Virus record (IMG/VR): IMGVR_UViG_3300024042_000004
Span: 1-24,952 of that record
From: a virus
Taxonomy: Duplodnaviria; Caudoviricetes
Direction: 5' to 3' (one strand)
DNA: 24,952 nt
This document shows, piece by piece, positions 1-24,952 of the stretch (positions within the stretch are counted from its first letter, which is position 1; every line of letters begins with the position of its first letter). The notes under the pieces are model-generated. The model did not search any database, was not told the DNA's origin, and was given only the letters and a program-made list of their open reading frames with translations. Both the position numbers and the translations under genes were made by a program.

Positions 1-52
1 CAAGTACTCCATACGGAGCCGGTTCGGAGTACAAGGACGACTTGGTAATTAA

Positions 53-81
53 AGTATAGAAGATGTTTTAGGATGTATCAA
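53..81 (-). promoter_or_regulatory. sigma70-like promoter firing leftward out of the window
   Basis: Minus strand TTGATA (81-76), 17-nt spacer, TATACT (58-53), just downstream of the last lysis-region gene. Confidence 0.6.
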
Positions 82-107
82 GTCAAATGACACATCTAAA
101 TTTTGGC

Positions 108-389
108 TCAATCCCGCTTAACAGTAACTTTTACAAACCCATCTAACAACTTAATTACATGCTTAACATCAAGGGATGTCTCTAGTTGTTGATGCTTAAT
201 CGTGGCAACATCGTGCTGCAAGCGCTCGATTGCTTGTGATTTGGCTGCATCGGAGCGCTTTAAATTATCTACATCACTAACGATGCTTACTTGCTGATTA
301 TCCGAGCTTTTAATATTGCTGATGATAGCAGAGCCGCCGCCGATTATGCCAATGGCTACTGCAATGATGGAAATCCAGTCTTTCTTCAC
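108..389 (-). CDS. membrane-anchored coiled-coil protein of the lysis cassette (spanin-like or holin accessory)
   Basis: ORF track 108..434. Likely start is GTG at 389, overlapping the upstream TGA (GTGA). N-terminal TM (WISIIAVAIGIIGGGSAII) followed by a heptad-like segment. Confidence 0.55.
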   Translation of the reverse strand: MKKDWISIIAVAIGIIGGGSAIISNIKSSDNQQVSIVSDVDNLKRSDAAKSQAIERLQHDVATIKHQQLETSLDVKHVIKLLDGFVKVTVKRD

Positions 390-886
390 TTTTTTAACCC
401 TTCGATGACAGAGTCCTTCTTGCGAGAGCTCCATGAGCTTCCGAAATAGTAGGTCAATATAATCATCACGGCATCTTGAACACGTGCCGCTATAATATCG
501 TCCTGGGTGCCGGGATTATAAATGGCGTAAAGCTGTACCATGGCGTAGATGATAAGAAACCCTATGGCCAAGATGGTGGGCACACGGTCGTGTTGCCCTG
601 CTTTTGCTAGCTCTACCTGCCTACTTCTCGCTGAGTTTCTATCTTGTGCTGCAATTTCTTGCTGCCTGATTTCATATTGGTTATCCAGCTCTTTAAGCTT
701 AACGAGCTGCTCAGGGTTTGCCGTTGCAGCTTGTACAGCTTTTAATAGCTCATCTTCTGAGGCATCAGCATTATTGCAAAGCAATTGCTTTAAGGCGGTT
801 CCTGCTACAGCTCCAGCAGGGCCGCCTAACATACCGCCCAAGACTGGCGCTATTGGGCTAATGATTTCCTTGATTTTATCCCACAT
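386..886 (-). CDS. putative holin (3TM/GTA-holin-like)
   Basis: Gly-rich hydrophobic N-terminus (APVLGGMLGGPAGAVAG), two C-terminal TM segments, YYFGSSxSSxxKD tail, position next to the endolysin. Confidence 0.7.
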   Translation of the reverse strand: MWDKIKEIISPIAPVLGGMLGGPAGAVAGTALKQLLCNNADASEDELLKAVQAATANPEQLVKLKELDNQYEIRQQEIAAQDRNSARSRQVELAKAGQHDRVPTILAIGFLIIYAMVQLYAIYNPGTQDDIIAARVQDAVMIILTYYFGSSWSSRKKDSVIEGLKK

Positions 887-894
887 AATGACCT

Positions 895-1014
895 CTACAA
901 ACTAGGAATTGAGCAATATAATATTGTCAGCGTGCAAACTACAGCCGCTGTCGTTATGGCTATAATTAAACAGGCTGAACAAAGTGTTTTGGTGCAGTGT
1001 GGGCATTTTTTCAT
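895..1014 (-). CDS. 39-aa Cys-rich membrane peptide (not in ORF track)
   Basis: Hand translation MKKCPHCTKTLCSACLIIAITTAAVVCTLTILYCSIPSL. GGAG lies 6 nt before ATG 1014 (alternative ATG 1020). Fills the endolysin-holin gap. Confidence 0.6.
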   Translation of the reverse strand: MKKCPHCTKTLCSACLIIAITTAAVVCTLTILYCSIPSL

Positions 1015-1025
1015 TGCCATCTCCG

Positions 1026-1520
1026 TTAAATATTAAATCGTTCATAGTCTTGAATAAATTGCTTAACAGTGCCCTTGCCAAGCGCCGTGTTGTAATATTT
1101 TTTCCAATAGTTTGCTAACCCGGCCAAATCATCAGCAGCTGGCAACGGTGCTTTTACTCGCAAATAATGAATGCGACACATAGCAGTTGAGAGCTTCACG
1201 TTAGTGACCAAATCCTCAGCGGGAGGGATTGCGTCTTGTAATCTGTAGCCGCAGACTTCTAACAAATGAGATGCTAAATCAAGTTTGTACTTCAAGAAAT
1301 TTGTCCATAAATCCTTGTATGTGGCAGGCTCCATTTGATAAATGCCCAATGCAGGTCCGCCCACTTGTCTTACATATTTCCCACAATGCGACTCATGCGC
1401 ACACGTGCCAAACAGCAAGTTTTCAGCGGCTTGATTGTATAAGCCCAATGCAATTAATGTAGGTTTAATGATTTCTTCACGGAGTTTTTCTGCAGGTATT
1501 GCTTGTTCGAAAGTGGCCAT
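1026..1520 (-). CDS. putative endolysin (lysozyme-like/transglycosylase fold)
   Basis: GTCAHES catalytic-Glu-like motif, GPALGIYQMEPAT, YWKKYYNT. Lies between fibre and holin. Confidence 0.75.
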   Translation of the reverse strand: MATFEQAIPAEKLREEIIKPTLIALGLYNQAAENLLFGTCAHESHCGKYVRQVGGPALGIYQMEPATYKDLWTNFLKYKLDLASHLLEVCGYRLQDAIPPAEDLVTNVKLSTAMCRIHYLRVKAPLPAADDLAGLANYWKKYYNTALGKGTVKQFIQDYERFNI

Positions 1521-1522
1521 TT

Positions 1523-2632
1523 TTAGGTTCCTAAATAACGAATTTGAAAATAAGTTAGCGCTGAGGTTGCGCTGCCAATGGTTATATCAGCTAGATCGCT
1601 GGAGTTAGAGGCGTAAATTTCAAAGAAATCACCGAGGGTGGTAACTTTAAAATCAAAAGAACCCGGTAGCGTTATGTCACCTGAATTAAATGAAACTTCG
1701 GCCAATCGCTTAACTTGAACGCCATTTCTGTATAGGTCCATTACGAAATCTTTACCAGGCTCGCCCGGGGTGGTGATTTGATCTGACGGCAATACTGCTT
1801 TCATTGAATACCAGCCCAGTCTCGTTGGAACGAAGGCTTTTTTGTCACTATCCCACAAGCTCGCATCACCATCTTCAAAAGTATCGTAATTAACTTTAGT
1901 AGGTACGTTGCCGTGAGGCAGCACCTGGGCATTGCTCATGCGAGCCGTGCCAATCAGTACTATTTTTGGCAAATAATAGCCGTCTGCTGTGATTTTGCTT
2001 ATTTTGTCGGTTAAGCGCTCGGTTACGAAAGGCGCATTAGGATATATGGCAATATCGGATACATTAACTGCTGTATAGCCATTTTTTACTGTGACGATGT
2101 ACGCGCCTATTTTGCCGGGGTCTGGCGTAGGCGTGGTTTCCGTGCCATCGAGAGCCGCTACGCCCTGTTTAAGCTCAATCACGCACTGACCTTGGCGAGT
2201 TTGATTTTTAGTCAGGGTGGTAATAGCGCCTGTGTCGGGGTCTTTAAATTGACGTGATGCACCATCGGTGTCCACTTCTGCAAATGAGATTTGCACCAAG
2301 TGTCTAACACTAAATCCTGTCGTGCTAGGCGCAGGGCATGCCAAAGTAATTTTATCAAGGCGCACCCCTTGCTTGAGTACTTGATGGCTGTCAGTTGGCA
2401 ATGAGCTGTATGTCGTGCTATCGATGGCTTGCAAGCTATATATCTCGCCTGCACCTACCTCCACATTTAGCGAGACTGGCGAGGTTGGCGCGCAGGCTAA
2501 GCCATTAAGCAGCGTATTGGTTCCAAGTACCATGCTTGAAAGCTTTGCTAAGGCTAGCATGGCATTTCTATTGGTTTTTAATATGTCAGTATCTTGCGCC
2601 TGCTCAAAAGGCGATACAATTACTCTATCCAC
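1523..2632 (-). CDS. tail fibre/receptor-binding protein with C1q/TNF-like C-terminal domain
   Basis: Follows the wedge genes. C-terminal pattern VNYD..W...KAFVPTRLGWY...LYRNG...GDFFEIY...TYFQIRYL resembles gC1q domains. Confidence 0.7.
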   Translation of the reverse strand: MDRVIVSPFEQAQDTDILKTNRNAMLALAKLSSMVLGTNTLLNGLACAPTSPVSLNVEVGAGEIYSLQAIDSTTYSSLPTDSHQVLKQGVRLDKITLACPAPSTTGFSVRHLVQISFAEVDTDGASRQFKDPDTGAITTLTKNQTRQGQCVIELKQGVAALDGTETTPTPDPGKIGAYIVTVKNGYTAVNVSDIAIYPNAPFVTERLTDKISKITADGYYLPKIVLIGTARMSNAQVLPHGNVPTKVNYDTFEDGDASLWDSDKKAFVPTRLGWYSMKAVLPSDQITTPGEPGKDFVMDLYRNGVQVKRLAEVSFNSGDITLPGSFDFKVTTLGDFFEIYASNSSDLADITIGSATSALTYFQIRYLGT

Positions 2633-2641
2633 AACTATCTC

Positions 2642-3289
2642 CTAATCTACTATTTCTACGAGCGCGGTAACGCCTGCGGCTTTAACCGCCTGAATTAGCG
2701 CATATATGTCATCATCCGTTACCTGGCGGCCTATCAGCGCGGGGCTCCAGAAGTAACTGGTGTTGTTGTAATAAAAATCATTATTTAAAGCGGGGAAATC
2801 TGAGCCGGTTGCCAGGGGTCTAAACACGGTGATAAAAAAGGTGGCTTCATAATCATTGCCATCATGACCGTAATACGTTTCGTTATAATAAGCCGTGTAG
2901 TTATAAGCCCCCGTGTCATTGATATACCACGGCTCAAAAATGAGCGGTTTACGGCCCGTTAAGGTTTCGATAGCCAGACTAATACCCGCCCGCGTTGAGG
3001 GAAACGGTAATAAATTCGCTTTAATGCGGTTTCGGTAGGTGACGTCATCTTCGCCGGGGTGTCGCCGCAGTTTAGTTCCTAAGAAATCTTTGGCAATCAA
3101 ATCTAAATTTTCATCGGTGGCTGTGGCTAAACGCGTTTGTAGCCTGACGTATTGAAGTAAGTCATAGATATAAGCCTGTGTGTTTGCATACGCTGACAGC
3201 ACGCCCTCTAAATTCGGGTTATCATCGCCAAACCAAGGGGGCATAACCGCCAGCAGGCGGCGCAATAAGTCGTCTTGATCACCTTTCAT
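2642..3289 (-). CDS. baseplate wedge protein (P2 gpI/Mu gp48-like)
   Basis: TATDENLDLIAKDF and GEDDVTYRNRIK motifs, C-terminal VKAAG, directly after baseplate J. Confidence 0.75.
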   Translation of the reverse strand: MKGDQDDLLRRLLAVMPPWFGDDNPNLEGVLSAYANTQAYIYDLLQYVRLQTRLATATDENLDLIAKDFLGTKLRRHPGEDDVTYRNRIKANLLPFPSTRAGISLAIETLTGRKPLIFEPWYINDTGAYNYTAYYNETYYGHDGNDYEATFFITVFRPLATGSDFPALNNDFYYNNTSYFWSPALIGRQVTDDDIYALIQAVKAAGVTALVEIVD

Positions 3290-4419
3290 TAAATCACCGT
3301 TGCAGTAACGATAGGCTGGAAGGCCTCTTTAGTAGGAATTGTTATATTGGAAGTGGCACCATTTATGAGTACGTTTGCAATATCTAAAACGCCTGCGGAG
3401 GCATTTTTGGCATACGCCCAGATATAGGAATAGCGTAGCGTATCGCCCATATTGAGGTCATTTACATAGTCCGTAATGGCTTTCTCGACAGCTGCCTTTA
3501 CTTCTGTGCTGCCATAGCCTGGCGCTTTTGTGATAGTTAACGTAATGGTTACGGTATCAATAATCGGAGGATGAACTTCAAATCGTATGCCGCAGGCTCT
3601 TGTAGCATCCACTGCGTTTGTAACATCACCCAAAAGCTGAGCAGATGGGCTGCCGGACTTGTCGTCCACCACCACATAAAAATATCCTTTACGGGCGGCT
3701 CCCGTGGCATAGTCAATATGCTCGATAATGACGTATTCGAGCCCATTCTGGACATTTTCAATAGCTGACTTGATAGCCTGAACACTAGCCTTGGCCAGCC
3801 CGCCGAGATAATCGATAAACCGTGAGCGCAGGGCTTCGTCGCTCTCAACATCCTGCCCACTGGCAAAAGCCGTCGTATTGGTAACGGTATCAATGCTTGG
3901 GATACCTTGTAATATGGTATTGATTTCGCCGATGCCCACATTCCCCGCTGCGCCTGGTACATCTGCATGAACGGGGACGGAAAGGCTTGCTGTGCCGGCG
4001 GGCAGTACGTAGCCGCCCAAGCTTTCGCTATAATTAGGATGGCTAGGGTCTATGACAACAGAGAAAACTTGCGCCCCATTGGCGGTCTCTACCTTTGCGC
4101 TAAAGGGCACCACAGCTTGCAAGGTTGCAGTAAAGCGTGAGAAGGTAACGTTGCCCACAGCAGCTACCGCAGGGAGCCTTGTTAGGCCGAAGTCCTGAAC
4201 AAAGGTGTCAAGGTCAGTACCTGTGCTCGTATAGGCACGGGTAGCGGCCAATACTTTTTGTATTTCGCCTTGCTGCCATAATGTTTGCATGGCGTTTGAC
4301 TCAAGGATGGCCCGCAAGATGGCGCCGACCGATAAGTCGACAAGGGCCTTGCTTTTGGCTTGGATGGCCGTTGCCTGGTCTCTTAAGAGGGTTTCATTGC
4401 TTTTTAAGTCGAGGGCCAT
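3289..4419 (-). CDS. baseplate J-like protein
   Basis: ATRAYTSTGTDLD, GAAGNV, GQDVESDEALRSR motifs, 376 aa. Confidence 0.9.
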   Translation of the reverse strand: MALDLKSNETLLRDQATAIQAKSKALVDLSVGAILRAILESNAMQTLWQQGEIQKVLAATRAYTSTGTDLDTFVQDFGLTRLPAVAAVGNVTFSRFTATLQAVVPFSAKVETANGAQVFSVVIDPSHPNYSESLGGYVLPAGTASLSVPVHADVPGAAGNVGIGEINTILQGIPSIDTVTNTTAFASGQDVESDEALRSRFIDYLGGLAKASVQAIKSAIENVQNGLEYVIIEHIDYATGAARKGYFYVVVDDKSGSPSAQLLGDVTNAVDATRACGIRFEVHPPIIDTVTITLTITKAPGYGSTEVKAAVEKAITDYVNDLNMGDTLRYSYIWAYAKNASAGVLDIANVLINGATSNITIPTKEAFQPIVTATVI

Positions 4420-4790
4420 TATTTACTCACTTGAAAATTAAGGGTTACAATCTGGCTGCTGGCTACTTCGGCATACTGGATAAAGCAAGCCAAGCCGTCT
4501 AAGGTCGGCGTTAGCTGAATAATGGGCGAGGGAGATTTGCTAACACTGGTTTCATTGAACATTTGCGTGGTGATAATGGCTTTTATCTGCTTCTCAAGCG
4601 CCAGCGATAATGGCAAGCCAACATATTGCGCAAGACCTGCGCCATAATCAGGGTGTGCAATATAGCTGCCTGGTGGTGTTAATAGTCTGCGTATAATGCG
4701 TTGTTGCGCGGTTTCGCGGTCAGATGCAAGCAATAGGTCGCCCGTAACCCCGGCTTTTAGGTCATTGCCATAATTGTGATAAATGTCCAT
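4419..4790 (-). CDS. baseplate sheath initiator (gp25/gpW-like)
   Basis: QRIIRRLLTPPGSYIAHPDYGAGL motif, between spike and J. Confidence 0.8.
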   Translation of the reverse strand: MDIYHNYGNDLKAGVTGDLLLASDRETAQQRIIRRLLTPPGSYIAHPDYGAGLAQYVGLPLSLALEKQIKAIITTQMFNETSVSKSPSPIIQLTPTLDGLACFIQYAEVASSQIVTLNFQVSK

Positions 4791-4799
4791 GAAATATCC

Positions 4800-5468
4800 T
4801 TAGAGAGGTGCGCTGGGTCCGCTGGTGTTGCTGCCACCGGACTGTACGCCGCCGTGGGTGTGTTCGTTATAATTGTCGCGGATATGCTGAACAGTACCCT
4901 TGGCGGCATTCTTGTCGCTGATATCGCCCGTTACTAGCAAATCGCCCGTGATTTTGGTATTGCCTGTAATATCCCAGCTTGCGGCCGTGGCGGTTACATT
5001 GCCGCCAGCGTTCAGCATAACATTCCCTGTTGTGGTGATATGAAGCTCGGGGGTTGTGACGTCAATTTCAACTTTTCCATTTAAAGCCACTTTTCCATCA
5101 TTGGTAAGCTTTAGAAAGGAGCCTGTTTTATGGACCAGCCAGCACTCGCCCGCGGGGACCGATAAAGGGCGTTCGACATCATTAAAATTAAGGCCAATTA
5201 CAATACCGTCGTTATAGGAGCCTTCTTGGAAAATCACAAGGCACTCATCGCCAGGGCTTGGCGGGGTGAGTAGCCCCCAGCCATTGCCTATCCACTGACT
5301 GGCAATGGGTAAAGGTTGAGTAAGTGTACCCTCGGGCATTAACGCCACTCTTGCCGTGTAATCATTGGGGTTATAGTTTTTAACAATTCCCTTTTTAGCC
5401 ACAGATTGAAAGCCTTGCATAAGGCTAGCCTGGGCTCGCATATGATTTGCTAAGTGATGCGTGCTCAT
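4800..5468 (-). CDS. baseplate central spike (P2 gpV-like)
   Basis: OB-fold region (PSPGDECLVIF), beta-helix-like repeats, HxH apex (NEHTHGGVQSG). Confidence 0.9.
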   Translation of the reverse strand: MSTHHLANHMRAQASLMQGFQSVAKKGIVKNYNPNDYTARVALMPEGTLTQPLPIASQWIGNGWGLLTPPSPGDECLVIFQEGSYNDGIVIGLNFNDVERPLSVPAGECWLVHKTGSFLKLTNDGKVALNGKVEIDVTTPELHITTTGNVMLNAGGNVTATAASWDITGNTKITGDLLVTGDISDKNAAKGTVQHIRDNYNEHTHGGVQSGGSNTSGPSAPL

Positions 5469-6571
5469 ACTAAAACGGTGCTCTCGGTTGAATGGTTTTT
5501 AGCTGTAATGGTCATTTTATAGCCCTCATCCAGGCTCATGCGCCGTGTAATGGCGTCAGGGTAAAAGATTTGGTCAAACCCTGTGGCTGTCCCTTTGAGT
5601 TGAATAATGTTATCTACGGTTAAAATATTATCGGCGGGCAATTCTGCATACAGCCTTACCTCGTGCGCAGTGATGTCTTTTAAGAGTTGCTGGGCTTTTT
5701 GCAGGGCCTGCTCGGCCGTTAAGTTGGGGAAAATGTAACTGTATTGCTGAACCCCGGGGTCTCGCTTACCTTTTTTGTTGCGGATAGAGCGAGCCGTCTT
5801 TGTAAAGCCCTTCTTTTGCTTTGAGTTCCAGCTATGCACTTTCACAATCACATCTTTAGCCAGTGTGAGGCTGCGCGAGAGCTTGAGAGCCATGCCGTTA
5901 TAGCGCGGATAAGCACTTGTTGTATCGGGCGCCTGCCATTCGAGCAGATAAGGATTATCGCTGGGTTCTGGCAAGGGCTGGAAATAAAGGGTGTCGCCTT
6001 TAACAAAGACGCTAAATTGTTCTTGGTTAGCGAGGAAAGTTAGCAAGTCCCATTCAGTATGCTGGTTCGTGGTTAGCGTTTGCGTTATCGCGTAGAACTT
6101 GCCGACTTTCGTGCTGGTCGTAATGACAAATGATTTAAGATTACGCCGTGATGCTAACTTTTGGGCAATTTGTGAGGCCGTGAGATTATCAAAGCCTTCG
6201 GTTGTTTTGTTATCAATAAAACGGGCAACTAGATTACGGCCTGATAAGACAATCAGGGAGCGCTCAGGGTCATATTCAACTTCGTCCGCTTCGCCCAAGA
6301 TGAGGCTTTTTAAATCGGTGTTGCTGTAATTGTCGGGGTCGTTAGGGAACCCTGCAAAGATTTCAATAAGCAAGGGGGATGTGCTGGCCCAATAATGAGG
6401 CGTTAGGCTATCGTCTTGGCCGCTAATGGGCAGCTCCACCCGAAAGGTGTCTGCTTGATAGTGATTGTTATTGGTGACCTCAAAGCTAATCCAGCTCACG
6501 GGTACCTCGTTAATCACAACCATGCCGCGGGGCTGTCTGCCAAAGGATACTGCCGGAACCTCATTTAGCAT
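5465..6571 (-). CDS. baseplate hub protein (P2 gpD/Mu gp44-like)
   Basis: 368 aa, EWDLLTFLA..F.VFVKGDTLYF, position between LysM-like and spike genes. Confidence 0.8.
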   Translation of the reverse strand: MLNEVPAVSFGRQPRGMVVINEVPVSWISFEVTNNNHYQADTFRVELPISGQDDSLTPHYWASTSPLLIEIFAGFPNDPDNYSNTDLKSLILGEADEVEYDPERSLIVLSGRNLVARFIDNKTTEGFDNLTASQIAQKLASRRNLKSFVITTSTKVGKFYAITQTLTTNQHTEWDLLTFLANQEQFSVFVKGDTLYFQPLPEPSDNPYLLEWQAPDTTSAYPRYNGMALKLSRSLTLAKDVIVKVHSWNSKQKKGFTKTARSIRNKKGKRDPGVQQYSYIFPNLTAEQALQKAQQLLKDITAHEVRLYAELPADNILTVDNIIQLKGTATGFDQIFYPDAITRRMSLDEGYKMTITAKNHSTESTVLV

Positions 6572-6872
6572 TTAAAATGCCTCCCGAGGATTGTGCGGCT
6601 TTCTTAGGAATAACAAGCTTGTTAATGCCTTCTAAAAAAGGGTCTATCAGCCCATTGGCCTCGGCAATTTGTGTCCATAACGTATGGTCGCCATATTCTT
6701 TGGCCGCAATGGAGAATAAATCGCCATTAATGACGGTAATCACTTTCGCATTCGGTGCTGCATTGATAAGGGCTAAGTTAGCTTTAATGCGACCAAGCTT
6801 GGCTTGCAGTAAATACAAGTTGTGCAGTGTGGTTAGCTCGTCGGCTATAACGTTATTGGGTAGTGTGGTCAT
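6561..6872 (-). CDS. LysM-like baseplate protein (P2 gpX-like)
   Basis: VINGDLFSIAAKEYGDHTLWTQIAEANGLIDP...LVIP LysM-like pattern. Confidence 0.8.
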   Translation of the reverse strand: MTTLPNNVIADELTTLHNLYLLQAKLGRIKANLALINAAPNAKVITVINGDLFSIAAKEYGDHTLWTQIAEANGLIDPFLEGINKLVIPKKAAQSSGGILNAK

Positions 6873-7068
6873 TATGGCTTAGCTTATAATTTATATAATT
6901 GTTTAGTGCAGGCACCATCTCGTGAACGAGTAGAGACAAGCCCCACAAGATGAGAAATAAGCAAATTCCTTTAGAAACCCGTTCCTTTTGTTTACGCGAT
7001 AACTCTTTGCTCATCATAAAAACCGCTAGTATTTTGAAAAATGCACTTGGGATGTTAAAATTGTCCAT
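6853..7068 (-). CDS. small membrane protein of antisense cassette A
   Basis: 71 aa, TM GICLFLILWGLSLLV, SD AGGAGG 9 nt upstream of ATG. Confidence 0.7.
   Translation of the reverse strand: MDNFNIPSAFFKILAVFMMSKELSRKQKERVSKGICLFLILWGLSLLVHEMVPALNNYINYKLSHNDHTTQ
7034..7061 (+). promoter_or_regulatory. promoter of antisense RNA A
   Basis: TTGAAA (7034-7039), 16-nt spacer, extended -10 TGtTAAAAT (7053-7061). Confidence 0.6.
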
Positions 7069-7176
7069 AGCAATTGCCTCCTGTTTAGGTAATTGACGCG
7101 CCTTCGGTAATTGGGTTTACGCGAAGGCATAAAAAAAGCCCTCAAAGGTTGCTGCCAATGAGGGCTTTGTTGTTTT
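7069..7176 (+). ncRNA. putative antisense small RNA, copy A
   Basis: CAATTGCCT-cctgttt-AGGTAATTG; GCCTTCG GTAA-ttgggt-TTAC g CGAAGGC; AAAGCCCTCA...TGAGGGCTTT. Same architecture as copies B and C. Confidence 0.65.
7131..7176. terminator. potentially bidirectional intrinsic terminator
   Basis: 10-bp stem AAAGCCCTCA/TGAGGGCTTT. A7 on the left (U7 for minus-strand RNA) and TTTGTTGTTTT on the right. Confidence 0.65.
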
Positions 7177-7261
7177 CAGGGGATTTGTTTTATTGTTTCA
7201 AATTCAATTTTTGTGTCAATACGCTACATGCAAATAGTGGGTACAAAATGGCCCCATTATT

Positions 7262-7882
7262 TTAAAACAAGTTTTTTGATAACGCGCTAATGGCCGAGCC
7301 AACTTGGCTTTGTGCCTGACTTAAAGGCCTCAATATATTATTAACCACAGGCTGCGTAACATCCTTTAGCCCTGGCAATACCTTTGCAGCATCATTAAGC
7401 AACGAGGTAGCCGTGCTGATTGAGGGATTGCGGATAGCGTCGGCTATGTCCATGGCATCTTGAATATCGCGCATAATATCGTCAATAAAGTTGCCTAAGG
7501 GTGAAGACCTAACGGGGTCTGTCAGATTTTCGATAACCAGCAAGGATAGCGTATAGGGCACTTTGTTAGAGCGCTGAAATTGCGCCTCAAAGGATTTTAT
7601 AAGTACTGTGTAATAAAACTCACCGTACTGGAAATCTAGTGGTTGCCCATCACTTCGGAGCGTGTCTAAAAATCTTGCCCTATCGACAGCCCCATCACCA
7701 AAGAACAAGCCGCTCCATGAAATCATGCTTTCGCTACGACCCATGGCATCGACCACACGCTCACCGCCGACCATTTCATGTACGGCACAGCGTTGCTCAC
7801 CACCAAAGTTAATGCTCTCGGGCAATTCGTGGGTTTGAAACTCAAAATCACCGAGCTGTACTTTTATTCTGAGACTTAGCAT
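7262..7882 (-). CDS. tail tube initiator (P2 gpU-like)
   Basis: LGDFEF..ELPESINFGGEQRCAVHEMVGG.RVVDAMG, directly after tape measure. Confidence 0.7.
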   Translation of the reverse strand: MLSLRIKVQLGDFEFQTHELPESINFGGEQRCAVHEMVGGERVVDAMGRSESMISWSGLFFGDGAVDRARFLDTLRSDGQPLDFQYGEFYYTVLIKSFEAQFQRSNKVPYTLSLLVIENLTDPVRSSPLGNFIDDIMRDIQDAMDIADAIRNPSISTATSLLNDAAKVLPGLKDVTQPVVNNILRPLSQAQSQVGSAISALSKNLF

Positions 7883-7883
7883 A

Positions 7884-9881
7884 TTAGCGCGCCATGTTCA
7901 TGCCGGGTTGTATAGAGCCAACTCTTGGGTTGACTGAAGACGTACCCGTTTGCGGCTTGTTAAGCTCATTGACTTGGTACATTGTTACGCCTTCAAAAAG
8001 CTTTCTGCCGTCAACATCAAACCGGCTATGCAATTGGATAGCTTGTTTTTGTGCTGAAGCTGGAGGTGGCACGGTAATTTGAGTAGGCATACCAAAGCCT
8101 GAAGGAAGCATTGGCATAGAGTTTCTGCCGGAGCTCTTTGCTGTAGAGTCGAACATGTCGTTTGCGGCTTTAGCTCCAGAAGTGTCATAAATCTTTTTGA
8201 CAATCTTGCCACCATAATTTAAAGCCGCATCCTTTTTTTGGCCTGCAGTTGCATCTTTATCAGAAAAGGTTTCGAGTAATTTTGCTGTGGTGTCAAGAAA
8301 GCCTGTGAGCCTATCCATTGCATTTAAAATAGCTGGCGATGTAAATTTCCCAAGAGCTGTTTCAAATCTATTTAGTGCCTCTGTTAAGGCTTTTTCACTT
8401 CCGGTTGGTATGCTTAAGGCTTTTTTAAAGCTCTCATCTACACCCATAGCCTTTGGACTTACCTTGGCTGATAAAATAGCTTTCTCTAGTGATACATCAA
8501 TAAGCCCCGCCAATGCGGCTCCTGTTCTATTGCCAAAATCGTAATTAATCTCATTAAGAATATCTTTTTTAGCGGTTATGCCATGCTTTGCAAGCTGCGG
8601 TAAATAAACACCTTCGAACCAGGCTACAACATTATTACTTAATGCATCACTACCTAGGACGGCACCAGGAAGAACTTTTTTAATAGAGCCAACTTTATTA
8701 TATTTTAGTTTTGTTTTATCAAGTATACCAAGCTCGGATAAACGCTCGGCTGTTGATTGCGTCATGCTTCCGCTTTGAAGCTGACGCTGAATTGAGGTTA
8801 GTCCAGTGCCCGCACGATGACCGCCCGCTTCTTGAATAATAGGTTCGAGCATATAGAATGTATCAAGAGCCATATTCTTTGCGGCAATGCCTCCTGTCTG
8901 CATAAAGTTTAAGAATTGCGTAGGAAGCACACGGCCACCAGATGAACTGATTACTTTTTGAAAAGTGTCTAAAACAGGCTTGAGCTTTTCGGGGTCTTTT
9001 GTGCCCAAGTACATTTCTGCGGCTCGAACTAGGTCTCTATTTTGAGCATGATTATAATTAGGGATTATTGAAGAATTTGCAAACTCCGCTCTTGCTAACA
9101 TTGGTGCTATCTTTTCTGCTGCCACAGGGTCTTTCAATACCTGAGCCGCATCTGTAAGAGATTTTAATAGGGAAGTTGGTGAAATGCCTTTTTCTTGATT
9201 GCTAAAAGCAAATCTAACAGCTCTTTCTCTAGCTGAATCACCAAAGCCCATAAGATCAAATTGCGCAAGCGTTTTCTGATACTCTTTATCTGCCTGGTAT
9301 GAGCCTTTTACGGTATTATAAGCTCCATATGCGGCGGCGCTAATAGCTATAGAGCCGGGGTTATATCCAAAGGGCCCAAGATGCATATTTCTAGCATGAA
9401 CACTTGCGCCTCCCCCTTCTGGCGCAGATTTTCTGCCCTTTGAGATTGCTCCGCCAATAGTCCTGGAATGGGCCGTCGCTGCGTTCAATCCTTCCATATT
9501 AGCGCTAAGCTGCCTAACCTTTGCTGATAAAGCATCCACTTTAGCTATTGACGATGCTGTTTTAATATTAAATTTATCAAATCGATTGATTGAGCTTAAA
9601 GTTCTATCGCCTAACGTGGAAAAAGAATTATTAAGCGAATTTAACGCACTTTTAGACCCGTATAAGGCTTCCCGAAATGCGTGCATTTTGGGGTTTAATT
9701 TGCCTGTTAACTGATCTAGCCGTGTGATTTGATCATTAATTGGCCGTAAACGCTTGTTAAGGACCTCAAGAGCTTCGTTGGTTCGCCTAATGGCACGCCA
9801 AAAGCTTTGTAGTTTTTTCTCAGCATCGCCTGTAATAGTGATACGCGTTGCTATAGCATACGCTTCTTCAAAATGTGCCAT
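7884..9881 (-). CDS. tail tape measure protein
   Basis: 665 aa, helical Ala/Lys/Ser-rich, N-terminal coiled coil, C-terminal DVDGR motif, position before baseplate genes. Confidence 0.8.
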   Translation of the reverse strand: MAHFEEAYAIATRITITGDAEKKLQSFWRAIRRTNEALEVLNKRLRPINDQITRLDQLTGKLNPKMHAFREALYGSKSALNSLNNSFSTLGDRTLSSINRFDKFNIKTASSIAKVDALSAKVRQLSANMEGLNAATAHSRTIGGAISKGRKSAPEGGGASVHARNMHLGPFGYNPGSIAISAAAYGAYNTVKGSYQADKEYQKTLAQFDLMGFGDSARERAVRFAFSNQEKGISPTSLLKSLTDAAQVLKDPVAAEKIAPMLARAEFANSSIIPNYNHAQNRDLVRAAEMYLGTKDPEKLKPVLDTFQKVISSSGGRVLPTQFLNFMQTGGIAAKNMALDTFYMLEPIIQEAGGHRAGTGLTSIQRQLQSGSMTQSTAERLSELGILDKTKLKYNKVGSIKKVLPGAVLGSDALSNNVVAWFEGVYLPQLAKHGITAKKDILNEINYDFGNRTGAALAGLIDVSLEKAILSAKVSPKAMGVDESFKKALSIPTGSEKALTEALNRFETALGKFTSPAILNAMDRLTGFLDTTAKLLETFSDKDATAGQKKDAALNYGGKIVKKIYDTSGAKAANDMFDSTAKSSGRNSMPMLPSGFGMPTQITVPPPASAQKQAIQLHSRFDVDGRKLFEGVTMYQVNELNKPQTGTSSVNPRVGSIQPGMNMAR

Positions 9882-10353
9882 AACCGTGTTCCAATTGTTT
9901 TAAACTTTCGCTTTTCAACCATAGCCGCACAGATTGGGCTACAATCTTTTTAATTTTGTCTCTATTTTCAAACATAGCCGCACCTAGCACAGGTCTTGGC
10001 GGAATATGATTGGTTCCAAGCTCTTGGTAAGCCATAATTGGATTTTTGGAGCCCACAAATACTGAGTTTGTTACAACAGAAAATTCTATTGACTCCATCA
10101 GCTCTCCGCTTCTATAAAGCGGATCATTAGGAGAATAGCCTTCCCTCTGACGCTGCTCTTGAGTAGCGTCTTTTAACTCAGCCCATTCCTCAAAAAGACC
10201 ATGGTCTGGCTGATAATGACCGAATTTTCTTTTGCTTGCATCTTGTATGAATTTACCGAGAATAGTCAGAGTTGCTTTTTTGTAGATAGCTTCGCTGGCA
10301 ATCACTTTTTTAATATGATTGCCAAATTCTTCAAAGGTTTTAAATTCTTTCAT
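9868..10353 (-). CDS. virion morphogenesis/tail completion protein (HK97 gp10 or Mu gpG-like)
   Basis: PLYRSGELMESI, YQELGTNHIPPRPVL motifs. Confidence 0.8.
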   Translation of the reverse strand: MKEFKTFEEFGNHIKKVIASEAIYKKATLTILGKFIQDASKRKFGHYQPDHGLFEEWAELKDATQEQRQREGYSPNDPLYRSGELMESIEFSVVTNSVFVGSKNPIMAYQELGTNHIPPRPVLGAAMFENRDKIKKIVAQSVRLWLKSESLKQLEHGYGTF

Positions 10354-10937
10354 TCGTAATAGGTAAAGTGCTTCGCAACCCGCTGTAGCTTGTCTGTATT
10401 AAAATTATCCCAATTTATCTTATCGTAAAGGGGCCGGGTAAATTCAAAAGAAAAAACTTTTATTTGCTTAGGATTGCCATAATCATCCGAGTCATCAATA
10501 TAGCCTATAATTTTAATCTTATCTGTTGAAGGTTCGTTATATAAATCCCTTGTAATTATGCCTGCGAAGTATAGTAGCATTAACCCTGTAATTTCAGGTC
10601 TGTCAGATATTGGATCAAAATTTTTACTAACAGTAATTTTCCCCTGGCTTATGAAGTTTGGCAAAGTCTCAATTGCTTCGTTCTGGCTTACTGAAACTAT
10701 ATATGAATCATCCGAATAATTTTTATGAACGCTAAAACCAGGGTATAGGTCTCTATTTACCTGTAATATATTATCTATTCTCTCTTTGGGAGTAATTATT
10801 TTTTGTTGTTGATTTTCAGGTTTAGTCCCATTGTCCGTGGAGGATTCGCCTTCATTTGAATAGTGAGAAAATCCCATAAAGAATATTGAAACGATTATTA
10901 TGCATACTACAAAAGCTGCTTCTTTAGCCCTAGACAT
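10350..10937 (-). CDS. N-terminally membrane-anchored hypothetical protein (moron)
   Basis: TM AAFVVCIIIVSIFFMGF, polar linker, globular domain, AT-rich, SD GAGGAG. Confidence 0.75.
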   Translation of the reverse strand: MSRAKEAAFVVCIIIVSIFFMGFSHYSNEGESSTDNGTKPENQQQKIITPKERIDNILQVNRDLYPGFSVHKNYSDDSYIVSVSQNEAIETLPNFISQGKITVSKNFDPISDRPEITGLMLLYFAGIITRDLYNEPSTDKIKIIGYIDDSDDYGNPKQIKVFSFEFTRPLYDKINWDNFNTDKLQRVAKHFTYYE

Positions 10938-11054
10938 AACATAATTACTCCTCAGTTAATAACTAAGGCATCATAAGCCAATTTATCCAATTCGAGCAAG
11001 CTTTAGGGAAATTCCCGATGGCAAAAAATCTTTGCCATTATCACATAATAAATG

Positions 11055-11095
11055 TTGTAATCACTGTAAAACCATCTATAATACATATTATATCA
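11055..11095. promoter_or_regulatory. overlapping promoters and palindromic operator (hicAB and moron)
   Basis: Plus: TTGTAA-16-TATAAT (11055-11082). Minus: TGaTATAAT (11095-11087). Palindrome TATAATA-ca-TATTATA (11077-11092). Confidence 0.65.
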
Positions 11096-11112
11096 TGTGC
11101 AAGGCGCTTTAA

Positions 11113-11298
11113 ATGGACGGCAAAACAGTAATTAAAATCTTAGAACAAAATGGCTTTAAATGTGTCCGTATCAACGGCAGTCATCATATTATGCAGAATG
11201 GCCAGCTATCAGTTCCCGTGCCCGTCCACAGTAAGCATGACATTAAAATCGGCACGCTTAAAAATATTGAAAAAAGATCTGGAGTAAAATTAAAATGA
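11113..11298 (+). CDS. hicA: HicA family mRNA interferase toxin
   Basis: 61 aa, LEQNGF..VRINGSHH..VPVPVH...I.IGTL.NI. Confidence 0.92.
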   Translation: MDGKTVIKILEQNGFKCVRINGSHHIMQNGQLSVPVPVHSKHDIKIGTLKNIEKRSGVKLK

Positions 11299-11732
11299 GC
11301 GAACTTAAATTAACCTACTTTGCAAATCTTGCTGACGCTGAAGAAGGCGGATATATCGTGACCTTCCGGGATTTGCCCAATGTTTTTACAGAAGGCGACA
11401 CCCTTGAAGAGGCTCTTTTTAATGCCCAAGAAGTGCTAGATGGCATGCTTGCAGTAATGTCATCCAATAACGAGGAAATAAACGATCCATCTCCTGGGCA
11501 AGATGGTGAATACCCTATCCCCGTTAGTCCTGATATAGCTGCGCCTATATTATTACACTTGTTACGTAAAAAACGCTCTCAAACGATGGCTAATGTGGCT
11601 AGAGCAATGAGCATACCTTACCAACAGTACCAAAGGCTTGAGCATAATTGTAATATGACTTTAAAAAGTCTCAATAAAGCCGCTGTTGCAATGGGCGCCC
11701 GTGTTGAAATTAGAGTTTATTTAAATGACTAG
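11295..11732 (+). CDS. hicB: HicB family antitoxin with C-terminal HTH
   Basis: EEGGYIVTFRDLPNVFTEGDTLEEALFNAQEVL, Xre-type HTH (TMANVARAMSIPYQQYQRLE), ATGA overlap with hicA. Confidence 0.92.
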   Translation: MSELKLTYFANLADAEEGGYIVTFRDLPNVFTEGDTLEEALFNAQEVLDGMLAVMSSNNEEINDPSPGQDGEYPIPVSPDIAAPILLHLLRKKRSQTMANVARAMSIPYQQYQRLEHNCNMTLKSLNKAAVAMGARVEIRVYLND

Positions 11733-11762
11733 AGCAACCCTGAATATGCGCTCTTGCCCTAA

Positions 11763-11870
11763 TTAGCTTTGGAGCAATAAAGCACTTACTACAGCAAATG
11801 CGACTAAGCTTATAGCCACAAATGCTATCAAGCAGTCACGGTTAATTTGTTTGTCTATTGGGTTGTTCAT
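11763..11870 (-). CDS. 35-aa single-TM peptide (not in ORF track)
   Basis: Hand translation MNNPIDKQINRDCLIAFVAISLVAFAVVSALLLQS. Weak SD (GGGT), 15 nt after the previous stop. Confidence 0.5.
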   Translation of the reverse strand: MNNPIDKQINRDCLIAFVAISLVAFAVVSALLLQS

Positions 11871-11885
11871 GATTTTACCCAATAT

Positions 11886-12014
11886 TTAATGAATAAATTC
11901 TTTAACAATTAAAGCAATTGGCAATGCTGCTATTCCAAAACCGATTAGCAAAGCTACTCTACACATCGTAGTAACCATTTTATCTTGCTGATTTTCTGTT
12001 AATTTTCCGCTCAT
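11886..12014 (-). CDS. 42-aa single-TM peptide (not in ORF track)
   Basis: Hand translation MSGKLTENQQDKMVTTMCRVALLIGFGIAALPIALIVKEFIH. SD GAGGT upstream. Confidence 0.65.
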   Translation of the reverse strand: MSGKLTENQQDKMVTTMCRVALLIGFGIAALPIALIVKEFIH

Positions 12015-12031
12015 AATTACCTCTTTCATAC

Positions 12032-12241
12032 TTACGATTTTTTTATTTTTTCTTTCGCCTTATAATCGAAATAATCTTTAAGCAAAGGTGCGATCCCATT
12101 CAATAACCACTTAATTCCCAAACAAGTTGCAGGTATCAGTATTGATAGACTGATTGCCGTAATTGCAAAGCTACTACTTGGCATCTGTATCATTACCTCT
12201 CTAAAAGAGTGAAAAAATAAAACGATTTTGTTATCATTCAC
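12032..12241 (-). CDS. small membrane protein of antisense cassette B
   Basis: GTG start with SD AAGGAGGT, TM FAITAISLSILIPATCLGIKWLL, internal GAGGT SD before Met20. Confidence 0.7.
   Translation of the reverse strand: MNDNKIVLFFHSFREVMIQMPSSSFAITAISLSILIPATCLGIKWLLNGIAPLLKDYFDYKAKEKIKKS
12209..12237 (+). promoter_or_regulatory. promoter of antisense RNA B
   Basis: GTGAAA, 17-nt spacer, extended -10 TGtTATCAT (12229-12237). Confidence 0.55.
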
Positions 12242-12243
12242 TT

Positions 12244-12335
12244 ATGATTACCTCCTTTATAGGTAGTCAACACGCTATCGGTGGTGGTACACGCGATAGC
12301 ATTAACCCCAAAGCTTATTGCTCTTGGGGTTTTTT
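12244..12335 (+). ncRNA. putative antisense small RNA, copy B
   Basis: GATTACCT-cctttat-AGGTAGTC; GCTATCG GTG-gtggta-CAC g CGATAGC; terminator AACCCCAA...TTGGGGTT-TTTT. Confidence 0.7.
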
Positions 12336-12531
12336 ATTTTTGTTCTTCAAACTGAAAGTTAGCCCAGTTAAATTTGGCGCCACGAAATTCAGAAAAGCAT
12401 ATTGAGAAGGCCGTCACAAAGTAACTTGGCATTTCGCCTTGCCAAGGCTTTTCTTGGCCATACACCGCGTCCCAAGGCATGCGGTTATAGATTAACCAAG
12501 CACGCTCCTTAAACTCAGGAGCGGTAGCTAT
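12334..12531 (-). CDS. -1 frameshift extension of tail assembly chaperone (gpGT-like C-terminus)
   Basis: 65 open codons in the -1 frame after A AAA AAA: IATAPEFKERAWLIYNRMPWDAVYG...FSEFRGAKFNWANFQFEEQK. Confidence 0.8.
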   Translation of the reverse strand: MATAPEFKERAWLIYNRMPWDAVYGQEKPWQGEMPSYFVTAFSICFSEFRGAKFNWANFQFEEQK

Positions 12532-12537
12532 TTTTTT
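12503..12537 (-). other. programmed -1 ribosomal frameshift signal
   Basis: Slippery A AAA AAA (12537-12531), 7-nt spacer, hairpin CGCTCCT-gagttta-AGGAGCG (12523-12503). Confidence 0.8.
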
Positions 12538-12905
12538 ATTAAATCTTTCTCCTGCTGTTCATTCTCTTCGGTCTCTTGGCCAATGAGCTGCATGATGCCC
12601 TCTAAAATAGCCTGATGGCCTTCATAGCCTAAGCGTTGAATAAGAGCCTCTAATTCGCGTTCGCTATTTTTCGTCACTGGAGATCCATCAATAGCTGATA
12701 CCCAGTTATAAATGCTAATTTCTTTAAGATAGACGTCATTGCTAGAATTATCGCCGAGTATTTTAATAAAGCGGAATTTCTCAAGGATTGGTGGCCTTCT
12801 AACTGTAATGATGCGTCCTAAAGAGTCCTTTATGTCTGCTTTTTCAGCCTGCACGACTTGCGATGGTGTATCACCTTGTAAAATTTCTACTTTTGGTTTT
12901 TGCAT
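12528..12905 (-). CDS. tail assembly chaperone (gpG-like)
   Basis: 125 aa, downstream of tube gene, acidic C-terminus ending IKK on a slippery site. Confidence 0.8.
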   Translation of the reverse strand: MQKPKVEILQGDTPSQVVQAEKADIKDSLGRIITVRRPPILEKFRFIKILGDNSSNDVYLKEISIYNWVSAIDGSPVTKNSERELEALIQRLGYEGHQAILEGIMQLIGQETEENEQQEKDLIKK

Positions 12906-12921
12906 TTTTTAACCCTTTTAC

Positions 12922-13095
12922 TTATGTTAAGAATAATTTTATAAAATCTGTTAGAGCATGAATGATGCTGGGCAACGAATAGATAAAGACCACAGTAATA
13001 ATAGTATTGGCCCATTTAGCCGAATGCTTTTCGCTGCCTGCTAATTTCATGATGAATTCTTTATATTTAATATAGGTTTTGCTATGATTATTCAT
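12922..13095 (-). CDS. 57-aa membrane peptide of antisense cassette C (not in ORF track)
   Basis: Hand translation MNNHSKTYIKYKEFIMKLAGSEKHSAKWANTIITVVFIYSLPSIIHALTDFIKLFLT. SD-like AGGCAGGT. Confidence 0.65.
   Translation of the reverse strand: MNNHSKTYIKYKEFIMKLAGSEKHSAKWANTIITVVFIYSLPSIIHALTDFIKLFLT
13060..13088 (+). promoter_or_regulatory. promoter of antisense RNA C
   Basis: TTTATA, 17-nt spacer, extended -10 TGcTATGAT (13080-13088). Confidence 0.6.
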
Positions 13096-13179
13096 ATGAT
13101 TACCTGCCTTTTAGGTAGTCTTCGCTCTCTCGGTGCGCTAACACGCGAGAGAACTAAGCCCCTTCGCTGGGGCTTTTTT
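13096..13179 (+). ncRNA. putative antisense small RNA, copy C
   Basis: GATTACCT-gcctttt-AGGTAGTC; TCTCTCG GTG-cgctaa-CAC g CGAGAGA; terminator AAGCCCC-ttcgct-GGGGCTT-TTTT. Confidence 0.7.
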
Positions 13180-13181
13180 AT

Positions 13182-13616
13182 TTATGCTAACTTCTGCTTT
13201 CTAGCAGCTTCAAAGCTAATACGCTGGGTCACAGCCGTATCACGTGCGAATGAACCACCATCATCCAATGACAGTCTTACACCTGTATAAATGTACTGAC
13301 TGATAGAGCCGTCGGCCTCAACAATGGTTTCTGTGATGCTTGCCTCTGGCAAATTCTCGCCGCGATAAAAAGCAGCCTCTTGCGCAATAAAATAATCCAT
13401 GACTTTTGGATTATTACGCTCAATGTCACAAGAGCCTGACCAGCCCTCGTAGAAGATTTGATTAACGCTGGGTGAGTCGATGGGCTTAATGCGATTTTTA
13501 GCCACGTCTTGCTTGGCATTGAAATTAGTAATCCCTATTCCAAAATCGACGGCCCCATTTTGATCGTAAAAATGTAGTGTAATATCCTGGCCTGTTGCGT
13601 AACCTGAACTTGGCAT
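13182..13616 (-). CDS. tail tube protein
   Basis: 144 aa, beta-rich, immediately after sheath. Confidence 0.8.
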   Translation of the reverse strand: MPSSGYATGQDITLHFYDQNGAVDFGIGITNFNAKQDVAKNRIKPIDSPSVNQIFYEGWSGSCDIERNNPKVMDYFIAQEAAFYRGENLPEASITETIVEADGSISQYIYTGVRLSLDDGGSFARDTAVTQRISFEAARKQKLA

Positions 13617-13626
13617 TTTAAACTCC

Positions 13627-15159
13627 TTATTGAACGGTCACTTGGCCCGTTTGTAAATTCACTAAGAACACGCGGATAGTTCTCAAATAAGCAACCTGCA
13701 CGTCAGCCTGCATATAGCCTAATGCCACACGGCTTGAGGGGTTGTTTGAGACATCCAAAATCACTTTAAAGGCGGGTCCGCCGTTCACATCACCAATCAT
13801 GCCTTGTTGCTCAAGATTACTGAGAAACGTTTGTAATGCGGTCTTAGCTTCTAATCGTGTCGCCGTGTTTTGTAATCTGCCCACAAACTTGCCGAGGCCT
13901 TGGTTTAAGGTGTAAGCGATATAGTTGGTTAAGCGGCAGTACTCATCGGTATTAGTCAGCGCGTTAGAACTGGTGCTTTGACCTAAGCGGGCGGCAAAAT
14001 AATCACCACCGGGTGATGGGTTAACAATGACGTCAATGCCGGCTTGCGAGAGCTGTACGATTTCCGCATCAGAGTACACTTTATGCTTGTAGCTGCTCTG
14101 GGTACCTAAAATACCTAGCACAGGCTGATTTAGGCTTGAGCGCTCAGGCGATAGATTGGCTAATCGACCCGAAATAACGCCTTGCGGACTAACTAGGCGT
14201 ACTTGGTTGTTTTGGGTATCTTGGAAATAAACCCAGTCACCTAGCATCAATTTAGCACTGTAGTTATCAATGCCTACTGTCTGCTTAGCCGTAATCGCAG
14301 CTGAGATAGTCTGTCCTGCGGGGCCTGTTAAAATCATATAGGCGCCTTCGGAAAGACCAAAAGCTAATTGGGCGCTATAAGTGGCTGAGTCGTCACAATC
14401 GCTGAGCATTACAATGCTTACGCCCGTATTTCGCAGCGCATACATACCGGCCCGCGGCGTCGTATCTGAGCCTACCAATCGAGTATCGAGAATTGAGCTA
14501 TTTCCATCCGCGCCACCTGCCAAGGTATAGCTAGCAAGCGCTGGGGCCGCAGTGCCTGCACCTAAGGTTGCGGTAACCAGCCCCGAGGGGCCTTGTGCGG
14601 CCTGGCCATTATTGATGGCGTTCACGATATTTTGCCAGAGTGCGTTACCTGTTCCGCCGATGTTGTCATAGACCTCTGGCAGACCGTTGGGTAAGGATAC
14701 TGTGATCTTATAGGTTGGACTGGCGGTGATTGAGTTAGTGCCAGCGCTCACTGTGGCCTTAACATTATTGCCATAGGTGCCCGTATACTTTGCAGTTAAT
14801 ACCATGCCTATAGCAGGCGTGCCCGCTGTATCCATAATGTTCTTTGTAGCGGCTGCATCCGTGCCATCGGTTACCCGAACGCAGCGTATGTTGTTAGCAA
14901 AGTTAGCGCACGCCAAGTTAACGGCCGTGCCCAAATCATGCTTTAAGGTCAGCATGGGCCCAAATTTTTGTTGATACTCATCCATGCTGCTGATGGTGAC
15001 GGGCGAATTAACGGGACCCCAAGAGGCTATACCTACAATGCCCAGGATATTGGTTGGCACGCCATTTAATAGCGTTTGTGACGGCGGCAATATTTGCACA
15101 TAAACATTCGGTGCATTTATGCTCGTGGTATTAAATGTTCCAGCTTGTATGACGGGCAT
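13627..15159 (-). CDS. contractile tail sheath protein
   Basis: APNVYVQI, GIVGIASWGPVNSPV..S..EY...FG, VRVTDG, AKYTGTYGN, sheath-type C-terminal domain. Confidence 0.93.
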   Translation of the reverse strand: MPVIQAGTFNTTSINAPNVYVQILPPSQTLLNGVPTNILGIVGIASWGPVNSPVTISSMDEYQQKFGPMLTLKHDLGTAVNLACANFANNIRCVRVTDGTDAAATKNIMDTAGTPAIGMVLTAKYTGTYGNNVKATVSAGTNSITASPTYKITVSLPNGLPEVYDNIGGTGNALWQNIVNAINNGQAAQGPSGLVTATLGAGTAAPALASYTLAGGADGNSSILDTRLVGSDTTPRAGMYALRNTGVSIVMLSDCDDSATYSAQLAFGLSEGAYMILTGPAGQTISAAITAKQTVGIDNYSAKLMLGDWVYFQDTQNNQVRLVSPQGVISGRLANLSPERSSLNQPVLGILGTQSSYKHKVYSDAEIVQLSQAGIDVIVNPSPGGDYFAARLGQSTSSNALTNTDEYCRLTNYIAYTLNQGLGKFVGRLQNTATRLEAKTALQTFLSNLEQQGMIGDVNGGPAFKVILDVSNNPSSRVALGYMQADVQVAYLRTIRVFLVNLQTGQVTVQ

Positions 15160-15161
15160 GC

Positions 15162-15320
15162 TTAACTCTCCCTGGTATAAACTTTAACGACATGGTCAGC
15201 ATGGGTTGCTAGCACATCATCAATGATTTTTTTATCGGTAATTTCATCGCCTCGGCGGTAATCGCCAAACGCCTCTTGCACCACAAGCTTTATGCTGTGG
15301 ATTTTTGTTTTTTCAGTCAT
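15162..15320 (-). CDS. 52-aa hypothetical protein preceding sheath (not in ORF track)
   Basis: Hand translation MTEKTKIHSIKLVVQEAFGDYRRGDEITDKKIIDDVLATHADHVVKVYTRES. Fills the intergenic gap exactly. Confidence 0.7.
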   Translation of the reverse strand: MTEKTKIHSIKLVVQEAFGDYRRGDEITDKKIIDDVLATHADHVVKVYTRES

Positions 15321-15332
15321 GGGTTTGTCTCT

Positions 15333-16127
15333 CTAGGTGGGGGTAATACTGTTAACAAAGGGGTGGTTAATGGTGTAATCAGTTTCGGTTTGTGTGGTGG
15401 TGTAATCCACGGCGTAACGCAGGTCACGTCGATAAATAAGCGGCTTTTGTAATTGGTCTTGCTCAGAGGCTCCGCGATAACTTAGCGCGGCATAAAACCC
15501 GTCAGGCATCATCATCCGCTGTGCTGCAGTTAAGGCTATTTCAATGGCATTGCTTACCGTTTCGCGTAAGGCAAAGTTAGGGGCCCAGGTTGTTATCATA
15601 AACACGCGCTCTTGGCTTTTAATCGGCCTTGTGCTTGTGCCTGCCGTGTTAATTCTGGCAATTACACTGTGGGCGCCTGTAATAGTAATAACAGAGCCTG
15701 TAGTCTCCGCGCCTGGAATGAGAGCCGCTAATGCAGCGGCGATGCTCTCAGGCGTATCGCTTGGCTGGATGGCGTACGCGTAAGGCGTACCGTTAACGAT
15801 GAGCATGCAGGCAGAGGGCGTTGAGATTGCGCCACCTAGCGTTACCGTGTTATTAACAACAGTTGCGGTGAGCGTTATAGGCGCCATAGGTCCATCGTAC
15901 CAAACCCTGGCATAGCGTGTTGTGCTACGCTCCATGTTATTGACGGGGTAAATAGACACAAATACCTTGCCCTCTGACAGCGCCGTATTTAGCGCATTGG
16001 CATCAGGCCAGCCGCTTACTATGGTAATATCGGTGCCCGCAATAGAGGCTTGCCCAGTTCCATCGGGATACAATGCAGAGGCCGCGAGGCCGCCTATAGC
16101 ATTCATAACATCCGTTAAGCTTGCCAT
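15333..16127 (-). CDS. putative tail terminator/completion protein
   Basis: Position before sheath. GWP, ITTWAP..ALRE and YRRDLRY.VDY pattern. Confidence 0.6.
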   Translation of the reverse strand: MASLTDVMNAIGGLAASALYPDGTGQASIAGTDITIVSGWPDANALNTALSEGKVFVSIYPVNNMERSTTRYARVWYDGPMAPITLTATVVNNTVTLGGAISTPSACMLIVNGTPYAYAIQPSDTPESIAAALAALIPGAETTGSVITITGAHSVIARINTAGTSTRPIKSQERVFMITTWAPNFALRETVSNAIEIALTAAQRMMMPDGFYAALSYRGASEQDQLQKPLIYRRDLRYAVDYTTTQTETDYTINHPFVNSITPT

Positions 16128-16765
16128 TAGGCACCTACCTTGCTTAGTGTTAAGCGCCAGCCCAGGTCGGTTAGCTCATCACTGCTTACGATATAGCGCG
16201 CACCTTGCTCATCTATCGCCACATCACCGGTTTTAAGTGTGACGTTACCCAAGTAAGGCGCCAAGCATTTAAACCAAGGCATCTTGGTATCTTGCGGCAG
16301 TCCTACAGGGTTTTGCTCGCCCTTGCTATTTTCAAGGAGTGACACGGGGCAGGCTTGCATTAATGTGGTTTCTTCGGGGGCTGTGTTGCCGCTATAGCCC
16401 ACATAGCCTTTACCTGTTAAGGCGGCGGGCCTTTTGAAGGTTAATCTTGCATTGCACTCTACGCCTAAGATGGGCAGTAAGTGCTGCATGCCTGCAATAA
16501 AGAATGTTTGATCACCAACTAGATAATCAAAGCGCTGAATAGCTCTACCGTCGGTCACTAATTGCCATACTGCATTGCCGTATTTATTGGCCTTGGTGTA
16601 TTCCCAGTTAATATTGGCGCTGGCTAGTACATTCCCTTGTACGTTACCAGCATTGATAGGCTCAATTCCTGTTGTTGAGCGATACACGGTGAAACTTGAA
16701 CCGATACGAAACGCAGCTTTACCATAGCCCTTATAAACCAATTGCTGTAAACGGCTGCCATCCAT
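16127..16765 (-). CDS. putative head closure/neck protein
   Basis: Gene order, C-terminal GDVAIDEQGARYIV beta-barrel-like motif, TAATG coupling. Confidence 0.55.
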   Translation of the reverse strand: MDGSRLQQLVYKGYGKAAFRIGSSFTVYRSTTGIEPINAGNVQGNVLASANINWEYTKANKYGNAVWQLVTDGRAIQRFDYLVGDQTFFIAGMQHLLPILGVECNARLTFKRPAALTGKGYVGYSGNTAPEETTLMQACPVSLLENSKGEQNPVGLPQDTKMPWFKCLAPYLGNVTLKTGDVAIDEQGARYIVSSDELTDLGWRLTLSKVGA

Positions 16766-17145
16766 TATACGACTACCCTAATCCCACCCTGGCCTAAATC
16801 AGGGCCGGGAGGCACGCCCAGAAATCCACACAAGCGCCTACGCCAATTATCAAATAATTGCTCACGGTCTCTTGCTTCGCTCCGGTTACGCTCCCAAATG
16901 GCAGCCTTGTCAGTGTCTAAATTATCCCGCACGCTCACAATATCACTCTCAAGCTGCGAAAGATTGGCAAGATAGCTAGCCTTAACCACTGCCTCTTCGC
17001 TTGATTGCATATTATTGAGCTTATATTCAAGGTTTCCATACCAGGTAAAAAAACGATAGCCAAAACCTTGTGTAGGCTGTGCGCCAAATACGGGATAACC
17101 GCAATAACGACGAATGGCCGTCTTTTCAGCATCGGTAAAGGCCAT
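16765..17145 (-). CDS. putative head-tail adaptor
   Basis: 126-aa helical protein two genes after the capsid gene. Confidence 0.55.
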   Translation of the reverse strand: MAFTDAEKTAIRRYCGYPVFGAQPTQGFGYRFFTWYGNLEYKLNNMQSSEEAVVKASYLANLSQLESDIVSVRDNLDTDKAAIWERNRSEARDREQLFDNWRRRLCGFLGVPPGPDLGQGGIRVVV

Positions 17146-17149
17146 AGTC

Positions 17150-17500
17150 TTAGCTCAAATAGCGAATGGGGGCTTGATTATCAATTAAGTGCTTAATAGT
17201 CTCTGGATTAGCGACCACCTGCCCCTCCCTAAAATGCTTGGTCACGCTGGCATCCTGGCCAGGCATTCTTAATACCAAAACATAATTGCTTAGCATTAAG
17301 ACTTCGCTTGGCGCTGCTGGCTGAACATCTTTGACGGCATCACTTTCTGGCATATCGCCATGAACATCAGTGGGTTTTTCCAGGGCAGCATCTTGTGCCG
17401 CCTGCTCGTTTCCGGCAGATGCTTGCACTTCTTGCTCAATTGGACTTTGAGGAGCAGTACCTGCCTGCTCCTGTTGTTTTCCTTTGTTTGTAATAGCCAT
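17150..17500 (-). CDS. hypothetical protein (disordered N-terminus) after capsid gene
   Basis: ORF tightly packed between MCP and adaptor. Confidence 0.7.
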   Translation of the reverse strand: MAITNKGKQQEQAGTAPQSPIEQEVQASAGNEQAAQDAALEKPTDVHGDMPESDAVKDVQPAAPSEVLMLSNYVLVLRMPGQDASVTKHFREGQVVANPETIKHLIDNQAPIRYLS

Positions 17501-17502
17501 GA

Positions 17503-18822
17503 TTATGCGCCTCCGACTTCTAACACAACTGCACGCTTAAAGTAGCTGTTGTTGGCGGTTGGGATAATGCTGGTGTCAGCCGTAACATCAGTTGGAACAC
17601 CAAAGCCCATAATGGTATACCAGGATTGAGCTATGATTTGATCTAACCTATCTAGTGGCCCGCGAGTTACTTGAACAATGTCCTCGACTACATCAATCTC
17701 TGAGGCGCCGTTTTTCTGCATAGCATCGGTTAAGCCCTCAAATATACCTTTAATTAAGCAGCCTTCTCCGCAAATAATGGGGCGATGCACTTTAACGCCA
17801 TTAGTTAGGGTTTGCTGCGGGGCTTCGTTAGTGCGAACCAAGCGCAAGTCCAGAATTTCCACGATTTGAGCACGTCGGTATTCTTCTGCGCTCATACCAG
17901 TACCGCGGAATAATAATTGAAACTCAGGGTCCGCATAGAGCTGACGCATCGAAGTGTCATCCATGATACAGTCATACATGCCGCCACGACCTTCCACGCC
18001 ATTATTACGAAGACGAGTTACGCCATCAAGCAGCAGGGACATGGTTAATAAATCACCACTAGTCAGCGCTGCGGTAGTTGCTCTTGCGCTGGGACGTAAT
18101 ATAGTAGGCGCTATGCCTGCCACCACAGCATTTCCTGCTGTGCCATCTGAGGTGCTAACATTGCCGCTGAAGGTTAATGTGCCAGAAATGCCACTAGGAG
18201 CGGTTGACGTGTTACTCACGTCAGCAGTGGCACCCGTGAGCGTATAGCTATTAGAGCCAACAACTACAGCTAGGGTGTTGCTTCCGCTTACTGGGACATC
18301 TTGCCCATTCACCTTTTTATAAAGAAAGCCGCGAATATCATCTACAGCAATGCTGGTAGCTGGCGAGCCTAGCGTAGTTTTTACGCGGGTATTGCCTCCA
18401 AGATAGGCATCAAATAGATAATTACGAGACAGCCTATCAACTGTTTGACCAGCCTGTACACCATTCACACGAGCATTCATTAAGAATTGCTTTTCAATCC
18501 CTACTTTCTGGTTGATGATGTTTAAGTCGATGGTGTCACCATATTCATTTAGCGTCATGGTGTACTGCTCAACACTGTTAGAAGCGGGCGTTAAGCCGTT
18601 ATCCAAGTTAGTGTTGAGTGAAGGATTCAAAGGGGTAGTGACCGGCGCTTTATGACCAAACTTAGTTTTGGTTAAGGTTTCGCCGATTTTAGTTGCGAAC
18701 TCTTCGCGCTCTGCAACAAGACCATAGCCAAGCTTAGAAGTTAGCCCTTCTGAAAAGCGCCGCTCTAAAAAGCCTTGTTGGATTAACGGTTGTAACGAGG
18801 TTGGAAAATTGGAAATACTCAT
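17503..18822 (-). CDS. major capsid protein (HK97 fold)
   Basis: 439 aa, follows scaffold. GETLTKTK, TLNEYG, PLDRLDQIIAQSW, RAVVLE. SD AGGAG. Confidence 0.85.
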   Translation of the reverse strand: MSISNFPTSLQPLIQQGFLERRFSEGLTSKLGYGLVAEREEFATKIGETLTKTKFGHKAPVTTPLNPSLNTNLDNGLTPASNSVEQYTMTLNEYGDTIDLNIINQKVGIEKQFLMNARVNGVQAGQTVDRLSRNYLFDAYLGGNTRVKTTLGSPATSIAVDDIRGFLYKKVNGQDVPVSGSNTLAVVVGSNSYTLTGATADVSNTSTAPSGISGTLTFSGNVSTSDGTAGNAVVAGIAPTILRPSARATTAALTSGDLLTMSLLLDGVTRLRNNGVEGRGGMYDCIMDDTSMRQLYADPEFQLLFRGTGMSAEEYRRAQIVEILDLRLVRTNEAPQQTLTNGVKVHRPIICGEGCLIKGIFEGLTDAMQKNGASEIDVVEDIVQVTRGPLDRLDQIIAQSWYTIMGFGVPTDVTADTSIIPTANNSYFKRAVVLEVGGA

Positions 18823-18857
18823 TTATGACTCCTAAGATTAAGTAATGTTCACTTAGC

Positions 18858-18909
18858 CCTGGGAGTCAGTCCCCGATAGCTTTGCATTTCCTGGGCGTCT
18901 AGCCCCGAT
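18858..18909 (-). repeat. tandem structured 20-nt repeat in capsid gene leader
   Basis: CCTGGGAGTCAGTCCCCGAT (18858-18877) and CCTGGGCGTCTAGCCCCGAT (18890-18909), 16/20 identical, with a compensatory pair change. Confidence 0.75.
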
Positions 18910-18930
18910 GAAATGTAGGTTTGTTAATAA

Positions 18931-19449
18931 TTATCGAACGCCGTATTTTGCAAGTTCTGCCTTATATTCGGCCTCCGACATATCTTTCGCCTTTTTGGCT
19001 TCTTGAGCCCCAGGCTTTGGCATGTCAGGATTAGCACTTGTGCTTACGACTTCTTTAAATAAATAGGGTTTAGTTTCTTTGAGCGCTTTAATTAACTCTG
19101 GCGCACCTTGCACATCGCCATTATCATCTAGAGTCACTTTTGATAAATCGGCTAACTTAAGCCCGTCCATATCAATCATGCCCGCTAAAGCGGCTTGTGC
19201 TTTAAGCTCTGCGCGAATTAACCGCTCATTATTGGTTTTTTGTAACTCATCAATGCGCTGCAAGGCTTGTTGTGCCTTTGTTTCTGCTTCTTGCGCTTTT
19301 TTTTCAGCTTTCTTTGCCTGTAACCTTCTGGTTTTAGCCTCTGCGCGAAGCTCCCTAATGTGGGCACTTTCATCTTTGCCGGAATCTTCATGCCCTGTAT
19401 CATTATCCTGGGTTAAATCTTCGTTATCTAAGTTAGTTTCATCGGTCAT
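18931..19449 (-). CDS. capsid scaffolding protein
   Basis: Acidic N-terminus, IRELRAEAKTRR coiled coil, LKETKPYLF motif. Start at ATG 19449 with SD AGGAG (track starts at 19470). Confidence 0.85.
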   Translation of the reverse strand: MTDETNLDNEDLTQDNDTGHEDSGKDESAHIRELRAEAKTRRLQAKKAEKKAQEAETKAQQALQRIDELQKTNNERLIRAELKAQAALAGMIDMDGLKLADLSKVTLDDNGDVQGAPELIKALKETKPYLFKEVVSTSANPDMPKPGAQEAKKAKDMSEAEYKAELAKYGVR

Positions 19450-19475
19450 CTGACGTTCTCCTGTGGGCATCAGCC

Positions 19476-20924
19476 CTATGCTTGTATGGTTTCAGTTACT
19501 TTAGGTTGCATTGCAGCAAGCTTTTTGGCATCAGCCTCAATTTGCTGTAATTCTTTGCTGACATCTTCAATATCATAATTAGCTGCGATAGTTTTAACGG
19601 CTGTTTCTTGAGAAATATGACCGCTATCGCTTAAAACTTTTAATGTGGTGGCATCGCTTTGTTTATCATGCGAGGTAGGAGGATACCATTGCGGCCAGCG
19701 AAGAGTTACCTTCTCACTGTCGTTTAGCTCACCTAATGGCTTTCCATCTACTTGTAATTTAAGCTTCTTGGAGGCATTAATAATCATTTTTAATAGGTCT
19801 AATAAACCGCATTCACCGTAGCTAATGCGCAATTCATCAGAAAGCCATACCAAAGCTTGGTTTAGCATTTCCATTGCTTTACCAGATTGAGCAACAGCCA
19901 CCTTATCTGCATTCACTCGATTACCGCGCACTGCCTCTAAGCCCATTTCGCGCAACGCACGGACATATTGAATAACCGCATCCGCTGCTTTTCCATTAAT
20001 CTCAAGAAGCTCTGCGCCGCCATCTGACTCTACAATAAGTGCGTTGCCGCTACCTTCTATGGTTTGATTAGGATTAGCTGGGTTTTTGATAACAAGCTTA
20101 GGGTCTGCTGAATACTTTAAGGCTCTGCCTGCCATGGATAGCTGATAATCAATCTCGATAGCTATATCAATTGCTGATTTAAACGTACAGCGACCATCTA
20201 TGCCTTTGCCACCTGGCAGGTTTTTAATCCACACCATAGGCACAAAGCCAAGTCTATGCTGAACTGTTTTTTTGCTATCAACCTGTGGCACGGCCTCTTT
20301 ATTAGAAACAAGCCAAGGCAGGTAAACGGTCTCTGCGTTTGCATCCCATTCGCGCTTAACCCAGTGCCAGCTATTTAAGTTTTCATCGGCAATAGGATAA
20401 TCTAATTCTTTTAAATCGTGGCCCTTAACTTTGTATTTTTCGACAACTTTAATGAGGGTGTCGGGTGCGTTTCTATCATAAACAGGGGTTAAATACTGTG
20501 TCGATAGCACTTTAAAATAAAGCCTGTTACTCAATACCTGCATTAATATTGCAATGCTGCCTACGCTTCCCGCCCTTGCTGCTTCAATCATTAACTGATT
20601 GAGTCGGCAGGATTTGATGACCTCTTGCAACGCATCGCGCGTAGGCTCGTCCTTACAATCAATTTCAGGAAAGTGTGCTTCACTAAACAGCATGGAGACG
20701 CTGTCATTTACAATGATTTCGGGTAGTCCATAGATGACTGAAGGTATACGTTTGTGAATTGGTATATATTCGTTAGTAGTATTATATTCAACGTGAAATG
20801 GGTTCACTAAATGATCGTAAATCTCACCCTCTAGCACTCTGGTATAAATATCAATCCAAAAAGAGCGCTCTGGATAATCTTTATCGCGCTGGTCTTGCAG
20901 CGGCTTTATAATTGATTTAAACAT
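19476..20924 (-). CDS. portal protein (SPP1 gp6-like)
   Basis: About 482 aa after terL. HRLGFVPMVWIKN, QSGKAM, ISQETAV. Start 20924 by TAATG coupling. Confidence 0.88.
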   Translation of the reverse strand: MFKSIIKPLQDQRDKDYPERSFWIDIYTRVLEGEIYDHLVNPFHVEYNTTNEYIPIHKRIPSVIYGLPEIIVNDSVSMLFSEAHFPEIDCKDEPTRDALQEVIKSCRLNQLMIEAARAGSVGSIAILMQVLSNRLYFKVLSTQYLTPVYDRNAPDTLIKVVEKYKVKGHDLKELDYPIADENLNSWHWVKREWDANAETVYLPWLVSNKEAVPQVDSKKTVQHRLGFVPMVWIKNLPGGKGIDGRCTFKSAIDIAIEIDYQLSMAGRALKYSADPKLVIKNPANPNQTIEGSGNALIVESDGGAELLEINGKAADAVIQYVRALREMGLEAVRGNRVNADKVAVAQSGKAMEMLNQALVWLSDELRISYGECGLLDLLKMIINASKKLKLQVDGKPLGELNDSEKVTLRWPQWYPPTSHDKQSDATTLKVLSDSGHISQETAVKTIAANYDIEDVSKELQQIEADAKKLAAMQPKVTETIQA

Positions 20925-22450
20925 TAACGTCTCATTAATGAAACTTGCGCCCACTTAAGCGTCTCATTGCATGTTGGTGCATAAGATAAAACTAAAGCAT
21001 CCGCCATATCAGGACTTGCAACACCTCTTTTTTTCATCTTAGCTTTTGATTCCATTTTTATTTTACCGTTCTCGGTTTTCTCATAAAGCTGGCGGGACAG
21101 TTGCGATATAAGCTCACTATCATTAGGAATACTGATAAGCTCATCAATCGGCCATTCTTTAATGCCCTTAACATGTTCATATGTACGTTCAAAGCGCCGT
21201 CTTAGTTTCCACCACAATTCAGCTTTTAGATTTAAAAATAAATCCTCATTCTTCTTTTCTGGTGTAAATTGCTCTTTTGAAATACCCTCGCCTATTACCA
21301 CGCCATTAATATTGATTCTGTGCGTGTATTGCTGGCTTAAGCTCCATAACTCGCCTTTAACGCCTGCGCCTACACCGATAACATCATAATTTAGGTTGTC
21401 GATGGCGCATTCCTGACAGCGGTTAAATACCTTCCTGGCTGCTTGGGTTGTGTTACCTTCTTTCCAGCGTTCAATAGACTCAACTACCGACCCTTTTCTT
21501 ATTGCAAGTGCTTTGTAGTCGGTTCCCTCATCGGCTACGTCAAAGCCTGCAAAACGTAAGCCAGTTCCTTTAATATCTAAATTAATAGCAGCCCTTACCC
21601 AGGCCGAGGGGATTGTGACATTATCAATAGAAGCTGAATAATCGATGTCAATTTCTTGCGCTACAGTGATAGGGTCTAACTCATCGCATTGTTTTTGATA
21701 CCAAACATCATCTTTACGCGGATCGTCCCGCCAATGAAATGTAAAGACTGCAATTTTTCCACCAAACCGTTTACGCCAAAAAGGATTTCCTTCACCATTC
21801 GGTGTTGAAATGTCTATTTTTACATCCGAGTTTTGGCTAATGGAGGCCTCTATGCGTTCTGGTCGTTCATAGAATGCAGACTCATCCTTGAAATAAATAC
21901 TTGAGCGACCGCCTCGTCCCATGTTATCGCCCGCCTCACCTGTGATGGATGATCCATTTTCAGGATTTAGAATTTTCATGTGCGTACAGTTTCTAATCAG
22001 ATTAAAACCCGTCGGTAAAAATTCTTTAGGCAAGAAATTTAATATTGTCCGTCCTTTCTCAAATATGCTTTTGGGGTCGCCAATTCTATCCACGAGCTCT
22101 TCTTTGCGAGAGCCGAACGAGATAGCAATGCCATCATGAAATAACCATATCCAGATTGAGAAAGCCATTGAGAGCCAGGTCAAACCCATGTCGCGGCTTT
22201 TTTCGACTAAACCGCTTTCCTTTCCCTGCCACCTATCGATTAGCCAGTGTATATACTCTTCTTGGCGTTTAAATAAAATAAAAGGCAATAAAGGCTGCGA
22301 TTGCCTAGGGTCGTAGGTAAACATCCAGTCGTTGATAAAATCAACCGGATGGCTTTTATAATGGATTTTAGCTGCTTGTAAAAGAATCGGGTTGCTGCGT
22401 ATTTTAATTAAACGCTCATTGCGCTCTGCGACAACTTCAATGCAATTCAT
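20924..22450 (-). CDS. terL: terminase large subunit
   Basis: Walker A KSRDMGLT, Walker B YFKDE, motif III ISTPNG, nuclease GFDVA and SPDMADAL. Confidence 0.95.
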   Translation of the reverse strand: MNCIEVVAERNERLIKIRSNPILLQAAKIHYKSHPVDFINDWMFTYDPRQSQPLLPFILFKRQEEYIHWLIDRWQGKESGLVEKSRDMGLTWLSMAFSIWIWLFHDGIAISFGSRKEELVDRIGDPKSIFEKGRTILNFLPKEFLPTGFNLIRNCTHMKILNPENGSSITGEAGDNMGRGGRSSIYFKDESAFYERPERIEASISQNSDVKIDISTPNGEGNPFWRKRFGGKIAVFTFHWRDDPRKDDVWYQKQCDELDPITVAQEIDIDYSASIDNVTIPSAWVRAAINLDIKGTGLRFAGFDVADEGTDYKALAIRKGSVVESIERWKEGNTTQAARKVFNRCQECAIDNLNYDVIGVGAGVKGELWSLSQQYTHRININGVVIGEGISKEQFTPEKKNEDLFLNLKAELWWKLRRRFERTYEHVKGIKEWPIDELISIPNDSELISQLSRQLYEKTENGKIKMESKAKMKKRGVASPDMADALVLSYAPTCNETLKWAQVSLMRR

Positions 22451-22926
22451 TATTTCTTTAGATTTTCAGTGTAAACTTGAGTAGCTTCTTGCTCAGTCAT
22501 TGTTCGGGTAACCGTATTGATAGCACCGCCATCCTTACCAGTTAATTCTAATTTATCTTTAAACATACCAAGATGCTTACCAATTAACTCTAATGCGCGG
22601 TTAGCACCGGATGAGTCAAATTGATAAGCCCCTTCTACGGGCTGACCTCGATACACGACCTGCTCAGCCTCCATGCACCTTTCAGCCACTGATTTAAGGT
22701 TATTTAAAACCCAATCCTGAGTAATTTCCGTCCGTTTTTTAAGTTCTTGTTGAGCAACTTCTATAGCCTTTTTAATTGGATCTTTAGTGAGTAGTTCATG
22801 CCCTATTGAATAAGCTGTTTTTTTGCTGAAACCTGCCCTGATTGCTGCTTGAGTCGCATTAAGCTTTGGATCTGCCAAATACTCATCGACAAACCGTTGT
22901 TGCTTTTTTGTTAACTTTTCAGACAT
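22450..22926 (-). CDS. terS: terminase small subunit
   Basis: LTKKQQRFVDEYL...NATQAAIRAGFS.KTA, ALELIGKHLGMF, ELTGKDGG. Confidence 0.95.
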   Translation of the reverse strand: MSEKLTKKQQRFVDEYLADPKLNATQAAIRAGFSKKTAYSIGHELLTKDPIKKAIEVAQQELKKRTEITQDWVLNNLKSVAERCMEAEQVVYRGQPVEGAYQFDSSGANRALELIGKHLGMFKDKLELTGKDGGAINTVTRTMTEQEATQVYTENLKK

Positions 22927-22930
22927 ATAT

Positions 22931-22958
22931 AAAAAAGGCCAGCTTTCACCGGCCCTTT
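22931..22958 (-). terminator. intrinsic terminator immediately upstream of terS
   Basis: Minus strand GGCCGGT-GAAA-GCTGGCC-TTTTTT. Confidence 0.75.
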
Positions 22959-22961
22959 GGA

Positions 22962-23279
22962 TTAACGTATTCCAGCGTTTTTACCTGGAACTTGGGAAGT
23001 ATATTGAAGATTATTGATCTTATTGATTAACACTTGATAATCATCACGATTTTTGCCTTTCAGCTTCGCTTCTTCAGCTACGCGTTTCAGGTTATCAATC
23101 GCGCTTGCTCTTAAGTCAAATTGCCAGCCGTGCTGCACTTGCTCAGCTTTATCTATATTAAAATCTTCTAACACAATATTATCCAAGCGTAAGTTATCTG
23201 CATCGCCATTTTCTTTAGCAGACTTGCAAAGATCATTAATCACATTAATATCATTTTGCTCTAAAACTATTTTGTTCAT
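22962..23279 (-). CDS. hypothetical protein
   Basis: 105-aa ORF with AGGGGG SD-like sequence. Confidence 0.7.
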   Translation of the reverse strand: MNKIVLEQNDINVINDLCKSAKENGDADNLRLDNIVLEDFNIDKAEQVQHGWQFDLRASAIDNLKRVAEEAKLKGKNRDDYQVLINKINNLQYTSQVPGKNAGIR

Positions 23280-23401
23280 AACTGCCCCCTTGGTTTAATG
23301 TTTAACACTTTTTACTTAACAAACTCCAGCAACACTGATAGCGTCGTTAATCCTGCAAACGTCCTCACGCTAACCACTGCATTTATTAACCGTTGCATAA
23401 G

Positions 23402-23680
23402 CTACTGCGGCTCCGTAGTTTGTTCGCCATTACGCTTGAACCAGCCGTTTTCTATCATATAATCTTCTTCAACCACTTGTGAGCCAGTCGGCGGCTGCAC
23501 CAATTGACCTGTTTTATAAAAGCAGGCAACCTGTCCGTTTGTCGGATGATCTATCCGATTTGTATATTGTCCGGTATTGCCATTTGGATATCCGAATTGT
23601 TGATTAACGATGGCTATCCATTGCTCATAGATTTCAGCGGTTTCAAAAACCGAATATTTTGGCGAAGGTGTAGCTGTCAT
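23402..23680 (-). CDS. hypothetical protein, possible fibre assembly/accessory protein
   Basis: 92 aa, ATGA-coupled to the lectin-like gene. Confidence 0.6.
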   Translation of the reverse strand: MTATPSPKYSVFETAEIYEQWIAIVNQQFGYPNGNTGQYTNRIDHPTNGQVACFYKTGQLVQPPTGSQVVEEDYMIENGWFKRNGEQTTEPQ

Positions 23681-24444
23681 AACAATTCAATCCCTATTTC
23701 ATTTGCGAACATGCGAGAGATGGCGGTCTCCTCGTCTGGAGTAATAGCCCCTTCGATTACGGCTATATCCGATACCAATCCGTAGAAAGGGAAGCTGGCT
23801 TGGTTTCTTGCCCCCACATACAAATAATGGTCAGCAAAAGTATTAGTATTTTTGTTAAGAGCGCCGCCCTGCCTTGTTATTTGCACATTGTTTTTTATTA
23901 AGTTAACCTGGGGGTCGTTAATTGTTTTATTAAATTCAACGATTAATATTTGATTTTCATTGACGAAATATGAGTTGTAAGAAGTGCCATTGAAGCCAAC
24001 ATTTCCACGCATTGCTGCATATAATCCATTTACTGTATTGCCGCTCAGATTTTCCATGTCGATGTAAAAACCAGTTTGCACACTATTTGTGTTAGATGAC
24101 AATTCAAGCAAGATTTTGGCTTGACCATCTACCAGCGATGCTGTTTTGTTTTGAAAAACAACGACGACGGTTAAAATATTTGTTCGAGATGCAGGCAATG
24201 GGTTTTTGCTTACCATGCACTGTCCCAATCCGTCAAAACTCGCACAAGGCTTGCCATTGAAACCAGTTGCCAAGGCCGTGGGCTGCAATAAATCAGACTC
24301 TTCTATGAGTGGGTTGGCATAATACGCTTTATTTCGTATATAGTTGATTTTTCCTGCGACTGGGGTGTACGTTGATAAGTCTCTAAATGACCAATATCCA
24401 TATAGCCTGCCGCCGAATTTATGTATGTACTCCAGGTCTACCAT
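23677..24444 (-). CDS. LamG/concanavalin A-like beta-sandwich protein
   Basis: NGKPCASFDG, TVVVVF, LYVGARN..SFPFYGLVSDIAVIEGAIT..E. Confidence 0.7.
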   Translation of the reverse strand: MVDLEYIHKFGGRLYGYWSFRDLSTYTPVAGKINYIRNKAYYANPLIEESDLLQPTALATGFNGKPCASFDGLGQCMVSKNPLPASRTNILTVVVVFQNKTASLVDGQAKILLELSSNTNSVQTGFYIDMENLSGNTVNGLYAAMRGNVGFNGTSYNSYFVNENQILIVEFNKTINDPQVNLIKNNVQITRQGGALNKNTNTFADHYLYVGARNQASFPFYGLVSDIAVIEGAITPDEETAISRMFANEIGIELL

Positions 24445-24952
24445 ACGTTAGTTTTACGGTAACCTATAAATTGAGCGCATATTCTTGCAGCCGACGTGGC
24501 AGCAGAAACTCTTAACAGTAATTCATCCCCTAAAGCAAAATCATTATTACTGCTTACAGATACTGAGAACGGCTGAGGAGTTACGCCTGCTGTAATAGTA
24601 ATTGGGGCTGAAGTAGCCATAGCTAACTCACTTCCAGCACCTCCAACCTTCTTAAATGGCGCAATTGTGCAGCTACCCGCTCCAAGCGTTACGGTAATTT
24701 GTGTAACTGTAAAGTTATTTTCTAGGCTTGGTACAACATCGTAAGGGACATTGACAGTAGGGCTTTCTATGTCTTTTCTTCTTGATATAGCCTCTAATTT
24801 AGTACCGCCAGCAATTGACCACTGAGTTGAGCTATTTTTATAAATAATCCCTTTAGCCCCTGGCGCAGCAAGTGTATTACCGAGGAGTGTATTTGTGCCT
24901 TCTTTAACAAAAGTTTCATCCACACTACCAATATTTTCAAAAAAGCAGAAAA
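24438..24952 (-). CDS. C-terminal part of a beta-rich fibre/virion-like protein, truncated by window edge
   Basis: Frame stays open from 24923 to the window end (FCFFENIGSVDETF...). Thr/Ser/Ala/Val-rich with FALGDELLLRV. Confidence 0.6.
   Translation of the reverse strand, partial: FCFFENIGSVDETFVKEGTNTLLGNTLAAPGAKGIIYKNSSTQWSIAGGTKLEAISRRKDIESPTVNVPYDVVPSLENNFTVTQITVTLGAGSCTIAPFKKVGGAGSELAMATSAPITITAGVTPQPFSVSVSSNNDFALGDELLLRVSAATSAARICAQFIGYRKTNVW

Follow-up and report, generated by a model that had tools for sequence, protein, structure and literature searches.

The stretch of viral DNA analysed here (24,952 nt; the window) carries part of a prophage late operon, which is preceded by a Q-like gene (phrog_79, E 1.4e-6), and three sites among its tail genes share one compact layout. 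The sequence core TCGGT-N8-10-ACGCGA has three matches in the window (positions 7104, 12278 and 13130), all on the + strand, compared to 0.02 expected from shuffles, and none of 100 shuffles contained three. At each site a TG-bearing sigma-70-like promoter lies on the + strand (7034-7061, 12209-12237 and 13060-13088), and the + strand of each copy folds into three hairpins (z −4.4, −6.3 and −5.3; 0 of 200 shuffles equally stable), confirming the shared architecture and the + strand extended −10 that the initial annotation had described at three intergenic sites. A consensus scan of positions 5000-16000, which can miss promoters, flagged 24 sites versus 22.5 expected by chance, and the cassette promoters made up three of the four TG-bearing sites. 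On the minus strand, each site heads a small ORF encoding a peptide of 71, 69 or 57 aa, hydrophobic as the initial annotation had it; each peptide has one hydrophobic 19-mer (Kyte-Doolittle 2.0, 2.1 and 1.75) and a net charge of +3 to +4. Its single small ORF per site holds for cassettes 1 and 3 but not for cassette 2, which heads three peptide ORFs. In addition, the first ORF of every cassette has a second in-frame Met, absent from the initial annotation; the two starts are 15-19 codons apart, and the leader between them holds the antisense promoter motif. A fourth copy was not found, either in the window or in the first 18000 bases of the longer record.

In cassette 1, the predicted antisense promoter (7034..7061, +; −35 at 7034-7039 and extended −10 at 7053-7061; 10/12 consensus, TG) lies over codons 3-12 of the peptide ORF. 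The predicted antisense RNA (7067..7178, +), whose ends are inferred, comprises an anti-SD hairpin 1 (7071-7095), hairpin 2 (7100-7128) and hairpin 3 (7135-7168). The peptide ORF (6853..7068, −) encodes 71 aa from the upstream ATG, with in-frame Met at codons 18 and 19 behind a weak second SD (−2.4). This cassette splits a tail gene, the N-terminal part of which lies at 7262..7882 (−; phrog_21362 positions 6-200 of 321, residues 4-203 of a 320-aa Ralstonia phage protein) and the C-terminal part at 6561..6872 (−; phrog_21362 positions 233-321, residues 213-320 of the Ralstonia phage protein). The second half of the split gene starts inside the last peptide ORF, and in both this phage and a related prophage, L005, the stop of that ORF overlaps the start of the next gene by 20 nt.

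Cassette 2 has its predicted antisense promoter at 12209..12237 (+; extended −10 at 12229-12237; 9/12, TG), followed by a predicted antisense RNA (12243..12340, +) with hairpin 1 at 12245-12269, hairpin 2 at 12274-12300, a terminator-like hairpin 3 at 12304-12331 and a U run. Its first peptide ORF (12032..12241, −) encodes 69 aa from a GTG, with in-frame Met at codons 17 and 20; both SDs are good (SD1 −12.6 and SD2 −7.3 kcal/mol), the second serving Met codon 20, and the short form of this peptide is similar to 'MPxSxF' peptides of L005 and Pseudomonas. The second ORF (11886..12029, −; 47 aa, or 42 aa from a second Met) shows homology to the peptides of cassette 1 and of L005, and a third hydrophobic ORF (11763..11882, −) encodes 39 aa. 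In cassette 3, the predicted antisense promoter (13060..13088, +; extended −10 at 13080-13088, kept in the L005 orthologue; 9/12, TG) precedes a predicted antisense RNA (13094..13184, +) with hairpin 1 at 13098-13120, hairpin 2 at 13126-13152 and a terminator at 13156-13175 that adjoins the tail tube stop codon. The peptide ORF of this cassette (12922..13095, −) encodes 57 aa, with an in-frame Met at codon 16 and almost no second SD (−0.9). It is therefore doubtful that cassettes 1 and 3, whose second SD is weak or missing, make a short isoform.

All three sites are insertions into the prophage late operon, among tail genes. In 26 of 27 distant phage loci, the gene that cassette 1 splits is in one piece. 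The tube and chaperone genes abut in 37 of the 40 distant loci in which both were matched (estimated gap −64 to 71 nt), whereas the gaps here are 276 and 426 nt. The three-hairpin covariance model (R1) had no match in 39 distant loci. A phage moron is a cargo gene with its own promoter and terminator; like morons, the cassettes are missing where related phages have the syntenic position, but their promoter and terminator both serve the opposite strand, while the cargo runs in the late direction. The best GTDB relatives of the sheath are 55-56% identical, and matches to the integrase and nuclease are distant.

L005 has no cassette at the cassette 2 site and carries two orthologous copies, one 89% identical to cassette 1 (97 of 109 positions; the extended −10 is kept too) and one 82% identical to cassette 3 (78 of 95 positions), compared to 35% identity at four-fold sites (181/511). 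The comparison of five copies that follows thus draws on five related sequences from two phages. The extended −10 is present at the right spacing in all five. Base pairing is kept in 98.9% of alignment cells, with six pairs showing double changes; no shuffle in 500 reached the pairing score, and slid controls gave 32-42%. In hairpin 1, a G.U pair valid only on the antisense strand had been proposed, and such a pair is present in all five copies, although it occupies three different positions among them. Hairpin 1 is stabler on the antisense strand in 5/5 copies (−7.9, −9.0, −10.0, −5.4 and −5.5 versus −3.7, −3.9, −3.9, −3.8 and −5.0 on the mRNA strand). Compensation throughout the outer stem of hairpin 2, also proposed, is seen at the three of seven pairs that vary, plus one inner pair, but not at all seven; six of the ten pairs of this hairpin never vary, and its bulged G is invariant. 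On the translation side, the upstream SD is strong in every copy (−7.3 to −12.6), two in-frame starts are always present, and the leader is stop-free and in frame in 5/5 copies despite its differing length (chance 0.06-0.10 per copy). The in-frame leader is also kept in a third homologue, P0008, for which no locus was found in the viral collection.

The three-hairpin form was found in these two prophages only. The strict pattern had no match in GTDB genomes. Three viral pattern scans returned 3, 31 and 69 stretches, of which the two known phages accounted for 3, 5 and 5, and the remainder was taken as chance, by eye from the folds among the matches listed; L010 and L070 were the sole other viral stretches scored with the model, the latter at 19.5 bits inside coding sequence. 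A metagenome scan gave 27 stretches, 8 of them from the two phages and 19 with no model match. Since exact patterns miss diverged members, these scans are no proof of rarity. When the elements were compared by blastn with phages and plasmids, only terminator hairpins matched, and P0009 was rejected as a repetitive chance match.

However, the architecture is not unique to this phage. Reached via the peptide and independently of the RNA, the same layout without hairpin 2 is found in P. aeruginosa phages (phrog_34597; PAJU2, PAShipCat1, YMC11/02/R656 and D14H) and in 104 of 5426 E. coli genomes, in the R-Rz and baseplate regions of lambdoid prophages. The two-hairpin cassettes share with ours a terminator, an SD hairpin, a start, a 12-17-codon in-frame leader with an antisense −10, a second SD with ATG and a membrane peptide; they too lie in late operons, with two paralogues within one phage. 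They differ in lacking hairpin 2, and model R1 misses the Pseudomonas copies (best 8.8 bits); what links them to the window is the layout and a weak similarity of the peptides (E 4.8e-6 against the PHROG, 5e-3 with tblastn). An extended −10 at the right distance is also present in D14H and three E. coli copies, and the second SD is strong in all five Pseudomonas and E. coli copies examined. A layout filter passed 5/46, 0/331 and 2/43 strong-SD starts, cassettes only each time, a lenient control since the filter was designed after the cassettes were known and TAnnAT is rare in the distant loci (3/331). MAFFT paired the Pseudomonas SD hairpin with hairpin 2 rather than hairpin 1 (five short sequences), which is only a hint that hairpin 2 may have arisen by duplication. 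No characterisation of two-hairpin cassettes was found in the literature searched, and an E. coli homologue, by its first residues, has no mention in the main text of PMC2887945.

Which strand does the work was examined in light of these copies. The minus strands fold about equally well overall (z −4.5, −6.8 and −6.1), and the whole-element fold favours the antisense strand in only three of five copies; the strand preference is confined to hairpin 1. The terminator-like third hairpin of the initial annotation was upheld in part: a + strand terminator was flagged in copy 3 only, and in hairpin 3 of cassette 1 the U7 run that is unbroken lies on the minus strand, the U run of the + strand being interrupted. 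It is conceivable, though we consider it unlikely, that the late mRNA is the working strand, with the hairpins gating the peptide genes, as a terminator, an attenuator or a processing site, up to the onset of Q-like antitermination, and the promoter motif being incidental or minor. Consistent with this explanation, the minus strands fold about as stably, both phages have the cassette 1 U7 run in the late direction, hairpin 2 has at its base an invariant C.A that reads as a U.G pair on the mRNA strand in the alignment, and hairpin 1 lacks antisense bias in all three E. coli copies examined. Against it stand the extended −10, at the right distance in 5/5 copies, D14H and three E. coli copies, and the U runs of cassettes 2 and 3, which occur on the antisense strand only. 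In its extreme form, the elements would be put-like antiterminators. HK022 putRNA is described, in a passage of PMC9378689, as about 70 nt with two long abutting stems and a conserved 5' duplex, downstream of the promoter of an antiterminated operon. By eye, the elements here are unlike the geometry given in that passage, as 4 nt separate their stems, they lack the 5' duplex motif and the promoter strand runs straight into a terminator; identity with putRNA was rejected. An integron attC site, by the usual definition of its geometry, and an intron were also dropped on geometry.

Searches of Rfam (Rfam 15) agreed with the initial statement that no named family applies: no family reached its gathering threshold in the window (best SpF66, 29.8 of 42 bits), the five copies in short loci gave 11 matches with none at threshold, and the cassette regions of the relatives also gave none. 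The peptides had no named family in Pfam, NCBIfam, PHROGs, PADLOC or the atlas, whose matches were below its bar. One metatranscriptome run covers the stretch with two long contigs that show no joints and whose depth stays flat, at 13.6-14.3, over genes on either strand. This cover looks like DNA carry-over and so is silent on strand, ends or splicing; two further runs gave no cover.

Overall, these results lead us to favour, at slightly better than even confidence, sar/sas-like antisense gating of dual-start membrane-peptide cassettes in the late operon. A host-type promoter in the first codons of the peptide gene would drive a 90-110-nt antisense RNA, made constitutively in the lysogen, whose anti-SD hairpin would pair with the late mRNA via its 7-nt loop and 5' end and occlude one of two in-frame ribosome-binding sites, the upstream one. 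Late-operon transcripts that are stray or early would in this way yield no peptide, or the short isoform by way of the weaker second site, until after induction Q-like antitermination would flood the RNA and the long isoform would appear. For the peptides, the most likely place of action is the inner membrane of a cell in lytic infection, with a role in exclusion or lysis timing, as judged from gene position and hydrophobicity only. The SD occlusion in cis put forward initially thus gains comparative support from the extended −10 and the hairpin 1 bias, each in five of five copies, and from the Pseudomonas and E. coli layout.

The same RNAs might instead hit the late mRNA as a whole, with RNase III or polarity cutting stray transcripts or those of superinfecting relatives and the peptides as passengers. 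The three sites are spread along the tail operon, the orthologous RNAs are far better conserved than the peptides behind them, which are swapped or about 24-30% identical, and cross-phage duplexes of −26 to −38.5 kcal/mol are predicted for cassette 1 against L005 targets and back. An antisense RNA inside late genes and expressed in the lysogen, STnc6030 of prophage BTP1, is described in part of PMC7067206 and offers a precedent; it differs in being 786 nt, antisense to coding sequence and single, while the RNAs predicted here span 90-110 nt, are structured, lie between genes at repeated sites and go together with micro-ORFs. However, an incoming phage should diverge its target rather than conserve it, and the strong SD and in-frame leader that always lie under the RNA are unneeded for such targeting, which we regard as improbable.

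Antisense gating in cis, in its pure form, leaves unexplained the exact sequence upkeep of hairpin 2 and the cassette 1 terminator. Trans-acting sRNAs or protein ligands in the lysogen, with hairpin 2 bound by a host or phage protein and the gene overlap secondary, would fit the six never-varying pairs and invariant bulged G in five copies and the site-specific outer stems kept between the two phages, and Pas sRNA genes sit among prophage structural genes according to a portion of 10.64898/2026.05.13.724894. Yet in Pseudomonas and E. coli the SD hairpin, leader and peptide occur without hairpin 2, and no target was identified, making this explanation very unlikely. There is also a small chance that the cassettes are mobile and widespread, that this lineage gained a protein-recognised middle hairpin, and that a cassette 1 sRNA made in the lysogen locks, post-transcriptionally, both the peptide switch and a structural tail part, and hence particle production. 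If antisense gating holds, one portable RNA switch, not in Rfam, would be used by temperate phages of several gammaproteobacteria to hold back small membrane proteins encoded in their late operons, or to limit them to a short form, until lysis is in progress. Control of the sar/sas type would then no longer be confined to individual textbook loci but include a mobile module that recurs, and a frequent component of lysis and tail regions that lacks annotation would be explained and could be tested in P. aeruginosa phages in culture. In its three-hairpin form the element is also a strongly selected RNA motif for which no partner is known.

Among known systems, type I toxin-antitoxin loci (hok/Sok with its mok leader, SymR/symE, SprG1/SprF1) combine a small hydrophobic peptide with a cis antisense RNA over the SD, and both an upstream leader (mok) and two in-frame peptides (SprG1) have precedents there (passages of PMC8309996 and PMC5415839). 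Type I toxins are generally under 60 aa with a transmembrane helix, a description that covers the peptides here (57-71 aa in the long forms, 42-54 aa from the second Met), and a promoter motif, fold and terminator are predicted for an antisense RNA complementary to the peptide translation region. A stable toxin mRNA with an unstable antisense RNA could then serve prophage maintenance or abortive infection. However, the consensus scan, which can miss promoters, revealed no toxin unit of its own: cassette 3 has no flagged same-strand promoter ahead of it, cassette 2 has only a 9/12 site 440 nt upstream, and the possible promoter upstream of cassette 1 (7192..7219, −; 10/12, TG), which points into hairpin 3, is missing in L005, where only 16 nt occupy that place. 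Moreover, the scan showed no terminator following the ORFs of cassettes 1 and 3, and Pfam, NCBIfam and PADLOC gave no match. The ORFs depend on the late operon, no dedicated toxin transcript is evident for two of the three cassettes, there is no homology to a known toxin, and the leader here is an in-frame extension. The type I label of the initial annotation is therefore not established, and is further weakened because the second start would escape the RNA; an autonomous toxin-antitoxin system appears to be an unlikely reading.

The antisense gating that we favour is closest to two RNAs of phage P22. The sar RNA has two hairpins and a promoter inside ant. The sas RNA is transcribed from PL, a lytic promoter, and sieB is driven by a promoter of its own. 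As described in parts of PMC7968456 and PMC12197685, sar is a small cis-encoded antisense RNA that obstructs the ribosome-binding site of ant. Sar (RF00262) and the RNAs predicted here are alike as cis antisense RNAs of temperate phages over a ribosome-binding site, but sar is 68-69 nt, single-copy and directed at an antirepressor, while the ORFs downstream here encode membrane peptides. It had no match in the window or the five copies, and one E. coli relative scored 24.3 bits (threshold 43), on the mRNA strand. The sas RNA, in the accounts excerpted from PMC12197685 and PMC7067206, is about 105 nt and switches translation between the sieB peptides, which act in superinfection exclusion. No sequence relation to sas or sieB-esc was seen, and the polarity here appears reversed, with a host-type promoter on the RNA and a gene that depends on the late operon; what the two would share is an antisense RNA set over the peptides of one gene, here with two in-frame starts and a switch that is itself predicted.

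The three cassettes (near 7034-7178, 12209-12340 and 13060-13184; cassettes 1, 2 and 3) each place a predicted antisense RNA on the plus strand against a peptide ORF on the minus strand, the direction of the late genes. The architecture that the initial annotation had described was borne out, as a plus-strand promoter motif with TG and a three-hairpin fold were found at every copy (z −4.4 to −6.3), and the conserved core of the middle hairpin, hairpin 2 (TCGGT-N8-10-ACGCGA), occurred three times in the window vs 0.02 expected. The covariation was likewise upheld across five copies (the three of the window and the orthologues of cassettes 1 and 3 in the related prophage L005): 98.9% of cells paired, six pairs had changed on both sides, and the score was matched by 0 of 500 shuffles, with slid controls at 32-42%. 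Because the sequences are few and related, the covariation is support rather than proof. The initial annotation could not assign the elements to a named family, and a search of Rfam returned nothing at threshold; a covariance model built from the five copies revealed no element beyond the known three in the window, nor any in the early region. Taken together, the RNA elements are real and under selection, and they lie outside Rfam. The minus strands folded about equally well overall, with a clear strand bias in hairpin 1 (the anti-SD hairpin) alone, and the proposed plus-strand terminator, hairpin 3, held only in part, since a third hairpin was folded but the clean U run of copy 1 lies in the late direction. 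A terminator or processing element of the mRNA strand could account for such a U run; we consider this reading unlikely. Short inverted repeats (window 13062-13074 and 12216-12232; L005 10677-10692 and 15272-15281) were seen within the antisense promoter regions of all copies except cassette 1; their sequences are unrelated between copies, and in AT-rich DNA they may be due to chance.

Each peptide ORF has a strong upstream SD within hairpin 1 (−7.3 to −12.6 kcal/mol), and its start is followed by 15-19 codons containing the antisense promoter motif and then by a second in-frame Met. Three of the five copies offer this Met only a weak SD; the SD is moderate in one L005 copy (−6.5), and cassette 2 has a good one (−7.3). 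The frame of this leader was maintained in 5/5 copies (chance 0.06-0.10 each, the copies not being independent), and P0008, a peptide homologue from a third source (E 3e-6), retains the leader at the protein level. The claim of one small hydrophobic peptide ORF per site stood as to the peptides themselves and missed the dual starts; cassette 2 leads three hydrophobic ORFs, and each L005 site two. The peptides form two loose groups, that of cassette 1 resembling a chimera of both, and no named family was found for any of them in Pfam, NCBIfam, PHROGs or PADLOC. In cassette 2 (12195-12237, minus strand), an ATG lies out of frame four bases past the GTG; it begins a 14-codon frame that ends in a stop overlapping the codon-17 ATG, and offers another way of coupling ribosomes to the second start.

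L005 carries cassettes at sites 1 and 3, with site 2 empty. Across eight shared genes, 181/511 four-fold sites (35%) were identical between the two phages, and the RNA elements were identical at 97/109 (89%) and 78/95 (82%) positions; in the peptide ORFs about 51% of bases align. Recent exchange of the RNA parts alone, at both sites, could also have made the elements alike, and is a less simple explanation than selection. The hairpin 1 sequences of L005 (10628-10663 and 15230-15265) agree at 30/35 positions and are nearer to each other than to their counterparts in the window, while site-specific types persist in hairpins 2 and 3; gene conversion between copies is possible. Upstream of the element at site 3, L005 has an additional 41-aa hydrophobic ORF (10450-10575), whose stop abuts the terminator hairpin.

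The window spans the late region of a temperate prophage of myovirus-like type, where terminase, portal, capsid, sheath, tube and baseplate genes lie on the minus strand. A longer record of this phage, with no differences from the window over the stretches compared, supplies an integrase, a repressor, a Cro-like gene and a Q-like antiterminator gene immediately ahead of the late genes; the nearest sheath proteins in GTDB genomes were 55-56% identical. Gene order was compared in 40 distant loci (39 viral loci and Ralstonia phage Hyacinthe). Wherever both the tube and the chaperone gene were found (37 loci), they directly adjoin each other, and the tail gene interrupted by cassette 1 is a single frame in 26 of the 27 loci covering both halves (13/40 do not); in the intact protein, residues 4-203 are matched by the first half from the window and residues 213-320 by the second. 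In the window and L005 alike, the last peptide ORF overlaps the start of the second half by 20 nt, and the model did not find the RNA element in the 39 viral loci. These comparisons of gene order show that the cassette sites are insertions. In one distant phage (L173 6302-7339) the tail gene is also in two frames, broken at about the same place, with no match to the RNA model. Beside cassette 2 lies a hicA-hicB type II TA pair (11113-11732, plus strand, against the late direction; consensus promoter 11055-11082), not present at the corresponding L005 site; between hicAB and the neck gene is an AT-rich 195-aa gene (10350-10937, minus strand) with a hydrophobic N-terminal stretch (phrog_8263, function unknown), whose L005 equivalent in the same place is distantly similar (189 aa). 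Directly after the chaperone stop, 12334-12549 holds a 48-aa ORF (12334-12480) and a hairpin, conserved in L005 at 11243-11433, with 18 bases (12527-12544) also found in run X1, on a contig of a third phage; the tail assembly chaperone may have its frameshift or its second part here.

One L005 peptide matched phrog_34597 (E 4.8e-6) and had hits in 23 records of P. aeruginosa phages, the best at E 5e-3. In these phages the gene sits before the endolysin. Hairpin 2 is missing there, and the layout is otherwise the same, running from a terminator and an SD hairpin through a GTG start and a 17-codon leader that contains an antisense −10 to a second SD and its ATG. The SD hairpin, with a 7-nt loop, strongly favours the antisense strand in stability (−14.9 vs −7.1). 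A Pseudomonas paralogue after tail gene K has an L005-type extended −10 and a leader of 12 codons, and is followed by a second peptide; phage YMC11/02/R656 carries both paralogues. The tail-gene-K paralogue gave 70-74% identical matches in 104/5426 E. coli genomes; the three copies examined, located in lysis or baseplate regions, have all retained the extended −10, the leader, the second SD and the peptide, but their SD hairpin lacks antisense bias. A layout filter, designed after the fact, passed cassettes only (5/46, 0/331 and 2/43 strong-SD starts). Weak peptide similarity together with layout makes shared descent of the window and Pseudomonas/E. coli cassettes likely. The three-hairpin form gave no matches in a GTDB pattern scan, and only the window phage and L005 among 3, 31 and 69 viral and 27 metagenome stretches, these scans using exact patterns, which miss diverged members. 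The terminators of cassette 2 (12304-12331) and P. aeruginosa phage D14H (L183 905-945) have identical inner three pairs and a 3'-side bulged C, the geometry of hairpin 2. The Pseudomonas lysis-region cassette (L180-L182) and one E. coli copy (L216) lie near an antirepressor gene of opposite orientation; Rfam reported C4, c4-a1b1 and isrK in the former loci and sRNA-Xcc1 in the latter.

We lean towards a reading in which the antisense RNA occludes the upstream SD of the late mRNA until Q-like late transcription outruns it. A host-type promoter would supply the predicted RNA in the lysogen, the RNA would pair with late mRNA across the upstream SD so that stray or early late transcripts would yield no long peptide, and Q-like late transcription would later exceed the RNA supply. 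Predicted duplexes were stronger for self (−46 to −57) than for cross pairing (−15 to −39), and the copies are therefore probably mostly independent of each other. Such duplexes might instead expose late mRNA, whether the prophage's own or that of a superinfecting relative, to RNase III-type attack, which we regard as unlikely. The exact conservation of hairpin 2 is not required by cis pairing and is left unexplained by SD occlusion; a trans-acting or protein-binding RNA could call for it, and seems very improbable.

The P22 antisense RNA sar blocks an RBS, and sas acts as a translational switch; in the passages concerned (PMC7968456 for sar; PMC12197685 and PMC7067206 for sas), both resemble the action proposed here. 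Of the initial annotation's type I TA-like or silencing module, the sar/sas-like logic is favoured. Traits are shared with type I TA systems, as far as parts of PMC8309996 and PMC5415839 describe them, but the cassettes failed the own-transcript and homology tests, which makes autonomous type I TA modules improbable. The elements also differ from putRNA as portrayed in part of PMC9378689. The main text of the Pas sRNA preprint (10.64898/2026.05.13.724894) mentions neither antisense nor ORFs, the first residues of the E. coli peptide are not in the main text of PMC2887945, whose supplementary candidate tables could list the peptide, and no description of the cassette was found in the literature searched, mostly outside subscription papers. 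Overall, the regulatory logic of the cassettes is of a known kind, and the dual start, the extra hairpin, the triple use and the gene-splitting insertion are new features.

Follow-up and report, generated by a model that had tools for sequence, protein, structure and literature searches.

The window (the whole stretch of DNA analysed, 24,952 nt) is a phage head-and-tail operon on the minus strand, judging from its gene content, Pfam matches included. A 40-kb provirus record identical to the window (G001) further contains an integrase, an S24-type repressor and a Q-like antiterminator (phrog_79, E 1.4e-6); the phage is therefore temperate, and its late operon is probably Q-dependent. The sequencing runs containing this DNA are labelled ant metagenome or metagenome. 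Window-identical copies (L004, L137-L139, L147-L149) were recovered, none of which was counted as independent.

Three cassettes, A, B and C, sit between tail genes of this one phage (Table 1). Cassette B, its three small genes and the neighbouring hicAB pair (hicB, 11295-11732) form an insertion at about 10986-12328 that is missing from L005, a related phage whose tube gene is 89% identical to that of the window. The tube and chaperone genes of Ralstonia phage Raharianne abut, and its junctions carry no small genes. The gap in L005 and the abutting genes of Raharianne identify the cassettes as insertions. As in a moron, the insertion lies between conserved late genes and is missing in relatives; the other moron property, a promoter of its own for the cargo in the lysogen, was not found, since only the antisense RNA has a predicted promoter.

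Table 1. Cassettes A, B and C and adjoining features, with positions in the window.
Feature	Position	Strand	Description
ORF A	6853..7068	-	71 aa single-TM protein; N-terminal half B2-like, C-terminus B1-like
Cassette A	7034..7176	+	promoter 7034-7061; predicted RNA A 7069-7176; terminator U tract also on mRNA strand
hicAB toxin-antitoxin pair	11113..11732	+	Pfam matches for hicA and hicB; same insertion as cassette B
ORF B3	11763..11870	-	35 aa single-TM peptide, ATG start; RBS inside its own predicted hairpin
ORF B2	11886..12014	-	42 aa single-TM peptide, ATG start; 47 aa if from ATG 12029
Predicted mRNA helix	12008..12084	-	end of B1 coding region pairs with B2 RBS; putative translational-coupling element
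SD of ORF B2	12016..12023	-	second seed "repeat"; homologous to internal start of other cassettes
ORF B1	12032..12241	-	69 aa single-TM protein, GTG start, in-frame leader; 50 aa short form from Met20 (12184)
Internal SD (GAGGTAAT on mRNA)	12192..12199	-	serves Met20 of B1; first seed "repeat"
Predicted sigma-70 promoter of RNA B	12209..12237	+	-35 GTGAAA, 17 nt, extended -10 TG-n-TATCAT; inside first B1 codons
Predicted RNA B, about 95 nt	12244..12338	+	from folds and covariation among five copies
RNA B hairpins	12245-12269; 12274-12300; 12304-12338	+	anti-RBS; bulged; terminator (predicted fold)
ORF C	12922..13095	-	57 aa hydrophobic peptide, internal Met16
Cassette C	13060..13180	+	promoter 13060-13088; predicted RNA C 13096-13180

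The first-pass annotation had described three minus-strand single-TM ORFs of 69, 42 and 35 aa converging on hicB, and both their coordinates and their hydrophobicity agree with this. Each ORF contains one hydrophobic 19-mer, with a mean Kyte-Doolittle value of 2.1 (B1), 2.4 (B2) or 2.8 (B3). B1 is a member of a phrog_34597-like family: it scores 26.3 bits against an HMM built without it, a value reached by 0 of 500 shuffles. Direct BLASTP between B1 and P0017 gave no alignment, so that this link requires the profile. B2 has homologues in L005 and in P0007, and it is homologous to the part downstream of the internal start in other cassette genes. B3 matched nothing in the family libraries, to which its homologue search was confined. 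None of the peptides matched a family in Pfam, NCBIfam or PADLOC, and the ESM Atlas yielded no family either (best scores 0.78 and 0.84). The P0008 match and the cyanophage matches were set aside as chance hydrophobic similarity.

The SD assigned earlier to an internal Met of B1 lies at 12192-12199 and fits Met20, whose codon (12184) stands 10 nt downstream, and not Met17. The last two bases of GAGGTAAT at this site begin the codon of Met17 itself, which makes the SD suitable for Met20, and homologues begin at a Met-Pro equivalent to Met20. Opening the RBS of B2 is predicted to cost 10.3 kcal/mol, compared with 3.7 +/- 1.1 after shuffling of the upstream part (the native cost was reached by 0 of 40 shuffles). 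The pairing of the B1 end with this RBS is a predicted case of the usual sign of translational coupling. Occlusion by upstream sequence was negative for the seven other starts examined, B3 included; at B3 the occlusion is local and independent of the upstream sequence (25 of 40 shuffles). A 14-codon out-of-frame ORF (12237-12193, minus strand) begins 4 nt after the B1 GTG, and its stop overlaps the ATG of Met17 (TAATG), which could offer a mok-like coupling route.

RNA B would be transcribed from the plus strand. Its 5' hairpin has a 9-bp stem complementary to the B1 RBS. Across the five window-type copies, 98.9% of the cells pair, compared with 32-42% in slid controls, and 6 of 19 pairs have changed on both sides; since the structure was derived from these same five sequences, the covariation is supportive and does not amount to a formal test. 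Five of the cells are G-U pairs on the plus strand and mismatches on the mRNA, which favours the antisense strand. The promoter, the covariation and this strand asymmetry together make it very likely that RNA B really exists as an antisense RNA covering the first RBS. The promoters were called by likeness to the consensus, in DNA rich in A and T, and over the full region promoter-like sites are not in excess (10, compared with 7.2 +/- 3.3). RNA run X3 covers the whole 7.5 kb flatly and evenly in long contigs, and for this reason RNA B, its strand or its level cannot be read from it. Rfam assigned the window cassettes to no family, giving only weak matches that were terminator-driven or due to chance, and blastn (RNA B against phages, RNA A against plasmids, L199 against E. 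coli genomes) returned nothing meaningful. Hairpin 2 was also considered as a DNA operator; this was ruled out by its variable spacer and covarying stems.

Cassettes A, B and C are paralogous. All three have an extended -10 promoter on the plus strand, placed within the opening codons of a small gene on the minus strand, followed by the 9-bp RBS-complementary hairpin, a second hairpin whose core does not vary and which carries a single bulged G, and a terminator. Two further copies occur in L005, at the C and A sites. Loops differ among all five window-type copies, and the stems are kept. Pattern scans detected this three-hairpin RNA in two phages only, as window-identical copies and the two L005 copies. 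Their yields were 3 loci, 3 loci, 6 genome matches (none with hairpin 1) and 16 stretches (8 real, 8 due to chance); a wide scan, over 22 of 64 parts, gave at least 121 loci, and among the matches listed only window-identical copies held up. RNA model R2 revealed no further copies in G001 or G002 and none in Pseudomonas, Ralstonia or Komagataeibacter loci; A6 had no match in genome G003, an uninformative outcome. At the A site, peptide A looks like a fusion of two peptides that are separate in L005 (13262-13633). L005 also has an extra 41-aa single-TM ORF (8450-8575) between the tube gene and the C-site cassette, which ends at the cassette terminator and is missing from the window.

The second A-site peptide of L005 matches phrog_34597 (E 4.8e-6), and similar peptides are encoded in 23 Pseudomonas phage records at near-identical loci. 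These loci have the same layout with a different RNA body: terminator, RBS hairpin, GTG-AAT start, in-frame leader, and a second SD with its Met. The Pseudomonas aeruginosa version is present on 397 contigs. A diverged member led to ten further loci; in various phage types several of them directly follow the major capsid gene or another head gene, and some contain runs of single-TM ORFs. Pasteurella phage Pmp3, to which a weak peptide match (E 0.01) was the sole lead, has the full layout before two TM genes; its neighbouring ant gene is preceded by a weaker promoter match and a terminator. Neither PAJU2 nor Pmp3 has an annotated feature at the peptide. The cassette layout with homologous peptides is thus found in Pseudomonas, Pasteurella and metagenomic phages. 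B1 and the second A-site peptide of L005 belong to PHROG 34597 or lie near it, and this PHROG has no function or RNA attached. A printed description of the cassette family was not found in the literature searched (main texts, largely outside subscription journals). L194, L195, L197 and L202 contain runs of single-TM ORFs of about 30-60 aa beside capsid genes of unrelated phage types; several of these ORFs end in Ile/Val-Arg-Trp-Trp, and they fall into PHROGs 6632, 12997, 4493 and 34597, where function is unassigned.

For comparison, 14 cassettes were assembled: the five window-type copies, eight of the ten new loci (the near-duplicates L196 and L198 being omitted) and one of the 23 Pseudomonas loci. 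They are not independent and represent about 6-7 lineages, judged by eye. An antisense promoter scoring at least 8 and ending 0-5 nt from the start codon is present in 14/14 cassettes, compared with 3/28 backbone genes. In 13 of the cassettes the antisense strand gives the more stable 5' RBS hairpin, and all 14 have G-U pairs on that strand. In 13/14, B1 included, a consensus scan of the 300 nt upstream revealed nothing like a sense promoter, so the cargo should depend on late read-through. The leader is open and in frame in every cassette. Its conserved residues encode the -35 and -10 elements, the Lys-Val-Lys codons being the -35, and in L203 this leader precedes, as a fusion, a soluble protein unrelated to the peptides. 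The leader therefore belongs to the expression socket and not to the peptide; the phrog_34597 profile includes it.

The element is probably best read as a Sar-type cassette in the late operon of a temperate phage, whose RNA B blocks the B1 start in cis, B2 and likely B3 being turned off indirectly. The layout, the insertion, the paralogy, the covariation and the Q-like gene in the same prophage are seen in the sequences; transcription of RNA B, repression and coupling are what we infer. RNA B would be made steadily, also in the lysogen, from the promoter in the first B1 codons, and would block the first start by pairing in cis with the B1 RBS, to which it is fully complementary. Since the seed lies in a stem, pairing with the leader would likely begin at the variable loops. 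The B2 RBS should remain folded until ribosomes finish B1, and B2 would therefore be off whenever B1 is blocked; B3 would likely be shut off too. Only an excess of Q-dependent late mRNA over the RNA pool would allow the peptides to appear, and in the lysogen they would be off.

RNAs B and C could back each other up. Both the sharing of ATGATTACCT by RNA C (at 13096) and its possible cross-reaction had been pointed out before; the sequence is present, and cross-reaction is predicted, with net energies of -14.1 kcal/mol for RNA B on the C RBS and -14.6 kcal/mol for RNA C on the B1 RBS. On the A RBS, RNA B reaches a net -5.2 kcal/mol. The prediction is thus that B and C cross-react and that A does not.

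A competitor of the cis model is the proposal of the first-pass annotation that RNA B binds at three starts (the first start of B1, Met20 and B2) through a repeated seed. The recurrence itself is beyond dispute: ATTACCTC lies on the plus strand at 12247, 12192 and 12016, and both strands of the whole window contain no further copy. Eight-mers that recur twice in the preceding 250 nt occur at only 3 of 24,352 positions, the seed site among them, and the triple is by this count beyond chance. Of the five RNAs, RNA B is the best partner of both the Met20 and the B2 sites. In the raw duplex ranking of RNA B on the minus strand of the window, the cis site leads (-31.8), followed by the C RBS (-22.7) and, in third place, the B2 RBS (-17.5). 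At the B2 RBS, 17 of 18 nt are paired, part of the loop included, and on that strand no raw duplex is better except those at cassette RBSs. The Met20 site is an ordinary one, ranking ninth (-14.0).

The seed, however, is the anti-SD within the 9-bp stem and costs about 9.7 kcal/mol to open. Net energies, calculated with our own script and not with IntaRNA, include the opening costs of both RNAs and are equilibrium estimates that ignore chaperones; over 23 start sites they came to -25.1 kcal/mol in cis (first 28 nt), +0.9 at Met20 and +4.0 at B2. By arithmetic from the computed energies, the value for B2 would become roughly -4 if ribosomes translating B1 opened the helix. B3 has no seed match and hence no such site in the three-start model. 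Moreover, an 8-nt seed match within the next 500 nt was found for cassette B only, 1 of the 14.

The relatives point to another origin of the repeat. The B2 RBS is identical in 13-14 of 16 nt to internal starts in L005. Of these, the A-site internal start pairs better with the foreign RNAs B (-11.6) and C (-13.5) than with its own RNA (-4.7), and the C-site internal start pairs weakly with all five RNAs. The seed is also close to the complement of the canonical extended SD. Descent together with SD consensus explains the repeat, given this identity to internal starts that are poorly paired by their own RNAs, and the counter-reading of ordinary SD consensus, entertained from the outset, accounts for it in its SD part. 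The GAGGTAAT repeats are, on these comparisons, mainly paralogous RBSs, and direct action at three starts is unlikely; a weak, cassette-B-specific second site for RNA B may exist at B2. RNA control thus plausibly extends to the whole mini-operon, as had been suggested, but not through C4-like direct binding at three starts.

RNA B could instead act as an isoform switch, as in P22 sas-sieB. It would block the first start only, so that the short form is made and the leader form is off, and the two forms would differ in activity or one would inhibit the other. The in-frame leader of all 14 cassettes, the Met at codon 16-20 in 12 of them and the internal site, predicted to be left free, are compatible with this, and in some cases a short form is a second gene of its own (B2; L005 13472). 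A sas switch is described in part of PMC12197685. We nevertheless regard such a switch as improbable here: codons 16-20 contain no Met in L194 and L201, A and C have a weak internal SD, and the conservation of the leader, which recurs on the soluble protein of L203, is explained by the promoter that it encodes. RNase III cleavage of the duplex, besides, would probably destroy the mRNA for both forms.

Far less probable is that the RNAs serve mainly as trans immunity factors, with prophage RNA silencing the cassette of a superinfecting phage and loop divergence setting the specificity. The loops that differ in all five copies on conserved stems and the predicted B/C cross-reaction that spares A would suit this role, which is compatible with the cis model, and antisense exclusion by STnc6030 has been published (part of PMC7067206). 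Two phages with this RNA type are, however, too few to assess selection on loops, and because the cargo is an optional insertion, its silencing need not stop an incoming phage. The reading in which there is no antisense RNA, the hairpins acting in the late mRNA by attenuation or RBS occlusion or the ORFs being untranslated remnants, can draw on the U tracts that several cassette terminators have on both strands, and it is barely credible in view of the G-U pairs and the more stable hairpin of the antisense strand, the positioned antisense promoter of all 14 cassettes and the peptide frames kept across distant phages.

With the cis model as the preferred reading, the closest known system is Sar-ant of P22. 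According to the P22 annotation, Psar lies inside the first ant codons, the sar RNA covers the RBS and a terminator follows; a scan of the sar locus placed an extended -10 three nt from the start codon. The window element resembles it in the opposite-strand small RNA, the promoter in the first target codons, the RNA over the RBS and the terminator, and like sar-ant it occupies a variable part of the late operon. Unlike Sar-ant, the window cargo consists of single-TM peptides without an Ant match, and Pant, mnt and arc are absent. The window phage further differs in its three paralogous copies, the extra conserved bulged hairpin, and, in cassette B, the second in-frame start and the downstream peptide genes. 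An 'ant moron' is described in part of PMC2629481, sections of PMC13397905 treat P22 sRNAs, and sar, sas and c4 are treated in part of PMC12197685.

By sequence and covariance model the element showed no membership of the sar family: Rfam gave no sar match, and RNA B compared with the P22 locus scored z -1.0. The other cargo, the lack of Pant, mnt and arc, the extra hairpin and the several copies likewise argue against membership, and the element would best be called Sar-like in layout and proposed action, outside the sar family. RNA B has little nucleotide similarity to the wider cassette family (z up to 2.9). As it has no sequence likeness to sar, the link runs via the B1 protein and the layout. 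Of 16 cassettes compared, two resemble the P22 sar locus (L197, z 6.6; L170, z 6.9; 0/200 shuffles each), and four more reach 1/200 shuffles; the likeness of L197 and L170 may perhaps be due partly to shared terminator and anti-SD features.

The sas-sieB/esc products of P22 are in frame with each other. A cis antisense RNA, two products of a membrane-protein gene and a temperate phage are common to this system, as treated in part of PMC12197685, and to cassette B. The differences are the lack of protein similarity (Pfam, PHROGs, NCBIfam) and the promoter and terminator of its own that are predicted for the window RNA.

Type I toxin-antitoxin systems with a 5'-overlapping antitoxin also combine a small hydrophobic single-TM protein with a cis antisense RNA over the start. 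Such a single-TM protein with an antisense-covered start, and an upstream leader with a second start, are known from hok/sok with mokC-hokC and from PtaRNA1. Type I systems differ from the cassettes by the mRNA promoter of their own, which 13/14 cassettes lack, and no homology to known type I toxins was detected in Pfam, NCBIfam or PADLOC, nor any match in Rfam. Type I systems are treated in part of PMC10643148, and ptaRNA1 is mentioned once in the relevant part of PMC3300014.

The analogy with P1 C4, drawn in the first-pass annotation, fails. C4 lies on the same strand as its target, which fits the Rfam loci found in relatives. Like RNA B, P1/P7 C4 is a phage RNA whose short complementary sites recur in an operon close by. 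RNA B, on the other hand, lies on the opposite strand, matches neither RF01695 (C4) nor RF03163 (c4-a1b1), has its seed in a stem and its repeats are not conserved; C4 seeds are presented in loops, according to part of PMC12197685. Real C4, c4-a1b1 and IsrK matches were found by the same Rfam scan before ant in Pseudomonas phages (L167 379-559, L168 697-879), about 0.6-1 kb from a peptide cassette.

The peptides most likely act in the inner membrane, which is a guess from size, hydrophobicity and silencing. Their double silencing suggests that they are harmful or counter-productive in the lysogen, and our guess would be that they are toxic or antagonists of an exclusion system. A broader scheme, which we put forward tentatively and hold to be possible at best, is that the Sar module known from antirepressor genes has turned into a mobile socket for expression. 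Temperate phages of unrelated types (myo-, Mu-like, HK97-like, D3-like) would insert it into their late operons with arrays of membrane peptides. The RNA would set the timing and the isoform (long or short), paralogous RNAs would cross-talk, and the RNA of cassette B would have gained a second direct site. The peptides would then be late-lytic membrane effectors, e.g. escape factors against exclusion or defence.

The comparison suggests, as new here, a Sar-type module carrying uncharacterised membrane-peptide cargo, by which a classic module with a single example, Sar-ant, is extended to a cassette family. It also points to antisense RNAs and small membrane proteins overlooked by annotation, for which an antisense -10 beside the start codon, an RBS hairpin and a terminator provide a simple gene-finding rule. 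The Pseudomonas aeruginosa version, with its many contigs and phage records, makes the mechanism testable in a standard host.

Several observations concern the neighbourhood of cassette B. A strong promoter-like site for hicAB (10/12) at 11055-11100 overlaps the inverted repeat TATAAT-ACAT-ATTATA, likely the HicB operator. No terminator-like site is listed on the plus strand between hicB and ORF B3, so that read-through from hicAB could supply extra antisense RNA across B3-B1. A second related contig in run X3 (record 3) matches the flanks of 10338-12544, which it separates by about 1.1 kb rather than 2.2 kb; this again points to a variable junction. The same variable junction holds a gene for a 195-aa N-terminally anchored protein (10350-10937, minus strand; phrog_8263), whose L005 counterpart is diverged (189 aa) with a conserved 40-nt stretch upstream. 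The end of the tail-chaperone gene (12528-12545, minus strand) has a run of A's followed by a 48-aa ORF (12334-12480, minus strand) kept in L005, the arrangement to be expected of a G/GT-type programmed frameshift. In the prophage early region, a 64-aa ORF (L155, 6539-6733) carries a repeat that resembles a RiPP leader motif.
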